Shown here: positions 1-64,000 of the stretch, one piece after another
How the letters are laid out: each line of letters begins with the position of its first letter
Numbering within the stretch: position 1 is the first letter of the stretch
Source: Escherichia coli 042
Lineage (GTDB): Bacteria > Pseudomonadota > Gammaproteobacteria > Enterobacterales > Enterobacteriaceae
Length of the DNA stretch: 64,000 bases
Direction: 5' to 3' (one strand)
Assembly (NCBI RefSeq): GCF_000027125.1
Contig: NC_017626.1
The notes under the pieces: model-generated
Told to the model about the DNA's origin: nothing
Seen by the model: the letters and a program-made list of their open reading frames with translations, nothing else
The model's database searches: none
Program-made: the position numbers and the translations under genes

Positions 1-187
1 TACCGGAAGGTGTCCGGCTGGCATTTTGTAGCTCAGGGCAAATGCGATGAAAGACTTTTATTGGCAGCAGTTGATCCACCACGCGGACAAACTCGGTGAT
101 GCACAGATCGTAGTCGTTAACTTCGGTCAGCAATTCACGCACCAGAGAGTCGAGTACACCCTCCATCGGAGCCAGTAACACACGCAT
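1..187 (-). CDS. dusC: tRNA-dihydrouridine synthase C, N-terminal fragment (gene continues left of window)
   Basis: Reverse-strand translation from ATG (complement of 185..187) reads [28 protein letters not shown]..., matching DusC N-terminus from memory; lies upstream of yohJ as in K-12. Confidence 0.6.
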
Positions 188-389
188 ATCATCACCCGCA
201 AAAAAATGAGGCGCTATGTTAGCGCCTATGGTCAACGGATTAAAGGTCTGCAAAGAGGGATTGCTGCAAACTGCATTCCCTCTCTATGCTTGATGTATGC
301 CTGAGTTCGCTGCTCATTGCGTAATGCCCGGGAGCGAAAAAATAAGCGCTGATTTCTTAATGTGATCGGTAGCACGTTTTACGAATTAA

Positions 390-1516
<1,127 letters not shown>

Positions 1517-1645
1517 AATTTGCGATGCGTCGCGCATTTTTGATGTAAGTTTCACGCGTTGCATAATTAATGAGATTCAGATCACATATAAAGCCATAAC
1601 GGGTTCGTAAACTGTTATCCCATTACATGATTATGAGGCAACGCC

Positions 1646-3641
<1,996 letters not shown>

Positions 3642-3834
3642 TATTTTCTCTTTTCTGTTAATTATTGAGAATAATTATTACTTCACTCAATAAGCTGCGG
3701 ATATAACATTCTGAACCGCAGCTATTTGTGAATCCTTTCACAGTTTAAATTTCCCCACGCGCATAGCCTTAATATCAGCACGCAATATTTATTTAGCGTT
3801 CGCCTTAATTACTCATAGCATTAAGGAAGATCAC

Positions 3835-5073
3835 ATGCCGCAACAAAATTATCTGGATGAACTCACTCCGGCTTTTACGCCTTTACTGGCGATTAAAGAA
3901 GCCTCTCGCTGCTTATTATGTCATGACGCTCCCTGTAGTCAGGCTTGCCCGGCACAGACCGATCCGGGGAAATTTATTCGCTCAATCTACTTTCGTAATT
4001 TTAAAGGCGCTGCCGAGACAATTCGTGAAAATAATGCCCTCGGTGCCGTTTGTGCCAGAGTGTGCCCGACGGAGAAATTATGCCAAAGCGGTTGTACCCG
4101 TGCCGGTGTTGATACTCCCATTGATATCGGTCGCTTACAGCGTTTTGTTACTGATTTTGAACAACAAACTGGGATGGAAATTTATCAACCCGGTACTAAA
4201 ACGCTCGGCAAAGTCGCCATTATTGGCGCGGGTCCTGCCGGATTGCAGGCCAGTGTGACACTGACAAACCAGGGTTATGACGTCACGATCTATGAGAAAG
4301 AAGCACAAGCCGGTGGCTGGTTGCGTAACGGCATTCCGCAATTCCGGTTACCGCAATCAGTACTGGATGCAGAAATCGCCCGTATTGAAAAAATGGGCGT
4401 GACCATTAAGTGCAATAACGAAATCGGTAAAACACTCACCCTGGAGCAGCTGAAAGCGGAAAACCGCGCGGTACTGGTCACCGTGGGGTTATCTAGCGGT
4501 TCCGGGCTACCACTGTTTGAGCATAGCGACGTTGAGATTGCCGTCGACTTCTTGCAACGTGCACGACAGGCGCAAGGCGATATCAGCATTCCACAAAGCG
4601 CATTAATTATCGGCGGCGGTGATGTCGCGATGGACGTAGCCAGCACGCTGAAAGTTCTCGGCTGTCAGGCAGTAACTTGCGTAGCGCGTGAAGAGTTAGA
4701 TGAGTTTCCGGCAAGCGAAAAAGAGTTTGCCAGCGCCCGGGAGCTGGGCGTTTCGATCATTGATGGATTCACGCCAGTAGCCGTGGAAGGCAATAAAGTC
4801 ACGTTTAAGCATGTACGGTTACCGGGCGAACTGACGATGGCGGCAGATAAAATTATTCTCGCCGTCGGTCAGCATGCCAGACTGGATGCCTTTGCGGAGT
4901 TAGAGCCGCAGCGTAACACCATCAATACACAAAATTACCAGACCCGCGACCCGCAAGTCTTTGCTGCTGGCGATATTGTTGAGGGTGACAAAACCGTGGT
5001 CTATGCAGTGAAAACCGGGAAAGAAGCCGCCGGGGCGATTCATCATTATTTAGAGGGAGCTTGCTCATGTTAA
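3835..5073 (+). CDS. preT: NAD-dependent dihydropyrimidine dehydrogenase subunit PreT
   Basis: 412-aa ORF with N-terminal Cys-rich Fe-S motifs and GAGPAG dinucleotide-binding motif; overlaps preA start. Confidence 0.9.
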
Positions 5074-6302
5074 CGAAAGATCTTTCTATTACCTTTTGCG
5101 GCGTGAAGTTTCCCAACCCGTTCTGCCTCTCTTCTTCGCCGGTAGGCAACTGCTATGAGATGTGTGCCAAAGCCTACGACACAGGCTGGGGTGGCGTGGT
5201 GTTTAAAACGATCGGCTTTTTTATCGCCAACGAAGTCTCGCCGCGTTTTGATCATCTGGTGAAAGAAGATACCGGTTTTATCGGCTTCAAAAATATGGAG
5301 CAAATTGCTGAACATCCGTTGGAAGAGAATCTGGCCGCCCTGCGTCGGCTGAAAGAAGATTACCCAGACAAAGTATTGATCGCCTCGATCATGGGGGAAA
5401 ATGAGCAGCAGTGGGAAGATCTGGCGCGTATGGTGCAAGAAGCTGGCGCGGATATGATCGAGTGTAACTTCTCCTGTCCGCAAATGACTTCTCATGCGAT
5501 GGGTAGCGATGTCGGGCAAAGCCCGGAGCTGGTCGAATAATATTGTCGGGCAGTGAAACGCGGTTCTACGCTGCCGATGCTGGCGAAGATGACGCCGAAT
5601 ATCGGTGATATGTGCGAAGTGGCGCTGGCTGCGAAGCGCGGCGGCGCAGATGGCATTGCGGCGATTAACACCGTTAAATCCATCACCAATATCGATCTTA
5701 ATCAGAAAATTGGTATGCCGATCGTTAACGGTAAATCGAGTATTTCCGGATATTCCGGTAAAGCGGTAAAACCGATCGCCCTGCGCTTTATTCAGCAAAT
5801 GCGCACCCATCCAGAACTGCGCGATTTCCCGATCAGCGGTATCGGCGGCATTGAAACCTGGGAAGATGCGGCGGAGTTTTTATTGCTCGGCGCAGCAACG
5901 TTACAGGTGACCACCGGCATTATGCAGTACGGCTATCGGATAGTGGAAGATATGGCGAGCGGGTTGTCACATTATCTTGCCGATCAGGGGTTTGATTCGT
6001 TGCAGGAAATGGTAGGTCTGGCGAATCACAATATTGTTCCGGCGGAAGATTTAGACCGCAGTTATATTGTCTATCCCCATATCAATCTTGATAAATGTGT
6101 TGGCTGTGGACGCTGTTATATTTCCTGTTACGACGGCGGTCACCAGGCGATGGAATGGAGCGAGAAAACCCGTACACCGCATTGTAATACCGAGAAATGT
6201 GTTGGTTGCCTGCTTTGTGGTCACGTCTGCCCGGTGGGTTGTATTGATCTCGGAGAAGTGAAGTTTAAGAAGGGAGAGAAAGAACACCCGGTAACGTTGT
6301 AA
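5067..6302 (+). pseudogene. preA: dihydropyrimidine dehydrogenase subunit PreA, reading frame interrupted by in-frame TAA at 5538..5540
   Basis: ORFs 5061..5540 and 5553..6302 are in the same frame and together read ...[22 protein letters not shown]...; C-terminal part has CxxCxxCxxxCP ferredoxin motifs. Confidence 0.8.
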
Positions 6303-6306
6303 AACC

Positions 6307-6356
6307 AGCGACGCATCCGGCATTTGGCACCGATTGCCGGATGCGACGCATCCGGC
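6307..6356. repeat. REP-like palindromic elements (GCCGGATGCG type)
   Basis: Inverted copies of CGCATCCGGC / GCCGGATGCGACGCATCCGGC between preA and mglC. Confidence 0.55.
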
Positions 6357-6372
6357 AATACCCACAATCACA

Positions 6373-7383
6373 TCACTTCTTACGCGCGTATTTCAGTGAA
6401 TCCAGCGCTACGGCGAAGATAATAATCGCCCCTTTGATGATGTACTGCCAGTATGGGTTTACGCCGATGTACGTCAGGCCATAGTTGATGACGGTAAAAA
6501 TAATCACCCCGGTCACCACACCAATCACCGTCCCTACACCACCGCTGAACGATACACCGCCCACCACACACGCCGCGATAGCATCCAGCTCATACATAAA
6601 GCCGAGGTTGTTGGTGGCAGAGCCGATACGTCCGGCTTCTAACATCCCGCCAAAGGCATAGAACACACCAGACAACGCGTAGATCATCAGCAGATTCAGG
6701 CCGACGTTGACACCAGATACTTTTGCCGCTTCCGGGTTACCGCCAATGGCAAAAATGTTCTTACCGAAGCGGGTTTTGTTCCACAACACCCAGACGAACG
6801 CCACCGCAATCAACGCGTAGAAGGTGATGTAAGAGAGACGGAAACTCCCCAGCGCGACAAAGCCCTGAGCAAAGGTAGAGAAGCCACTGTCAAAACCAGA
6901 AATTGGCGACGCCCCGACAAAGTCGTAATAGAGCGAGTTGATGCCATAGACGATGATCATCGTGCCGAGCGTGGTAATGAAAGGCGTCACGTTGAGATAA
7001 GCGATAATCAGGCCGTTAATCAAACCGATCACCGCACCAATGGCACAGACAATCAGAATAACCAGCGCAATCGGCATCGTCGCCATTTCCGGGAACACTT
7101 TGTTGGCGTTATCCATGGACTGCAATAATGTCGCTGCCACCACTGCCGCCAGCCCTACTTGACGCCCCGCAGAAAGGTCGGTCCCCTGGGTGACAATTAA
7201 CCCTGCCACACCAAGCGCGATAATAATACGCACCGATGACTGGGTGAGAATATTACTTAAGTTCAACAGACTTAAAAATGTAGGATCCTGGAAAATAATA
7301 ATTGCCAGCAAAACTAAAAGAACGACGTAAATACCGCCCTCTTTCAGGTAAGTAAGAAAACTTTTCTTATTTAACGCACTCAT
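6373..7383 (-). CDS. mglC: galactose/methyl-galactoside ABC transporter permease
   Basis: 336-aa polytopic membrane ORF; synteny with mglA and mglB. Confidence 0.9.
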   Translation of the reverse strand: MSALNKKSFLTYLKEGGIYVVLLVLLAIIIFQDPTFLSLLNLSNILTQSSVRIIIALGVAGLIVTQGTDLSAGRQVGLAAVVAATLLQSMDNANKVFPEMATMPIALVILIVCAIGAVIGLINGLIIAYLNVTPFITTLGTMIIVYGINSLYYDFVGASPISGFDSGFSTFAQGFVALGSFRLSYITFYALIAVAFVWVLWNKTRFGKNIFAIGGNPEAAKVSGVNVGLNLLMIYALSGVFYAFGGMLEAGRIGSATNNLGFMYELDAIAACVVGGVSFSGGVGTVIGVVTGVIIFTVINYGLTYIGVNPYWQYIIKGAIIIFAVALDSLKYARKK

Positions 7384-7398
7384 GGGAAGCCCCTAATC

Positions 7399-8919
7399 TT
7401 AAAGGTGCAAAGACGCAAGACGCAGAATTTCGTTTTGCGTTGTTGTTTTTGTATCGACAATTCCGGAAACGAGACCATTGCTCATGACCAGAATACGGTC
7501 TGTTATCCCTAACAACTCAGGCATTTCAGAGGAGATAATAATAATCCCTTTGCCTTTCTTCGCCAGTTCGGCAATTAACTGATAGATCTCAAACTTCGCT
7601 CCGACATCAATACCGCGCGTCGGTTCATCGAGCATTAATATTTCTGGTTGCGTTAGTAGCCAGCGACCAATAATCACCTTTTGCTGATTACCGCCGGAGA
7701 GCGAACCAATTTGCGTCCGATGCCCCGGTGTTTTTACCCGCATCGAATCAATCACCCACTGGGTATCGCTTTTCATCCGCGAGTTATCCAGTAAACCAAC
7801 TTTATTTTTGTAGTTGCGAATATTGGAAATTAACGAGTTAAAACCGATATCCAGATAGGCATAAATTCCCGTTGAGCGGCGCTCTTCAGTTACCAGTGCA
7901 AATCCGTGGTTTATGGCTTCGTTGGCATTATGGTTATTGATCTTTTTGCCGTGCAACGTAATGGTGCCAGCCGATTTCTCGCGAATACCAAATAACGTCT
8001 CAACAATATCGGTACGTTTCGCCCCCACCAGACCGGCAATACCGAGGATCTCCCCTTTATGCAGATCAAACGAGACATCGCGAATCGACGGCTGGCGCAG
8101 CGACGTCAGGTTACGCACTTCAAGAATCACTTCGCCCGGCTTGTTTTCTTTGTCAGGGAAACGCTGGTTAAGAGAACGCCCAACCATCATGGCGATGATC
8201 TTGTCCATCGTCAGTCCTGCCAGCGGTTCAGTGGCGATCCACTGACCGTCGCGCAATACGGTAACTTCATCACATAACTGGAAGATTTCTTCCATTTTAT
8301 GTGAGATATAAACAATACCGCAGCCGCGCTCTTTTAATTTACGAATAATAGTGAACAGATGATTGACCTCTTTTTCGGTTAACGAAGAAGTCGGTTCATC
8401 CATAATCACAATTTTCGCGTTATAGGAAAACGCTTTGGCGATTTCGATCATCTGCATTTGCGAAACGGATAATGTGCCGACGCGCGCACGCGGATCGATA
8501 TCAATATCCAGTTCATCAAAAATCGCTTTGGTTTCGCGGTACATTTTGTCCTGATCGACAAACATGCCTTTGGTGGGATATCGCCCCAGCCACATGTTAT
8601 CCATCACCGAACGTTGTAATACCAGGTTTAACTCCTGGTGTACCATCGAAATACCATTTTCCAGCGCTTCTTTGGCAGAATGGAAATCGATCTCTTTACC
8701 CTGGAATAAAATGGTGCCGGAGTCTTTTTGATAAATACCAAACAGGCATTTTAATAATGTTGATTTTCCTGCGCCGTTTTCCCCCATTAATGCATGGATA
8801 GAATGTGGCCGGACTTTTAAATTAACGTTATCAAGTGCCTTAACACCAGGAAAAGACTTGTTGATACCGCTCATTTCCAACAAGTATTCACCTGATGACG
8901 GAGTCGTTGAGCTGACCAT
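7399..8919 (-). CDS. mglA: galactose/methyl-galactoside ABC transporter ATP-binding protein (duplicated ABC domains)
   Basis: 506-aa ORF with two Walker A motifs (GENGAGKST; second degenerate) and LSGG signatures. Confidence 0.9.
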
Positions 8920-8979
8920 ATAATTTTACCTTGTTGGTCATACAATAAGGGCGCAATAAACTATTGCGCCCGTTCAGTC

Positions 8980-9978
8980 TTATTTCTTGCTGAATTCAGC
9001 CAGGTTATCTTTGTCTACGCCAACATAAGGTACGCGGACCACTTTGTTGTCGATTTTCCAGTTGGTGCCATCAGCCGCACCTTTGCCATCGGCCAGGTTT
9101 TTCGCCAGATCAAAGGTCGCTTTAGCCTGGTTGTTAGCATCGTTCAGTACGGTGCCCGCCAGTGCACCGGATTTCACCAGCGCCAGCGCTTCTGGCAGCG
9201 CATCGACGCCAAACACCGGAATGCTGGACTTGTTGTGTGCTTTCAGAGCTTCTACCGCGCCCATTGCCATCGCGTCGTTGTTGGCGATAACCACCTCGAT
9301 TTTGTTGGCGTTCGGGCCAGACAGCCAGGCGTCCATCTTATCTTTCGCCTGAGCGGTATCCCACATAGCGGTATCTAACTGTAACTGTTCAGTTTTAATG
9401 CCTTTGTCGTTCAATTCTTTAATCACGTAAGTGGTACGTGCTTCTGCATCCGGATGCCCCGGCTCACCTTTCAGCAGTACGAATTGAATCTGACCGTCTT
9501 TGTTCAGATCCCAACCCTGATTCGCCGCCCAGTGTTTAGCAATCAAATCGCCCTGAATAATGCCGGACTCTTTGGAGTCAGTGCCAACGTAGTAGGCTTT
9601 GTCGTAGCTATCCAGCGCCTTACGAGACGGTTCTTTGTTGAAGAAAACCACCGGCACGTTTTGCCCACGCGCTTTCTCAATCACCGTACCCGCAGCTGCC
9701 GGGTCAACCAGGTTGATTGCCAGTGCCTTCACCCCTTTCGCCAGCAATACGTCGATCTGATCGTTCTGCTTGGACTGGTCATTCTGAGAATCATTCATCA
9801 GCAGCTGAACATCTGGCGCGGCTTTCGCATCTTGCTCAATAGCCTTGCGCACTACAGACATAAAGTTATCGTCGTACTTATAGATTGTTACACCAATGCG
9901 AGTATCAGCAGCGTGTGCAGCGGCACCGAATAACATGCTGGCCATCACAGCAGATAGGGTTAACACCTTCTTATTCAT
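8980..9978 (-). CDS. mglB: D-galactose/D-glucose periplasmic binding protein
   Basis: 332-aa ORF with signal peptide [23 protein letters not shown]. Confidence 0.9.
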
Positions 9979-10229
9979 GGTATCTCCGGTTTTTCTTATG
10001 CAGGGTAGTGCTTGAGATAAATGCTCGGCGGGGCAGTAGAGTTAATGAAGTGTTACTGAACGCCGAAGCTCACTTTTTAAAATTCGTTCTTCCATGCCCG
10101 GTAACGCTCCAGAAAACGGCTTTAATTGTTGTTATGACGCTATTACCTCGGTGAAAGTGATTATTCACTGTTACATACGGGTTACAACGTTAAAACGGTG
10201 CAATCATAGCTATCACATTGTTAAGATAC

Positions 10230-10245
10230 TGTGAAATCACTCACA
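10230..10245. promoter_or_regulatory. CRP-binding site candidate in the mgl control region
   Basis: TGTGAaatcacTCACA matches TGTGA-N6-TCACA exactly; upstream of mglB. Confidence 0.55.
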
Positions 10246-10257
10246 GATTGAAAGCGG

Positions 10258-11298
10258 TTACATCGCCTGATTTGTTGAGTTAGTGATCGCCGCCGCATTC
10301 TGGCGCGTTGCGACAGAATGGCGACGCACTAACGTCGGCATAAAACAGTGGCTGGCTCGCGGATCAATATTGCCTGCTGCCCCCTGCAAGGCCAGTTCGG
10401 TGGCTAATTTCGCCATTGAAGCAATGGGATAACGCACAGTCGTTAATTGCGGGTCGGTGTAACGGGCGATGGGAATATCATCGAAACCGATGATTGAGAG
10501 ATGTAACGGAATCGCAATGCCATTATCTTTTAATGCTGTCAGTGCGCCAGCGGCCATATTGTCGTTATAAGCAAATACAGCGGTAAGTTGTAGATTGCGC
10601 CCCAGCAGTTCAACCATCGCCGCCTCACCACCCGGCATGTCCGGCGTGCCAGTGCCAATCCAGCTTTCCGGCGGAATAATATCCTGCTCTTTCAACGCAC
10701 TCATCCAGCCTGCTTTACGCATGGCGTCATCTTCAATGCCGTGACTGGAAGAAAGATAACCAATACGTTGATGACCGTTATTCAGCAACATGCGCGTCGC
10801 CATTCGGGCACCGCTGAGATTATCCAGGCAAACGCAACGATGGGCGTACCCCGGCACAACGCGGTTGATTAACACCATACCGGGAATGTTATCCATAAAT
10901 TGTGCCAGTTCATCGTCACTCAATGCTTTTGAGTGAACAATCAATGCATTACAACGCTGGCGAATTAACACCTCAATGGCGTGACGCTCTTTTTCCGCTT
11001 CATGATAGCTATTGCCTATTAGCACGTATTTCTGATGCTGCTGGGCGACCAGATCCACCGCTTTTACCAGCGCGCCGAAAAACGCATCAGAAACGTCCAT
11101 CACCACCACGCCAATGGTATCGCTAACCTGAGTTGCCAGCGCCTGGGCATTGGCATTTGGTCGATAATCCAGCTCACTAACGGCTTTCATTACTGCTTCA
11201 CGCGTGTCGGCACTGACCAGCGTGCTGTTATTGAGCACTCGGGAAACCGTTGCCACAGAGACGCCAGCCTGACGCGCTACATCACGAATGGTGATCAT
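10258..11298 (-). CDS. galS: LacI-family repressor (mgl/galactose isorepressor)
   Basis: N-terminal [27 protein letters not shown] plus periplasmic-binding-fold domain. Confidence 0.85.
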
Positions 11299-11439
11299 AT
11301 TCACTACCTGTTATGAGATTGCAGTAAATGACTGCTTGCTGGCGGCTATTTTGTCAGCACTGAATACAGGACTTCGTGAATCGAGTCACAGCAATGGAAA
11401 CGGTTACAGCCGTTTTGTTAACGAATGTGATCCAGATCG

Positions 11440-12597
11440 TTATCTTGATGTTTTAGATATTGCTGGTCCGGCAGCACGCAAAGTTAACTGACGCCAGAGC
11501 CATTCCACCGGCCCCTGGCGGAAGTAACGCAGCCAGATAACAGAGAAGAGAATATTCGCCAGCCATACCGGAATAACAAACGCCAGCAATTCCAGACGGT
11601 CAAACTGCATAAACAAACCGAGGTGATAAAAAAGCGTGGTACAAATCAGCGTTTGCAATAGATAGTTGGTCAGCGCCATCCGTCCGACGCAGGCGATCGC
11701 AAGCACCAGCTTAAAGCGGCTCAATTGCGGCCAGAAGCCATAAAACAGCGACGCATAGCCAATCGCCTGAAACGGCGCACTCAGTTCCCGCGGCATTTGA
11801 AGTAAGAATGCACACCAGCGATACGCCCAGTCCAGTCGCCATTGCAGGGCGATGGCAGGAAGGTTAATGATCACCCCAATCGCCACCAGCACAAAACCAG
11901 TACGACGATAGTGACGTAAGCTGAACTGCCCTTTCAGCCAGCCGCTGCGCATCAGCGCCGCACCAATGAGCATCATCCCTGCCAGTTGCCAGCCATACTG
12001 TGCGCCCAGTGCCAGTAAACTGTTGCCAACACCGTCGGCACGATTACTGATCGCTTCAACGCCGCCGTGAAGCTTCCAGTATTTTTCATACAAAATAGCC
12101 GATGCATCCGGCGTCCAGGCGCGGCTGGTCTGGCTGTCGGAAATCAGCCCCAATAACATCAAAACGCCAAGCCCCACCAGATAAAGCATGACGCCTGTAT
12201 TAAACAGGCTTTTTACCGATGGCGCATCGCGCACCAGCCGCCAGCAGATTAAGCCCACCAGCCCGTAAGCCAGCAGAATATCGCCGTCCCAGAACAATAA
12301 ACCGTGAATAAAGCCCAGCAAGACTAACAGCGTTAACCGCGACTGGATCCAGCGTCTGCCACGGGGCAGCAACATTTGCAGGCCAGCACCAAACAGCAGC
12401 GCAAAAAGCGTGAGGAATTTCACCTGGCCGATGAGATCGAGAAATGCCCAGGTCCATGCATCCTGCGGCGTAATAGCGCCGTACCAGGCGGGATTGAGAT
12501 AAGCCGCCTTTGGTAGCCCAAAGGCGCTGATGTTTAATAGCAGGATCCCCAGAATGGCGACGCCGCGAACAAAATCGAGCGTGACGTTGCGCTCCAT
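11440..12597 (-). CDS. yeiB: DUF418-family inner-membrane protein
   Basis: 385-aa polytopic membrane ORF; synteny. Confidence 0.75.
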   Translation of the reverse strand: MERNVTLDFVRGVAILGILLLNISAFGLPKAAYLNPAWYGAITPQDAWTWAFLDLIGQVKFLTLFALLFGAGLQMLLPRGRRWIQSRLTLLVLLGFIHGLLFWDGDILLAYGLVGLICWRLVRDAPSVKSLFNTGVMLYLVGLGVLMLLGLISDSQTSRAWTPDASAILYEKYWKLHGGVEAISNRADGVGNSLLALGAQYGWQLAGMMLIGAALMRSGWLKGQFSLRHYRRTGFVLVAIGVIINLPAIALQWRLDWAYRWCAFLLQMPRELSAPFQAIGYASLFYGFWPQLSRFKLVLAIACVGRMALTNYLLQTLICTTLFYHLGLFMQFDRLELLAFVIPVWLANILFSVIWLRYFRQGPVEWLWRQLTLRAAGPAISKTSR

Positions 12598-12613
12598 GGT
12601 TCCTGCCTTTTAA

Positions 12614-13282
12614 TCAGTTGTGATGACGCACAGCGCGCAGAAATTCGTGGCGCGTATTCTGACTGGATTTGAACAATCCACCAAGAGAGGTCGTTGTTGT
12701 GGCACTGGTTGCGTCGCGGATGCCACGCGCTTTCACGCAGTAATGCACCGCGTCGATAGAGACAGCCACGTTATTGGTGCCCAGCAGCGTTTGTAGCGCA
12801 ATGAGAATTTGCTGGGTCAGACGTTCCTGCACCTGCGGACGCTGGGCAAAGAACTGCACAATACGGTTAATTTTTGACAGACCGATCACCGAATCTTTCG
12901 GGATATAAGCCACCGTCGCTTTGCCATCGATGGTAACAAAATGGTGTTCACAGGTGCTGGTCAGGGTGATATCGCGCACGGTGACCATTTCATCGACCTT
13001 CATTTTGTTTTCAATGAGGGTGATTTTCGGGAAATTGACGTAATCCAGACCGGAGAAAATTTCATCGACATACATTTTAGCGATGCGATGCGGCGTTTCC
13101 ATCAAACTGTCATCAGCCAGGTCGAGATTCAGCAGCTGCATGATTTCGGTCATATGACCAGCAATAAGGCTTTTGCGCGTTTCGTTATCCATTTCATGCA
13201 CGGGCGGGCGCAGCGGTGTTTCCAGTCCTCGCGCAACTAACGCTTCATGAACCAGGGCCGCTTCTTTACTGAGTGATGGCAT
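12614..13282 (-). CDS. folE: GTP cyclohydrolase I
   Basis: 222-aa [18 protein letters not shown]... with CEHH motif. Confidence 0.9.
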
Positions 13283-13506
13283 TTATGATTTCTCCTGCAG
13301 GTGTGACGCCTCCGCCCTGCGTGGGGGCAAAGTTATTAAGCTGATTTACAGCCTGATTATTGTGCGTGAGGCGGCGCACATAATCCAGTATTCACAGCGA
13401 TAATTATTGTAATTGCCGCTGCCTTTCATCAGCAGATGTTAAAACATCGTTATGCAAATACGGAAGTGAAAGTTACTCACAGCACATTGAATAAACGGTA
13501 TGATGA

Positions 13507-14376
<870 letters not shown>

Positions 14377-14407
14377 AAGTCCGCCCGGTTCGCCGGGCAT
14401 CTTCTCA

Positions 14408-16399
14408 TCAGAAGCGATAATCCACTGCCATAAAGTAACGACGTCCGTCTTCGTTATAGCTGTAGTCGTCACGACTGAGATCCTTGTCGCCAAGGTTCAG
14501 CACGCCTGCGCGCAGTTTGACGTCTTTAGTCACCTTCCAGGCCGCGCCGGTATTCCAGATGGTATAACCGCCCGGTGTTTTAGCCGTCGCGCTGTCGGCG
14601 CGTTTCTGCCCGGTATAGTGTCCGGAAACATAGAATGACCAGTCTTCCAGTGCCAGCGGTTTCCAGTCCAGCGTACCGTTAGCAGTATGGAACGGCAGAT
14701 CGGATAGCGGTTTGTTTTCGCCGTTGCTGACATCACGACCATCGTTGTAGGTGTAGTTGATCGACAGTTTCCATTCATCGTTGAACGGAATTTTCAGTTC
14801 GGTTTCCACGCCCTGAATACGAGCTTTGTTAACGTTGTAGTAGCTAAATACCGGTATGCGCCGTCCGTTAGCGCCCGTCTCAAAACCGACAAAGTTTTGG
14901 TAGCCCGGTGCAGCGTTGACGTCAGACGTACGGCTAATGCTGATACGATCTTTCACATCGTTACGGAAAACGGTCACGCTGGATTCAACCCCTTCCAGCC
15001 AGCCTTCTTCACCCATGTAGTAAAGCCCCAGCTCCCAACTTTCGCTGGTTTCAGGTTTCAGATCCGGGCTACCCACAATCTTACATGCGCCACGGCAGGA
15101 ATTGCTCGTCCAGTCAGGGCTAAGTTGCAACAGAGAAGGCGCTTTAAATGCCGTCGCCCAGCCCCCTTTCACCGTTACGGTGTCGGTGGCGTTATAAACC
15201 AGGTAGGCACGCGGACTCCAGTGTTCACCGTAGGTTTCATGATCGTCCATACGTACGCCGGTCGTCAGCGCCAGCGGCTCGAAGATCCGCCATTCATCTT
15301 CCACAAATAGCGCGTACTGGCTGGCAGACGTTTTGGAGCTGGTTCCCCCGGTCAGGTTCACCGCATCACTAAGTTTGTCGTGACGCCATTCACCGCCAAC
15401 CGTGAGAAACTGATTAATCGCCGTCAGCGGCAACGTGTATTTACCGTCGACCGTATTGCTTTCGGAAGTTATCGGGCTGCTGTTGCCAGGGTTTTTGTTC
15501 TCGACTTTCTCACCGTAGTATTTCAGTTCGCTGGTGCCGTAATCCCAACGCCCATTATGGCTGACGGAGTAGTTCTGGCGTTCCAGACGGTTTTTGTCCA
15601 GCGAGTCGGAATCACGATCCTGACGGTCGAAACCGTATCCGGCAGTAAAATCGTGATTTTGATTCGGTGTCCAGGCAAATTCGACATTGCCGTCGCGGCT
15701 GGAGAATCCTTCAATACGCGGCGTTTCTCCGGTATCGGTGGTCGTTGAGTTTTGCGGGTCATCCTTTTCACGTTTTGCCAGGCTGCCGTAAGCTTTCATT
15801 CCCAGCACACCATCAATTAATGGTCCACTGGTAAAGAACTGACCGTTATAGGTATCACCGCGATCGCGATGTTCCTGAATGGTGGTATCGACGGTAACGG
15901 TACCCGACCATTTCTGACCGATTTTTTTGGTGATGATATTCACTACACCGCCGAGCGCATCGGAGCCGTACAGCGACGACATCGGGCCACGAACCACTTC
16001 AATACGTTCGATGGAATCGACCGGGATCCAGTTCAGATCGAAATCATTGTGGCGGAAGACGGCATTGCGGGAGTTAACGCGTTTACCGTCGACGAGAATC
16101 AGGGTGTAGCTGCTGTCCAGACCACGAATACTAACGCCCTTACGGTTATCCCCTTCGTTCGTCAGTTGTACGCCAGGCACTTCTTTGAGGACATCCTTCA
16201 GATTCTGTACCGGTTTTCGCTGCAGGTCTTCCTGGGTAATGACGCTGATACTGGCAGGTGCATCTTTAAGGTTTTGTTCAACGGAAGATGCAGTGACAAC
16301 CATCGTTTCGCTATCATCATCGACCGCTAACACAGGCCATGCACAAGAAATAGCGGACAAACACAGCCCGACCCGTACGAAAGGGTTCAACCTAAACAT
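14408..16399 (-). CDS. cirA: TonB-dependent catecholate-siderophore / colicin I receptor
   Basis: 663-aa reading from [18 protein letters not shown]... signal peptide, TonB-box region, C-terminal aromatic residue; ORF track start is an upstream extension. Confidence 0.9.
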
Positions 16400-16567
16400 T
16401 CCATATCTCCATGAGGTAACTACGAAAATAAAATGGGTATCGCTCACATCTTCTTTACGTCCCCTTGCGTACGGCAGCATCGCGGTGGACTTATTTGTAT
16501 GCAGGTGATCATCCCAGAAAGCCGGAACAGCCTCTGATTTGTCAGCCTTTTTTGATTGCGGCGTAAC

Positions 16568-16592
16568 GATAATGCAAACGATAACAATTATC
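16568..16592. promoter_or_regulatory. Fur box candidate in the cirA promoter
   Basis: GATAATGCAAACGATAACAATTATC resembles GATAATGATAATCATTATC; upstream of cirA. Confidence 0.5.
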
Positions 16593-16645
16593 AATCCAAA
16601 TGTTAAATTTTATATCCGCATGATTTGTCAGGGAAATGGAATTGA

Positions 16646-16672
16646 AAAAGCCCTCTCGGTTGAGAGGGCTTA
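16646..16672. terminator. intrinsic terminator hairpin between lysP and cirA promoter
   Basis: AAAAAGCCCTCTCggttgAGAGGGCTT palindromic stem flanked by A/T runs, immediately after lysP stop. Confidence 0.6.
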
Positions 16673-16690
16673 GCAAGGAAGGGAGGAAAC

Positions 16691-18160
16691 TTATTTCTTA
16701 TCGTTCTGCGGGAACTTCATTTCGCTGTAGCGTACGAAGTGAGTTCCTTTAATCAGCTTGTAGCCGAACCAAATAATCAGGAACAGCGGGATACCAATAT
16801 ACGTTGCCGCTACGCCGCCCCAGTCAATGGTATCTTTCAGGAACGCTTCGTAGTTCTGGCCCAAAGTGATAATCAGACACAGAATGAATGCGAAGATCGG
16901 CCCCAGTGGGAAGAAACCTGAACGGTACGGCAGATCGTTAATGTCGTGTCCCTGCAATACGTAACCGCGACGGAAGCGATAGTGGCTAATGGCAATCCCC
17001 AGCCAGGCGATAAAACCGGTCATCCCGGAGGTGTTCAGCAGCCACAGGTATACCGTCTGGTTGCCAAACATGGAGGTCAGGAAGCACAGACCGGCAATCA
17101 CCGTCGTCGCATACAGCGCATTACGCGGCACGCCACCACGCGACAGTTTAGCGAAAATGCGCGGCGCTTTACCGTCACACGCCAGGGTGTACAGCATACG
17201 AGTAGACGCATACATACCGGAGTTACCCGCTGACAGCACCGCCGTCAGAATAACTGCGTTCATCACCGCCGCCGCAGAGAGCAGACCCGCGTGCTGGAAC
17301 ACCAGGGTGAACGGACTAACGCTGATGTCTTTAACATCGTTACGCAGCAGGCTCGGATCGGTGTACGGAATAATCAGGCTGATAATCAGGATCGCGAACA
17401 CATAGAACAACAGGATTCGCCAGAACACCTGACGTACCGCGCGTGGAATGTTTTTCGCCGGATCTTCGGACTCGCCTGCAGCAATACCGATCAGCTCGGT
17501 TCCCTGGAAAGAGAAGCCGACAATCATAGCTACGCCGATCATCGCCGCAAAACCACCAGCAAACGGCGCTTCGCCGATTGTCCAGTTGCTCCAGCCCGCA
17601 GGCTGCGCGCCTTTGAAGATACCGATAATCATCAGCACGCCAACGATGATAAAGACAATAACTGTCGTGACTTTGATCAGTGAGAACCAGTATTCCGCTT
17701 CACCAAAGCCACGAACTGAGATGTAGTTCAGCAGGAAGATAACGCCGAGGAACAGCGCACTCCAGATCCAGCCCGGTGTATCCGGGAACCACCAGCTCAT
17801 GACCAGCTGAGCTGCAACCAGGTCAACGGCGATAGTCACCGCCCAGTTGTACCAGTAGTTCCAGCCCAGCGCGAAGCCAAAGCCTTCTTCAACATAGTTC
17901 TGACCATAAGTGGCAAACGAACCGGAAACCGGCATATATGCAGCCAGTTCACCGAGACTGGTCATCAGGAAGTAAACCATCAGGCCAATCAACATATACG
18001 AGAGCAATGCCCCGCCCGGACCTGCCTGAGAAATCGTTGCGCCAGAGGCAACAAAAAGACCTGTACCGATGGAACCGCCAATGGCAATCATCGTCAGGTG
18101 ACGCGCCTTTAATTCACGGCGTAAGCCCGGCGCTTCTGTAGTTTTAGTTTCGGAACCCAT
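16691..18160 (-). CDS. lysP: lysine-specific permease (APC family)
   Basis: 489-aa 12-TM ORF with amino acid permease signature. Confidence 0.9.
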   Translation of the reverse strand: MGSETKTTEAPGLRRELKARHLTMIAIGGSIGTGLFVASGATISQAGPGGALLSYMLIGLMVYFLMTSLGELAAYMPVSGSFATYGQNYVEEGFGFALGWNYWYNWAVTIAVDLVAAQLVMSWWFPDTPGWIWSALFLGVIFLLNYISVRGFGEAEYWFSLIKVTTVIVFIIVGVLMIIGIFKGAQPAGWSNWTIGEAPFAGGFAAMIGVAMIVGFSFQGTELIGIAAGESEDPAKNIPRAVRQVFWRILLFYVFAILIISLIIPYTDPSLLRNDVKDISVSPFTLVFQHAGLLSAAAVMNAVILTAVLSAGNSGMYASTRMLYTLACDGKAPRIFAKLSRGGVPRNALYATTVIAGLCFLTSMFGNQTVYLWLLNTSGMTGFIAWLGIAISHYRFRRGYVLQGHDINDLPYRSGFFPLGPIFAFILCLIITLGQNYEAFLKDTIDWGGVAATYIGIPLFLIIWFGYKLIKGTHFVRYSEMKFPQNDKK

Positions 18161-18364
18161 ACAAAAATGCTATCCATCTTAAAAATGAGGCGCGATTGTA
18201 GCAGACGATTGGCAATCCTTCCGGCAGAAATACACGGTTATAAGACACCTTCATGATCGCCCAGGGATTATAAGTAAAGCAGCCAATCTCTTTTCTGGCG
18301 AATGCATGCTGAGGGCGCTGCGTCACGAAATCGACACAGCACCAGCATGTTCTTGTACAGCAAC

Positions 18365-19246
18365 TTAACGCGGTACATTCGCGGGATCGCAATAGTCCAG
18401 AAAGCGCCGTAGCGCGTTGGAAAGGTGTTTTTGCCGATGATGTATACGCCACAACGTACGCATCAGGCGCGGCAGAGGGACCGCAACTTCACTTAATGTG
18501 CCTGCCTGCAATTGATCTTCAATCACCCGCCGCGACAGGCAACTAATTCCCAACCCATGACGCACCGCATGTTTGATTGCCTCGGAGTTACCTAATTCCA
18601 TCGCCATCTCAAACTTCGGTAAATGTGACAGCAACAGATAATCGACAATCTCCCGCGTGCCGGAGCCGCGTTCACGCAGGATCCACGGCGCAGCGGCCAG
18701 CTGTTCTAAGGTGACCGGACCACGAGCCAATGGCGAAGTCGGCGCGGCGAAAACCACCAGCTCGTCTTCCAGCCACGGTTCAGAAATGATTTCAGTGCTG
18801 TGGCACGGTCCTTCAATAAAGCCAATATCAACACGGAAATCCAGCACCGCTTGCATCACGTCCTGGCTGTTCCCAACGCTAAGTTCAATCGGCAACTGCG
18901 GATAATCATGGCGATAACGGGCGATAACTGCAGGCAGAATGTAGTTACCGATGGTACTACTGGCATAGATACGAATCGCACCGTTGTCTTCGCGAAACAG
19001 TTGTTCGATTTCGATCGCCTGTTCAAGCAGTGCCAACGCACGCGGATAGAGCAGTCGCCCGTGTTCATTAACTACCAGTCTTTTCCCCACGCGATCAAAC
19101 AGTTGCACGCCAAGCTGCCCTTCCAGGTCGGTCAAGGCTGCGCTCACTGCTGATTGCGACAACGCCAGCATCACCGACGCCTGGGTGGTTGATCCACTTT
19201 TCAATACTTCTGCAAAAACTTCCAACTGCCGGAGGGTGATGTGCAT
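18365..19246 (-). CDS. yeiE: LysR-family transcriptional regulator
   Basis: 293-aa ORF with N-terminal HTH; divergent from yeiH. Confidence 0.85.
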
Positions 19247-19344
19247 AGTCGCTTACCACTTATAAAGATTAATTATAAATATATAATCAATTTTATTTTT
19301 AAACCAGTTAGTCGTAACCTTATGCCCGGTTAAAGGAGAGGGTT

Positions 19345-20394
19345 ATGACGAATATCACCTTACAGAAACAACATCGTACACTGTGGCATTTTATTCCGGG
19401 GTTAGCCCTGAGTGCAGTTATCACCGGGGTCGCCCTGTGGGGTGGTTCCATTCCCGCGGTTGCGGGTGCCGGGTTTAGTGCCCTCACCCTCGCAATCTTG
19501 TTGGGGATGGTTTTAGGCAACACCATCTATCCGCACATCTGGAAAAGCTGTGACGGTGGTGTGCTGTTTGCCAAGCAATATTTATTACGTCTGGGTATCA
19601 TTCTTTATGGCTTCCGTCTGACGTTCTCGCAAATTGCCGATGTCGGTATCAGTGGGATCATCATTGACGTGTTGACGCTGTCCAGTACCTTCCTGCTGGC
19701 TTGCTTCCTGGGGCAGAAAGTGTTTGGTCTGGATAAGCACACCAGCTGGTTGATCGGTGCCGGTAGCAGTATCTGTGGTGCTGCCGCGGTACTGGCGACT
19801 GAGCCGGTAGTGAAAGCGGAAGCCAGTAAAGTAACCGTGGCTGTTGCAACCGTTGTTATCTTCGGGACCGTCGCGATTTTCCTCTACCCGGCGATATATC
19901 CGCTGATGTCTCAATGGTTTAGTCCGGAAACTTTCGGTATCTACATTGGTTCTACTGTGCACGAAGTGGCGCAGGTGGTGGCGGCAGGTCATGCCATCAG
20001 CCCGGATGCAGAAAACGCAGCAGTTATTTCCAAAATGCTGCGCGTGATGATGCTGGCTCCGTTCCTCATCCTGCTGGCGGCGCGTGTTAAACAGCTGTCT
20101 GGGGCGAACAGCGGCGAGAAAAGCAAAATCACTATTCCGTGGTTTGCCATCTTGTTCATCGTAGTTGCCATCTTTAACTCGTTCCACCTGTTACCGCAGA
20201 GCGTGGTGAACATGCTGGTAACGCTGGATACCTTCCTGCTGGCAATGGCGATGGCGGCGCTGGGTCTGACCACTCACGTCAGCGCACTGAAAAAAGCCGG
20301 GGCGAAACCTCTGCTGATGGCACTGGTACTGTTTGCCTGGCTGATTGTTGGTGGTGGTGCGATTAACTATGTGATTCAAAGCGTCATCGCATAA
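19345..20394 (+). CDS. yeiH: UPF0324-family inner-membrane protein
   Basis: 349-aa polytopic membrane ORF. Confidence 0.8.
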
Positions 20395-20467
20395 ACCACT
20401 ACATCTTGCTCCTGTTAACCCGCTATCATTACCGTTTTCCTCCAGCGGGTTTAACAGGAGTCCTCGC

Positions 20468-21325
20468 ATGAAATACATTGGAGCGCACGTTAGTGCTGCT
20501 GGCGGTCTGGCAAATGCCGCAATTCGCGCCGCCGAAATCGACGCAACCGCGTTTGCCTTGTTCACCAAAAACCAACGTCAGTGGCGTGCCGCACCGCTCA
20601 CGACGCAAACCATCGATGAATTCAAAGCCGCCTGTGAAAAATATCACTACACATCGGCGCAAATTCTTCCCCACGACAGTTATCTGATTAACCTCGGACA
20701 TCCGGTCGCTGAAGCTCTGGAAAAATCGCGCGATGCGTTTATAGATGAAATGCAGCGTTGCGAACAGCTGGGGCTTTCTTTGCTCAACTTCCACCCTGGC
20801 AGCCATCTGATGCAGATTTCAGAAGAGGATTGCCTTGCGCGTATTGCCGAATCCATCAACATTGCGCTGGATAAAACTCAAGGTGTGACAGCGGTGATTG
20901 AAAACACCGCCGGTCAGGGCAGCAACTTAGGGTTTAAATTCGAACATCTCGCGGCGATTATCGACGGCGTGGAAGATAAATCCCGCGTCGGCGTCTGCAT
21001 TGATACCTGCCATGCTTTCGCTGCCGGGTATGATTTGCGTACTCCAGCCGAATGCGAGAAAACGTTCGCGGATTTTGCCCGTATTGTCGGCTTTAAGTAT
21101 CTGCGCGGGATGCACCTTAACGATGCGAAAAGCACCTTTGGCAGCCGCGTTGACCGCCATCATAGCCTCGGTGAAGGCAATATCGGTCATGATGCGTTCC
21201 GCTGGATCATGCAGGACGACCGTTTCGACGGCATTCCGCTGATCCTTGAAACCATCAACCCGGATATCTGGGCAGAAGAGATCGCCTGGCTGAAAGCGCA
21301 ACAAACTGAAAAAGCGGTAGCCTGA
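20468..21325 (+). CDS. nfo: endonuclease IV
   Basis: 285-aa [17 protein letters not shown]... of the xylose-isomerase-like TIM-barrel AP endonuclease family. Confidence 0.9.
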
Positions 21326-21327
21326 AG

Positions 21328-22416
21328 ATGAATAACCGGGAGAAGGAGATCCTTGCAATATTAAGGCGTAACCCGCTGATTCAGCAGAACGAAATTGCGG
21401 ATATGCTGCAAATCAGCCGTTCGCGCGTTGCAGCGCATATTATGGATTTAATGCGCAAAGGTCGGATTAAAGGCAAAGGTTACATTCTCACCGAGCAGGA
21501 ATACTGCGTAGTGGTGGGGACAATCAATATGGATATTCGCGGGATGGCGGATATCCGTTACCCGCAAGCGGCTTCTCATCCCGGTACAATTCATTGCTCG
21601 GCAGGCGGCGTTGGACGCAATATCGCCCACAATCTGGCGCTGTTAGGCCGCGACGTCCATTTGCTTTCAGTGATTGGCGATGACTTTTATGGCGAAATGC
21701 TCCTGGAAGAAACGCGCCGCGCCGGCGTGAATGTCTCCGGCTGCGTTCGTTTACATGGTCAAAGCACATCGACGTATCTGGCAATTGCCAATCGAGACGA
21801 TCAAACCGTGCTGGCGATTAACGATACCCATCTGCTGGATCAGTTGACACCGCAACTACTGAACGGGTCGCGCGATTTACTTCGTCATGCGGGCGTGGTA
21901 CTGGCTGATTGCAACCTGACAGCCGAGGCGCTGGAGTGGGTCTTTACCCTCGCTGATGAGATCCCGGTGTTTGTCGATACCGTTTCAGAATTCAAAGCGG
22001 GCAAAATCAAACACTGGCTGGCGCATATTCACACCCTGAAACCCACTTTACCGGAGCTGGAAATTTTATGGGGACAGGCGATCACCAGCGATGCTGACCG
22101 TAATGCCGCAGTGAATGCGTTGCATCAGCAAGGCGTTCAGCAACTGTTTGTTTATTTGCCCGATGAGTCAGTTTATTGCAGCGAAAAGGATGGAGAGCAA
22201 TTTTTGCTGACCGCGCCAGCGCATACGACAGTAGACAGTTTTGGTGCTGACGATGGTTTTATGGCGGGCCTGGTATATAGCTTTCTGGAGGGAAACAATT
22301 TCCGTGACAGCGCCCGTTTTGCGATGGCCTGCGCGGCAATTTCACGCGCCAGCGGCAGCTTAAACAACCCTACCCTGTCTGCCGATAACGCGCTGTCATT
22401 AGTGCCAATGGTGTAA
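21328..22416 (+). CDS. yeiI: PfkB-family sugar kinase with N-terminal HTH domain
   Basis: 362-aa ORF; carbohydrate-kinase motifs; paralogous to psuK. Confidence 0.8.
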   Translation: MNNREKEILAILRRNPLIQQNEIADMLQISRSRVAAHIMDLMRKGRIKGKGYILTEQEYCVVVGTINMDIRGMADIRYPQAASHPGTIHCSAGGVGRNIAHNLALLGRDVHLLSVIGDDFYGEMLLEETRRAGVNVSGCVRLHGQSTSTYLAIANRDDQTVLAINDTHLLDQLTPQLLNGSRDLLRHAGVVLADCNLTAEALEWVFTLADEIPVFVDTVSEFKAGKIKHWLAHIHTLKPTLPELEILWGQAITSDADRNAAVNALHQQGVQQLFVYLPDESVYCSEKDGEQFLLTAPAHTTVDSFGADDGFMAGLVYSFLEGNNFRDSARFAMACAAISRASGSLNNPTLSADNALSLVPMV

Positions 22417-22422
22417 CAATGT

Positions 22423-22512
22423 TGCCGGATGCGACGCTTAACGCGTCTTATCCGGCCTACAAATCAGGCAATTTCAGCAAGTAAATGTAGGCCTGATAAG
22501 CTTGCGCATCAG
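22423..22512. repeat. REP-like palindromic elements
   Basis: GCCGGATGCGACGCTTAACGCGTCTTATCCGGCCTAC and a second GCCTGATAAGC...GCATCAGGC unit between convergent yeiI and nupX. Confidence 0.55.
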
Positions 22513-22522
22513 GCAATGACAC

Positions 22523-23773
22523 TCAAGCTAAACCAATAAAGAACCCGGCAATGGTCGCACTCATCAAGTTGGAAAGCGTCGCCGCCGCCAGCGCGCGTAA
22601 ACCAAGCTGGGCGATTTCCGGCGCACGGTGTGGCGCAACCGCAGAAAATGCGCCAACCACCACCCCGATAGAACCAAAGTTAGCGAAACCGCACAACGCG
22701 AAAGAAATAATCGCCACGGTTTTAGCATCCAGAGTGCCAGCTGTTTGCAGATAAGGTGAGAAATTGAGGTAAGCGACAAATTCATTTATTGCCAGCTTCT
22801 GTCCAATCAAACTCCCGGCAAGATTCGCATCACTCCAGTCAACCCCCATCACCCATGCCAGTGGAGCCAACAGGTAACCTAAAATGGACTCCAGCGAGGC
22901 ATGTTCAAAACCAAACCAGCCGCCAACGCCGCCGATAATACCGTTAATCAACGCAATTATTGCAACAAATGCCATCACCACTGTCGCCACACCTGCGGCG
23001 ATTTTCAGCCCGGTCATTGCCCCTGTAGCGGCGGCTTCAATAATGCTTTTTGGCGGTGTTTCGGTGAAAGAGAGGTTATTAAAGGAAACCTGCGAAGATT
23101 CCGTAGCCGGGCTTAACAGGCGGGCAAACAAGATCCCGCCGGGGATCGCCATTAACGATGCCGCCAGCAGATATTCCACAGGCACGCCCAGTGCGGCGTA
23201 ACCAATCATTGTCGAACCAGCAATCGAGGCCATGCCACTACAAATCGCTGTAAATAATTCATTGCGATTCAGACGATCGATAAAGGGTTTGACGATTGCC
23301 GGAATTTCGTTTTGCCCGAGGAAAATGGTTGTGACCGCGACGAATGACTCGATCTTGCTGATATTCAATGCTTTCTGGAATATACCGCCGAGAATGCGAA
23401 TTAAGATCCCCATCACACCGATGTAGTAGAGAATACTCACCAGTGCAGTGACGAAGATAATTGCCGGTAATACCCTGAAACCAAAGATAAATCCTGCGCC
23501 ATCAAATAAGGTGTCCATTTTCGGTCCGACCAGAGAACCGAAGATAAAAGCGCTACCTGCATCGCTGTACGCCATCACTTTATGCACGCCAAAAGCGACT
23601 TTTTCTGCGACCCAACGCCCTGGCGGTAACCAAAGCATAATGCCGCCAATCACGACCTGTAACACTAACGCCGCGCCAACGGTACGCAGGCTGATCTTCT
23701 TCTTGTTTACTGACAGCAAAAACGCAATTGCCAGCAATACCACCATTCCCAGAACACTTCTCATGACATCCAT
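22523..23773 (-). CDS. nupX: NupC-family nucleoside permease
   Basis: 416-aa membrane ORF; close paralogue of psuT in the same window. Confidence 0.85.
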   Translation of the reverse strand: MDVMRSVLGMVVLLAIAFLLSVNKKKISLRTVGAALVLQVVIGGIMLWLPPGRWVAEKVAFGVHKVMAYSDAGSAFIFGSLVGPKMDTLFDGAGFIFGFRVLPAIIFVTALVSILYYIGVMGILIRILGGIFQKALNISKIESFVAVTTIFLGQNEIPAIVKPFIDRLNRNELFTAICSGMASIAGSTMIGYAALGVPVEYLLAASLMAIPGGILFARLLSPATESSQVSFNNLSFTETPPKSIIEAAATGAMTGLKIAAGVATVVMAFVAIIALINGIIGGVGGWFGFEHASLESILGYLLAPLAWVMGVDWSDANLAGSLIGQKLAINEFVAYLNFSPYLQTAGTLDAKTVAIISFALCGFANFGSIGVVVGAFSAVAPHRAPEIAQLGLRALAAATLSNLMSATIAGFFIGLA

Positions 23774-23872
23774 AGTTATTATCTCTTCATGTCATTTTGG
23801 GCGACGGCTTTCTGCCCATCAGAAATAGCCGGGCCTGCATCTTGCGATACTGACCCGGCTTGTTATCAACAC

Positions 23873-24814
23873 TTAATGGGTTTTGATGTAGCCGCGCACG
23901 CACTCTTCGACTAATCCCCAGAACCAGTCAGTATCAATAGTGATGCCGACTTTGGTATTAGCGGGCTTGCCAAGAACGCCCAGCTCGTCGCAGACAGTAC
24001 GCCCATAGCAAGGGCCACTGTTGACGTCCACTTCGACGTACATCTCCTGGGTTTTAATGCCATCAGGGTTAATCAAATAACCGATGCAGGTGGCGTCATG
24101 CACCGGGCCGCCAGCCAGGCCGTAGTTTTCGAACTGCGTTTTTAGAGTGAAATTCATGATGTCGCTGAACAGCTCTCCGGCGGGGCCGCCTGCCCTTTCC
24201 ATCCGAGCAATCACGTCCGGGGTGCAAACGGTCTGGTTGGTGAGATCGAGGCCCATCATCACTAATGGAACGCCGGAGGTGAACACCACTCGCGCCGCTT
24301 CCGGGTCCGCAAAGATGTTGAACTCGGCAGATGGCGTGAAGTTGCCAGTACCATAAGCGCCGCCCATCAGTACAATTTCACGGATTTTCGGCAGGATCGC
24401 GGGCTGCATACGCATTGCCACCGCGATATTTGAAAGCGGACCAACCGGCACCAGAGTGATATCGCCATCGCTTGCCATCAGGGTATCAATGATGTATTTC
24501 ACCGCATGAGTGCTTTCTGCCTGGCGGGTCAGCGGCCCGAATACCGGGCCATCCAGTCCGGTTTCACCGTGAATATTATCGGCAACGATTTGTTGACGCA
24601 TAATGGGCTGTGGCATCCCCGCATAAACAGGAACATTAATCTCCAGTTTCTGGCAAACATTCAGGCCATTAATTAATGTTTTATCAAGCGTCTGATTACC
24701 CGCCACAATGGTGATGCCTAATAAATCTATTGCCGGATGTTTCGCGGCCATCATTATGGCAATAGCATCATCATGACCCGGATCACAATCCAGAATAATT
24801 TTTCTCTTTTCCAT
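23873..24814 (-). CDS. rihB: pyrimidine-specific ribonucleoside hydrolase
   Basis: 313-aa ORF with N-terminal DCDPGHDDA nucleoside-hydrolase motif. Confidence 0.9.
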
Positions 24815-24982
24815 TGTTTATTTCCTCTGTTTCCAGTTGCGTTATTTTTTCTACAGCAAAGAAAATTCGACCGGGCCGATGATTGAATCTTAACAACAGC
24901 GTAAGTATGCTAAATATGAGAAATCTCATAGCGGATAAACATCGTGAAAGAAATCCACAATAATGACCTTAAGCAGCAATTG

Positions 24983-25642
24983 ATGAGTGAATCTGCGTTT
25001 AAGGATTGCTTTTCAACGGATGTTTCAGCCGATACGCGGCTGTTTCATTTTTTAGCGCGTGACTACATTGTGCAGGAAGGGCAACAGCCGTCATGGCTGT
25101 TTTACCTGACGCGAGGCCGCGCCAGGCTTTACGCCACGCTTGCTAATGGTCGCGTGTCGCTGATCGATTTCTTTGCCGCCCCCTGTTTTATTGGTGAGAT
25201 TGAGTTAATCGATAAAGACCATGAACCGCGTGCGGTGCAGGCTATTGAAGAGTGTTGGTGCCTTGCGCTCCCTATGAAACATTACCGCCCGCTGTTATTA
25301 AACGACACGCTATTTTTACGAAAACTCTGCGTCACCTTAAGTCATAAAAATTATCGTAATATTGTTTCTTTAACTCAGAATCAATCATTTCCGTTAGTGA
25401 ATCGCCTGGCAGCTTTTATATTACTCTCGCAGGAAGGTGATCTTTATCACGAAAAGCATACGCAAGCGGCAGAGTATTTAGGCGTTTCTTATCGACATCT
25501 TTTATATGTTCTCGCGCAATTCATTCACGACGGTTTATTAATTAAAAGCAAGAAAGGGTATCTAATTAAAAACAGAAAGCAGTTGTCAGGACTGGCACTG
25601 GAGATGGACCCGGAGAATAAATTCTCCGGGATGATGCAGTAA
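24983..25642 (+). CDS. yeiL: CRP/FNR-family transcriptional regulator
   Basis: cNMP-binding-like domain plus C-terminal HTH; start chosen at MSESAFKD (219 aa). Confidence 0.7.
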
Positions 25643-25709
25643 AAATTATTTGCAATAGCGCGATTGCCGGATGCAACATTTAATAAGCGCGTACCTCCGG
25701 CAATGAAAC

Positions 25710-26960
25710 TCAAGCTAAACCAATAAAGAACCCGGCAATAGTCGCGCTCATCAGGTTGGAAAGCGTTGCGGCTGCCAGCGCCCGTAAACCAAGCTGGGCG
25801 ATTTCTGGTGCGCGTTTTGGCGAAATAGCCGAAAATGCGCCAACGACAACACCGATAGAACCAAAGTTAGCAAAACCACAAAGCGCAAAGGAGATAATCG
25901 CAATGGTTTTCACTTCCAGCGCGCCGCCCGTTTGCAGGTATGGGGAGAAGCTCAGGTAAGCGACGAATTCGTTAATCGCCAGTTTCTGCCCAATCAGGCT
26001 ACCCGCCAGGTTGGCATCACTCCAGTCCACACCCATGATCCACGCCAGCGGTGCCAGCACATAGCCAAAAATACTTTCCAGAGAAGCATTGGCAAAACCA
26101 AACCAGCCGCCAATTCCGCCGATAATACCGTTGATCAGCGCAATAATTGCGACAAACGCCATTACCACCGTCGCCACACCAGCGGCGATTTTCAACCCGG
26201 TCATCGCACCGCTCGCCGCTGCTTCGATAAAGCTTTTTGGCGGCGTTTCGCTGAACGACAGATTTTCAAATGTCACCTGCGAAGGCTCGGTTGCCGGACT
26301 AAGAATACGTGCAAACAAAATACCACCAGGGATCGCCATCAGCGATGCCGCTAACAGGTAGTCAATTGGTACGCCCATTCCGGCATAACCAATCATCATC
26401 GAACCAGCAATGGACGCCATCCCGCTACAAATTGCCGTAAATAACTCGTTGCGATTCATGCGATCGATAAACGGTTTTACGATCGCCGGGATCTCATTTT
26501 GCCCGAGGAAAATAGTGGTAACCGCAACAAAAGATTCGATTTTGCTGATGTTGAGAGCTTTCTGAAAAATACTGCCAAGAATGCGGATTAGCAGCCCCAT
26601 CACGCCAATGTAGTACAGCAGGCTGATGAGCGCAGTGACGAAGATAATCGCCGGGAGTACGCGAAAGGCGAAGATAAAGCCCGCGCCATCAAACAGGACA
26701 TCCATTTTCGGCCCGACCAATGAACCAAAAATAAAGGCACTACCGGCATCACTGTAAGACATCACTTTATGAACGCCTAATGCCGCCTGCTCTACCGCCC
26801 ATTTTCCTGGTGGAAAATAGAGCATGATGCCGCCAATGGCGATTTGTAGCAGCAGCGCGGCTCCAACCGTGCGCAAACTGATGCTCTTTTTATTCACTGA
26901 CAACAGAAATGCTATTGCCAGTAACACCACCATCCCCACAACACTTCTCATTATATCCAT
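25710..26960 (-). CDS. psuT: NupC-family pseudouridine/nucleoside transporter
   Basis: 416-aa membrane ORF upstream of psuG and psuK. Confidence 0.85.
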   Translation of the reverse strand: MDIMRSVVGMVVLLAIAFLLSVNKKSISLRTVGAALLLQIAIGGIMLYFPPGKWAVEQAALGVHKVMSYSDAGSAFIFGSLVGPKMDVLFDGAGFIFAFRVLPAIIFVTALISLLYYIGVMGLLIRILGSIFQKALNISKIESFVAVTTIFLGQNEIPAIVKPFIDRMNRNELFTAICSGMASIAGSMMIGYAGMGVPIDYLLAASLMAIPGGILFARILSPATEPSQVTFENLSFSETPPKSFIEAAASGAMTGLKIAAGVATVVMAFVAIIALINGIIGGIGGWFGFANASLESIFGYVLAPLAWIMGVDWSDANLAGSLIGQKLAINEFVAYLSFSPYLQTGGALEVKTIAIISFALCGFANFGSIGVVVGAFSAISPKRAPEIAQLGLRALAAATLSNLMSATIAGFFIGLA

Positions 26961-27053
26961 AATGATTTTCCCTTCATGCCAGTAAACCCGGCGTCAGCGC
27001 CAGGTTTTGGTATGTATGATCAGTACGGGCGACGGCTTTCTGCCCGTCAGAAA

Positions 27054-27992
27054 TTAACCCGCGAGACGCTGGTATTCTTTGGCAATTTCGCTCGCCAGAA
27101 TGGCGTTGTTGAACACCAGTTGGATGTTGGATTTCAGGCTGTCACCGCCAGTCAGTTCAGCAACACGAGCCAGCAGGAACGGTGTGCTTTCTTTACCAAT
27201 AACGCCCTGCTCTTCGGCTTCGGCGACGGCTTGATCTATGGCTGCATTGATAGATTCCTCCGGCATCGCAAACTGTTCCGGGATCGGATTTGCCACCACC
27301 AGGCCACCGTTCAGACCGCTTTGCCATTTCACTGCCATTGCACGAGCAATTTCACTGGCGCTGTCGAGACGAATACTGACTTCAAACGGGCTGGTGCGGC
27401 AGAAAAACGCAGGCAGCGCTTTGGTCTGATAGCCAATTAGCGGTACACCGAAAGTTTCTAAATATTCGGTAGTTAAACCTAAATCGAGAATAGATTTCGC
27501 CCCGGCACAGACGACGGTGACATTGGTGTGCGCCAGTTCTTGCAAATCGGCAGAAATATCGAAGGTATGTTCCGCCCCGCGATGCACTCCACCAATTCCC
27601 CCGGTGGCAAATACTTTAATTCCGGCAAGCGCCGCAATAATCATCGTTGAAGCAACGGTGGTTGCGCCATTTTTCCCTGCGGCAACGACAAAAGGTAAAT
27701 CGCGACGACTAACTTTGGTCACGTTATGCCCTTCACGACCCAGCAATTCAATTTCTTCTTTGCTTAAACCCACTTTCATCACGCCGCCAATAATGGCGAT
27801 AGTGGCAGGTACAGCGCCCTGTTTACGAATAGTTTCTTCAACTTCAATTGCGGTCTGGGCATTTTGTGGGAACGGCATCCCGTGAGAAATAATGGTCGAT
27901 TCCAGCGCCACAACTGGTTTTTTGTTTTTTAAAGCGTCCTGCACTTCCGGGGAAATTTGTAATAATTCAGGGAAAATTTTTAATTCAGACAT
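27054..27992 (-). CDS. psuG: pseudouridine-5'-phosphate glycosidase
   Basis: 312-aa ORF; operon with psuK. Confidence 0.85.
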   Translation of the reverse strand: MSELKIFPELLQISPEVQDALKNKKPVVALESTIISHGMPFPQNAQTAIEVEETIRKQGAVPATIAIIGGVMKVGLSKEEIELLGREGHNVTKVSRRDLPFVVAAGKNGATTVASTMIIAALAGIKVFATGGIGGVHRGAEHTFDISADLQELAHTNVTVVCAGAKSILDLGLTTEYLETFGVPLIGYQTKALPAFFCRTSPFEVSIRLDSASEIARAMAVKWQSGLNGGLVVANPIPEQFAMPEESINAAIDQAVAEAEEQGVIGKESTPFLLARVAELTGGDSLKSNIQLVFNNAILASEIAKEYQRLAG

Positions 27993-28921
27993 TCTGCGTT
28001 CTCCACTAACGATATAACGTTGGCAATCGATAAATCGGGGTTATTGGTGTATTCACAGGAGAGCGCCATTGACGAACATCCCTGTGCGAAACGAACAGAT
28101 TCGGCAAACGGCATTCCGTCTACCCAACACGAAGCAAGTCCCGCCATCATGGCATCGCCCGCTCCGGTAACATTAATGACATTGGTTTTGATCGGCGCAG
28201 ACCAACCACTTTCACCGCTGATATCACTGTAATAAACGCCGTCGCCGCCCATGCTCAATACCAGTCGGTTCAGGCCATGTTGATGGAACCAGGCAGCAAC
28301 TTTTGCCACATCTTCACGCCCTGACAAAGCAATCCCACTCAAGGTTTCCGCTTCAAGGCGGTTTGGCTTCAGGGTGTGGATCTGATTTAGACGGTCGCGC
28401 ACTTTGACACATTTCCATGCCGAAACCGGATCGACAAATACAGGTACATTGGCGGCATTATCCAGAATCCATGCCAGTGCCTCTTCACTGATATTACAGT
28501 CTGCGACAATGACCTTTGCCTTCTGAATAAATTCACGGTGCTGTGCGAGATATTCAGCTGTAATAGCGTTGCTAATATTCATGTCATTTATAGCAACCAG
28601 CATTTCACCGGTATTATCGAGTAATGATAAATAGCTTGACGTATTTTCTCCCGGCACTATCAGGCATTTATCGACATAAACGCCAGATTGATTGGTTTGC
28701 GTTAGCAGCGATTGACCATAAAAGTCACTGCCTACTGCGCTCAGTAGCCAGGCTTTGTTCCCCAGCAACGCCAGGTTTTGTGCAATATTGCGCCCGACTC
28801 CACCAGGCGTAAATTTTATTTTACCTGGATTTGAATCCGCATAATTTAATGATTCATGTGAATATCCGGCGACATCAATATTCGCCGAACCTATAATTAC
28901 GACATAATCCTTTTCGCGCAT
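27980..28921 (-). CDS. psuK: pseudouridine kinase (PfkB family)
   Basis: 313-aa ORF with GAGD motif; 13-nt overlap with psuG. Confidence 0.85.
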   Translation of the reverse strand: MREKDYVVIIGSANIDVAGYSHESLNYADSNPGKIKFTPGGVGRNIAQNLALLGNKAWLLSAVGSDFYGQSLLTQTNQSGVYVDKCLIVPGENTSSYLSLLDNTGEMLVAINDMNISNAITAEYLAQHREFIQKAKVIVADCNISEEALAWILDNAANVPVFVDPVSAWKCVKVRDRLNQIHTLKPNRLEAETLSGIALSGREDVAKVAAWFHQHGLNRLVLSMGGDGVYYSDISGESGWSAPIKTNVINVTGAGDAMMAGLASCWVDGMPFAESVRFAQGCSSMALSCEYTNNPDLSIANVISLVENAECLN

Positions 28922-29306
28922 AGCACGTCCTCTGGTAAAAAATTACCAACCCTTTCAATCCACAAGAATATTGATACTGCAAAGACGGTTTAAACATGTG
29001 TTCATATTTAAACATGTGCTCATAGTATGCATGTTTTACGTAAAGTAAATTACCGCCAGAGAGGCAAAATGGGCAGATTTGAGCAGGCTCACAAAACGCG
29101 ATTAAATGCCTGAATTATAAAAACGGGGAATTTGTGACGGGATGCACAGAACAGGAACAATAAAAAAGGGCAGAAAATAATCTGCCCTTGAGGAAATAAC
29201 CTTAGTGTTTGATGAAAGTTTCAGGTTTCTACTAAAAGATAAAACCATTTAAATTCATAAAATTACATTCACAAACCGGTCATTCTCTTTGCGCGCATCA
29301 AATGTT

Positions 29307-29331
29307 CCAGGGCAGGAAATTTCTGCCCTGG
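29307..29331 (-). terminator. hairpin downstream of fruA (putative fruBKA terminator)
   Basis: CCAGGGCAGgaaatttCTGCCCTGG perfect inverted repeat just after fruA stop. Confidence 0.5.
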
Positions 29332-29344
29332 AACACACCTTTTA

Positions 29345-31036
29345 TTACGCTGCTTTCGCTACTGCGTCCACTTCCGGACGTTTCAGGAAGGCATAGGTCA
29401 GACCCGCCACCAGCGTACCGGCAATAATGGCTACCAGGTAACCCAATACCGGCGTAATCGCGCCAGGGATCAGCAGAACAAACAGACCACCGTGCGGTGC
29501 CATCAGTTTCGCACCAATCGCCATTGAGATTGCGCCAGTCAGCGCCCCACCCACGATACAGCACGGCAGCACACGCATCGGATCACGGGCAGCAAACGGA
29601 ATTGCACCTTCCGAAATAAAGCACAGTCCCAGTACCAGAGCGGCTTTGCCACCTTCCTGCTGTGCTTTGTCGAACTTGCGACGCGCTACCATTGTTGCGA
29701 GCCCCATTGCCAGCGGTGGCACCATACCTGCCGCCATAATCGCAGCCATCGGGCCATAGGTTTGAGTACTCAGCAGACCCACACCGAACGCGTACGCTGC
29801 TTTGTTTACCGGACCGCCCATGTCAGTACACATCATGCCACCGAGGATCGCCCCCAGCAGAACCGCATTCGCAGTCCCCATGGTCTGCAGCCAGTGAGTC
29901 AACCCTTCGAGAATGCCAGCAACCGGTTTACCGATCAGGTAGATCATCGCCAGACCGACCACCAGACTGGAAATTAGCGGAATGATCAGGATCGGTTTCA
30001 GCGCCTCCATACTCTGTGGCAGTTTCAATTGCGTACTGATTAACTTCGCAATGTAACCAGCCAGGAAGCCCGCAATAATACCGCCAATGAAGCCAGAACC
30101 AGTGCTGACCGCCAGCATACCGCCAATCAGACCCGGCGTGAGACCCGGACGATCGGCAATGGAGAAGGCAATATAACCTGCCAGTACCGGCACCATCAGC
30201 GCAAAGGCTGAACCACCACCAATCTGCATCAGCGCCGCTGCCAACGTACCCGGCTCTTTAAACGCTTCGATACCAAAAGCAAAAGAAAGCGCGATACACA
30301 GACCACCTGCAACGACCATCGGCAGCATGTAAGAAACGCCCGTCAGCAAGTGACGGTAAGCGCCTGCACTCTCTTTCTTACCTTCAGTGGTCGCTGTTTG
30401 AGTTTTGCCCGCCGGTTCATACGGCGTTGCTTCAGCAACCGCTTTATCCAGTTCCTGCGCGGTTTTCTTCAGCGCCAGACCGGTAGAGGTGCGATACATC
30501 GGTTTACCAGCAAATTTCGCCAGATCCACTTCAATATCTGCCGCCACAATCACCAGATCCGCTGCGGCTACTTCTTCGGGGGTGATTGCATTACCCGCGC
30601 CAACCGAACCACGGGTTTCAACTTTCACCCACCAGCCACGTTTTTTCGCTTCGGTTTCAATGGCTTCAGCCGCCATAAAGGTGTGTGCTACGCCAGTCGG
30701 GCAAGCAGTCACCGCAACTACGCGTTTCGGACCGCTGGCGGCAACCGGTGCTGGCGCAGCGACCGGCGCAGTGTAAGGTTTCGCATGGCCTTTGGCTTCA
30801 CTCAGGAACAGCTCAGGGTGCGCAACTGCCCGGGAAATATCGCCCAGCCAGACATTTTTACCGTTCAGCGCGCTGTCGTTCGGGATGGAATCACCGAGAA
30901 CAATCGCCATTTCAGCGTCATTCGGATTGTCGATGATTTCCAGTTTTGCTTTTCGCGCCGCCGCGCCCAGCAGGGTCTTCGCCATATAGGCGCGTGCCTG
31001 ACCGAGATTAGCGTCAATAATCAGCAGCGTTTTCAT
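29345..31036 (-). CDS. fruA: PTS fructose-specific EIIB'BC component
   Basis: 563-aa ORF with duplicated IIB domain and membrane IIC domain. Confidence 0.9.
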   Translation of the reverse strand: MKTLLIIDANLGQARAYMAKTLLGAAARKAKLEIIDNPNDAEMAIVLGDSIPNDSALNGKNVWLGDISRAVAHPELFLSEAKGHAKPYTAPVAAPAPVAASGPKRVVAVTACPTGVAHTFMAAEAIETEAKKRGWWVKVETRGSVGAGNAITPEEVAAADLVIVAADIEVDLAKFAGKPMYRTSTGLALKKTAQELDKAVAEATPYEPAGKTQTATTEGKKESAGAYRHLLTGVSYMLPMVVAGGLCIALSFAFGIEAFKEPGTLAAALMQIGGGSAFALMVPVLAGYIAFSIADRPGLTPGLIGGMLAVSTGSGFIGGIIAGFLAGYIAKLISTQLKLPQSMEALKPILIIPLISSLVVGLAMIYLIGKPVAGILEGLTHWLQTMGTANAVLLGAILGGMMCTDMGGPVNKAAYAFGVGLLSTQTYGPMAAIMAAGMVPPLAMGLATMVARRKFDKAQQEGGKAALVLGLCFISEGAIPFAARDPMRVLPCCIVGGALTGAISMAIGAKLMAPHGGLFVLLIPGAITPVLGYLVAIIAGTLVAGLTYAFLKRPEVDAVAKAA

Positions 31037-31052
31037 TATGCCTCTCCTGCTG

Positions 31053-31991
31053 TCAGTTAAAAGGTTGTAAGTCGACGCGCGCCATCATTGCGGCCAACTG
31101 CGGACGATCGGTAATACCCACATTGCTTTGACTTACCGCCAGGGCTGCAACAGCTGTCGCCAGACGCAGTGTGTGTTCACTGGATTCACGCATCAGCAAG
31201 CCATAAATCAGGCCACCAACCATAGAATCCCCTGCGCCAACGGTGCTTACGACATCGACTGACGGTGGTTTGGCGATCCATTCGCCGGAGGCATTAACCC
31301 AAAGCGCGCCTTCGGCACCCAGTGAAATAACGACATGCGCGATACCTTGTTCACGCAGCGCATGCGCAGCTTCAATCACATCTTTCATTTCAGGCAGTTT
31401 ACGGCCCGCCCAGATTTCCAGCTCGCGGCGGTTAGGTTTCACCAGCCACGGTGCCGCTTTCAAACCTGCCACTAACGCTTCACGGCTACTATCAAAGATA
31501 ATGCAAGGACACTGACTACGCAGGCGAGTCATCCAGTCGGTGAACGCTTCCGGGCTGACGCCTGACGGTAAGCTTCCGCTGACACAGACCATATCGAACT
31601 GACCGAGCCAGCTCAGAGAATCAGTCACAAAGCGTTCCCAGTCGGCGGGGGTAACTTCAAAACCCGAGAAGTTGAAGTCGGTCACTTCGCCGTCTTTTTC
31701 CGTCAGCTTAACGTTAATTCGGGTGCGCCCCTGTACAACCTGGAAACGGTTGGCAATGCCCAGCTCGCTGAACAGTTGCTGAAAACCATCCTGATTGTCT
31801 TTACCGAGGAAGCCGCCAACTGTGACATCAATTCCCAGGTCTTTTAATACTTTGGCCACGTTGATGCCTTTACCCGCCGCATGCAGACCGGTGGTTTTCA
31901 CCAGGTTCACTTCGCCGCGTTCAATTTCCGGGCAGAAACCAACAAGGTCATAAGCCGGATTAAGGGTGATAGTAGCAACACGTCTGCTCAT
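31053..31991 (-). CDS. fruK: 1-phosphofructokinase
   Basis: 312-aa PfkB-family ORF between fruA and fruB. Confidence 0.9.
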   Translation of the reverse strand: MSRRVATITLNPAYDLVGFCPEIERGEVNLVKTTGLHAAGKGINVAKVLKDLGIDVTVGGFLGKDNQDGFQQLFSELGIANRFQVVQGRTRINVKLTEKDGEVTDFNFSGFEVTPADWERFVTDSLSWLGQFDMVCVSGSLPSGVSPEAFTDWMTRLRSQCPCIIFDSSREALVAGLKAAPWLVKPNRRELEIWAGRKLPEMKDVIEAAHALREQGIAHVVISLGAEGALWVNASGEWIAKPPSVDVVSTVGAGDSMVGGLIYGLLMRESSEHTLRLATAVAALAVSQSNVGITDRPQLAAMMARVDLQPFN

Positions 31992-33121
31992 TATGCGCCC
32001 TCCCCAAGACCAGCAGCGATAGCGTCGCCGATTGCTTTCAGCGCCTGTTCAGCATCTGCACCCTGGGCGGTAAAGCGTAGGCGATGACCTTTCTTAACGC
32101 CAAGTGCCACAACTTTCATCAGACTACGTCCGTTTGCCGGTTTGCCGGTGCCATCAAGGTTTGTCACGGTAATATCACTGTTAAATTGTTTAATGGTATT
32201 GACCAGCATGGTACCTGGACGAGCATGCAGGCCGTGTTCATTGCGCACCACAAACTCCGCGCTTAACACGTCGTCGGTCGGCGCATCATCGCTGGTCAGC
32301 AGCGCCAGCAACGTTGCCGCATCCGCTTTCAGCAAGCGGTCAGCTTTATTGTCGAGTAACAAATCAGCGAGGCGCTTTAGAACCGCAATGGGCTGATCGT
32401 CATTCATCGCCACACTCACCAGCATGGCTGCCGTTTCGCCGTCCACATCAAAAGCATTTGCCGCACGGCTTACAGCAATCGCGCTACGCAGATTGCCTTC
32501 GGCGCTATCGCTCAGCCAGATACCCTGTCCGAGGTTCAGCGGTTGTTCATTGATGGCTTTGGTGACGAAAGTGGCGTCAACTGCCCCCGCCTCTTTCAGA
32601 CGCGCAGCGTTCAGCGCCTGAAGAGTCAGCAGATCGCTGGCGACGATATCCAGCGTCAGCATTTCGTTGTCGAGCTTCAGCTGCTCACTCTGCTTTTCGC
32701 CCATCAGCAATGCGCGAAGTTCTTCTGCTGTTGTTGCTGACTTCAGTTGTTCAGCAACGGAATCATCGCTCAGTACGTGGGTCAGCTGGCGTAGCAGGCC
32801 CAGATGTTCATCCGAGCTGGCAGCAATACCGATCGCCACGTACGCTACCTGGCCGTCACCCCAGGTGACGCCTTCCGGGAACTGAAATACCTGAACGCCG
32901 GTTTTCAGCACCTGATCGCGGGTGTCGGTAGTGCCGTGTGGAATAGCAATACCATTGCCGAGGAACGTAGAGGTTTGCTGTTCACGCGCCAGCATGCCAT
33001 TGACGTAGCCTTCAGCTACATTACCGGCCTGCACCAGCGCCGCAGCGACCTGGCGAATCGCCTCTTCTTTGTCTCCGGCCTTTTCGCCCGGATGGATGTC
33101 CTGTACGGATAACTGGAACAT
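31991..33121 (-). CDS. fruB: PTS fructose-specific EIIA / FPr multiphosphoryl transfer protein
   Basis: 376-aa ORF with HPr-like C-terminal domain. Confidence 0.9.
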
Positions 33122-33141
33122 AGTTCTCCTCTCTTGCTAAA

Positions 33142-33156
33142 TTGAAACGATTCAGC
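33142..33156. promoter_or_regulatory. Cra (FruR) operator candidate, fruB promoter-proximal
   Basis: TTGAAACGATTCAGC resembles the Cra half-palindrome GCTGAAACGTTTCA. Confidence 0.5.
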
Positions 33157-33207
33157 TTCTATGAGAAAAAAAGCGCCAACCTGGCTTAGGGTTAAAGACA
33201 AGATCGC

Positions 33208-33223
33208 GCTGAAACGTTTCAAG
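33208..33223. promoter_or_regulatory. Cra (FruR) operator candidate, distal
   Basis: GCTGAAACGTTTCAAG contains the perfect palindrome TGAAACGTTTCA. Confidence 0.55.
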
Positions 33224-33488
33224 AAAGCATAATACTTCTGTTTCAGCACGCAAGGAAAGCCGTAAAGTTATGAGCAAAAGTTTGATGTGCTGCACAATTT
33301 TTTGTCATTTTTCCTAATTGCTGATGGGAAAATCCGTTATCAGCAATTTCATTTCAGCAGCGTCAGCAGCCAATCAGCAACAGTGAAATGGCATTTTGAT
33401 TATTCGTGGCGCTTTTGATTTCGCTGTCTGTTTATTTTCTGACAAGCAGCGTAAACTCCGCGTCTTCCTCTTCCAGTGATCGACCAGC

Positions 33489-34670
33489 ATGCATAACTCC
33501 CCCGCAGTCTCCAGCGCGAAATCGTTTGACCTGACCTCGACGGCGTTTTTAATCGTTGCCTTTCTCACCGGTATTGCGGGCGCTCTGCAAACCCCGACAC
33601 TCAGTATTTTTCTTACCGATGAAGTACATGCCCGTCCGGCGATGGTGGGATTCTTCTTTACTGGCAGCGCTGTCATTGGGATTCTGGTCAGTCAGTTTCT
33701 CGCCGGGCGCTCTGATAAGCGCGGCGATCGCAAATCGCTGATTGTCTTTTGCTGCCTGTTAGGCGTGCTGGCCTGCACCCTTTTTGCCTGGAATCGCAAC
33801 TACTTTGTTTTGCTACTCGTTGGCGTCTTTCTTAGCAGCTTTGGCTCGACCGCTAACCCGCAAATGTTTGCCCTTGCCCGTGAACATGCTGACAAAACCG
33901 GACGTGAAGCGGTGATGTTCAGCTCTTTTTTACGTGCTCAGGTTTCACTGGCATGGGTCATTGGCCCGCCGCTGGCTTATGCCTTAGCGATGGGTTTCAG
34001 CTTTACGGTAATGTATCTGAGCGCAGCGGTAGCGTTTATTGTTTGCGGCGTGATGGTGTGGCTGTTTTTACCGTCGATGCAAAAAGAGCTTCCGCTGGCG
34101 ACCGGCACGGTTGAAGCGCCGCGCCGTAACCGTCGCGATACGCTGCTGCTGTTTGTCATTTGTACATTGATGTGGGGCTCGAACAGCCTGTACATCATCA
34201 ACATGCCGCTATTTATTATCAACGAACTGCATCTTCCCGAGAAACTGGCCGGTGTGATGATGGGGACCGCCGCCGGGCTGGAAATCCCGACCATGTTGAT
34301 TGCCGGATATTTCGCCAAACGTCTGGGTAAGCGCTTCTTAATGCGCGTTGCCGCCGTGGGTGGCGTCTGTTTTTACGCAGGAATGCTGATGGCGCATTCA
34401 CCTGTCATTCTGTTGGGCTTGCAGCTGCTAAATGCTATTTTTATTGGCATTCTGGGCGGCATCGGGATGCTCTATTTTCAGGATCTGATGCCCGGTCAGG
34501 CAGGTTCAGCCACCACGCTCTATACCAACACTTCGCGCGTGGGCTGGATCATCGCAGGATCAGTGGCGGGCATCGTCGCCGAGATCTGGAATTATCACGC
34601 TGTGTTCTGGTTTGCGATGGTGATGATTATCGCCACTCTGTTTTGCTTACTGCGGATTAAAGATGTTTAA
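33489..34670 (+). CDS. setB: MFS sugar efflux transporter
   Basis: 393-aa 12-TM ORF. Confidence 0.85.
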
Positions 34671-34921
34671 GGCGCGGTCAGCATTTCCAGATCGATAAGC
34701 CAGGTCATTGCCTGCTGACGCGAGTTACCGCACATTTCAGCGCTGGCTTGTAAGCCCGCACAAACTTTCGGTCGCAGTGGCGAGGTGAAAATTTTACAGC
34801 GTTGCTGTTCATCAAGCTGAATGCAGGGCGTATTGGCGGGCTTGCCATCTGGCATACCGGGAATAGGGCTGGAAATTGAAGGGGCAGTGCAACACGCCCC
34901 GCAACCCGGACGGCATTCCAT
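34667..34921 (-). CDS. yeiW: small Cys-rich protein (UPF0153 family)
   Basis: 84-aa reading from [14 protein letters not shown]... within the 128-aa ORF; overlaps setB stop by 4 nt. Confidence 0.65.
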
Positions 34922-35075
34922 ACGTTGTTCTCTTAAGGTTAACCACCGGATTGATGAGCGCGCACAGTACCACCTTTTTTGCACCAGCAAAAGTGCGAAT
35001 ACCACTTGCCCGAAAGGCCCGTCGCGAGTACTTTGTCGCGATATTTTTGACATTTTCGACTACAGGAATTTTTCG

Positions 35076-35648
35076 ATGCCAAGAGCGAACGAAATTAAAA
35101 AAGGTATGGTACTGAATTACAACGGCAAACTGCTGCTGGTTAAGGACATTGATATTCAGTCGCCCACTGCCCGCGGTGCCGCTACGCTGTACAAAATGCG
35201 TTTTTCTGATGTCCGTACCGGGCTGAAAGTAGAAGAGCGTTTCAAAGGTGATGATATCGTTGACACCGTGACGCTGACCCGCCGTTACGTTGACTTCTCC
35301 TATGTCGATGGCAACGAATATGTCTTTATGGATAAAGAAGACTATACCCCGTATACCTTCACCAAAGATCAGATTGAAGAAGAGTTGCTGTTTATGCCTG
35401 AGGGCGGCATGCCGGACATGCAGGTGCTGACCTGGGACGGTCAACTGCTGGCGCTTGAGCTGCCGCAGACCGTTGATCTGGAAATCGTTGAAACCGCACC
35501 AGGCATCAAAGGGGCATCTGCCAGCGCCCGTAACAAACCGGCGACATTGAGCACTGGTCTGGTGATTCAGGTACCAGAATACTTAAGCCCGGGAGAAAAA
35601 ATTCGTATCCATATCGAAGAACGCCGTTATATGGGTCGTGCTGACTAA
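35076..35648 (+). CDS. yeiP: elongation factor P-like protein
   Basis: 190-aa reading from [20 protein letters not shown]... (EF-P fold); ORF track start is an upstream in-frame extension. Confidence 0.85.
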
Positions 35649-35665
35649 CTTCAGCCGCATGCAGA

Positions 35666-35695
35666 AAAGGGATAGCTCAGGCTGTCCCTTTTTTA
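35666..35695 (+). terminator. intrinsic terminator after yeiP
   Basis: AAAAGGGATAGCtcagGCTGTCCCTTTTTT stem-loop followed by T-run. Confidence 0.6.
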
Positions 35696-35861
35696 ATTTA
35701 TTATACCAATCTTCTATTTTGCGCTTCCTGAATATAGTTCTCCCGTAATATTCACCAGTTCATTGATCGCCCTCACACTTCATCGCATTAACAATCCAGA
35801 CCAATTTCAATTGCTGTCATATAACTTTACACTGTCATTGTTAATCAATCGTTACTAAGAC

Positions 35862-37337
35862 GTGACTCCTATGAATACAATCGCCTCCGCTACGCTCCCG
35901 CATCATGTACACGCTCCACGCTACGATCGCCAGCAGTTGCAATCACGTATCGTTCATTTTGGCTTTGGAGCCTTTCACCGCGCTCATCAGGCGTTACTGA
36001 CCGATCGTGTGTTGAATGCCCAGGGCGGCGACTGGGGGATCTGTGAGATCAGCTTGTTCAGCGGCGATCAACTGATGAGCCAGCTCCGCGCACAGAACCA
36101 TTTATATACCGTGCTGGAGAAAGGTGCGGACGGCAATCAGGCGATAATTGTCGGTGCCGTTCACGAATGCCTGAATGCAAAACTGGATTCCTTAGCGGCA
36201 ATTATTGAGAAATTTTGCGAGCCACAGGTGGCAATTGTTTCCCTGACGATTACCGAAAAAGGCTATTGTATTGACCCGGCCACCGGTGCACTCGACACCA
36301 GCAATCTGCGGATTATTCACGATCTACAAACCCCTGAAGAACCTCACTCCGCACCGGGTATTCTCGTCGAAGCACTGAAACGCCGCCGTGAGCGCGGCCT
36401 TACACCGTTCACCGTGCTCTCCTGCGACAATATTCCCGACAATGGCCATGTGGTGAAAAACGCGGTGCTGGGAATGGCAGAAAAACGTTCGCCAGAACTC
36501 GCCGGGTGGATAAAAGAGCACGTCAGTTTTCCGGGAACTATGGTCGACCGTATTGTTCCGGCAGCAACCGACGAATCACTGGCGGAAATCAGCCAGCATC
36601 TGGGGGTGAATGATCCCTGCGCGATTAGCTGCGAACCGTTTATCCAGTGGGTGGTGGAAGATAACTTCGTCGCTGGGCGTCCTGCCTGGGAAGTCGCAGG
36701 TGTACAAATGGTGAATGATGTCCTGCCATGGGAAGAGATGAAACTGCGGATGCTTAATGGCAGCCACTCTTTTCTCGCTTATCTGGGTTACCTCTCAGGA
36801 TTCGCGCACATCAGTGATTGCATGCAGGATCGCGCATTTCGCCATGCCGCCAGAGCATTAATGCTGGATGAACAAGCGCCGACACTGCGAATTAAAGATG
36901 TCGATTTAACACAATATGCGGATAAGTTAATTGCACGTTTTGCTAACCCGGCGCTGAAACATAAGACCTGGCAAATCGCAATGGATGGTAGCCAGAAATT
37001 ACCGCAACGCATGCTGGCAGGTATTCGCATACATCTGGGGCGCGAAACGGACTGGTCGATGCTGGCATTAGGCGTTGCAGGCTGGATGCGTTACGTCAGC
37101 GGCGTTGATGATGCCGGAAATGCCATTGATGTTCGCGATCCGCTTAGCGATAAAATTCGCGAACTTGTTGCGGGCAGCAGCAGTGAACAACGCGTCACCG
37201 CCCTGCTTTCTCTGCGTGAAGTTTTCGGTGATGATCTGCCAGATAACCCGCATTTTGTGCAGGCCATCGAACAAGCCTGGCAACAAATCGTACAATTCGG
37301 CGCACATCAGGCGCTATTAAACACCCTCAAAATTTAA
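35862..37337 (+). CDS. yeiQ: mannitol-dehydrogenase-family oxidoreductase
   Basis: about 488-aa ORF with Rossmann-type N-terminus; exact start uncertain. Confidence 0.8.
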   Translation: MTPMNTIASATLPHHVHAPRYDRQQLQSRIVHFGFGAFHRAHQALLTDRVLNAQGGDWGICEISLFSGDQLMSQLRAQNHLYTVLEKGADGNQAIIVGAVHECLNAKLDSLAAIIEKFCEPQVAIVSLTITEKGYCIDPATGALDTSNLRIIHDLQTPEEPHSAPGILVEALKRRRERGLTPFTVLSCDNIPDNGHVVKNAVLGMAEKRSPELAGWIKEHVSFPGTMVDRIVPAATDESLAEISQHLGVNDPCAISCEPFIQWVVEDNFVAGRPAWEVAGVQMVNDVLPWEEMKLRMLNGSHSFLAYLGYLSGFAHISDCMQDRAFRHAARALMLDEQAPTLRIKDVDLTQYADKLIARFANPALKHKTWQIAMDGSQKLPQRMLAGIRIHLGRETDWSMLALGVAGWMRYVSGVDDAGNAIDVRDPLSDKIRELVAGSSSEQRVTALLSLREVFGDDLPDNPHFVQAIEQAWQQIVQFGAHQALLNTLKI

Positions 37338-37454
37338 CGATTTCTGCGGTTAAAGCGGATGAAGCTCGCCTTCGTCCGCTCTCCCCTTCTCTTTTCTGCC
37401 TTTTTTAGCCAGGATTAACGCTCAGTTAACTTACCAGAGTATTGCGGAGCCGTT

Positions 37455-38441
37455 GTGACCAGGACCAACCTCATCACCGGTTTTCTCGGCAGCGGGAAAA
37501 CCACGTCGATTCTTCATCTGTTAGCCCATAAAGATCCCAACGAAAAATGGGCGGTACTGGTTAATGAATTTGGGGAAGTCGGAATTGATGGTGCTTTGCT
37601 CGCCGATAGCGGCGCATTGCTGAAAGAGATCCCCGGCGGCTGCATGTGCTGCGTTAATGGTTTACCCATGCAGGTAGGGTTGAATACCTTACTGCGTCAG
37701 GGAAAACCAGACCGCTTGTTGATAGAACCGACCGGGCTGGGTCATCCGAAACAGATCCTCGATCTCTTAACCGCGCCAGTCTATGAACCGTGGATAGATC
37801 TGCGCGCCACCTTGTGCATTCTCGATCCACGCCTGCTGCTGGACGAAAAAAGCGCCAGCAATGAAAACTTCCGTGACCAGCTGGCTGCCGCAGACATTAT
37901 TGTCGCCAATAAATCCGACCGTGCGACGCCCGAAAGTGAGCAAGCGCTACAGCGCTGGTGGCAGCAAAATGGTGGCGATCGACAATTAATTCACAGTGAG
38001 CATGGGAAAGTTGACGGTCATCTTCTGGATTTGCCGCGTCGCAATTTAGCCGAGTTGCCCGCCAGCGCCGCGCATTCTCATCAGCATGGCGTGAAAAAAG
38101 GGTTAGCAGCGTTAAGCCTGCCAGAGCATCAACGCTGGCGTCGCAGTCTGAACAGCGGGCAAGGATATCAGGCCTGCGGCTGGATATTCGACGCTGATAC
38201 GGTATTCGACACCATTGGCATTCTGGAATGGGCGCGACTTGCACCGGTAGAACGCGTCAAAGGCGTGCTGCGTATTCCCGAAGGGCTGGTGCGAATCAAC
38301 CGTCAGGGCGATGACCTGCACATTGAAACGCAAAACATTGCGCCACCGGACAGCCGTATTGAGCTGATTTCCAGCAGCGAAGCTGACTGGAATGCCTTGC
38401 AGAGCGCGCTGTTGAAGCTTCGTTTAGCGACTACCGCGTAA
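37455..38441 (+). CDS. yeiR: CobW/P47K-family zinc-associated GTPase
   Basis: GFLGSGKTT Walker A and CxCC motif. Confidence 0.85.
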   Translation: MTRTNLITGFLGSGKTTSILHLLAHKDPNEKWAVLVNEFGEVGIDGALLADSGALLKEIPGGCMCCVNGLPMQVGLNTLLRQGKPDRLLIEPTGLGHPKQILDLLTAPVYEPWIDLRATLCILDPRLLLDEKSASNENFRDQLAAADIIVANKSDRATPESEQALQRWWQQNGGDRQLIHSEHGKVDGHLLDLPRRNLAELPASAAHSHQHGVKKGLAALSLPEHQRWRRSLNSGQGYQACGWIFDADTVFDTIGILEWARLAPVERVKGVLRIPEGLVRINRQGDDLHIETQNIAPPDSRIELISSSEADWNALQSALLKLRLATTA

Positions 38442-38479
38442 GGTTGCCTGCGTTTTTCAGTAAGATAATTAGAGAAAAT

Positions 38480-39193
38480 ATGATTAAAAATTTGCCGCAA
38501 ATAGTGTTGTTGAATATTGTCGGCCTCGCGCTGTTTCTTTCCTGGTATATTCCCGTTAATCATGGATTCTGGTTGCCGATTGATGCGGATATTTTTTATT
38601 TCTTTAATCAGAAACTGGTCGAAAGTAAGGCCTTTTTGTGGCTGGTTGCATTGACCAACAATCGCGCTTTCGACGGTTGTTCACTGCTGGCGATGGGAAT
38701 GTTGATGCTGAGTTTCTGGCTGAAAGAAAACGCCCCTGGCAGACGACGTATCGTGATTATTGGTCTGGTCATGCTATTAACTGCAGTGGTATTAAACCAG
38801 CTGGGTCAGGCATTAATTCCTGTAAAACGGGCCAGCCCAACATTGACTTTTACCGATATTAACCGCGTCAGCGAACTGCTCTCTGTCCCCACGAAAGATG
38901 CCTCACGAGATAGCTTTCCCGGCGATCATGGTATGATGCTGCTTATTTTTTCGGCATTCATGTGGCGTTATTTCGGCAAAGTTGCAGGCCTTATCGCCCT
39001 TATTATTTTTGTGGTTTTTGCGTTTCCCAGAGTAATGATTGGCGCACACTGGTTTACTGACATCATTGTCGGTTCGATGACCGTGATATTGATCGGTTTG
39101 CCCTGGGTGTTGCTGACGCCATTAAGTGATCGATTAATCACCTTTTTTGACAAATCACTACCGGGAAAAAACAAACATTTCCAAAACAAATAA
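38480..39193 (+). CDS. lpxT: lipid A 1-diphosphate synthase (PAP2 phosphotransferase)
   Basis: 237-aa reading from MIKNLPQIVLLN...; membrane PAP2 fold. Confidence 0.8.
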   Translation: MIKNLPQIVLLNIVGLALFLSWYIPVNHGFWLPIDADIFYFFNQKLVESKAFLWLVALTNNRAFDGCSLLAMGMLMLSFWLKENAPGRRRIVIIGLVMLLTAVVLNQLGQALIPVKRASPTLTFTDINRVSELLSVPTKDASRDSFPGDHGMMLLIFSAFMWRYFGKVAGLIALIIFVVFAFPRVMIGAHWFTDIIVGSMTVILIGLPWVLLTPLSDRLITFFDKSLPGKNKHFQNK

Positions 39194-39604
39194 CTCACAG
39201 TAATTAACATCATCAGGGTTATTTTTATAGTGAGGATAATCCTGATGATGCGCACCGTGCTTTCATCTATCGAACGCAAAAATCATTCTCTAAGTAAATG
39301 AATGGATTGCATGCGCTTCACTCAATCGTACTTTAATTGACCAATCCCGCTTATTAACTTTCTGTATCACTTTTTCTTATAAAAAATCATGTAAAACCGC
39401 TCGCCAAGACCGCACCAATCGGGTAATCTCGAACTCGTTTTGCCTCGGCGGTAGATTATCCTCACAGCATATAATTTTGTGCGTTAGTCCACAGATTTGG
39501 CCTTAAGGAATTGTTTCAACATGCCCAGGTAATTAGTCTCGTGTCGCTTGGCATTTTTTTATAACGATATTTGTCGTTAAGGACTTCAAGGGAAAACAAA
39601 CAAC

Positions 39605-40171
39605 ATGGTCAAATCTCAACCGATTTTGAGATATATCTTGCGCGGGATCCCCGCGATTGCAGTAGCGGTTCTGCTTTCTGCATGTAGTGCAAATAACACC
39701 GCAAAGAATATGCATCCTGAGACACGTGCAGTGGGTAGTGAAACATCATCACTGCAAGCTTCTCAGGATGAATTTGAAAACCTGGTTCGTAATGTCGACG
39801 TAAAATCGCGAATTATGGATCAGTATGCTGACTGGAAAGGCGTACGCTATCGTCTGGGCGGCAGCACTAAAAAAGGTATCGATTGTTCTGGTTTTGTACA
39901 GCGTACATTCCGTGAGCAATTTGGCTTAGAACTTCCGCGTTCGACTTACGAACAGCAGGAAATGGGTAAATCTGTTTCCCGCAGTAATTTGCGTACGGGT
40001 GATTTAGTTCTGTTCCGTGCCGGTTCAACGGGACGCCATGTCGGTATTTATATCGGCAACAATCAGTTTGTCCATGCTTCCACCAGCAGTGGTGTTATTA
40101 TTTCCAGCATGAATGAACCGTACTGGAAGAAGCGTTACAACGAAGCACGCCGGGTTCTCAGCCGCAGCTAA
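39605..40171 (+). CDS. mepS: NlpC/P60 murein endopeptidase lipoprotein
   Basis: 188-aa ORF with lipobox LLSAC and Cys/His NlpC/P60 catalytic motifs (DCSGFV... HVGIY). Confidence 0.9.
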
Positions 40172-40217
40172 TAAACCGTTTGGATGCAATCCCTTGGCTA
40201 TCCTGACGAGTTAACTG

Positions 40218-40246
40218 AAAGCACTGCTTAGGCAGTGCTTTTTTGT
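40218..40246 (+). terminator. intrinsic terminator after mepS
   Basis: GAAAGCACTGCttaGGCAGTGCTTTTTTGTTTT. Confidence 0.65.
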
Positions 40247-40351
40247 TTTCATTCATCAGAGAAAATGATGTTTCCGCGTCTTGATCCAGGCTATAGTCCG
40301 GTCATTGTTATCTTTTAAATGTTATCGTAATTTCAGGAAATTAACGGAATC

Positions 40352-41908
40352 ATGTTCATACGCGCTCCCAATTCTGGACGTAAGCTCCTGCTTACCTGCA
40401 TTGTTGCAGGCGTGATGATTGCGATACTGGTGAGCTGCCTTCAGTTTTTAGTGGCCTGGCATAAGCACGAAGTCAAATACGACACACTGATTACCGACGT
40501 ACAAAAGTATCTCGATACCTATTTTGCCGACCTGAAATCCACTACTGACCGGCTCCAGCCGCTGACCTTAGATACCTGCCAGCAGGCTAACCCCGAACTG
40601 ACTGCCCGCGCGGCGTTTAGCATGAATGTCCGTACGTTTGTGCTGGTAAAAGATAAAAAAACATTCTGTTCATCTGCGACTGGTGAGATGGACATTCCAC
40701 TCAATGAATTGATTCCGGCGCTCGACATTAATAAAAACGTCGATATGGCGATCTTACCCGGCACGCCGATGGTGCCGAACAAACCCGCAATCGTCATTTG
40801 GTATCGCAACCCGTTGTTGAAAAATAGTGGCGTGTTTGCCGCGCTGAATCTCAATCTGACACCTTCACTCTTCTATAGCTCACGGCAGGAAGATTACGAT
40901 GGTGTCGCCCTCATTATTGGTAATACTGCGCTATCTACCTTTTCTTCACGTTTGATGAACGTTAATGAATTAACCGACATGCCGGTCCGTGAAACTAAAA
41001 TTGCGGGCATTCCTCTGACCGTTCGGCTTTATGCGGATGACTGGACATGGAACGATGTGTGGTACGCATTTTTACTGGGCGGCATGAGTGGAACTGTCGT
41101 TGGCCTGCTTTGCTATTACCTGATGAGCGTACGTATGCGCCCCGGCAGAGAAATCATGACCGCCATCAAGCGCGAACAATTTTACGTGGCGTATCAACCG
41201 GTGGTGGATACACAAGCTTTGCGGGTAACGGGCCTGGAAGTACTGCTACGCTGGCGGCATCCTGTAGCGGGAGAAATTCCCCCGGATGCCTTCATTAACT
41301 TTGCCGAATCGCAAAAGATGATTGTGCCGCTGACTCAGCACCTGTTTGAGTTAATTGCCCGCGATGCCGCAGAATTAGAAAAAGTACTGCCGGTAGGCGT
41401 CAAATTTGGCATTAACATTGCGCCGGACCATCTGCACAGCGAAAGCTTTAAAGCAGATATCCAGAAACTGCTCACTTCCCTGTCCGCACACCATTTCCAG
41501 ATTGTGCTGGAAATTACCGAGCGCGATATGCTGAAAGAGCAAGAAGCCACGCAACTCTTTGCCTGGCTACACTCGGTCGGCGTAGAAATTGCTATTGATG
41601 ACTTCGGTACCGGGCACAGCGCGCTTATCTACCTTGAGCGTTTTACGCTCGATTATCTGAAAATTGACCGTGGATTTATCAACGCCATCGGTACGGAAAC
41701 GATCACTTCACCCGTACTTGACGCGGTGCTGACGCTGGCGAAACGTCTCAATATGCTGACGGTTGCTGAAGGGGTCGAAACGCCGGAACAGGCGCGATGG
41801 CTAAGCGAACGCGGCGTTAATTTCATGCAAGGCTACTGGATTAGTCGCCCGTTACCGCTGGACGATTTTGTCCGCTGGCTGAAGAAACCGTATACGCCGC
41901 AGTGGTAA
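40352..41908 (+). CDS. rtn: membrane-anchored EAL-domain c-di-GMP phosphodiesterase
   Basis: 518-aa ORF with N-terminal TM/periplasmic region and C-terminal EAL domain (EVLLRW...). Confidence 0.85.
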   Translation: MFIRAPNSGRKLLLTCIVAGVMIAILVSCLQFLVAWHKHEVKYDTLITDVQKYLDTYFADLKSTTDRLQPLTLDTCQQANPELTARAAFSMNVRTFVLVKDKKTFCSSATGEMDIPLNELIPALDINKNVDMAILPGTPMVPNKPAIVIWYRNPLLKNSGVFAALNLNLTPSLFYSSRQEDYDGVALIIGNTALSTFSSRLMNVNELTDMPVRETKIAGIPLTVRLYADDWTWNDVWYAFLLGGMSGTVVGLLCYYLMSVRMRPGREIMTAIKREQFYVAYQPVVDTQALRVTGLEVLLRWRHPVAGEIPPDAFINFAESQKMIVPLTQHLFELIARDAAELEKVLPVGVKFGINIAPDHLHSESFKADIQKLLTSLSAHHFQIVLEITERDMLKEQEATQLFAWLHSVGVEIAIDDFGTGHSALIYLERFTLDYLKIDRGFINAIGTETITSPVLDAVLTLAKRLNMLTVAEGVETPEQARWLSERGVNFMQGYWISRPLPLDDFVRWLKKPYTPQW

Positions 41909-41983
41909 GGTGTGCTTACGTCCCTTATTATTCATAGTGAAAGCATGCCGGATTGCGGCTAATGATGAGTAAAAGGAAATCCG

Positions 41984-43819
41984 TTGCAGATGATTGTGCG
42001 CATACTGCTGCTGTTTATCGCTCTGTTCACCTTTGGTGCGCAGGCGCAGGCTATCAAGGAAAGCTATGCCTTTGCCGTGCTGGGCGAACCCCGGTACGCG
42101 TTTAATTTCAACCATTTTGATTATGTGAACCCCGCCGCGCCAAAAGGGGGGCAGATAACGTTGTCAGCCCTCGGCACCTTCGATAATTTCAACCGCTATG
42201 CACTGCGCGGCAACCCGGGCGCACGCACCGAGCAGTTGTACGACACGCTATTTACGACTTCCGATGACGAGCCAGGCAGTTATTACCCGCTGATTGCCGA
42301 AAGCGCACGCTATGCTGACGATTATTCCTGGGTGGAGGTCGCTATTAATCCGCGCGCCCGTTTTCATGATGGTTCGCCCATTACTGCCCGCGATGTAGAG
42401 TTTACTTTTCAAAAATTTATGACCGAAGGCGTGCCGCAATTTCGTCTGGTCTACAAAGGCACCACCGTCAAAGCCATTGCACCATTAACCGTGCGTATTG
42501 AGTTAGCGAAACCCGGCAAAGAAGATATGCTGAGCCTGTTTTCGCTGCCGGTCTTTCCAGAAAAGTACTGGAAGGATCACAAACTTAGCGACCCGCTCGC
42601 CACGCCTCCGCTTGCCAGTGGTCCGTACCGAATTACGTCCTGGAAAATGGGGCAAAATATTGTCTATTCCCGCGTGAAAGATTACTGGGCAGCAAACTTA
42701 CCGGTAAACCGTGGACGCTGGAATTTCGACACCATTCGCTACGATTATTACCTCGATGATAATGTCGCCTTTGAAGCGTTTAAAGCCGGTGCCTTTGATT
42801 TGCGTATGGAAAACGACGCCAAAAACTGGGCCACGCGCTATACCGGTAAAAATTTCGATAAAAAATACATCATCAAAGATGAGCAAAAGAACGAATCAGC
42901 CCAGGATACGCGCTGGCTGGCGTTTAATATCCAACGTCCGGTATTCAGCGATCGCCGGGTGCGGGAAGCAATCACTCTCGCCTTTGACTTTGAATGGATG
43001 AACAAGGCGTTGTTTTACAATGCCTGGAGTCGCACGAACAGTTATTTTCAGAATACCGAATATGCGGCCAGAAATTACCCCGACGCCGCGGAGCTGGTGC
43101 TTCTGGCACCAATGAAAAAAGATCTACCGCCAGAAGTCTTCACGCAAATCTACCAGCCGCCGGTATCCAAAGGCGATGGTTACGATCGTGACAACCTGTT
43201 AAAAGCCGACAAACTTCTCAACGAAGCGGGCTGGGTGCTGAAGGGTCAGCAACGCGTAAATGCCACAACGGGTCAGCCGCTCAGCTTTGAGTTATTGCTA
43301 CCTTCGAGCAGCAATAGTCAGTGGGTATTACCGTTCCAGCACAGCCTGCAACGGCTGGGTATCAACATGGACATTCGCAAGGTGGATAACTCGCAAATCA
43401 CCAACCGCATGCGCAGTCGCGACTATGACATGATGCCGCGCGTATGGCGGGCGATGCCGTGGCCCAGTTCCGATTTACAGATTTCCTGGTCATCGGAATA
43501 TATCAACTCCACTTATAATGCCCCCGGCGTGCAAAGTGCGGTTATCGACTCGCTGATCAACCAAATTATTGCCGCGCAGGGAAATAAAGAAAAATTACTG
43601 CCGTTGGGGCGAGCACTGGATCGCGTATTAACGTGGAATTATTACATGCTGCCAATGTGGTATATGGCGGAAGACCGTCTCGCCTGGTGGGATAAATTCT
43701 CTCAACCCGCAGTGCGCCCTGTTTACAGCCTGGGTATCGATACCTGGTGGTATGACGTTAATAAAGCGGCCAAACTGCCTCAGCCAGACAACAGGGAGAA
43801 TAGATGGGCGCTTATCTGA
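41984..43819 (+). CDS. yejA: periplasmic oligopeptide-binding protein of ABC transporter (microcin C uptake)
   Basis: about 604-611-aa ORF with signal peptide; first gene of yejABEF. Confidence 0.85.
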
Positions 43820-44898
43820 TTCGCCGTCTGTTGCTGGTGATCCCAACGTTATGGGCGATTATCACTATCAACTTTTTCATCGTGCAAATTGCGCCTGGCG
43901 GTCCGGTCGACCAGGCTATCGCCGCCATTGAGTTTGGTAATGCCGGAGTATTACCCGGCGCAGGCGGTGAAGGTGTTCGTGCCAGCCATGCGCAAACGGG
44001 CGTCGGCAATATCAGCGACAGTAATTACCGTGGTGGACGCGGATTAGATCCAGAAGTGATCGCCGAGATCACTCATCGCTACGGTTTCGATAAGCCGATC
44101 CACGAACGTTACTTCAAAATGCTCTGGGACTACATCCGCTTTGATTTTGGCGATAGCCTGTTTCGCAGCGCCTCGGTGCTGACGCTGATTAAAGACAGTC
44201 TGCCAGTTTCCATCACCCTCGGATTGTGGAGCACACTGATTATCTATCTGGTGTCGATTCCGTTAGGCATTCGCAAAGCTGTTTATAATGGGAGCCGCTT
44301 TGACGTCTGGAGTAGCGCATTTATCATCATCGGCTACGCCATTCCGGCCTTTTTGTTTGCCATCCTGCTGATTGTCTTCTTCGCAGGCGGCAGCTATTTC
44401 GACCTGTTCCCTCTACGCGGCCTGGTTTCCGCTAACTTTGATTCGCTGCCGTGGTATCAGAAAATCACCGATTATCTGTGGCATATCACGCTGCCGGTGC
44501 TGGCGACGGTGATTGGTGGCTTTGCGGCGCTGACTATGCTGACAAAAAACTCATTCCTTGATGAAGTGCGCAAGCAATACGTGGTGACCGCCCGTGCGAA
44601 AGGGGTAAGTGAAAAAAATATTCTCTGGAAACATGTGTTCCGCAACGCCATGCTGCTGGTGATTGCCGGTTTTCCGGCGACGTTTATCAGCATGTTTTTT
44701 ACCGGCTCGCTGCTGATTGAGGTGATGTTTTCACTCAATGGTCTTGGCTTACTGGGCTACGAAGCGACCGTCTCGCGCGATTATCCTGTAATGTTTGGTA
44801 CCTTGTATATTTTCACCCTGATTGGCCTGCTGCTGAATATTGTCAGTGATATCAGCTATACGCTGGTCGATCCGCGTATAGATTTTGAGGGACGTTAA
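43804..44898 (+). CDS. yejB: ABC transporter permease
   Basis: 364-aa membrane ORF overlapping yejA stop. Confidence 0.85.
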
Positions 44899-45923
44899 TG
44901 TCGCGACTCAGCCCCGTCAATCAGGCCCGTTGGGCGCGTTTTCGCCATAACCGTCGCGGCTACTGGTCGTTATGGATTTTCCTCGTCTTATTTGGTTTGA
45001 GTTTGTGTTCTGAACTTATCGCCAACGATAAACCGTTGCTGGTGCGTTATGACGGCAGTTGGTATTTCCCGTTGTTGAAAAACTACAGCGAAAGCGATTT
45101 TGGCGGCCCGCTGGCAAGCCAGGCTGATTATCAGGACCCGTGGCTGAAACAGCGGTTGGAAGATAAAGGTTGGGTACTGTGGGCACCGATTCGCTTTGGT
45201 GCTACCAGTATCAACTTTGCTACCGATAAGCCCTTCCCTTCTCCACCCTCCCGGCAAAACTGGCTGGGAACGGATGCCAATGGCGGCGATGTGCTGGCGC
45301 GCATTCTCTATGGCACGCGGATCTCAGTTCTGTTTGGCCTGATGCTGACCCTCTGCTCCAGCGTGATGGGCGTGCTGGCGGGGGCGCTACAAGGCTATTA
45401 CGGCGGTAAAGTCGATCTCTGGGGGCAACGTTTTATTGAAGTATGGTCGGGGATGCCGACGCTGTTTTTGATTATTTTACTTTCCAGCGTCGTACAGCCT
45501 AACTTCTGGTGGCTGTTGGCAATTACCGTCTTGTTTGGCTGGATGAGTCTGGTCGGCGTGGTGCGGGCGGAGTTTTTACGTACCCGTAATTTCGACTACA
45601 TCCGCGCGGCGCAGGCGCTTGGTGTCAGCGATCGCAGTATCATCCTGCGTCATATGTTGCCAAATGCCATGGTCGCTACCCTCACCTTTTTACCGTTTAT
45701 TTTATGTAGTTCGATAACCACCCTGACCTCACTCGATTTCCTCGGCTTCGGTCTGCCGCTCGGTTCACCGTCACTCGGCGAACTGCTGTTACAAGGGAAA
45801 AATAACCTTCAGGCCCCGTGGCTTGGGATCACCGCCTTCTTGTCGGTGGCGATATTGTTGTCTTTGCTGATCTTTATTGGTGAAGCCGTCCGCGACGCAT
45901 TTGATCCTAATAAGGCGGTGTAG
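44898..45923 (+). CDS. yejE: ABC transporter permease
   Basis: 341-aa membrane ORF. Confidence 0.85.
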   Translation: MSRLSPVNQARWARFRHNRRGYWSLWIFLVLFGLSLCSELIANDKPLLVRYDGSWYFPLLKNYSESDFGGPLASQADYQDPWLKQRLEDKGWVLWAPIRFGATSINFATDKPFPSPPSRQNWLGTDANGGDVLARILYGTRISVLFGLMLTLCSSVMGVLAGALQGYYGGKVDLWGQRFIEVWSGMPTLFLIILLSSVVQPNFWWLLAITVLFGWMSLVGVVRAEFLRTRNFDYIRAAQALGVSDRSIILRHMLPNAMVATLTFLPFILCSSITTLTSLDFLGFGLPLGSPSLGELLLQGKNNLQAPWLGITAFLSVAILLSLLIFIGEAVRDAFDPNKAV

Positions 45924-45924
45924 C

Positions 45925-47514
45925 ATGACGCAAACTCTGTTAGCGATTGAAAATTTGTCGGTGGGTTTTCGCCATCAGCAAACCGTACGCACAGTAGTCA
46001 ATGATGTTTCACTTCAGATTGAGGCTGGCGAAACGCTGGCGCTGGTGGGTGAGTCTGGTTCAGGTAAGAGCGTTACCGCGCTGTCAATTTTACGCCTGCT
46101 CCCTTCCCCGCCGGTTGAATATCTCTCCGGCGATATTCGTTTTCATGGCGAATCGCTGCTTCATGCCAGCGATCAAACGTTGCGCGGTGTACGCGGTAAT
46201 AAGATCGCCATGATTTTTCAGGAGCCGATGGTGTCATTAAATCCATTGCATACCCTGGAAAAACAGCTTTATGAAGTGCTTTCACTCCACCGCGGGATGC
46301 GTCGGGAAGCGGCTCGTGGCGAAATTCTTAACTGCCTTGATCGCGTCGGTATCCGCCAGGCGGCAAAACGGCTGACAGATTATCCGCATCAGCTCTCCGG
46401 CGGCGAACGCCAGCGGGTAATGATTGCGATGGCGCTGTTAACGCGACCGGAATTATTAATTGCCGATGAACCAACCACCGCACTGGACGTCTCTGTCCAG
46501 GCGCAGATTTTACAGCTGTTGCGCGAACTGCAAGGCGAGCTGAATATGGGTATGCTGTTTATTACTCATAACCTCAGCATTGTCAGAAAACTGGCCCATC
46601 GCGTGGCGGTAATGCAAAACGGTCGCTGTGTCGAGCAAAATAACGCCGCTACGCTATTTGCCTCACCCACTCATCCTTACACACAAAAGCTACTCAACAG
46701 TGAACCGTCAGGCGACCCGGTCCCATTGCCAGAACCTGCCTCAACGTTGCTGGATGTTGAACAGCTTCAGGTTGCCTTCCCCATTCGCAAAGGGATTTTG
46801 AAGCGCATTGTGGATCATAATGTGGTGGTGAAAAACATCAGTTTTACGCTACGGGCGGGTGAAACACTGGGTTTAGTAGGCGAGTCAGGTTCCGGGAAAA
46901 GCACGACGGGACTGGCGCTGCTGCGACTGATTAACTCTCAGGGCAGCATTATCTTTGACGGTCAGCCACTGCAAAATTTAAATCGCCGCCAGCTGTTACC
47001 TATTCGTCATCGCATTCAGGTGGTATTTCAGGATCCAAACTCCTCGCTCAACCCACGACTCAACGTTTTGCAGATTATTGAGGAAGGCTTACGGGTTCAC
47101 CAGCCGACGCTTTCCGCCGCACAACGCGAACAACAAGTGATAGCCGTGATGCATGAAGTGGGATTAGATCCTGAAACACGCCACCGTTATCCGGCGGAGT
47201 TCTCTGGTGGTCAGCGGCAACGTATTGCGATTGCCAGGGCGTTAATTCTTAAGCCCTCGCTGATCATTCTTGATGAACCAACATCATCGCTCGACAAAAC
47301 GGTACAGGCGCAAATATTAACGCTATTGAAATCATTGCAACAAAAGCATCAACTGGCCTATTTGTTTATCAGCCACGATTTGCACGTTGTCCGCGCGTTA
47401 TGTCATCAGGTTATCGTACTGCGACAAGGGGAAGTAGTGGAACAAGGACCGTGCGCGCGCGTGTTTGCCGCACCGCAGCAGGAGTATACGCGTCAGCTAC
47501 TGGCGTTGAGCTGA
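45925..47514 (+). CDS. yejF: ABC transporter ATP-binding protein with two ATPase domains
   Basis: Two Walker A motifs (GESGSGKS twice) and LSGGxRQR signatures; start at [11 protein letters not shown]. Confidence 0.85.
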
Positions 47515-47517
47515 CGC

Positions 47518-47862
47518 TTAAAAAGGATTGTAGTTTGAGAAGGGTTCGGCAATTGCCACACCAAAATTTTTCAATCGGCATGTTGCAGCAAACTCGTCCT
47601 GGCGATTTACAAACAGGCACGGCTCACCTTCACACTCCAGTACCGAGCATGGAACTTCGATGTCGCTTAACGCCTGGCTTAGTTTGTACATCACCGACCA
47701 TGCATTATCACCATCCGGGCTAAGCAATTTAAGCGCCACCAGGCTGTTGTCACCGCACGGTCCATTTTGCGGAATCGGTTCAACCTTCGAACCTGCGAAA
47801 CCAGCAGACCAGCGATAGTTCTGCGGCAGTCGATGGACGATTGAGAGTTGTAATGAAGTCAC
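47518..47862 (-). CDS. yejG: uncharacterized protein YejG
   Basis: 114-aa ORF; synteny. Confidence 0.7.
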
Positions 47863-48194
47863 TTATTTTCCCCGGAAGCACATTTACTTCACAATTTGCT
47901 TACATCAATTTTAACACATCATCAACAATCCGTCTTTATACGGATCGTAAAGATTGATGCCTCGCCTGCGTGGCCTCTATGGCTCTGATTTAAATAATAT
48001 CTGCGGGCGTGGTCACGTTTGCGGGGCTATATGTACCCGTTTCTGCGATCTAACTCAACCTTTTTAACTACAATGATGTGACTTTTTACATAAATTGATT
48101 TTACATAAAATAAACATATATCGGGGGAATGATGGATTTGTGGTTGACATGCATCAACAAAGGAAGCCTTTTAGCTTCCTCGTTGTGCAATAGA

Positions 48195-49385
48195 TCACCG
48201 TTTTTTCGGCCGACTGGCGTACAGACAGAAGAGAATGGAGCTGGTTGCGCAGAATGCAATTGACCAAATCATCGGCCATGCAGAGTTAAAGGTCGCAAGA
48301 GAAAGCAATGCGCCAACAATTGCCCCTATGCCGAAACGGAAGGTTCCTGCCAGCGAAGATGCCGTTCCCGCCATATGGGGAAACTCATCAAGAATGACCG
48401 CCATCGCATTAGATGACACCATCGACACGCAGCCCACAAACGCCGCAACGCCAACCACCAGCGACCAGAATCCCAGCCCCAGCAGCGCACTGATGACCAT
48501 CCACGCCGCCATAATAAACTGTATCCACAACCCCGAGCGGAACATATTTAACGCGCCAATTCGGCGGACGAAGCGGCTGTTAAAGATGGTCATCACGAAC
48601 AGGAAAACAATGTTTAGCGCAAAGTAATAACCAAAGTTTTCCGGCGCGACGTGGTTAATTTCAATGTAGACAAACGGTCCGGCGCTTAAGAACGAGAACA
48701 TCCCGGCAAAGCTGAAACCGCTGGCCAGCATATAACTCAGGACACGCTTATGACGGAACAGCGCCGCAAAGTTACCAATAGTGGTACGAATGTGAAAAGG
48801 CTGGCGACGCTCCGGTGGTAAGGTTTCTTTGATCAGAAAGAAGATCATTGCCGAAGCCAGAATCGCCGCCACAGCGAGGATCCAGAAGATATAATGCCAG
48901 CTCAGCCACACCAGCACCCAGCCGCCAACTATCGGTGCCATCAGCGGTGCAATGGTCGTCACCAGCATGACAAACGACATCATCCGCGAGAACTCTTCTT
49001 TCGGGTAGATATCACGCATCAAAGCGTTGATAACCACGCTGGCCGCAGCCGCAGCCAGACCGTGGAAGAAACGCATCACAATCAGCTGATCGATGGTTTG
49101 TGCCAGCGCACACGCCACCGCGGCGGCGGCAAACACCAGCGTACCGCCAAGAACCACCGGCTTACGCCCGAAACTGTCTGCCATCGGCCCGTAGATTAAC
49201 TGCCCCAACGCAAAGCCCAGAATATAAGTACTGAGGGTCATCTGCGTACTGCCCGCCGGTACGCCAAACTGCGCTGAAATTACCGGTAGCGCGGGCAGAT
49301 ACATATCAATCGACAGCGGCATCAACATGGCCAGCAGGCCAAGGATAAAAACAATAGCAAACGACGAATGCTGTCGGGTGGTCAC
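48195..49385 (-). CDS. bcr: MFS multidrug efflux transporter (bicyclomycin resistance)
   Basis: 396-aa 12-TM ORF. Confidence 0.85.
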
Positions 49386-49412
49386 AACGGGCTCCTGAAA
49401 GTCATTAAAAAG

Positions 49413-50108
49413 TTAGACGACGCTGGCAATTTCTTCTTCAGTTAACGGACGATATTCACCGGGGGCTAAATCAGCATCCAGCGTAATGCCGCCAATACGT
49501 TCACGATGCAGCTCAACCACATGGTTACCCACGGCGGCGAACATACGTTTCACCTGATGATAACGCCCTTCGCTGATGGTCAAACGAACCTGCGTTGGGG
49601 TAATCACTTCCAGCACCGCCGGCTTAGTGAGATCTTTTTCGTTATGCAGCTGCACGCCTTTAGCAAATTGCTCTGCCGTATCGTCAGCTACGGGTGATTC
49701 CAGCGTCACCAGATAGGTCTTCTCGCAATGATGGCGCGGAGAAGTAATGCGGTGCGACCACTGACCATCATCTGTCATTAGTACCAGACCGGTGGTATCG
49801 ATATCCAGACGCCCTGCGGCGTGCAGTTTCCACGCTACCGGTTCATCCAGAAAATAGAGCACCGTTGGGTGATCAGGGTCGTCCGTGGAGCAAACATAGC
49901 CCTGAGGCTTATTGAGCATGAAGTAACGTGGACCGTGTTGCTGCGCCAGCGGGTTGCCATCGTAAGCGACATCATGTTCAGGGAGCAGTTTGAACGCTGC
50001 ATTACGGACGATTTCGCCATCGACGGTGACACGATTGCCGCGGATTTCACGCCCGGCAATAGCACGGCTAACGCCGAGTTGCTGTGCGATAAATTTATCA
50101 AGTCGCAT
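49413..50108 (-). CDS. rsuA: 16S rRNA pseudouridine synthase
   Basis: 231-aa reading from [16 protein letters not shown]... (S4 domain plus RsuA catalytic domain). Confidence 0.85.
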
Positions 50109-50257
50109 GTGTGTGATTTTGCCTGTAAAAAACGGAGGTCGGGTAATGACCCGAAAATCTGAACTGTTGTCTGCCCAGTATAGCGGTCTAATAACTTCCC
50201 TCAAGGGAAAAAGATCCGTGGCATACTATTAGCAGAATAATCTACCTACGCGAGACC

Positions 50258-52018
50258 ATGATTTTTACACTCCGCCCATATCAGCAAGAAGCTGTGGATG
50301 CCATGCTCAACCATTTTCGTCGTCATAAAACCCCTGCCGTTATCGTGCTGCCCACCGGTGCAGGTAAAAGCCTGGTGATAGCGGAACTGGCGCGGCTGGC
50401 GCGTGGTCGCGTGCTGGTGCTGGCACATGTTAAAGAACTGGTGGCGCAAAACCATGCAAAATATCAGGCACTGGGACTGGAAGCCGATATTTTTGCCGCC
50501 GGGCTAAAGCGCAAAGAGAGCCACGGTAAAGTGGTATTTGGCAGCGTGCAGTCGGTCGCCCGTAATCTTGATGCCTTTCAGGGTGAATTTTCGCTGTTGA
50601 TTGTCGATGAATGTCACCGTATTGGTGACGATGAAGAGAGCCAGTATCAGCAAATCCTCACTCACCTGACCAAAGTGAATCCCCACTTACGCCTGCTGGG
50701 GCTGACTGCCACGCCTTTTCGATTGGGCAAAGGCTGGATCTACCAGTTCCATTATCACGGCATGGTACGCGGCGATGAGAAAGCCCTTTTCCGTGACTGC
50801 ATTTATGAGCTGCCGCTGCGTTATATGATTAAACACGGCTATCTGACGCCGCCAGAACGACTGGATATGCCAGTAGTGCAATACGATTTCAGCCGCTTGC
50901 AGGCACAGAGTAACGGGCTATTCAGCGAAGCCGATCTCAACCGCGAGATAAAAAAACAACAACGTATTACCCCGCACATCATCAGCCAGATTATGGAGTT
51001 TGCTGTAACGCGCAAAGGGGTGATGATTTTCGCCGCCACCGTTGAACACGCCAAGGAGATAGTGGGACTGCTGCCTGCCGAAGATGCAGCACTAATTACT
51101 GGCGACACACCCGGCGCTGAGCGCGATGTGTTAATTGAAGATTTTAAAGCCCAGCGTTTTCGCTATCTGGTCAACGTCGCGGTACTGACCACTGGATTTG
51201 ACGCCCCGCACGTCGATCTTATTGCTATTCTGCGCCCTACCGAATCGGTGAGTCTTTACCAACAAATTGTCGGGCGCGGTCTGCGTCTCGCTCCAGGCAA
51301 GACTGATTGCTTAATTCTTGATTATGCGGGTAACCCTCACGATCTCTACGCGCCGGAAGTTGGTACACCGAAAGGCAAAAGTGACAACGTTCCGGTACAG
51401 GTTTTCTGCCCTGCCTGCGGTTTTGCCAACACCTTTTGGGGGAAAACGACCGCCGACGGGACATTGATTGAACACTTTGGTCGCCGCTGTCAGGGATGGT
51501 TTGAAGATGACGACGGTCATCGCGAACAATGTGACTTCCGTTTCCGTTTTAAAAATTGCCCGCAATGTAACGCGGAAAACGATATTGCCGCCCGCCGCTG
51601 CCGCGAATGTGACACCGTACTGGTTGATCCGGATGATATGTTAAAAGCGGCGCTACGACTGAAAGACGCGCTGGTATTACGCTGTAGCGGCATGTCTTTG
51701 CAGCATGGGCACGACGAGAAAGGCGAATGGTTGAAAATCACCTATTACGATGAAGACGGCGCGGATGTGAGTGAGCGTTTCCGTCTGCAAACGCCCGCCC
51801 AGCGTACCGCCTTCGAGCAGCTTTTTATCCGCCCGCATACGCGCACACCGGGCATCCCTCTGCGCTGGATCACCGCCGCTGATATCCTCGCCCAGCAAGC
51901 ATTACTGCGACACCCGGATTTTGTCGTCGCCCGCATGAAAGGTCAGTACTGGCAAGTGCGTGAAAAAGTGTTCGATTACGAAGGTCGTTTTCGTCGGGCG
52001 CACGAATTACGCGGTTAA
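50258..52018 (+). CDS. radD: superfamily 2 DNA repair helicase
   Basis: 586-aa ORF with Walker A PTGAGKS, DECH box and C-terminal Zn-finger-like Cys clusters. Confidence 0.85.
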
Positions 52019-52034
52019 TGGTAGTTTTGATTGA

Positions 52035-52427
<393 letters not shown>

Positions 52428-52444
52428 TTGCTGAATAAGTTGTA

Positions 52445-52472
52445 AAAAACCCCGCTCCGGCGGGGTTTTTTG
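52445..52472 (+). terminator. intrinsic terminator after rplY
   Basis: AAAAAACCCCGCtccgGCGGGGTTTTTTG. Confidence 0.8.
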
Positions 52473-52514
52473 TCTCTGCAAATTATGCCTGATTACGGTA
52501 TTGCTATTTTTTGC

Positions 52515-52545
52515 AGGCCAGATAAGGCGTTCACGCCGCATCTGG
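52515..52545. repeat. REP-like palindromic element
   Basis: GCCAGATAAGGCGTTCACGCCGCATCTGGC. Confidence 0.5.
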
Positions 52546-52565
52546 CATTCAGATCACAAAACCGA

Positions 52566-53573
52566 TTAATTGCCGCCGGACGTCCGGCGCTGCAATTGAT
52601 CGCGCAGGTTCGGCGGCGTGCCTTTAATGGTCAGGGTATCGGTCGCCGGATCCCAGAAAATCCGTTCGCCCAACAGCATCGCATCAAAGTTAATAGTCAA
52701 GCCACCGCCGCTACCGGCAAACTTCGTCAACTGACGCAGTGTGCTACGGTCTGCCGGGAAGCTCTCTTCCAGTTCGTAGCCTTTTTCAGCCGCAAACTCC
52801 GTGAAGCTCACTTCGCTGACGCCTGCCAGCTCTTTCGACAGCGATTCCAGTTCAATCTCTTCACCTGCCTGTAGCTGCTCATTACAGTAGCTATAAACCT
52901 GCTGGCGCACGTTCTGTCGCTCTGCTTTATCCAGTTGTGCTTCGGCAGTGAAATCATCGACCGCTTGCAACAGCCCACGGTTTTGCGCTTTCGCGTTTAA
53001 CCCTTCGCTGGCACCGAGGAAATCCATAAAGAAATCCGCCACTTTGCGCCCTACTCGCCCTTTCAGGAAAGTGAGATAGCGGGTCGACTCTGGATTGGTT
53101 TCCCACTCGGTTAAATCGATACGCGCAACAATATCCGCATGATTGATATCAAGATAATGGGTTGGGTTGATGTCGAGATTTTCGTTAACACGCATACTGC
53201 TCAGGTTGCTCAGAACTGCCACCAGCAAATACTCCACCGCCAGATAGCGATAGTGGCAAAACAGCACGAATCCACCGTCAGCAAAAGGATATTTCGCTAA
53301 TTCGTCACGCAGGCGACCGGTTGCCGCGCGGCTAAATGCCAGAAAGTCCTCTTCGCCCTGACGCTGTAAACGCAGCGTCTGCGCCAGTTCACTCTCTTCG
53401 CTAAACAAGCCGTAAGCTTTATTTTTGGCGCTATAGACCCGATGCAGTTCTGCCACCATCTCAACGACGGTTTCTGTCGGTTCCAGCAATGAATCGCGCA
53501 ACACCAGCTCAAGGTTCTGCTCATCACGCTTGATAAGCTGGTGCAGAGCAATCTGGTTGATATCCAGACTCAT
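52566..53573 (-). CDS. ndpA: nucleoid-associated protein NdpA
   Basis: 335-aa ORF; divergent from yejL. Confidence 0.8.
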
Positions 53574-53754
53574 GATAAACTCTCCTTTAAGACCGGGCGG
53601 TATTCAACCACCGCCGGTTAAGCGACGCAATAAAAGATGGCGGTCATTTTACAGAAGGCGGCGTAACGAGAATGATTTAACGCATAAAAAAGCAGAAAAA
53701 AAACCGTTGCTACGGTAATATGTTGCCCTTTCATCAACTAACTGATTTCGATTT

Positions 53755-53982
53755 ATGCCACAAATTTCCCGCTACAGTGATGAACAGGTTGAACAATTGC
53801 TCGCAGAGCTGCTCAACGTACTGGAAAAACATAAGGCTCCGACCGACCTTTCCCTGATGGTGTTAGGCAACATGGTCACTAACCTTATCAACACCAGCAT
53901 TGCCCCGGCCCAACGCCAGGCAATTGCCAACTCTTTTGCCCGCGCCTTACAGTCCTCTATCAACGAAGACAAAGCGCACTAA
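53755..53982 (+). CDS. yejL: UPF0352 small protein
   Basis: 75-aa ORF. Confidence 0.75.
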
Positions 53983-54001
53983 GGGAAACAGATAACAGGT
54001 T

Positions 54002-62517: not shown

Positions 62518-62798
62518 GTATGATTCACGACAGCAAAGCGGAAGATCTGGAGGCTAAAGGCCTGTACCGGAGAGCGGCAGCCCGATGGGCTGAGGTCATG
62601 CAACAGGTGAACACCGATAAGGAGCGCGAACAGGCAGTAAAGCGTCGCGCGAAATGTATCCACAAGGCAGCACGTTCGCCCGTCATGCTGGATAATTTCG
62701 GGGGCTTGAGAGAGGCAGCAAACCGCACACAGGCGGATATGGGGATAGAAATCGCAAAATCTGTCTGGCGGAACTACCAGACAGACAAGGTTTTATAG
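62514..62798 (+). CDS. PerC-family transcriptional regulator-like protein
   Basis: 94-aa ORF; AEDLEAKGLYRRAAARWAEVM resembles the PerC family signature; start overlaps preceding stop. Confidence 0.5.
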   Translation: MSMIHDSKAEDLEAKGLYRRAAARWAEVMQQVNTDKEREQAVKRRAKCIHKAARSPVMLDNFGGLREAANRTQADMGIEIAKSVWRNYQTDKVL

Positions 62799-62863
62799 TG
62801 GCAGTTCTGCATTATTTTTTGTGTTATTGAGTTGTAGAGCGTTTCAGGAGTTTTTTGAATCAC

Positions 62864-63064
62864 ATGAACGTTTCGCTGGTGGATATTCTTGACAAGTTGC
62901 AGCCAGGCCGACGCGTGCCAGCTCGCCGCAGTGCCTGGCATCTTCCGTACATCGTCTTTCTCGAACGGCGCGGAAACGATTTGATTGCGTTGAATCCCGT
63001 CACAAAGGATAGCGTTACGCTATCTCCTGAGAGTCTACTAGCCACAGACTGGGAGTACTGCTAA
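62864..63064 (+). CDS. hypothetical small protein
   Basis: 66-aa ORF from ATG 62864 (ORF track begins at TTG 62855); AGGAG upstream. Confidence 0.4.
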   Translation: MNVSLVDILDKLQPGRRVPARRSAWHLPYIVFLERRGNDLIALNPVTKDSVTLSPESLLATDWEYC

Positions 63065-63131
63065 ACACAAACGCATCGAGGGTGCTGGCGTGTTGCCAGC
63101 CCCACCCCCTCCGAAATGATCCCCCAAAAAG

Positions 63132-63349
63132 TGCAAAATGATCCCCCATTAACGAACAGAAAACAAACAAAGAGCAACAAATAATCATTATTTACAATTC
63201 TTGACAAAAACACCCCCTATTTATAACCCTACCAAATTTAAAATTACATCTACAAAACAATAAGTTACAAAATCAGCAACGGATCATTTCGGAAAAAACG
63301 GTTAGTCCCTTTTTCGAAAAGGGATCATTTTGTTGCTTAAACTCATATG
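63132..63349. promoter_or_regulatory. four GATC-containing 9-bp repeats (AAATGATCC) bracketing a promoter-like element
   Basis: Direct copies at 63132 and 63154 (22-bp spacing); inverted copies GGATCATTT at 63300 and 63341; second inverted copy abuts palindrome CCCTTTTtcgAAAAGGG. Confidence 0.5.
63220..63246 (+). promoter_or_regulatory. putative sigma70 promoter
   Basis: TTGACA (63220..63225), 15-bp spacer, TATAAC (63241..63246); no ORF downstream. Confidence 0.35.
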
Positions 63350-63597
63350 CGGATTACATATCAATACGCTAGTGATAGCCGTTCTGGAATGCCACAGAAA
63401 CGCGCTGTAATCGATTCTGGCGCAATTAGCTGTGCTAGGTAATGATTTACCTATCTGGGGATGTTGCGCACGTCTGGATTGCGTTACCACCGAAGATTGT
63501 GCGCATATGGTGGCTGTTACGGTGGCCTCCCGACAACGCAAAATTGCGGCGGCACAGTCGGTTTACCGCGCTAACACGGCTTGATTCACTCGCTCGA

Positions 63598-63742
63598 CTT
63601 GTCCCACCTCCCCCCCCAACTTGTCCCAAAACAGCCTAGACTTGTCCCACCTTACCTAATTTATTTCTAACAAAATCAATTTGTTAGGTGCTGGTGGGAC
63701 AGGTGGGACGGGTGGGACGGGTGGTTTTGTATATATATATAC
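63598..63742. repeat. second iteron cluster with the same core as the primase-proximal ori, plus a (TA)6 tract
   Basis: CTTGTCCCA x3 at 63598, 63620, 63641 (21-22-bp spacing); AT-rich spacer; tandem GGTGGGAC x3 at 63693, 63702, 63711 (9-bp period); GTATATATATATAC at 63729. Confidence 0.55.
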
Positions 63743-64000
63743 GAAAAATTGCATTCAGGAGGGGGGCGAAATTCCTGCAATCCATTACTTATGGAACTGT
63801 CCGCCCCGTCAAATTTTTACGCCCGCGCAATTAAAAAAATGCGTCACGCAGGTGGGCATGATGCCGATATGCTTGTCGGGTTCAGCTTTTTAAGGCGGCT
63901 GTAGATGTCAGGTTATCCGTGCTCATCCACCAGCCAGCTTCATAGCGGATAGCCGGAAAATGGTAACGGTTAAAGCTGTACATTTTTGCAGCAAATCATT

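Follow-up and report, generated by a model that had tools for sequence, protein, structure and literature searches.

The preA gene in the window, i.e., the entire stretch of 64,000 nucleotides (64 kb) analyzed here, is interrupted by an in-frame TAA at codon 158. The locus is preA by descent, yet it is a pseudogene. We consider it very probable that the interruption is a recent natural nonsense mutation (AAA to TAA, Lys158 to stop; K158*) in the gene for the FMN/4Fe-4S subunit of PreT-PreA, and that it has been inherited by one Escherichia coli lineage.

Position of the premature stop and identity of the gene

The locus shows the gene order cdd-sanA-yeiS-preT-preA, with mglCAB convergent downstream. 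The following features, all on the plus strand, are referred to below:

3835..5073, + strand: preT, intact, 412 aa, FAD/NAD and N-terminal Fe-S subunit (ORF; Pfam Fer4_20 and Pyr_redox_2; annotation in relatives)
5067..6302, + strand: preA pseudogene, a 411-codon frame broken once, at codon 158 (translation; alignment to intact alleles)
5067..5540, + strand: expected product, a 157-aa, 17.5 kDa N-terminal half-barrel fragment (translation; Pfam; DPD alignment)
5510..5552, + strand: 9-bp direct repeats TGTCGGGCA at 5510–5518 and 5544–5552, bracketing the stop (sequence; comparison with UMEA 3140-1)
5538..5540, + strand: premature TAA, ancestral AAA = Lys158, next base T at 5541 (sequence; aligned intact alleles)
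5541..6302, + strand: remnant past the stop, second half of the FMN barrel and 2x[4Fe-4S] ferredoxin domain (Pfam; DPD alignment)

Translation of 5067–6302 (ATG 5067, stop TAA 6300–6302) yields 411 codons with one internal stop at codon 158, where positions 5532–5546 read GTC GAA TAA TAT TGT and the TAA occupies 5538–5540 in the preA frame. An earlier note on this DNA had proposed that an in-frame TAA splits preA, which the translation bears out; the two same-frame ORFs that it named (5061–5540 and 5553–6302) and the joined peptide that it quoted agree exactly with the ORF list. The first of these ORFs does lie in the preA frame, but its start at TTG 5061 has to give way to ATG 5067, the start annotated in relatives, which overlaps the preT stop (5071–5073) by 7 nt. 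Past the stop, the ORF predicted by gene callers has 241 aa (5577–6302), while the mechanically derived ORF starts at GTG 5553.

The assignment to preA, downstream of preT, stands on gene order, alignment, and domains. The locus is situated between yeiS and mglC, overlaps preT, and is 99.8% identical over 1,235 nt to the intact annotated preA of CFSAN018748, which shares the gene order. Three differences separate the two alleles: CCA/CCG at column 300 and TCG/TCA at column 672, both synonymous, and AAA/TAA at column 472. When the lysine is restored, the conceptually repaired protein comprises an FMN barrel (PF01180, DHO_dh, residues 6–304, E = 1e-37) followed by a 4Fe-4S dicluster domain (PF14697, Fer4_21, residues 338–395, E = 5e-15), both identified with Pfam. 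The neighboring preT is full length without an internal stop and differs from that of strain ECA64 by one amino acid.

Instead of the 411 uninterrupted codons of a preA orthologue, the frame thus has a stop at a codon that is a sense codon in intact orthologues. Codon 158 is AAA in all three intact alleles aligned, and Lys158 is present in 12 of the 12 full-length PreA proteins sampled, including those of E. albertii and Escherichia sp. E4742. Since AAA is ancestral in the intact alleles, a single A-to-T change at 5538 is enough to create the stop, as the earlier note had stated; its AAA was correct, while the coordinates given for it, 5536–5538, are to be replaced by 5538–5540.

Distribution and genomic background of the allele

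The exact 157-aa product was found in public assemblies from NCBI, ENA, and Logan, where it is encoded on 60 contigs and listed in 98 index blocks; the two numbers are totals of contigs and index blocks, not of independent samples. It is deposited as VED14968.1, VED34848.1, and UniRef100_A0A447XUZ6. The carriers, all labelled E. coli, include two NCTC assemblies and one draft genome. The draft contig JAWCXE010000010.1 (GCA_036599305.1) carries the TAA and is 100% identical to positions 2067–9302 of the window (7.2 kb). The NCTC complete assembly LR134246.1 likewise carries the TAA and is 99.95% identical to the window, the differences being three to four single-base gaps. These gaps fall in the region matching 6373–8919 of the window, where mglC (286 + 43 aa) and mglA, unlike preA, are split in the annotation. 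As both genes are intact in the draft assembly and in the window, the splits are probably long-read homopolymer errors, not real pseudogenes, and they may explain why the lineage is absent from the RefSeq complete genomes.

Of 5,426 RefSeq complete E. coli genomes scanned, 5,413 contain the locus, and the TAA-bearing 41-mer at 5519–5559 occurs in none of the 5,413. The complete genomes closest to this 41-mer, including all with the same flanking haplotype, differ from it by exactly one base and have preA annotated as intact. A synthetic TAA-bearing 41-mer on the other common haplotype (GTA for GTC at codon 156) had no exact match in the complete genomes either, so that the 41-mer searches cover two local haplotypes (GTC and GTA at codon 156). 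The TAA-bearing 29-mer GGAGCTGGTCGAATAATATTGTCGGGCAG was absent from the GTDB species-representative genomes. The full-length preA locus is kept in >99% of the complete genomes, and the K158* allele is rare among E. coli. That reference preA alleles might also have TAA at this codon, which the earlier note had named as evidence against its reading, was seen in 0 of the 5,413 complete genomes. In the literature, a search for the carriers and for UMEA 3140-1 (LR134246, GCA_900636275, JAWCXE, GCA_036599305) found no mention of them, and no description of natural preA nonsense or pseudogene alleles was found in the literature searched.

The earlier note had left open whether the stop is a strain-specific pseudogene, a sequencing error, or an engineered lesion. 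Recurrence of the stop in independent assemblies excludes the last two, and the first is better worded as a lineage-specific pseudogene, as the same allele is carried by many independent public assemblies. An error in sequencing or assembly, with AAA in the true genome, is extremely improbable. The change does sit in an ancestral A5 run (GAAAAATA), which is an error-prone context, and single-base gaps are found in the nearby mglC and mglA of LR134246.1, which was assembled from long reads and belongs to the same lineage; homopolymer errors, however, add or drop bases instead of replacing A by T, the 60 contigs that encode the identical truncated product stem from several archives and sequencing technologies, and the NCTC assembly and the independent draft concur at 5538. 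To a lesion that was engineered or selected in the laboratory in a constructed strain, we assign a practically negligible probability. Nothing specific points to it beyond the clean one-base change, which could have the look of a knockout, whereas the alignment shows no scar, cassette, or second-site change, the chromosome is a wild-type mosaic ~1% away from every complete genome, and the allele is common to culture-collection and survey assemblies. The same A-to-T change across archives and sequencing platforms therefore rules out both a sequencing error and a laboratory construct.

The natural nonsense mutation in turn appears to be young. As only two synonymous changes separate the gene from its nearest intact allele, preT is intact, and the rest of the preA frame is undamaged, the loss must be recent. 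When the ~49 genes of the window were compared with those of strain ECA64, an internal stop was found in preA alone, and neither IS elements nor other broken genes were found in the first 55 kb of the window. With a sole broken gene among ~49, the window does not derive from a genome in general decay. The best complete genome is no more than 99.1% identical to the window over its first 25 kb; this is simply a lineage without a representative among the RefSeq complete genomes. That the window might come from Shigella, an idea prompted by the lack of a better match, was rejected, since every carrier is labelled E. coli and the first 55 kb are free of IS elements and of further broken genes.

Several further observations concern the window outside preA. 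Between positions 1 and 55800, identity to the best complete genome, ECA64, switches gene by gene: yohJK, sanA, yeiS, folE to yeiH, fruKB, rplY, and yejL are 100% identical, whereas nupX, rihB, psuG, radD, and mglC reach 96–98%. The best match of preT-preA lies in other genomes, i.e., swine ETEC O139:H1-like strains (99.6–99.8%). The alternating identities conform to the usual recombination mosaic, judging from these comparisons. Relative to ECA64, yejA (41990–43819) has a 1-nt deletion within 43779–43819 (CTGCCGTCAGCC in ECA64, CTGCCTCAGCC here), which shifts the last eight codons and replaces the ECA64 tail ...KLPSARQQGE*; the protein has 609 aa vs. 604, and its end overlaps the yejB start. 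The yeiI-nupX intergenic region (22417–22522) measures 106 bp vs. 55 bp in ECA64, and the additional 51 bp contain a second REP-like palindrome (GCCTGATAAGC...GCATCAGGC). Synteny with ECA64 (yejM, tRNA-Pro, yejO, narP, ccm) breaks just after tRNA-Pro(GGG) at 55837–55913, at an integrative element with the following features:

55837..64000: region with tRNA-Pro(GGG) and the integrative element after it
56120..57364: tyrosine integrase
58036..58632: Ash-family protein
59145..61283: DUF927 protein
61520..61945: SSB
61981..62517: ProQ/FinO protein
62514..62798: PerC

At least 80% of this element is covered in only 52 of the 5,426 complete genomes; it resembles a phage satellite or a small genomic island with proL as its insertion site.

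Other preA lesions were also found. A −1 frameshift in the A5 run GAAAAATA (codons 157–159), whose product ends in ...ELVENIVGQ (STK42949.1), occurs on 27 contigs, a stop at codon 154 on 34 contigs, and a stop at codon 159 on 10 contigs. These truncated forms were drawn from the same 90% protein cluster, which groups fragments of similar length, so that the visible lesions are biased towards this part of preA. In UMEA 3140-1, which is only 96–97% identical to the window and hence unrelated, preA has a 34-bp deletion with the TGTCGGGCA repeats as endpoints, i.e., a slippage-type knockout. These lesions demonstrate a sporadic and independent loss of preA in E. coli. With regard to the part past the stop, an exact look-up of the 249-aa C-terminal ORF with the GTG start found no match, and the 241-aa product from the gene callers' ATG 5577 is present on 110 contigs. 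The latter count was rejected as a proxy for the K158* allele, since UMEA 3140-1 gives the same product by a different lesion.

Predicted loss of the enzyme and its consequences

The stop removes 254 of 411 residues. On the Pfam DHO_dh profile (291 positions), the part before the stop covers positions 2–144 and the part after it 161–291, which places the cut at ~145, the midpoint of the barrel; the Fer4_21 domain (338–395) is lost entirely. The earlier note was therefore right about the complete loss of the 4Fe-4S domain, whereas "most" of the barrel overstates the damage, about half of it (~145–291 of 291) being removed by the measure of this profile. The fragment retains the NFSCPQ active-site loop, in which N134 and C137 correspond to N668 and C671 of pig DPD, and ends in the helix after this loop. 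Aligned with pig DPD, the residues beyond the stop include K174 in LAKMTPN (K709) and N201/T202 in AINTV (N736/T737). Likewise beyond the stop are the phosphate-binding loop SGIGGI and all eight cysteines of the two clusters (residues 344–350 and 378–389). The roles of the DPD-equivalent residues (C671 as the catalytic one, etc.) follow from the known pig DPD structures.

Under the nonsense mutation, translation would end at the UAA, leaving a 157-aa half-barrel fragment with the catalytic Cys loop. Such a fragment would be without the FMN- and pyrimidine-binding residues of strands 5–8 and without both Fe-S clusters that carry electrons from PreT. The active heterotetramer could then not form, and uracil, thymine, and 5-fluorouracil would not be reduced. 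Since 254 of 411 residues, among them the equivalents of K709, N736, and T737, are missing together with both Fe-S clusters, we infer a loss of function of preA. The enzyme loss predicted by the earlier note is in line with these domains and residues, and carrier strains are probably unable to reduce uracil or to inactivate 5-fluorouracil.

A preA that is still functional, either by readthrough of the UAA or by two polypeptides (the C-terminal half being restarted at GTG 5553 or ATG 5577) that reassemble as a split barrel, is very improbable. The cut lies almost exactly at the barrel midpoint according to Pfam, some split (beta-alpha)8 barrels can reassemble, and an in-frame GTG follows 12 nt past the stop, at a spacing that permits bacterial termination-reinitiation. 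The intact frame past the stop fits a recent event and still allows for continued use, but it is expected anyway after a recent mutation. Against readthrough, the UAA is followed by U (5541), and UAA-U is the most efficient termination context of E. coli; natural recoding of UAA is not known in this organism. Furthermore, no suppressor tRNA is encoded in the 64-kb window, whose sole tRNA is tRNA-Pro(GGG), folding of the 121 nt around and past the stop is not more stable than that of shuffled sequence (z = −0.21), and no Shine–Dalgarno-like sequence precedes GTG 5553 or ATG 5577. The stop is not conserved either, being absent from the 5,413 complete genomes and the GTDB species representatives, and its absence from 5,413 other genomes means that it is not a conserved recoding site. 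None of the hallmarks of programmed readthrough or recoding, i.e., a conserved stop, a leaky context, and a stimulatory RNA structure, was therefore found here. The specific variant in which both halves of PreA are made, the C-terminal one by termination-reinitiation at GTG 5553, and reassemble into a split half-barrel enzyme that keeps its dehydrogenase activity has, on these sequence features, a very small chance of being correct; if true, it would represent a naturally divided (beta-alpha)8 barrel with two (beta-alpha)4 halves.

A null allele of preA can be expected to have few consequences for the cell. As preA is the last gene in the operon and mglC is convergent, there is no polar effect on other genes. 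Purified PreTA is described in the literature as a heterotetramer that contains flavins and Fe-S clusters and reduces uracil, thymine, and 5-fluorouracil. The remaining enzymes of the reductive pyrimidine pathway are absent from E. coli, and no physiological role of PreTA has been established (PMC7332683). In E. coli BW25113, conversion of 5-fluorouracil to DHFU needs both preT and preA, and growth of the deletion strains is comparable (10.1101/820084). With no downstream pathway enzymes and no growth cost of deletion, a null is expected to be nearly neutral. K158* is most likely such a near-neutral allele kept by drift, the enzyme being dispensable in E. coli. That the loss of preA was instead positively selected is unlikely. 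Independent lesions near the same region in other lineages could be read in this way; they were found through clustering by fragment length, though, which is an ascertainment effect, and sporadic nulls are expected for any dispensable gene across very many public assemblies. In addition, >99% of complete genomes keep the full-length locus, and deletion strains had no growth advantage in published assays (10.1101/820084).

K158* is thus an ordinary, lineage-shared, and presumably null allele of a known, dispensable gene, and as routine decay of such a gene in one clone it carries little weight for basic biology. Its relevance is a practical one. Inactivation of 5-fluorouracil in E. coli is due to the preTA operon, the abundance of which in gut metagenomes serves as a marker of this capacity (10.1101/820084, PMC11185696). 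Point-null alleles like K158* and the lesions in other lineages would be counted as preTA-positive by read-count or HMM methods, although the strain should be inactive. Carrier strains could furthermore be used as natural preTA-null controls in 5-fluorouracil inactivation assays.

Comparison with known PreA and DPD proteins

PreA of E. coli K-12 (YeiA) is described as a subunit of the NAD-dependent dihydropyrimidine dehydrogenase PreT-PreA (Hidese et al. 2011, J Bacteriol 193:989, as reported in PMC7332683; Spanogiannopoulos et al., 10.1101/820084). It is encoded at the same yeiS-preT-preA locus, convergent with mglC and with the same 7-nt preT/preA overlap, and has the same domain order (DHO_dh barrel and Fer4_21). 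Full-length E. coli PreA proteins are 97–99% identical to the PreA of the window. The difference to K-12 lies in codon 158, which is a stop here, with the first 157 of 411 residues as the expected product. The other natural preA nulls resemble K158* in that the same gene is hit within ~10 codons of the stop at codon 158, whereas they differ from it in mechanism and arose in unrelated backgrounds, which makes them independent events.

PreA is also related to domains IV–V of pig and human DPD (DPYD; PDB 1gt8 and 1h7w): PreA residues 5–314 align to 532–848 and residues 311–393 to 920–1002 (E = 1e-66), and the catalytic NxSCP loop is conserved. DPD is a single NADPH-using polypeptide, whereas the FMN half of PreTA is a separate subunit, and it is this subunit that is truncated here. 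Truncating variants of human DPYD lead to DPD deficiency and 5-fluorouracil toxicity, and they provide a direct functional analogy to the truncation of preA.

Follow-up and report, generated by a model that had tools for sequence, protein, structure and literature searches.

The locus raises the question of whether two neighboring transporter genes, nupX and psuT, have evolved independently since they arose or still exchange sequence with one another. The window, by which we mean the whole 64,000-nt stretch of Escherichia coli 042 DNA that was analyzed, carries both genes intact. The initial annotation had described them as near-identical NupC-family genes, a local duplication that could seed recombination.

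Anatomy and divergence of the two transporter genes

Both proposed 416-aa reading frames were found, on the minus strand.

22523..23773, minus strand: nupX coding sequence, 416 aa, CNT-family nucleoside transporter (gapless reading frame; Pfam and TIGR00804 matches; K-12 synteny)
25710..26960, minus strand: psuT coding sequence, 416 aa, CNT-family transporter (gapless reading frame; Pfam and TIGR00804 matches; K-12 synteny)
23774..25709, no strand: unique segment between the repeats, holding rihB (23873-24814, minus) and yeiL (24944-25642, plus)

The two copies are direct repeats with a spacing of 3187 bp; psuT is the final gene of psuK-psuG-psuT, while nupX is promoter-distal and follows rihB. 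The neighbors (yeiI, nupX, rihB, yeiL, psuT, psuG, and psuK) agree with the RefSeq annotation of syntenic E. coli, and K-12 synteny and the literature (PMC11241209) likewise bear out the description of a known E. coli paralogous pair beside rihB and yeiL. The genes and their synteny are the same as for K-12 NupX (YeiJ, P33021) and PsuT (YeiM, P33024), CNT family TC 2.A.41, and each window protein is 99.8% identical in amino acid sequence to its K-12 equivalent. The pair is already known and is textbook annotation. Comparison of the window locus with 5,426 complete genomes revealed none that was identical (best 98.0% at the mosaic locus, 99.0-99.2% elsewhere), and its allele combination, a 118UI-like nupX with an SCU102-like psuT, is new.

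Membership of the NupC/CNT transporters was upheld by profile searches and by comparison with solved structures. Nucleos_tra2_N (PF01773), Gate (PF07670), and Nucleos_tra2_C (PF07662) matched both proteins over their full length, all above the gathering score, and the TIGR00804 profile (curated cut-off, 442 bits) scored 500.2 bits for nupX and 516.8 bits for psuT with model positions 1-401 covered. Both proteins align over their full length with the CNTs of Neisseria wadsworthii (5L26 and related entries; E = 8.6e-131) and Vibrio cholerae (vcCNT, 3TIJ; E = 2.2e-125) and share their site motifs, although the identity is only ~50% and the HP1 motif reads GQTE in the solved proteins instead of GQNE. 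The motifs HP1 GQNE, HP2 GQKLAINEF, and TM7 CGFANFGS are identical in NupX and PsuT; we take them to be the substrate-binding-site motifs of vcCNT, with residue roles as in the vcCNT structures.

Besides NupC, the CNT members of E. coli are NupX and PsuT, which have been treated as paralogs; NupX showed weak uptake of uridine and cytidine, and PsuT showed no uptake of uridine, cytidine, or xanthosine (PMC11241209). Deletion of psuT has served as a means of blocking pseudouridine re-uptake, and this strain engineering, together with the operon context, suggests a pseudouridine role for PsuT (PMC13090712). With these putative substrate roles of NupX and PsuT, the locus would consist of two nucleoside-salvage modules, psuK-psuG-psuT for pseudouridine and yeiL-rihB-nupX for pyrimidine nucleosides.

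How similar the two copies are depends on the level at which they are compared. The proteins are identical at 367 of 416 residues (88%), with 95% positives, no gaps, and a BLASTP E value of 0, a likeness far above chance; the residue differences lie mostly in the N-terminal quarter (17 of 49 within residues 1-104). At the DNA level the identity is 79.3%, and the 259 differences in 1251 nt are distributed 50/18/191 over codon positions 1/2/3. The Nei-Gojobori estimates are pS 0.62, dS ~1.3, dN 0.076, and dN/dS 0.058. The initial description of the pair as collinear and highly similar therefore stands, but "near-identical" was an overstatement, given 79% DNA identity and a dS of ~1.3.

The longest exact identity and the similarity in the flanks were located at the 3' ends of the genes by in-register comparison and alignment.

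22521..22552, minus strand: longest exact nupX/psuT identity, 32 bp (partner 25708-25739)
25664..25709, minus strand: psuT 3' flank with a REP-like hairpin
22472..22522, minus strand: 51-nt REP-like insertion immediately 3' of the nupX stop
22423-22471, minus strand: ancestral nupX 3' flank beyond the REP-like insertion, sharing homology with that of 'type C' psuT alleles

The 32-bp run comprises the final 30 nt of the reading frame, including the stop codon, and 2 nt beyond it, and similarity in the flanks stays in register for ~29 nt after the stop. In a codon-position-aware permutation, the 30-bp run inside the reading frame was no longer than expected (P = 0.088).

Age and distribution of the two modules

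Gene order in related genera indicates that nupX and psuT are an old duplication at this locus and not a recent copy, so that the initial reading of a local duplication holds with the addition that it is old. A C. freundii-like contig carries psuK-psuG-psuT-yeiL-rihB-nupX-yeiI in the same order as E. coli; in the other genera just a single module remains. The order fruA-yeiL-rihB-nupX-nfo, with yeiL-rihB-nupX in the same fruA-nfo slot, is shared by Leclercia, Salmonella, and another host, and psuK-psuG-psuT-yeiI alone is found in E. albertii, C. werkmanii, C. youngae, Citrobacter sp. FP75, and Leclercia UBA3338. In a protein tree, psuT-type and nupX-type sequences form separate groups, with bootstrap values of 42% and 65%, respectively.

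This distribution could also be read as the arrival of yeiL-rihB-nupX beside psuT by horizontal transfer, which would make the pair xenologs instead of products of a local duplication. Such an origin would fit the lack of the cassette between psuT and yeiI in E. albertii and several Citrobacter species, its different place in Superficieibacter, the low GC of yeiL (0.41-0.46), and the long branch of E. coli nupX, whose nucleotide distance to the C. freundii-like nupX is no smaller than that to psuT. However, the two-module order is matched exactly in the C. freundii-like contig, the module occupies an identical fruA-nfo slot in Leclercia, Salmonella, and the other host, and rihB is 91-94% identical between genera, which is the level of orthologs. 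Moreover, the E. albertii-like layout of E. coli strain 11PC was produced by a crossover from the two-module state (see below). We consider the xenolog origin very improbable, and insertion of the cassette in E. coli was dropped because the C. freundii-like layout, the Leclercia/Salmonella slot, and the rihB identity contradict it.

Exchange between the paralogs

To an old duplication, the genome survey adds evidence that the copies still recombine, as the initial annotation had anticipated. A bridging query found five of 5,426 complete E. coli genomes with a single transporter gene between yeiI and psuG. All five, carried by strains SY019, EH10-18-47, CFSAN004176, E203449, and 11PC, are in-frame hybrids of a psuT 5' part and a nupX 3' part; each part matches an extant allele of its parent gene at 98-100% identity, and rihB-yeiL is gone from the yeiI-psuG interval; the outcome is the loss of the spacer together with half of each transporter gene. 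The breakpoints are all different (gene positions 757-779, 925-947, 965-977, 1084-1088, and 1198-1202), and all fall within positions 757-1203, the 3' 40% of the gene, for which the chance probability is 0.0097. Measured against the nearest sampled parental alleles, the crossover interval is only 5-13 bp in three of the five hybrids, and long identical runs may therefore not be strictly needed. The hybrid of strain 11PC has exactly the layout of E. albertii, and single-transporter species such as E. albertii may have arisen by the same crossover.

The loss of a spacer with one hybrid repeat left behind is the outcome of direct-repeat deletion at rrn operons, IS copies, and rhs elements. Unlike those repeats, nupX and psuT share just 79% identity and no identical run above 38 bp, which would explain why their crossovers are rare, and the events lie in the most similar, 3' part. 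An unrelated deletion was also encountered: the CFT073-type nupX deletion is not paralog-mediated, being an internal deletion of 1135 bp with a 3-bp microhomology.

Could the hybrids and the conversion tracts described below be artefacts of assembling or aligning a repeat? Of the five hybrid records, three are labeled whole genome shotgun chromosomes, and strain SCPM-O-B-8794, which carries one of the tracts, is a draft assembly. Against this, a modern assembler should have no difficulty in keeping apart repeats this diverged (79% identity, runs of ≤38 bp), the other two hybrid records are labeled complete genomes, and the five distinct breakpoints are all in frame with colinear flanks. The rihB-yeiL segment has no match anywhere in eight of the 5,426 genomes, which fits real loss. 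An artefact is the least probable of the alternatives we weighed.

Conversion tracts in other lineages provide a second line of evidence that the duplication seeds recombination. The divergent Escherichia strain SCPM-O-B-8794 carries a psuT tract in nupX that is exact over 137 bp and extends to 165 bp with one mismatch. In the C. freundii-like contig, identity between nupX and psuT is 70-83% over the 5' half and rises to 88-97% over the 3' half; by sequence comparison, the copies appear homogenized over their 3' halves. Nucleotide trees (neighbor-joining with K2P distances, on partly saturated sites) point the same way. Positions 1-660 group by paralog type, with the C. freundii-like nupX joining Salmonella nupX at 97-98%, and positions 661-1245 place Citrobacter nupX and psuT together, by genus, at 94%.

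For Escherichia, the sequence data give moderate support for an old 3' homogenization. The two genes group together just in positions 1093-1245, the last ~150 nt (73%), and over the 3' half the grouping falls to 53% once type-A alleles are included. The quartet test was star-like in the 5' half (19:19:16); in the 3' half, tested against the C. freundii-like pair, it gave a by-genome signal of 35:3 (P = 9e-5), which we set aside for Escherichia in favor of the sub-segment trees, as it was judged to be largely driven by the homogenization of Citrobacter itself. Sliding windows had pointed to a nupX-like tract in the psuT of CFT073-type strains and E. albertii (900-1020), which was dropped when site polarity showed no convincing cluster (9 vs 3, one bin). 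Chimeric queries for fully converted 3' ends (nupX flank with the 3' 180 nt of psuT, and the reverse) found none above the unconverted baseline of ~92%.

The pattern resembles the concerted evolution of tufA and tufB (tuf conversion is mentioned in PMC6053082) in its non-reciprocal exchange between paralogs dispersed in one genome and its by-genome grouping. In contrast to the tuf copies, which stay nearly identical, nupX and psuT have otherwise diverged to saturation, and their exchange is partial, patchy, and 3' only, strong in Citrobacter and weak in Escherichia. They are also direct and close repeats, unlike tuf, and so a crossover deletes the spacer.

In the window itself, the nucleotide alignment of the two genes that the initial annotation had suggested for finding conversion tracts disclosed no long recent tract, only short psuT-like patches at the 3' end of nupX.

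22507..22577, minus strand: psuT-like 'type B' nupX 3' terminus (gene position ~1197 to +16 after TGA), a shared stop/indel variant
22649..22655, minus strand: another short psuT-like patch, at nupX gene positions 1119, 1122, and 1125

The nupX gene ends in GCG TAG TGCGCGATTTATGAG in 16 of 21 sampled alleles and in E. albertii; the window, K-12, 118UI, and CB8671 have GCT TGA GTGTCATTGCC, the same as most psuT alleles. This stop-codon/indel variant is common to both loci and polymorphic at both. The window-type nupX end occurs in 1268 of 5,426 genomes (23%), and elsewhere the best match listed is psuT. In the type B stretch, four of five substitutions relative to the type-A consensus are toward psuT, a count that replaces one of eight of eight made by eye against a single allele (SCU102). 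The psuT-directed excess over the rest of the gene was not significant (Fisher P = 0.29), so the case for the terminal tract is made by the shared stop/indel structure and the genome survey of the window-type end. From these sequence features, the type B terminus is probably a short interlocus conversion tract that is polymorphic in E. coli. The second patch consists of three neighboring synonymous sites, each with the psuT state, and is also present in 118UI, not in K-12 (allele alignment columns are shifted by +3 beyond column 1029). No clustering of paralog states was observed over the 153 diagnostic sites of the window genes.

These data bear on the reading that nupX and psuT have been independent and are alike solely because their conserved transporter fold is under purifying selection. 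The dS of ~1.3 with a dN/dS of 0.058, the unclustered paralog states over most of the window genes, the run-length test, and the star-like 5' quartets are all as independence would have it. On the other side stand the five hybrid deletion genomes, the 165-bp tract, the homogenized C. freundii-like 3' half, and the complex stop/indel variant held in common, and polymorphic, at the two loci. Independence without exchange is already contradicted at the species level, and we regard it as unlikely in the extreme, if slightly less so than the xenolog origin.

We are confident that the whole is explained by old CNT paralogs, lying as direct repeats, that still exchange rarely by crossover and conversion. 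The duplicated unit begins with the conserved leader, includes the reading frame, and extends into ~30-45 nt of 3' flank. Divergence to synonymous saturation, under strong purifying selection, has left most of the length of nupX and psuT a poor recombination substrate, but identical runs of 20-38 bp remain in the better-conserved 3' part, making possible rare homologous exchange of two kinds. Unequal crossing-over yields the in-frame fusion of psuT 5' to nupX 3' with deletion of rihB and yeiL, and non-reciprocal conversion copies patches between the paralogs. Both probably proceed by RecA-type homologous recombination.

Such continued now-and-then recombination of paralogs is ordinary biology and opens no new question, yet the locus offers a clean natural case of paralogs diverged to 79% DNA identity that are still able to recombine. 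Hybrid-gene deletions occur in ~1 in 1,000 genomes and, like the conversion patches, are confined to the better-conserved 3' part. Hybrid or truncated copies carry only generic NupC/NupG transporter labels in annotation, and in pan-genome or SNP pipelines, paralog-derived patches look like imported polymorphism, in a region whose diversity is unusually high to begin with. The exchange has a practical bearing on the engineering of pseudouridine-production strains, where psuT is deleted.

The leader element upstream of both genes

The leader motif is the sole item at this locus that might yield something new.

23799..23826, minus strand: copy 1 of the conserved leader, ATTTCTGATGGGCAGAAAGCCGTCGCCC, with the nupX start 25 nt downstream
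27027..27054, minus strand: copy 2 of the conserved leader, ATTTCTGACGGGCAGAAAGCCGTCGCCC, with the psuT start 66 nt downstream

Copy 2 begins at the final base of the psuG stop codon. An Rfam scan of 21000-29500 matched no family, and a consensus promoter/terminator scan gave nothing informative on operon structure. Tentatively, and with more doubt than confidence, we propose that the direct repeat acts as a recurrent recombinational switch across Enterobacteriaceae, with E. albertii and some Citrobacter as old psuT x nupX products, and that the leader core is an undescribed cis-regulatory element of genes for pseudouridine and pyrimidine nucleoside uptake.

As a separate observation, the core, GGGCAG-N6-GTCGCCC (19 nt), lies 5' of both paralogs in several genera.

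The nupX/psuT pair and its divergence

The nupX and psuT genes are 416-codon minus-strand ORFs at exactly the coordinates given in the initial annotation, and annotation and synteny agree with its description of a known paralogous E. coli pair flanking rihB and yeiL.

Features of the locus in the window
21328-22416, plus strand: yeiI, wHTH and PfkB kinase
22523-23773, minus strand: nupX ORF, 416 codons
23799-23826 and 27027-27054, minus strand: copies of a 28-nt leader element, ATTTCTGAYGGGCAGAAAGCCGTCGCCC, upstream of nupX and psuT
24944-25642, plus strand: yeiL, low GC (0.41-0.46 versus ~0.52 around it)
25710-26960, minus strand: psuT ORF, 416 codons
27980-28921, minus strand: psuK, pseudouridine kinase

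The syntenic E. coli gene order is yeiH nfo yeiI / nupX rihB / yeiL / psuT psuG psuK / fruA, with the two copies annotated as nupX and psuT, and the window's NupX and PsuT are each 99.8% identical to the K-12 proteins. Both proteins contain three CNT domains, score above the NCBIfam TIGR00804 cut-off and match solved CNT structures over their full length (5L26, E = 1e-130; 3TIJ, E = 1e-125); the substrate-site motifs of vcCNT are identical in the two. The pair is the known NupX/PsuT of the CNT family, with every testable family feature present. In published assays, NupX showed weak uptake of uridine and cytidine and PsuT none of uridine, cytidine or xanthosine, the pseudouridine role of PsuT having been deduced from its operon (PMC11241209); deletion of psuT in production strains blocks pseudouridine re-uptake (PMC13090712).

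The proteins align without gaps with 367/416 identities (88%) and 95% positives, which agrees with their being called collinear and highly similar, but "near-identical" does not fit the DNA, where identity is 79.3% (259 differences in 1251 nt, 191 of them at third codon positions). Nei-Gojobori estimates were pS 0.62, dS ~1.3 (near saturation), dN 0.076 and dN/dS 0.058, and of the 49 amino-acid differences the greatest concentration is in the N-terminal quarter. The genes are direct repeats 3187 bp apart, and in register they share at most 32 bp of uninterrupted identity, at the extreme 3' end (22521-22552 versus 25708-25739); a 30-bp identical run within the ORF was not above codon-position-aware permutation expectation (P = 0.088).

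Hybrid genes and conversion in other lineages

Exactly 5 of the 5,426 complete E. coli genomes searched were recovered by a bridging query (1100 nt of yeiI plus 1100 nt of psuG/psuK) that gives single-place coverage only if the genes lie within ~1.6 kb. All five carry there one in-frame 416-codon gene with a psuT 5' part and a nupX 3' part, and rihB and yeiL are absent. Together with conversion tracts in other lineages, these psuT::nupX hybrids bear out the suggestion that the duplication could seed recombination.

Breakpoints of the hybrid genes (positions along the 1251-nt ORF)
SY019: 757-779
EH10-18-47: 925-947
CFSAN004176: 965-977
E203449: 1084-1088
11PC: 1198-1202

The hybrid halves are 98-100% identical to extant psuT and nupX alleles (both halves are K-12 alleles in EH10-18-47), indicating that the crossovers were recent and independent. 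Two breakpoints lie within 23-bp identical runs, among the longest of their respective parental pairs; the other three fall in 5-13-bp intervals measured against the nearest sampled alleles, and all five are within the 3' 40% of the gene, a placement with a chance probability of 0.0097. The protein product of the 11PC gene is the same as PsuT, and its stop codon and flank are of the nupX type, the E. albertii layout.

In SCPM-O-B-8794, a divergent Escherichia strain, nupX carries psuT sequence at positions 1050-1214 (an exact match over 137 bp, or 165 bp with one mismatch allowed; alignment columns past 1029 equal the gene position plus 3). In a C. freundii-like contig, nupX and psuT share 70-83% identity over their 5' halves and 88-97% over their 3' halves. 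Neighbour-joining trees of positions 1-660 grouped the genes by paralog type, with the C. freundii-like nupX beside Salmonella nupX (97-98%), and those of positions 661-1245 joined Citrobacter nupX and psuT at 94%. For Escherichia, by-genus grouping was confined to the last 150 nt (73%), and adding nupX alleles that carry the alternative 3' terminus lowered support over the whole 3' half to 53%, so that an old homogenisation there is only moderately supported by the trees.

Ordinary homologous recombination acting on diverged direct repeats is the likeliest mechanism. Over most of their length nupX and psuT would be too diverged for exchange; conservation is highest in the C-terminal part of the protein, so the DNA there keeps the longest identical runs, and exchange in this 3' part would renew identity and favour more exchange. 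A crossover would remove rihB, yeiL and NupX function while sparing one full-length transporter, expressed from the psuKG promoter and 0-13 residues away from PsuT, which would account for hybrids that are viable yet rare singletons; RecA dependence of the exchange, its fitness effect and the function of the hybrids are inferred. Both forms of exchange are of a known kind: unequal crossover between direct repeats, and partial concerted evolution as in tuf and other bacterial paralogs (PMC6053082). In the library searched, no paper described recombination for this pair, a weak indication that none exists.

The window's own copies and the nupX 3' terminus

The proposed nucleotide alignment for conversion tracts gave a clear positive result across the population but not in the window, where 153 diagnostic sites (defined from 21 nupX and 21 psuT alleles) revealed no long recent tract in either gene and only short psuT-like patches were found. 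The initial interpretation stands, and its interest is low. At the diagnostic sites nupX has no psuT states and psuT has four isolated nupX states. One nupX patch comprises three adjacent synonymous sites (1119-1125) that each show the psuT state. In the other, from ~1197, 4/5 of the substitutions that set it apart from the common class of nupX alleles point toward psuT.

The window's nupX ends in GCT TGA GTGTCATTGCC, the form of most psuT alleles, and not in the alternative GCG TAG TGCGCGATTT of 16/21 nupX alleles and E. albertii. This psuT-like terminus produces the 32-bp identical run and is present at nupX in 1268 of 5,426 genomes; in several genomes without it, the best listed match for the window's nupX end was psuT and not their own nupX. 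The psuT terminus is also polymorphic, the alternative being a TAA stop whose flank is homologous to that of the common nupX alleles. Because the psuT-directed substitution counts at the nupX 3' end are not significant alone (Fisher P = 0.29), the case for a probable terminal conversion tract depends on the complex variant that the two loci share.

The nupX stop is followed immediately by a 51-nt REP-like insertion (22472-22522) bounded by a ATTGCCTGA repeat. It accompanies the TGA terminus in the same 1268 of 5,426 genomes, and SCPM-O-B-8794 has the TGA terminus without it.

Age of the pair and diversity of the locus

The local duplication is upheld, but it is old. The E. coli gene order is reproduced exactly in the C. 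freundii-like contig, and fruA-yeiL-rihB-nupX-nfo occupies the same slot in Leclercia adecarboxylata, a Salmonella enterica and one further host. Superficieibacter has yeiL-rihB-nupX at another location, and a single transporter is present in E. albertii, three Citrobacter species and one Leclercia, whose layout is psuK-psuG-psuT-yeiI. Among the genera that share the order or the slot rihB is 91-94% identical, and in a protein tree psuT-type (bootstrap 42%) and nupX-type (65%) sequences form separate groups. Insertion of yeiL-rihB-nupX into E. coli as a cassette, an idea prompted by the Superficieibacter and single-transporter layouts, was rejected on the shared order and slot, with the rihB identity and the split in the tree as further evidence against it. 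Layouts, rihB identity and tree instead show that the two genes descend from an old duplication at this locus, after which different lineages lost one module or the other.

The duplicated unit slightly exceeds the ORF, adding the ribosome-binding region, the conserved leader element and ~30-45 nt of 3' flank. The leader copies are 27/28 identical, compared with 79% for the coding DNA and saturated synonymous sites. Their core, GGGCAG-N6-GTCGCCC, is conserved upstream of nupX-type and psuT-type genes in E. albertii, Citrobacter, Salmonella, Superficieibacter and another host, and Leclercia has variants of it; no Rfam family was found for the element, and RNAalifold predicted a hairpin of 5 bp, two of its pairs compensatory. 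Among the neighbours, yeiL is 70-75% identical between genera versus 91-94% for the adjoining rihB, and yeiI occurs only alongside the psu module in the genera examined. A second, much older paralog pair in the locus is yeiI/psuK (~40% protein identity).

An internal 1135-bp deletion with 3-bp microhomology makes nupX a pseudogene in 971 of 5,426 genomes (CFT073-type). The deletion, at 2925-3085 of the CFT073 locus (L002) and corresponding to window ~22572-23706, is unrelated to psuT, and these strains keep rihB, yeiL and psuT; CFT073 psuG is also annotated as frameshifted. In strain 8600 (locus L003, 7347-9096), an IS1A-associated deletion from rihB into psuG removed yeiL and psuT, and strain CE0007a (H195) has an ISVsa5 element at yeiI. 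The NupX variant P0036 (397 aa, 45 contigs) is without 19 residues (GSLVGPKMDTLFDGAGFIF) between two FIFG motifs, a pattern suggestive of in-frame deletion between short direct repeats within nupX.

Allelic divergence within E. coli is unusually deep at 21328-28921 (loci L002, L005, L093, L099 and L100), a mosaic of haplotypes. Allelic dS reaches 0.54 for psuT and 0.30 for nupX (against the divergent SCPM-O-B-8794), and CFT073-type YeiI and PsuK have 85% and 88% protein identity, about as far as E. albertii. The window is E. coli in the broad sense, but none of the complete RefSeq genomes is identical to it, its best match among them being 98.0% over this locus versus 99.0-99.2% elsewhere. Six or seven matches to this chromosomal locus were on plasmid-classed records (queries 21000-29500, 22523-26960 and 23790-25700).

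Follow-up and report, generated by a model that had tools for sequence, protein, structure and literature searches.

A promoter-like site bracketed by four GATC-containing boxes in a variable slot of a small satellite island of Escherichia coli 042

Near the end of the 64-kb stretch of Escherichia coli 042 DNA that was analysed here (the window), a promoter-like site is bracketed by short repeats, each of which contains a GATC Dam methylation site, and the question raised by this locus is what such an arrangement might control. The first-pass annotation had offered two answers, a methylation-sensitive switch of the pap or agn43 kind, or the operator set of an island repressor. The element proved to be real, non-random, conserved in a narrow lineage and previously undescribed, although its design, a promoter bracketed by repeated sites, is a familiar one. 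It is also small and sharply bounded, consisting of four 12-bp boxes and one promoter.

Boxes, promoter-like site and their conservation

The window contains four occurrences of AAATGATCC and no more, two on the plus strand (63114 and 63136) and two on the minus strand (63281 and 63322), against a chance expectation of 0.79, and none of 100 dinucleotide-preserving shuffles reached four occurrences. This bears out the two direct and two inverted GATC-containing repeats that had been reported, their true positions being 18-19 bp lower. All the repeats extend to a 12-bp box with the consensus C-R-AAATGATCC-S, and two subtypes could be recognised: boxes 1 and 3 (subtype A) have the 13-mer TCCGAAATGATCC in common, and boxes 2 and 4 (subtype B) the 12-mer CAAAATGATCCC. 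On the plus strand, box 1 (CGAAATGATCCC) occupies 63112..63123, with its GATC at 63118-63121, and box 2 (CAAAATGATCCC) is located 22 bp from it at 63134..63145, with its GATC at 63140-63143. On the minus strand, box 3 (reverse complement CGAAATGATCCG) occupies 63280..63291, with its GATC at 63282-63285, and box 4 (reverse complement CAAAATGATCCC) lies 41 bp further on at 63321..63332, with its GATC at 63323-63326. The four boxes are asymmetric 12-mers and span 221 bp. The density of GATC in this segment is ordinary, since at least four GATCs were present in 2.6% of 215-bp windows; what stands out is not the density, but the fact that all four GATCs are inside the same box.

Between the two pairs, as had also been claimed, lies the sigma-70-type promoter-like site TTGACA-N15-TATAAC, on the plus strand at 63201..63227, which is lower than the position first given. 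It consists of TTGACA (63201-63206), a 15-nt spacer and TATAAC (63222-63227), has an AT-rich upstream flank, and its predicted start is near 63234. No other match of at least 11/12 (spacer 15-19) was present on either strand of the 64-kb window, and a match of this quality arose in 76 of 5000 local shuffles (1.5%). A standard promoter scan had missed the site because the 15-nt spacer is below the optimum length, and a promoter with such a spacer is weak unless assisted.

The spacing between box centres was 22 bp for boxes 1-2 and 41 bp for boxes 3-4 in all the alleles, corresponding to about two and about four helical turns. The promoter-like site is nearly central: its centre (63214) is no more than 2 bp from the point halfway between the inner boxes (63212.5), and the point halfway between the outer boxes (63222) is 8 bp away. 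Relative to the predicted start, the box centres fall at about -117, -95, +51 and +92; no box overlaps the core promoter, and the GATCs nearest to the hexamers are about 60 bp upstream and about 55 bp downstream. The distance between the box pairs depends on an (AAAC)n indel, being 146 bp for three of the alleles and 150 bp for four others, indicating that the helical phasing across the promoter is not conserved.

Two hairpins accompany the boxes on the plus strand. The palindrome CCCTTTTTCGAAAAGGG that had been noticed at the last repeat is present at 63307-63323, but it shares 3 nt with the fourth box and therefore overlaps it instead of abutting it. It belongs to a weak terminator-like hairpin at 63305..63325, GTCCCTTTTTCGAAAAGGGAT followed by CATTTTGTTG, for which the calculated energy is -9.5 kcal/mol in this allele, whereas the majority allele gives -4.9 and a further one -2.6, the stem changes not being compensatory. 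A GC-rich hairpin without a U-tract, GGGTGCTGGCGTGTTGCCAGCCCC, was read from the sequence between ORF69 and box 1 (63080..63103); it is invariant among the aligned alleles and paired in the read-through fold.

Conservation was evaluated in a set of eight alleles, 94-99% identical, which are few, related and non-independent. In these eight alleles, 1 of the 48 box positions was variable, as compared with 23/173 for the remainder of the element (Fisher p = 0.017), and when the promoter hexamers were taken together with the boxes the figures were 1/60 and 23/161 elsewhere (p = 0.003); the hexamers on their own (0/12 variable) did not reach significance (p = 0.24). In the same alleles, the promoter spacer was variable at 5 of 15 positions with its length constant, and variable positions amounted to 9/55 between box 2 and the -35 hexamer and to 3/21 in the terminator-like hairpin. 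Boxes 1, 3 and 4 were invariant, and the sole box variant, a change from GATC to GCTC in box 2, comes from a copy in which IS66 has in addition interrupted the sequence immediately past box 4. As the alleles are few and related, the conservation of the boxes is supportive rather than proof.

The host island and its variable slot

The element is carried by an 8.2-kb PICI/P4-like satellite island inserted at tRNA-Pro(GGG) (55837-55913), between yejM and yejO; the core chromosome resumes about 85 bp past the end of the window, where the tRNA 3' end is repeated in degenerate form. The island starts with the integrase and AlpA, continues with C4-type and IsrK RNAs and with Ash-like, Icd-like and DUF4222 proteins, and then has a 712-aa DUF927 primase-helicase directly followed by GTCCCAC iterons (61309-61444). 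SSB, a FinO/ProQ-domain protein, a PerC-family protein, the orphan ORF69 and the box-promoter unit come next. A second set of GTCCCAC iterons at the right end of the island (63598-63724) flanks an AT-rich core with an IHF consensus; this right-end unit starts 270 bp downstream of the box-promoter unit, which is itself 750-970 bp from attR. No recognisable capsid, capsid-size, structural, terminase (TerS/Rpp) or cos functions were detected in the island. In Gram-negative PICIs, AlpA acts as activator, the ori lies 3' of pri-rep with two iteron sets around an AT-rich stretch, and perC homologues are often present (PMC6092414, PMC11773190). The gene set and layout of this island are those documented for Gram-negative PICIs, with P4-like immunity RNAs in addition.

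The 401-bp region matched 74 of the 5,426 complete E. coli genomes, with 66 full-length copies at 94-99.5% identity, and in the annotated copies that were retrieved it adjoins yejO, as in the window. Nothing similar was found among 50,697 phage records or 72,556 plasmids. Among the matches listed, the sole other species with a copy was E. albertii (94% identity), and a metagenome scan yielded among its listed matches just an unrelated tandem-repeat family and no relative. The region is thus known from E. coli and E. albertii, its absence elsewhere not being proven by the matches listed. Since the element is single-copy per genome, MITE or mini-transposon ends were rejected as its origin. Searches of phages, plasmids, FinO-anchored loci and ORF69 homologues gave no diverged relatives usable for covariation.

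The limits of the unit were defined by comparison with other islands. Twenty-five IMG/VR elements, found via the FinO-like protein, have the primase-to-perC stretch at 80-88% identity; their homology ends by about 62781, and in most of them already by 62486 or 62703, and neither the region nor a single box was present in any of the 25. The relative L115 has a TerS-like gene in the corresponding slot, together with two λ-like cos sites recognised by eye. The sister islands L292, L293 and L008, located at other chromosomal sites, have three large hypothetical genes in this position; homology resumes only at 63390, and their right-end iteron repeats differ (GCGGGTTAT). These boundaries indicate that ORF69 and the box-promoter unit make up a self-contained module, specific to the island type, in a variable cargo slot (62800..63389), whereas the right-end iteron unit is a feature of the family.

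ORF69/66 (62864..63064, plus strand), an orphan small protein, is always co-inherited with the boxes in the same module. It gave a weak match to PHROG 7206 and none to Pfam, no homologues were found beyond its own Escherichia cluster, and its predicted structure, a small beta-barrel model of low to modest confidence (pLDDT 69.5), had no significant fold match.

Possible functions of the boxes

Downstream of the promoter-like site there is no ATG from the predicted start until 63347. Two short frames were rejected as promoter-driven genes on their substitution patterns, ORF50 showing one synonymous and five non-synonymous changes plus an indel between alleles, and ORF31 a stop codon in some alleles. 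With no credible ORF 3' of the promoter, any transcript would be non-coding. The putative RNA, of about 100 nt (63234..63338, plus strand), would start with an A/C-rich unstructured half, followed by boxes 3-4 and the terminator-like hairpin. No Rfam family matched this RNA or the region, and neither the motif nor an sRNA has been described at this locus in the literature. Esr41 was rejected as the RNA of this locus because it belongs to a different island, and a hydrophobic minus-strand ORF (63188-63015), considered as a small toxin, was discarded, being frameshifted by a 4-bp indel in most alleles.

Taking together the boxes, their conservation, the quality of the promoter, the geometry and the island context, all of which were observed directly, we tentatively favour as a possible explanation that the boxes are operators for a putative DNA-binding protein that would control a short non-coding rightward transcript. 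Conserved asymmetric boxes, fixed spacings of nearly whole helical turns and a central promoter with invariant hexamers point to protein recognition coupled to promoter control; moreover, the repeated sites lie on both sides of the promoter and within looping distance, with the promoter in the centre. The putative sequence-specific protein, which might be an island, helper-phage or host product, would recognise the four boxes and, when bound to both pairs, would bridge them, so that the promoter would be enclosed in a loop of about 150-210 bp. This loop would control, and most likely repress, the short non-coding transcript, which would cross boxes 3-4 on its rightward course in the direction of the right-end iteron unit. 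Given that GATC is the core of every box, binding would be expected to differ between the fully methylated DNA of a quiescent integrated island and the under-methylated DNA of an island replicating after induction, and Dam sensitivity of box binding is plausible and can reasonably be inferred on the same ground.

The operator set of an island repressor that had been suggested earlier is in keeping with the conserved boxes, the central promoter and its strong match to consensus. In ORF69, considered as the cognate regulator, no DNA-binding signature was detected in Pfam or in its predicted structure. Boxes with up to one mismatch were absent from 55914-56120, 57365-57520 and 63730-64000, and this lack of boxes near alpA, int or the att ends argues against AlpA or the integrase as the binder. 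As for host factors, no IHF, Fis, DnaA, oriC 13-mer or CRP sites were above chance when compared with shuffled sequence; the best IHF match (8/9 at 63255) was reached by 120 of 300 shuffles. A Fur-like palindrome seen by eye at 63179-63191 was dismissed, since the other alleles do not conserve it. Sitting less easily with the operator explanation are the variable phasing between the box pairs, the weakness expected of a 15-nt spacer and the lack of overlap between the boxes and the core promoter.

It is unlikely that the unit is instead a cis-site for replication or packaging, in which iteron- or pac-like boxes would be recognised by a helper-phage initiator or terminase, melting or cleavage would take place in the AT-rich centre, and GATC methylation would gate use of the site, as in P1 pac and oriR. 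Its position is suggestive: the slot that it occupies, 3' of the primase and perC, holds in related PICIs a TerS-like gene and, as judged by eye, an apparent pair of λ-like cos sites (PMC6092414, PMC11773190), and the right-end iteron unit is close by. Neither a λ nor a P2 cos was found in the island: λ cosN was absent at up to two mismatches, and the sole P2 cos match, with four mismatches, was inside the primase gene. The 22-bp repeat spacing and the AT-rich core are typical of iteron origins; nevertheless, the island primase already has two GTCCCAC iteron sets, and matches to IHF, DnaA and the oriC 13-mer were not above chance. P1 pac, which is Dam-dependent, has 4 + 3 TGATC(A/G) hexamers around an IHF site and a cleavage zone, two of them reading AAATGATCG and TAATGATCA, whereas the boxes end in TGATCC instead of TGATC(A/G), are arranged 2 + 2 and not 4 + 3, and are spaced 22/41 bp and not 8-15 bp.

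Arrays of the 9-mer were also detected in λ-O-like or DnaD-like initiator genes of many phage contigs, at 17 loci as opposed to a single one with a scrambled control, and the two-box pattern was found at 106 viral loci, against 30 for the scrambled control; two-box arrays were likewise present in genomes of 72-73% GC. Because the shared 9-mer was itself the search criterion for the phage iteron arrays, similarity was judged on the flanks beyond it, where it was at chance (16 pairs with at least five flank matches, 11-26 expected), and relatedness to phage-origin iterons was rejected on this basis. Some of the foreign arrays were coding Asn-Asp-Pro repeats and one was located between terminase (terL) and portal, which together with the chance-level flanks makes the phage-iteron likeness an analogy and not a relationship. 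The phage records contained no phage resembling the unit, O-like PHROGs were not matched by any of the eight island proteins scanned, and a shared packaging signal would more plausibly lie in the right-end block, which is conserved across about 700 genomes. Very doubtful is a narrower form of this explanation, with the boxes as sites for a helper-phage protein, either a Dam-gated pac-like or initiator site (possibly for a P1-type pacase) that would let the helper replicate or package this 8.2-kb satellite, itself devoid of packaging genes and of a recognisable cos, or a decoy titrating the protein; if it were true, the methylation state would tell a quiescent from a replicating island.

The boxes might also act as RNA, which we consider quite unlikely. 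Boxes 3/4 of an sRNA of about 100 nt would then pair with boxes 1/2 in the 3' UTR of a perC-orf69 mRNA or in a read-through transcript, the FinO/ProQ-domain protein of the island would chaperone the pairing, and GATC would be incidental. The complementarity on the same strand is perfect over 13 nt for boxes 1/3 and over 12 nt for boxes 2/4, box 1 pairs with box 3 in the minimum-energy fold of the read-through RNA, and the absence of an ORF 3' of the promoter is as expected for an sRNA. However, the best pairs (1 with 3, 2 with 4) are in crossing order, neither nested nor collinear, and the spacings of nearly whole turns inside the pairs have no RNA rationale. The unstructured A/C-rich 5' half of the 106-nt putative RNA contains ARN-type triplets, identified by eye, and its 3' half is structured (fold z = -2.6); yet the terminator hairpin is weak and, with the values given above, not kept in other alleles, and no compensatory changes were seen. 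A FinO-domain protein (NCBIfam FinO, 1.7e-18) is encoded 550 bp upstream of the region; FinO-domain proteins recognise hairpins of the terminator type and help duplexes to form (PMC9674577, PMC8136791). Against an action as RNA, no Rfam family was matched, the C4 and IsrK RNAs of the island are more obvious FinO partners, and the 25 relatives with a FinO-like protein (about 80% identity) are entirely without the region, indicating that the FinO-like protein does not depend on it.

That the element has no dedicated function is distinctly improbable. The repeats and the promoter-like site would in this case be leftovers of module shuffling in the variable slot, conserved only because the alleles are young, in agreement with the orphan character of the module, which among the matches listed is restricted to Escherichia, and with alleles that differ by just 1-6%. 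Spurious promoters are common in horizontally acquired AT-rich DNA, and one island copy tolerates both a box mutation and the IS66 insertion. On the other hand, four exact 9-mers that extend to 12-13-mers exceed the 0.79 expected by chance, the boxes are less variable than the intervening sequence, the promoter is central and its match the only one of its quality in the window, and the layout has been kept intact in 66 genomes and in E. albertii.

Concerning the likeness to known Dam-dependent systems, the best match to the Lrp consensus YAGHAWATTWTDCTR (11/15) was reached by 293 of 300 shuffles and that to the pap GATC box ACGATCTTTTA (7/11) by 300 of 300, neither of them being on a box, while the best full match to OxyR (ATAGnTnnnAnCTAT x2; 12/20) was reached by 151 of 300 and covers no GATC. 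No PapI/PapB-like regulators and no fimbrial or autotransporter genes were found under the promoter, the neighbours being perC, ORF69 and the iterons. A Dam-sensitive promoter of the IS10/Tn5 type was rejected, as all the GATCs (starting at 63118, 63140, 63282 and 63323) are outside the hexamers (63201-06 and 63222-27), and so was a fimS-type invertible promoter, because in 66 genomes one same-strand stretch accounts for at least 80% of the 401-nt query and the full-length matches listed are single collinear pieces. Most improbable of all is a classic phase-variation switch of the pap (Lrp) or agn43 (OxyR) type, with competition between regulator and Dam at the boxes giving heritable ON/OFF states: four conserved GATCs do lie in repeated boxes on both sides of the promoter, and in pap, too, a short GATC-TTTT motif is present as inverted copies separated by about 100 bp, but the Lrp, OxyR and pap-box matches are no better than in shuffled sequence, the promoter drives no coding gene of any kind, the GATCs are 55-100 bp from the core promoter with none on the -35 or -10, and the context is a satellite island, so the switch proposed at first was not upheld.

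Control of Gram-negative PICI-type satellites is believed to run mainly through AlpA, and minimal islands without packaging genes are poorly understood. A conserved and self-contained promoter-operator unit in the variable slot would represent an unrecognised control point of the island, and it could also supply the cis-site, so far missing, that lets such a minimal island detect a helper phage or take advantage of it. If box binding were sensitive to Dam, expression of the island would be linked to its replication state. The element is, in our assessment, a well-delimited orphan regulatory element of narrow distribution, and not a demonstrated new mechanism.

Comparison with known systems

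With pap (Lrp/Dam) and agn43 (OxyR/Dam) the element has in common that the GATCs are inside repeated motifs near a promoter, so that competition between a protein and Dam would be possible in principle; it differs from both in having no Lrp or OxyR consensus match, no fimbrial or Ag43 genes and no coding gene downstream, and in its satellite-island setting. As in P1 pac (AF234172, 90721-90885), ATGATC motifs, each with a Dam site, are located at the ends of an AT-rich segment of 160-220 bp, and the island also has a P1-like c4/icd region. The P1 hexamers, however, are part of pacA, where they are 8-15 bp apart over about 162 bp and where an IHF site and a cleavage zone are annotated, whereas here 2 + 2 TGATCC boxes, spaced by 22/41 bp, extend over 221 bp of non-coding sequence. 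Iteron origins (λ ori in O; origins of P1-, F- and R6K-type plasmids; PICI ori 3' of pri-rep) resemble the unit in their repeats of about 22 bp by an AT-rich stretch with opposite copies nearby, and the same 9-mer forms iterons inside O-like genes of some phages; the unit is unlike them in having only two direct copies in a non-coding region, in an island that encodes no cognate initiator and whose primase uses GTCCCAC iterons.

The island itself shares with EcCICFT073, EcCIMP1 and P4-like satellites the genes int, alpA, ash, icd and perC, a C4-type RNA, a primase-helicase, a 3' iteron origin, integration at a tRNA and the lack of structural genes. It is distinguished from them by its size of just 8.2 kb, by its lack of recognisable TerS/Rpp, capsid-size and cos functions, by the second iteron set near attR, and by the box-promoter unit, which has not been described for any PICI. 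For the operator reading that we favour, the relevant models are promoters enclosed by looping operators, namely the gal operon, with OE/OI and GalR, and coliphage 186, with CI and with FL/FR on either side of pR. The boxes have no sequence relationship to those operators, they are asymmetric 12-mers in two direct and two inverted copies instead of palindromic operators, and the distance between pairs differs here by 4 bp between alleles; what the three systems have in common is that the sites are on both sides of the promoter, tens to a couple of hundred bp apart, and off the -35 and -10 elements.

Island make-up, distribution and variable-slot cargo

The PICI/P4-like satellite island is compact (8.2 kb), spans positions 55914-64000 and extends a further ~85 bp beyond the end of the window. 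Inserted at tRNA-Pro(GGG), with yejM on one side and yejO on the other, it contains int, alpA, ash, icd, DUF4222, a DUF927 primase-helicase, ssb, a FinO/ProQ-like gene and perC, and lacks structural and terminase functions as well as any recognisable cos function. About 1.2-1.9% of the complete E. coli genomes carry the island, which was also detected in E. albertii. Deletion remnants were observed in E. coli ECCWS199 (locus L007, 8528-9067) and in two other genomes; in these remnants the initial 477 nt of int run directly into the equivalent of window position ~63374 onward. In another copy of the island (L005), an IS66 element sits immediately 3' of the fourth GATC box of the box-promoter unit.

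The slot occupied by the box-promoter unit in the window island holds, in the sister islands located at other chromosomal sites, three large hypothetical genes (~843, 686 and 918 aa) together with a fourth, small gene (L292 879-8540, L293 554-8239 and L008 1-5540). PADLOC returned no match for these islands; the gene set is a candidate for cargo of an uncharacterised kind and might be an anti-phage system.

RNA features and sequence around the promoter

Rfam matches above the gathering score were obtained for IsrK (58213-58289) and for a C4 antisense RNA (58314-58401), adjoined by the ash/icd genes. The 58213-58401 region is an RNA immunity region of the P1/P4 type, and many Stx-converting phages contain a segment with 84% identity to it. 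The FinO/ProQ-domain protein encoded at 61981-62517 (NCBIfam FinO, 1.7e-18) belongs to the conserved part of the satellite-island family, being present at ~80% identity in the 25 IMG/VR relatives that share the primase-to-perC stretch (L115-L139); the C4 and IsrK RNAs of the island are obvious candidates for its RNA partners.

Directly 3' of the small orphan gene orf69 (62864-63064, plus strand) lies an invariant GC-rich hairpin lacking a U-tract (63080-63103), followed by the C-rich run CCCCACCCCCTCC; the hairpin may serve the perC-orf69 operon as an mRNA 3'-end stabiliser, or as a processing or Rho-related signal. Within the promoter spacer, five hypervariable positions in a row (63210-63214) were found in at least five versions among eight alleles, and the (AAAC)n tract 5' of the -35 element (~63155-63172) shows a 4 bp length difference between alleles.

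Box-like repeats outside the island

Repeat arrays containing AAATGATCC, with a period of 21-25 bp, were found in diverse metagenomic phages, within replication-initiator genes of the λ-O-like or DnaD-like type, and, among the matches listed, also in two bacterial genomes with a GC content of 72-73%. The array loci include L081 2173-2267, L106 3887-3953, L096 1442-1497, L099 8708-8775 and others, as well as L290 4969-5128 and L221 6151-6226, and the initiators that carry them probably form one clade with a common iteron core. The matches listed in the metagenome scan were dominated by an abundant tandem-repeat family (L294-L373) with a ~20-bp unit containing TGGGGATCATTTCCGG, which came from one environmental sample set (the Ga0126336-Ga0126343 series and related ones; median GC 40%) and has no relation to the island.

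Iteron sets, right-end block and cos-like sequences

A block at the right end (63724-63951) is common to ~700 E. coli genomes at 70-99% identity, in at most six places per genome, and is also carried by sister islands with different primase iterons. Inside it, on the minus strand at ~63800-63813, GACGGGGCGGACAG resembles λ cosN (8/12) and could be a shared signal, either for packaging or as an integrase arm.

GTCCCAC iterons occur in two separate sets, one directly 3' of the primase (61309-61444) and the other ~360 bp from attR (63598-63724), both with an AT-rich core between oppositely oriented copies; the second set contains an exact IHF consensus at 63674. The placement of the two sets, primase-adjacent and near attR, recalls the P4 ori/crr pair. 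Sister islands retain a right-end set with a different repeat, GCGGGTTAT (L292 9240-9400). In the related PICI L115 (5900-6000, 6113-6661 and 7130-7230), a 182-aa TerS/Rpp-like gene is flanked by two sequences that by eye look like λ cos, GGGTCCTTCCGG and TTTATGAAAATTTTTCGG, a pair comparable to the two cos sites that EcCICFT073 is reported to have.

Follow-up and report, generated by a model that had tools for sequence, protein, structure and literature searches.

The stretch at positions 63350-63597 of the window, a piece of Escherichia coli 042 DNA (NC_017626.1) of 64,000 nucleotides, is most probably a pseudogene remnant. It would be what is left of a 93-aa gene and of the hairpin box behind it, now spacer DNA in front of the second iteron cluster and the cos site, and we give this reading a probability of roughly 60%. 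The stretch shares homology with the family of the 93-aa gene, its two matching parts are collinear with the intact arrangement, and no intact copy of the gene is present in the island. Beyond spacing, the stretch would have no present function of its own, with possibly some residual hairpin activity. The initial annotation had described it as a repeat-rich and ORF-free segment that might encode a non-coding RNA or serve as a packaging site.

The last 8 kb of the window form a mobile island adjoining a tRNA-Pro gene (55837-55910). Judged by its sequence, the element is a minimal PICI-type phage satellite like EcCICFT073, with the features that mark Gram-negative PICIs: an integrase at a tRNA site, an AlpA-type regulator, a primase-replication gene with an iteron origin and a helper-type cos. 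Capsid, tail and lysis genes were not found in the island. A near-identical island exists in E. coli XJ6.1 (98.9% identity over the last 951 nt), from which the RefSeq gene annotation was taken. Its gene order is integrase, small HTH regulator, Icd-like, DUF4222, DUF927 primase-helicase, SSB, ProQ/FinO-family, PerC-family regulator and a 50-aa hypothetical protein, followed by chromosomal yejO. In the window island the HTH gene is AlpA-like, the C4 and IsrK RNAs are placed between HTH and the Icd-like gene, and a 69-aa ORF comes after PerC. The ProQ/FinO-family gene lies 0.9 kb upstream of the stretch. All cis-acting sites of the island are gathered at its right end, namely a GATC-flanked AT-rich block, the stretch itself, iteron cluster 2, a phiP27-type cos and a probable attR, a weak repeat of the tRNA 3' end about 90 nt past the window end. 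The features around the stretch are as follows.

58213-58401, IsrK and C4 antisense RNA (Rfam)
59145-61283, DUF927 primase-helicase gene
61302-61444, iteron cluster 1, directly 3' of the DUF927 primase-helicase gene
63110-63122 with 63281-63293, first pair of GATC-carrying perfect inverted repeats
63136-63148 with 63321-63332, second pair of GATC-carrying perfect inverted repeats
63305-63325, terminator-like, bidirectional hairpin upstream of the stretch
63598-63724, iteron cluster 2: three copies of CTTGTCCCA, an AT-rich spacer and three copies of GGTGGGAC
63758-63837, + strand, cos-type packaging site, 79.5% identity over about 80 nt to the annotated phiP27 cos region
about 63798-63807, TGTCCGCCCC, equivalent of the 10-nt phiP27 cohesive end by alignment to phiP27

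Several earlier observations on this region stand. Nearly 0.9 kb of non-coding DNA had been reported for the island end, and we found about 0.94 kb without a credible gene, from 63065 to the window end. The flanking features that had been named are real: the two pairs of GATC inverted repeats (63110-63332), which enclose 130 nt of AT-rich DNA, and the iterons (63598-63724). That the stretch belongs to the cis-acting sequences clustered where a mobile island ends is likewise supported, and two hairpin-forming elements in it are conserved elsewhere.

The stretch and its left border can be divided into the following parts, where type A is the kind of right end found in the window and type B is a sister lineage.

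63346-63389, + strand, diverged left part, weakly homologous to type B
63390-63462, + strand, core of 72 nt, about 84% identity, common only to type B
63416-63439, + strand, hairpin H1, a 9-bp stem UCUGGCGCA/UGUGCUAGG with the loop AUUAGC; an outer 5-bp extension spans 63409-63447
63432-63584, + strand, 50-aa ORF, RefSeq hypothetical protein WP_014639248.1
63473-63516, + strand, relic of the 93-aa gene, nt 78-121 (codons 26-40), found with a DNA profile
63517-63527, + strand, deletion junction, lacking about 172 nt of gene sequence (profile nt 122-293)
63528-63555, + strand, post-gene hairpin box, TCCCGACAACGCAAAATTGCGGCGGCAC, profile nt 294-321
63556-63597, lineage-specific flank of cluster 2, which matches nothing outside type A

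The relic was recognised with a DNA profile of 43 distinct copies of the 93-aa gene together with 70 downstream bases. The match has 10.5 bits and an E value of 2.5e-5, and 33 of its 44 bases are identical with the consensus. None of 2000 dinucleotide shuffles reached this score (shuffle maximum 5.2 bits), so the match counts for a decayed gene. The two profile matches, relic and box, are collinear in the window and separated by 11 nt instead of 172 nt. Both are on the + strand just left of the origin/cos block, in the same order as in the related islands L040, L021, L059 and L061, and this shared order and orientation is a second argument for the same reading. A protein profile of the family finds the expected position in the frame of the 50-aa ORF without significance (E 0.22). 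The DNA is thus more similar (75%) than the protein, which is the pattern expected of a pseudogene. An intact gene was searched for in the window island by tblastn, and no match was obtained at E 1e-5.

About 1020 homologues of the 93-aa gene are contained in the databases; none has a name or a Pfam domain. EcCICFT073 has the gene as its last one, just after the lambda-like cos of that island. An intact copy sits close to the right end in most of the relatives retrieved, among them L098, L027-L031, L019-L021, L039, L040 and EcCICFT073, and is missing from the window island and from type B, a distribution which also counts for a relic; in L098, one of the islands with the intact gene, the primase-helicase is 93% identical. 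In type B islands the corresponding place holds scrambled fragments of the gene, independent of those in the window: nt 127-176 runs in the direct orientation (E 9e-14) and nt 197-250 is inverted (E 3e-7). These fragments favour the relic as well. The inverted fragment (L004 8952-9005; profile nt 197-250) abuts the start of the core, and the window has no such direct match there. The part of the stretch matched directly by the profile is 63473-63555, and 63346-63465 is linked to the gene only through type B and a by-eye resemblance of H1. This origin of the core from the gene-plus-box module was seen by eye while the profile is silent, which counts against reading the core itself as a relic.

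These data can be put together in a simple history. In most relatives a module for packaging or cargo occupies the place between the PerC region and the origin/cos block, directly left of the latter, and ends in the 93-aa gene and its hairpin; the window lineage would have lost this module. The remains would be a 44-nt fragment of the 5' half of the gene, a deletion scar and a weakened box, and in addition an older rearranged copy, the 72-nt core with H1, common to one sister lineage. The island is visibly shrinking. For example, L015 is a natural deletion derivative, in which a truncated integrase gene is joined to about position 63375 and everything to the left is lost.

With regard to coding capacity, the earlier statement that the stretch has no credible ORF proved correct, as no ORF is conserved and the frames are broken in relatives. 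The 50-aa ORF is most likely a chance-open frame across gene debris. It is annotated in the closest carriers and not in more divergent ones, and in type B its frame ends after 15 codons. Indels of 1-2 nt at 63448/63449 break it in 6 of 13 sampled relatives (L011, L012, L013, L015, L017 and L108). This loss in about half of the copies, together with the L015 deletion, counts for the relic. Pfam gave no match for any of the 6 local ORFs, and PHROG gave one non-significant match (E 0.14).

A small protein gene, either the 50-aa ORF or a micro-ORF of 17-31 aa that ends at TAA 63440-63442 and overlaps the conserved core, is very hard to credit. It can draw on the RefSeq annotation in the closest carriers and, for the micro-ORF, on an in-frame ATG or GTG start and an identical stop position in types A and B. 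But besides the interrupted 50-aa frame, the 31-aa version gains a TGA (G63386T) in 7 of 13 copies and suffers a 1-nt deletion in L013 and L108. Every difference between A and B within the micro-ORF alters an amino acid and no Shine-Dalgarno sequence lies upstream (both by eye), and none of these ORFs has a significant protein-family match. The core micro-ORF, taken as 17-32 aa, was also tried as a diverged middle part of the 93-aa protein and rejected (tblastn E 8.4, not significant).

The proposed RNA gene found no support. At gathering thresholds, the Rfam matches in the window are C4, IsrK, tRNA and the L25 leader only, all outside the stretch. When 62800-64000 was searched with E values up to 10, nothing matched in 63350-63597, and the seven noise matches were all outside it. 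A consensus scan of both strands detected no promoter-like or terminator-like site inside the stretch. The folding energy of the whole stretch is ordinary compared with shuffles (z = -0.48 on the + strand and -1.28 on the - strand). The lack of an Rfam match, of a promoter or terminator and of unusual folding is a further point for a gene relic. A more stable fold than in shuffled sequence is seen in one segment of 80 nt that contains H1, 63370-63449 on the + strand (z -2.8 to -3.5); the homologous type B segments reach only -0.9 to -1.1.

It is highly improbable in view of these searches that an independent small RNA gene is transcribed from within the stretch, for instance as a partner of the ProQ/FinO protein of the island. 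The ProQ/FinO-family gene upstream would suit such an RNA, and by eye the core contains a weak minus-strand -35/-10-like pair directed at the bidirectional hairpin 63305-63325, but the consensus scan saw no promoter on either strand and the candidate terminator is unrecognisable in type B (by eye). Other sites considered in the core, namely a sigma-54 promoter, a PurR/LacI-type operator, DnaA boxes and a P2 Ogr/P4 Delta site (TGT-N12-ACA), were discarded by eye for misfits of spacing or sequence.

The repeats ascribed to the stretch do not exceed chance, and the description as repeat-rich has to be dropped. The recurring TCTGG is indeed present in four copies (63383, 63416, 63454 and 63473), but it is at chance level and unconserved: 18% of dinucleotide shuffles of the region hold some 5-mer at least four times, and 0 of the 4 copies are kept in type B. 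The shuffles and the absent conservation rule out TCTGG as a repeated site. The other motif pair, TTGCGCAC/TGTGCGCA, does form an inverted repeat (63464-63471 and 63498-63505), yet it is not maintained in relatives, three of which have G63468A, a change that disrupts the pairing without compensation. Its right arm falls within the gene relic.

To describe the distribution of the stretch, more than 150 related loci were compared. The 951-nt right end (type A) occurs in 103 of 5426 complete E. coli genomes and is always chromosomal. With the stretch alone as query, 42 further genomes (type B) were found, and the part in common is only query 61-131 (about 63390-63460), with 83-85% identity. With nhmmer, window 63346-63465 aligns to L004 8954-9076 (E 7.5e-11). 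Type B has the gene order of the window island, a primase-helicase that is about 90% identical except at the C-terminus, and the same cos; it differs in its iterons (TTTGCGGGTTAT) and in a cargo of three large unannotated genes. Genes of types A and B share 77-90% DNA identity, so the 84% of the core is at background level and gives no sign of special constraint. It is the flanks, not the core, that have been replaced between the two types. A third lineage was not found: scans of IMG/VR, of one genome per GTDB species and of JGI/ENA metagenomes with 18-20-mers of the core returned types A and B plus chance matches, and a “distant” BLAST search in E. coli genomes, with the type B sequence as query, added none. 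The core is in none of 80 loci with DUF927 relatives.

Among 13 type A copies, 2.7-7.4% of the sites vary in the stretch, compared with 6-7% in neighbouring genes and 12-14% in other non-coding blocks, in a small sample that is confounded by recombination. Only cos varies less than the core (2.7% of sites), which does have indels. That the stretch varies no more than the neighbouring genes, and less than other non-coding blocks, argues against freely decaying DNA. Conservation among related islands, which the initial annotation had expected of a functional stretch, is therefore partial: the 72-nt core is kept in one sister lineage and the box of about 25 nt is found widely, whereas the rest is a decayed gene fragment or lineage-specific.

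Replication and packaging sites lie next to the stretch. Iteron cluster 2 mirrors cluster 1, and the same two-cluster layout is found in relatives with other iterons. In published PICI origins an AT-rich region lies between two iteron sets, on the 3' side of the gene for the replication initiator (PMC6092414). Copies of the iteron TGGGAC/GTCCCA are at 61312-61440 and 63601-63718, and none is within 63350-63597. The cos site starts 35 nt after cluster 2; in phiP27 (NC_003356) the corresponding region is located between the HNH endonuclease and small terminase genes, and 8 of 10 annotated bases of the phiP27 cohesive end are shared with the window island. When the right end of the island was compared by BLAST with phage and plasmid collections, the cos region was matched and the stretch never. 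The idea of a packaging site in the stretch thus finds no support, as the phiP27-like homology is at 63758-63837. A similarity search for cos/pac sites, as had been suggested, does reveal a packaging site nearby, but about 200 nt to the right and none inside. Nor does the core travel with cos, since L019-L022 carry cos without the core, and islands that share a cos can have wholly different DNA at the position of the stretch.

The stretch might still be an accessory part of replication or packaging, which supplies host-factor or initiator sites for cluster 2 or an upstream cos element. Its direct contact with cluster 2, with cos shortly after, would fit, as would the specificity of its right third (63556-63597) for the iteron type of the window and the conserved flank of about 65 nt which type B islands keep in front of their own cluster 2. 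We regard this as unlikely, because iteron copies are lacking inside the stretch, the phiP27 cos homology ends 160 nt to its right, L019, L021, L039 and L040, with the same cos or the iteron type of type B, carry unrelated DNA here, and L026 and L041 have both iteron clusters in tandem without any such stretch.

The hairpins are the part of the gene remnant for which some remaining activity may be considered. The 13-mer ACGCAAAATTGCG (63536-63548) of the box recurs in five other island types, in unrelated contexts and always in the same orientation, and elsewhere in the window its frequency is no higher than chance. The 19-nt pattern CCGAYRACGCAAAATTGCG was found in 55 IMG/VR contigs with at least 8 different downstream continuations. 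In intact islands a distance of 19-23 nt lies between the stop codon of the 93-aa gene and the start of the hairpin, which has a stem of 6-7 bp with an A/U-rich loop of four bases. Alternative stems at equal distance from the stop are GGCCCA/TGGGTT, AGTGCA/TGCACT, GGCTCA/TGAGCT and CTCCTCA/TGAGGAG. The exact box is absent from EcCICFT073, which has a different hairpin, TTCGCC-AGC-GGCGAA, at that place. In nine aligned forms, picked with a hairpin finder and hence leaning towards pairing in the covariation count, 5 of 7 pairs change on both sides, and 0 of 500 shuffles reach the covariation score. This co-varying post-gene hairpin lies mostly outside the stretch. The box of the window is weakened, with 4 of the usual 6-7 stem pairs kept and the two outer pairs lost.

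The minimum-free-energy folds predicted for the window, L004 and L005 all include H1. When type A is compared with type B, one pair of H1 has changed in a compensatory way (G-C to A-U), three changes are compatible with wobble pairing, and 3 of 6 loop bases differ. Overall 98% of the cells are paired, and the covariation score, from 4 distinct sequences of 2 lineages, was matched by 86 of 500 shuffles and is not significant. The type B version of H1 (ACGCA-CTTAAT-TGCGT-TGG) resembles the canonical box (ACGCA-AAAT-TGCGT-TGG) by eye. The profile gave no signal here, but the likeness would make the core an older copy of the gene-end module that has been rearranged. The H1 pairing kept across lineages, the low variability of the core and the better-than-shuffled folding of 63370-63449 argue against pure debris.

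There is a minor chance that H1 and the box are residual cis-acting hairpins that work in rightward transcripts or in single-stranded DNA. They could protect or process 3' ends, cause pausing or antitermination ahead of the origin/cos block, or be bound by an island protein, such as ProQ/FinO or the 93-aa protein of a co-resident island. Such activity would agree with the post-stop hairpin of many islands, whose stems differ and covary, with the H1 pairing retained in both types, with the low variation of the core within type A and with the ProQ/FinO-family protein encoded by the island. But the alignment behind the covariation is biased to pairing, the box of the window is without its two outer pairs, H1 is known from only two lineages, and neither hairpin is followed by a U-tract; no feeding promoter was found, and the terminator-like hairpin (63305-63325) stands upstream. 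In a wider and rather unlikely version, H1 and the box would belong to an undescribed family of conserved stem-loops, placed some 20 nt behind the terminal gene in many PICI-type satellites of enterobacteria. Their co-varying stems would act as RNA, e.g. as a processing, pausing or ProQ/FinO-binding signal controlling transcription into the origin/cos block, and selection would keep the “debris”.

PICIs that combine an iteron origin in two parts with a helper-type cos are an element type already known. EcCICFT073-type PICIs of E. coli were described by Fillol-Salom et al. in 2018 (PMC6092414) and 2019 (PMC6739421). The window island shares with EcCICFT073 the integrase, the AlpA-like regulator, Icd-like, DUF4222, SSB and PerC genes, an origin of two iteron sets around an AT-rich region just after the replication gene, and a cos copied from a helper phage type. 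Both have a primase-type replication gene, but from different protein families. EcCICFT073 ends with the intact 93-aa gene, whereas the window island holds only the relic. Unlike EcCICFT073, the window island lacks the capsid, decoration and Rpp (c1503) genes, has a second iteron cluster adjoining cos, and its cos is phiP27-like (the HNH-plus-terminase phage type) instead of lambda or phi80.

In satellite phage P4 the alpha primase-helicase binds both ori and crr, a cis replication region at a distance from it. Like P4, the window island has two separated clusters of one iteron, one by the replication gene and one kilobases away, and it carries P4/P1-like C4 and IsrK RNAs and an Icd-like gene. 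Unlike P4, it is without sid, psu and delta, its primase-helicase is of the DUF927 kind and not alpha, and its cos is of phiP27 type and not P2 type; the stretch adjoins the second cluster without being part of it. In staphylococci, SaPIbov5 is the known case of a satellite with a cos taken over from its helper phage. The window island shares the cos region of about 80 nt at 63758-63837 with phiP27, and nothing in 63350-63597 resembles any phage cos. Since the island carries a phiP27-type cos, its transfer probably depends on cos phages of the HNH/P27 type.

Small RNA hairpins behind genes are represented by boxB of the lambda nut site and by the hairpins that stabilise mRNA 3' ends. The box has in common with these a short stem of 6-7 bp, an A/U-rich loop of 4 nt, a fixed distance past the stop and the maintained pairing. 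Unlike in nut, no boxA-like partner was recognised in the islands, and the copy in the window is degraded; we know of no N-like protein in these islands. Judged from its sequence, the box could equally well be an RNA hairpin or a palindromic protein-binding site. The co-varying hairpin after the 93-aa gene has no Rfam family, and no mention of it was found in the PICI papers that were consulted. The gene relic itself would be ordinary.

In conclusion, what looked like a hidden RNA gene or a packaging signal is probably the wreck of a small gene in a stripped-down satellite. The analysis also provides a usable map of the right end of this satellite, which runs from the regulatory block through the relic and the second iteron cluster to the phiP27-type cos and attR. 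Of some wider value may be the co-varying hairpin found behind the terminal gene in many related satellites.

The same iteron, TGGGACA/TGTCCCA, is found in two clusters in the island, and the second of them separates the stretch at 63350-63597 from the packaging site at the right end.

61302-61444: iteron cluster 1
63598-63724: iteron cluster 2
63758-63837: cos-type packaging site, by similarity to the phiP27 cos
about 63798-63807: equivalent of the cohesive end, within the cos-type site

In each cluster, an AT-rich spacer lies between opposed sets of iterons. Cluster 1 is located directly downstream of the DUF927 primase-helicase gene, while cluster 2 is 2.2 kb off and adjoins cos. This two-cluster layout is kept in relatives with other iterons, and in two related loci, L026 and L041, the two clusters lie in tandem with each other. 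The cos-type site shares 79.5% identity with the cos region annotated in Stx phage phiP27; there, an HNH endonuclease gene is on one side of it and the small terminase gene on the other. Many other E. coli islands end on the right with the same cos block, which has a match in 509 of 5,426 genomes.

Upstream of the stretch, perfect inverted repeats of 12-13 nt that each contain GATC and a palindromic hairpin were found.

63110-63122 / 63281-63293: first inverted-repeat pair with GATC
63136-63148 / 63321-63332: second inverted-repeat pair with GATC
63305-63325: hairpin TCCCTTTT-TCG-AAAAGGGA, overlapping one GATC site

The GATC repeats read AAATGATCC / GGATCATTT, and between them lies a 130-nt AT-rich stretch with a TTGACA hexamer. 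With opposed sites around a melting region, the block resembles an origin as much as a regulated promoter. It is among the most variable parts within the lineage (12.5% variable sites), and only iteron cluster 2 is higher (14.3%). On the + strand the hairpin was marked as terminator-like; on the - strand, too, a T-run follows it. Its stem carries uncompensated mismatches in relatives.

Another hairpin is found 3' of the 93-aa gene, which is the terminal gene of many PICI-type islands.

L059 9631-9700; L061 8012-8100; L176 8656-8700; and 50+ IMG/VR loci (L122-L175): hairpin 3' of the 93-aa gene in related loci

It has a 6-7 bp stem with an A/U-rich tetraloop and begins 19-23 nt past the stop codon, and its pairing is kept although the stems vary from island to island. 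The block upstream of it, which reads TATCAGCAAGTTA on the reverse strand, matches the IHF consensus by eye. The gene and its hairpin are also terminal in L148 (an IMG/VR contig of 54.7 kb), a lambda-type capsid-encoding satellite, where a lambda-like portal gene is represented by its C-terminal part about 0.8 kb past them. L148 may represent either a satellite integrated into a late gene of a helper or a chimera produced by assembly.

In E. coli EC21Z-063 (L015 2528-3226), the island occurs as a natural deletion derivative. Its truncated integrase gene abuts the position equivalent to about 63375, and only the core shared with the sister type B lineage, the relic of the 93-aa gene, iteron cluster 2, cos and attR are retained. 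In other islands with the same cos, the position of the core is taken by a different non-coding block, conserved and about 210 nt long, which we call module X.

L022 5795-6000; L019 5520-5735; L040 about 12270-12480: module X in related loci

Module X contains a hairpin, GGTCGCACC...GGTGCGATC, and what may be a small ORF, APFSGEGAIMFVIPVPLKRNTPFRRSWWTHSHI. Rfam gave no match for the module.

Besides, one further ORF and two RNAs were found in the window island.

62855-63064, + strand: 69-aa ORF 3' of the PerC gene, matching phrog_7206 (E 1.3e-6)
58213-58289, + strand: IsrK (52.9 bits)
58314-58401, + strand: C4 antisense RNA (77.7 bits)

For the 69-aa ORF, RefSeq has an annotation in some carriers (e.g. 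WP_156629376.1), but E. coli XJ6.1 has none. IsrK and the C4 antisense RNA are adjacent, with a regulator gene on one side and an Icd-like gene on the other, the same immunity-RNA arrangement as in P1/P4, but housed in an island of the PICI type.

Type B islands carry four unannotated cargo genes of 843, 686, 918 and 104 aa (L004 879-8540 in E. coli Ec-RL2-1X; L005 684-8345), placed after a 68-aa ORF and before the right-end block. These genes are candidates for an accessory or defence module located in a satellite hotspot.

Follow-up and report, generated by a model that had tools for sequence, protein, structure and literature searches.

PICI-type satellites have been described with a single replication origin located just 3' of rep. 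In SaPIs, 6-12 iterons lie around an AT-rich centre 3' of rep and are bound by the winged-helix domains at the C-terminus of Rep; the iterons form two opposed sets, and two hexamers of the self-loading Rep helicase of SaPIs and PICIs probably assemble on this layout (PMC9371898, PMC7581432). The origins of Gram-negative PICIs follow the same plan, and in EcCICFT073 rep together with a 3' segment sufficed for plasmid replication (PMC6092414). Another arrangement is found in phage P4, a satellite with a primase-helicase initiator, in which one initiator-binding motif, an octamer, occurs in two separated clusters, ori and crr. In the P4 layout, which we checked, crr follows the primase gene directly on its 3' side, near attP, and the ori cluster is 4.7 kb away. 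The P4 alpha protein is said, in work attributed to Ziegelin and Lanka from 1995, to bind ori and crr via its C-terminal domain, with both sites needed in cis, and it reportedly holds a loop between them. Iteron plasmids offer classic cases of a second array of initiator sites that serves control: P1 incA and F incC are direct-repeat arrays without an unwinding region, their Rep proteins are not helicases, and they serve copy control by titration or handcuffing.

Here, we analysed a 64-kb window (the whole stretch of DNA under study, 64,000 nucleotides) that holds an island of ~8.2 kb in the E. coli chromosome, and in it a repeat array at 63598-63742. We propose, with a probability of roughly 0.55, that the array forms the second part (unit 2) of a replication origin with two units and 12 iterons, which belongs to the island's DUF927 primase-helicase, hereafter Pri-Rep. 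The island lies between tRNA-Pro(GGG) (55837-55913, + strand, by ARAGORN), the 3' end of which forms attL, and a yejO-type autotransporter gene. The tRNA 3' end, CTCTCGTGCC, recurs at the right junction of a homologue (L001, ~22836-22846), and this junction, mapped from L001, which is 99% identical, corresponds to window position ~64085, ~85 bp past the window end.

The gene set of the island comprises a tyrosine integrase (56120-57364, +; phrog_1 integrase, E 2e-72, in agreement with the RefSeq annotation of a homologue), HTH/excisionase-like, Ash, Icd-like and DUF4222 genes, the 712-aa Pri-Rep (59145-61283, +; phrog_1139 DNA primase, E 2.7e-166) and, by PHROGs and RefSeq annotation, the cargo genes ssb (61520-61945, +), a ProQ/FinO-like gene (61981-62517, +) and perC (62514-62798, +). 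Morphogenesis genes are absent from the island, in which the order from int to pri, ssb, proQ and perC is followed by non-coding DNA. Thus, it does not carry the capsid, portal, protease, HNH and terminase genes of its own that define a capsid-forming PICI (cf-PICI), whereas full cf-PICIs share its replication module and carry capsid, protease, portal, HNH, TerS and TerL genes. At 58036-58704, a short Icd-like ORF comes after an Ash-family gene that the RefSeq homologues carry as a truncated pseudogene. The regulatory part of the island may have decayed to some extent, and the island may no longer be inducible.

The array consists of three direct iterons (TTGTCCCAC at 63599, TTGTCCCAA at 63621 and TTGTCCCAC at 63642; 63599-63650, +, spaced by 22 and 21 bp), an AT-rich spacer of 43 bp (63651-63693; 33% GC in the 60-bp window 63630-63689) and three inverted iterons at a 9-bp period (63694-63720, - strand; GGTGGGACA, GGTGGGACG and GGTGGGACG, which on the minus strand comprise CTGTCCCAC and two copies of CCGTCCCAC). 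A TA box, TTTTG(TA)6CGAAAAAT (63724-63750, with the (TA)6 at 63731-63742), follows as a candidate DNA-unwinding element. The direct copies, the AT-rich spacer, the inverted copies and the (TA)6 tract listed in the initial annotation were thus all found where it had placed them. Its statement that the array is outside any ORF holds for annotated genes, since the sole annotation near the array in the RefSeq homologue is a 50-aa hypothetical protein ending at 63584, but does not hold for mechanically called ORFs, which overlap the array.

A first array, here unit 1 (61310-61443), lies directly 3' of the Pri-Rep gene and starts 27 bp past its stop codon. It is composed of two abutting direct iterons, TTGTCCCAC and CTGTCCCAA (61310-61327, +, 9-bp period), an AT-rich spacer (61328-61380; 33% GC in the 60-bp window 61320-61379) and four inverted iterons, GTGGGACAAG, GCGGGACAAG and two copies of TTGGGACAAG (61381-61443, -, spaced by 11, 21 and 21 bp). 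The two units are 2289 bp apart, start to start, matching the ~2.3 kb given previously. The second array had also been called the larger one; however, both hold six iterons, and the first is two-armed as well. In the 64-kb window, TTGTCCCA occurs seven times against 1.83 expected, a count that none of 100 shuffles reached, and all seven copies fall inside the two arrays. The relaxed core YGTCCC is present in six copies per array, 12 in total, with zero elsewhere in the island. The shorter word GTCCCAC showed no significant enrichment across the 64-kb window; therefore, the signal lies in the clustering and in the longer motif.

To place these two arrays among relatives, we compared 87 loci carrying relatives of the primase-helicase, 7 from E. 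coli genomes and 80 from IMG/VR (62-93% identity); the survey covers those two sources, whose loci are related and do not represent independent samples. Seven iteron types were found (TGCGGGTTA, GTGGGTTA, TGTTGGTTCA, CGTGGTTCA, TGTYGTCCCA, the window type CTTGTCCCA and CTTATCCCA), and a single 12-iteron spacing pattern is common to all iteron classes (A, B, C, Cw, D, E and F). In this pattern, unit 1 has two plus-strand iterons at 9 bp, a gap of 58-70 bp and four minus-strand iterons at 11/21/21 bp, and unit 2 has three plus-strand iterons at 22/21 bp, a gap of 54-90 bp and three minus-strand iterons at 9/9 bp, followed by a TTTTGTATATATAC-like TA box. The direct arm of unit 2 is one minus-strand plus two plus-strand iterons, in place of three plus-strand ones, in a variant found in adjacent-type loci. 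Both units of a locus always bear the same iteron type.

The distance between the units is what varies. In 55 of the 87 loci, they are 19-45 bp apart, and both lie within ~310 bp of the stop codon. In 19 loci, among them the window and cf-PICIs, unit 2 is at the right end of the island, 2.3-10.5 kb from unit 1 (2.3 kb in the window type and 7.7-9.2 kb in class-A cf-PICIs). A further 13 loci show unit 1 alone, and their available sequence stops before the island right end. Unit order and orientation are constant in adjacent and split loci, and the genes otherwise keep their order, the cargo block (61520-62798 in the window) coming after unit 2 in the adjacent type and between the units in the split type. 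A reading of the loci L003 and L005 as elements without a second array was rejected, since both ended short of the island right end; for L003, the predicted unit 2 was found in the same genome 10.5 kb downstream, with 21/21 and 8/9 spacing and a TA box. The split form is documented for two iteron types only, A and Cw, and an IMG/VR scan for further split classes with the conserved right-end block (see below) returned 34 matches, all of class A. L005 itself (1071-3494, E. coli strain 181.1) is a cf-PICI with the same replication module that sits inside a prophage terminase large-subunit gene, an arrangement corresponding to the helper-embedded PICI configuration (PMC10111431).

Two arrays of one motif in a single element had been regarded as unusual. 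Among the relatives, in contrast, a two-unit, 12-iteron origin is the rule, with the units contiguous in 55 of 87 loci, and phage P4 ori/crr offers a further case of separated arrays of one initiator motif. The comparison of iteron arrays across homologous islands, which the initial annotation had suggested, showed the repeats to be conserved in homologous elements, so that its idea of an initiator-binding array survives this comparison. In 12 distinct class-A distal units, only 3 of 51 iteron columns vary versus 52 of 108 spacer columns (Fisher P = 3e-8); the iterons are under purifying selection, while the spacers drift.

The closest described counterpart of this design is the SaPI/PICI origin. 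Unit 1 begins, as such origins do, right after the stop codon, and both units have the short iterons, 6-12 in number, in two opposed sets around an AT-rich region. Unit 2 lies immediately 3' of the primase-helicase gene in the 55 adjacent-type relatives but not here, where it is 2.3 kb downstream. Different from the SaPI/PICI origin, the island has two units of unlike design (2+4, and 3+3 plus a TA box) instead of one, and in this island and many cf-PICIs unit 2 is detached, 2.3-10.5 kb off at the right end. No description of a second or distal PICI origin unit, or of a split form, was found in the open-access literature.

The initiator also fits this lineage. Residues 169-436 of Pri-Rep match Pfam DUF927 (E 1.7e-46), and matches in the PDB include 8tch_A, a staphylococcal 'Pathogenicity island protein' (E 9e-15), and 5dgk_A, Cch of SCCmec (E 7e-4). 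By sequence similarity, the helicase core can be assigned to the SaPI Rep/DUF927 (Cch-like) lineage of self-loading helicases (PMC7581432), which is also that of SaPIbov1-Rep. Homology of Pri-Rep (712 aa) to P4 alpha was considered and rejected, no similarity being detectable by BLASTP (best E = 1.3). Besides the initiator, the island differs from P4 in iteron sequence and spacing pattern, and the P4 sites are always apart, whereas the units of the island family are adjacent in most relatives. The proposed island origin is of the PICI/SaPI kind, resembling P4 ori/crr in its two clusters but not being a P4 alpha system.

Which part of Pri-Rep goes with which iteron was evident from the related loci. 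Clusters of the last ~105 residues matched the iteron superclass without exception (85 of 85 loci). Identity to the C-terminal domain of the window protein (residues 608-712, encoded at 60966-61280, +) was 58-90% in loci of the TCCCA class versus 34-47% in the others, two disjoint ranges. Helicase cores that are 96-99% identical carry different iterons, representing natural swaps of the C-terminal domain, and many E. coli relatives match the Pri-Rep gene (84-96% identity) up to nucleotide 1806 only, then diverge and have a different iteron. By comparison, the N-terminal 600 residues, the integrase, the HTH protein, the DUF4222 protein and SSB did not separate by iteron class, their values overlapping. 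This co-variation suggests that the C-terminal domain of Rep determines the iteron recognised, as it does in the SaPI/PICI system. An AlphaFold2 model of this domain had a pLDDT of 45.8, too low to confirm a winged helix, and a profile search of the PDB gave spurious matches only.

The earlier view that the two arrays share one initiator-type motif is supported. Across the 87 related loci, the iteron type of both arrays switches with the Pri-Rep C-terminus and with no other island protein. Because of this co-variation and of the conservation of the iterons, the array is predicted to be a cognate initiator-binding origin unit and not an attachment site, a packaging site or a chance repeat. It is true that the array is ~350-490 bp from the attR core, a position that would suit arm sites for integrase or excisionase, or a site of packaging or partition, near attR. 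However, unit 1, which adjoins the 3' end of pri at 5.4 kb from attL, is made up of this motif too; unit 2 itself is beside pri in the majority of relatives, far from the attachment sites; and the iteron type is independent of the integrase and of the HTH protein. The iterons thus neither flank the att core nor co-vary with the integrase, as arm sites would. It is a different repeat that flanks both attachment sites: TAGTTATAYG, in three exact copies within 52 bp (56036-56087), is distinct in sequence from the iteron and probably represents the integrase arm-type sites, and similar TTAGTTATACG/TTAGATATACG copies adjoin attR in L001 at 22750-22775. For the partition or packaging role that the initial annotation had entertained, co-variation with the C-terminal domain of Rep would not be expected; no partition genes were found in the island by PHROGs or in the RefSeq annotation of the homologue, and we infer that the cos site of the capsid-forming relatives lies in their HNH/TerS region. 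Together, these data make an attachment, packaging or partition site scarcely plausible.

Several features of unit 2 relate to DNA opening. When the 25-mers of the island are ranked by stability, with the least stable first (mean -34.0 kcal/mol, sd 3.3), the TA box comes fifth (-23.6 kcal/mol), the unit 2 spacer sixth (-24.5 kcal/mol at 63657) and the unit 1 spacer eleventh (-25.5 kcal/mol at 61349). The TA box after unit 2 is kept in adjacent and split relatives alike. The unit 2 spacer also contains a match to the IHF consensus, AATCAATTTGTTA (63674-63686), which is a motif match only; this consensus occurs in 22 of 52 distinct unit-2 spacers versus 0.5 expected, and in 1 of 57 unit-1 spacers. 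Several iteron origins are assisted by IHF sites (PMC4980987).

These features bear on whether unit 2 may instead be a control element, namely an array that titrates or handcuffs Rep, a crr-like enhancer, or a Rep-operated promoter with the TA box as its -10 element. P4 crr is an accessory cis site with the same iterons as ori, and P1 incA and F incC, like unit 2, are extra initiator-binding repeats outside a minimal origin and near a rep gene. In addition, a gene starts 20-30 bp past the TA box in adjacent-type relatives, so that the TA box could be a promoter and not an unwinding element. A control array, however, normally consists of direct repeats in a row and lacks an unwinding region, an architecture that unit 2 does not share: it has opposed iteron sets, an AT-rich spacer with an IHF-like site, a TA tract and the least stable DNA of the origin. 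No sigma-70 promoter was detected at the TA box by a consensus scan. In split elements, what follows the TA box is a conserved right-end block of ~140 bp (63751-63890, and at ~9020-9160 in L006, L007 and L008), 87-95% conserved among split-type elements that have different iterons and sites (proL, thiM, yifB and dinD). This block appears neither coding nor RNA-structured, for its indels are not multiples of three, its consensus fold has an unfavourable covariation term with few compensatory pairs, and an Rfam search of the array and the block gave no match at E <= 1. Moreover, a satellite replicating in a burst would not be expected to have tight copy control. We thus consider a control element unlikely.

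A second alternative, that unit 2 is a non-functional relic of recombination, for example the leftover origin of a tandem or hybrid island, draws on two unusual loci. L004 (E. coli FELIX_MS533, same proL/tRNA site) has three origin units, located at 9164-9444 and 11663-11782: unit 1, an adjacent unit 2 and a distal unit 2. The proximal two carry the flank variant TGTYGTCCCA, and the distal unit retains the window-type CTTGTCCCA. L004 is a recombinant: identity to the window is 89.5% in its left part and 97.4% in its right, and its layout resembles a transitional form linking the adjacent and split types. In L106 (IMG/VR UViG_2778261085_000011, upstream of 777-797), the distal unit 2 is decayed, with one of the three inverted iterons remaining and the direct copies mutated; therefore, unit 2 can degenerate or be lost in some elements. 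Against a relic, iteron cores and spacings are kept while the spacers diverge, as the column comparison above shows, and the distal unit always matches the resident Rep domain, in two iteron classes and at least five attachment sites. A relic is thus highly improbable.

It is harder to decide how the two units relate to each other. They may be two independent, redundant origins, each a complete SaPI-type origin firing alone; any spacing would then be tolerated, because the units would need no communication. In keeping with this, each unit alone agrees with the published definition of a SaPI/PICI origin, the spacing ranges from 19 bp to 10.5 kb without change in either unit, and L004 has three units. 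But the two designs do not change (2+4 for unit 1; 3+3 and a TA box for unit 2), the total of 12, the order and the orientation are conserved, and no element was seen in which one unit type is doubled in place of the pair, the additional copy in L004 being of the unit-2 type. The conserved pair and the lack of a doubled unit type suggest that the roles of the units are complementary rather than duplicate. Since the units differ, and since their order, orientation and 12 sites are conserved, we favour one origin of two cooperating units and regard redundant origins as doubtful.

For one origin of two cooperating units, we propose the following mechanism. The island would be induced and would then excise, and the C-terminal DNA-binding domains of Pri-Rep would occupy the iterons of both units, six in each. 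In each unit, the opposed iteron sets around the AT-rich spacer would allow the helicases to self-load as two hexamers. Unit 2, with its IHF-like site, its (TA)6 and the least stable origin DNA, would be the more likely site of melting and loading, and unit 1 would cooperate with it through Rep-Rep contacts. Separated units, here 2.3 kb apart with ssb-proQ-perC between them, would need a DNA loop, as in phage P4 ori/crr. The binding, the melting site, the looping and the need for both units are what we infer from the comparison.

A stricter version of this proposal is that the origin is truly bipartite, that is, that the two units must cooperate, with an MCM-like Pri-Rep bridging distances of 20 bp and of 10 kb alike. 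Unit 1 alone already fits a canonical PICI origin, which is a point against the proposed two-unit origin; given this, and given the rep-plus-3' segment that sufficed in EcCICFT073, unit 2 may be dispensable. We regard strict bipartition as less likely than not. If it is true, the late or cargo module, up to the capsid and terminase genes, would be inside a loop held by the initiator, with unit 2 beside attP; the firing of replication could then be linked with excision or with the state of the packaging module; and the invariant iteron count, 12, would equal that of the DNA-binding domains in a double hexamer.

We found no account in the open-access literature of the two-unit, 12-iteron design or of its natural split variant, where the cargo or packaging module separates the units. 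A large enterobacterial group including cf-PICIs uses this fixed design, and the displacement of one unit, by up to 10.5 kb, has repeatedly been tolerated in nature. The known mechanism is not overturned, but the picture of a single pri-proximal origin is corrected for a widespread satellite group. The natural variants in unit spacing and in C-terminal-domain specificity provide a test set for how MCM-like self-loading helicases recognise and open origins. Minimal replicons or deletions that keep the pri-proximal segment alone may miss half of the origin. In addition, iteron type and C-terminal domain type can be used as a marker of incompatibility or specificity for island classification.

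Further observations concern the right arm of the island, to the left of unit 2. Between perC and unit 2, a 66-aa ORF (62864-63064, +) that carries no annotation in the RefSeq homologue has a PHROGs match, phrog_7206 of unknown function (E 1e-6), and is probably a genuine small gene. Downstream of it, AAATGATCC occurs four times in 63114-63330 (direct copies at 63114 and 63136 and inverted copies at 63281 and 63322) against 0.79 expected, with GATC in each copy. The copies include a perfect 13-nt inverted repeat, TCCGAAATGATCC / GGATCATTTCGGA, and lie on either side of the right arm's most AT-rich part (25-28% GC, 63150-63300). Judged from its sequence, this second set of repeats, whose motif is unrelated to the iteron, is a candidate for a further ori-like or protein-binding structure. 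The 800 bp around it are confined to this island type (116 E. coli genomes). In two genomes, E. coli ECCWS199 and E3 (H135 and H136, near 1.60 Mb), the match is limited to 63374-63600, beside an integrase-type gene; the query ended at 63600, so that these matches reach only the left edge of unit 2. Both loci resemble islands reduced by deletion, with the right-end region retained.
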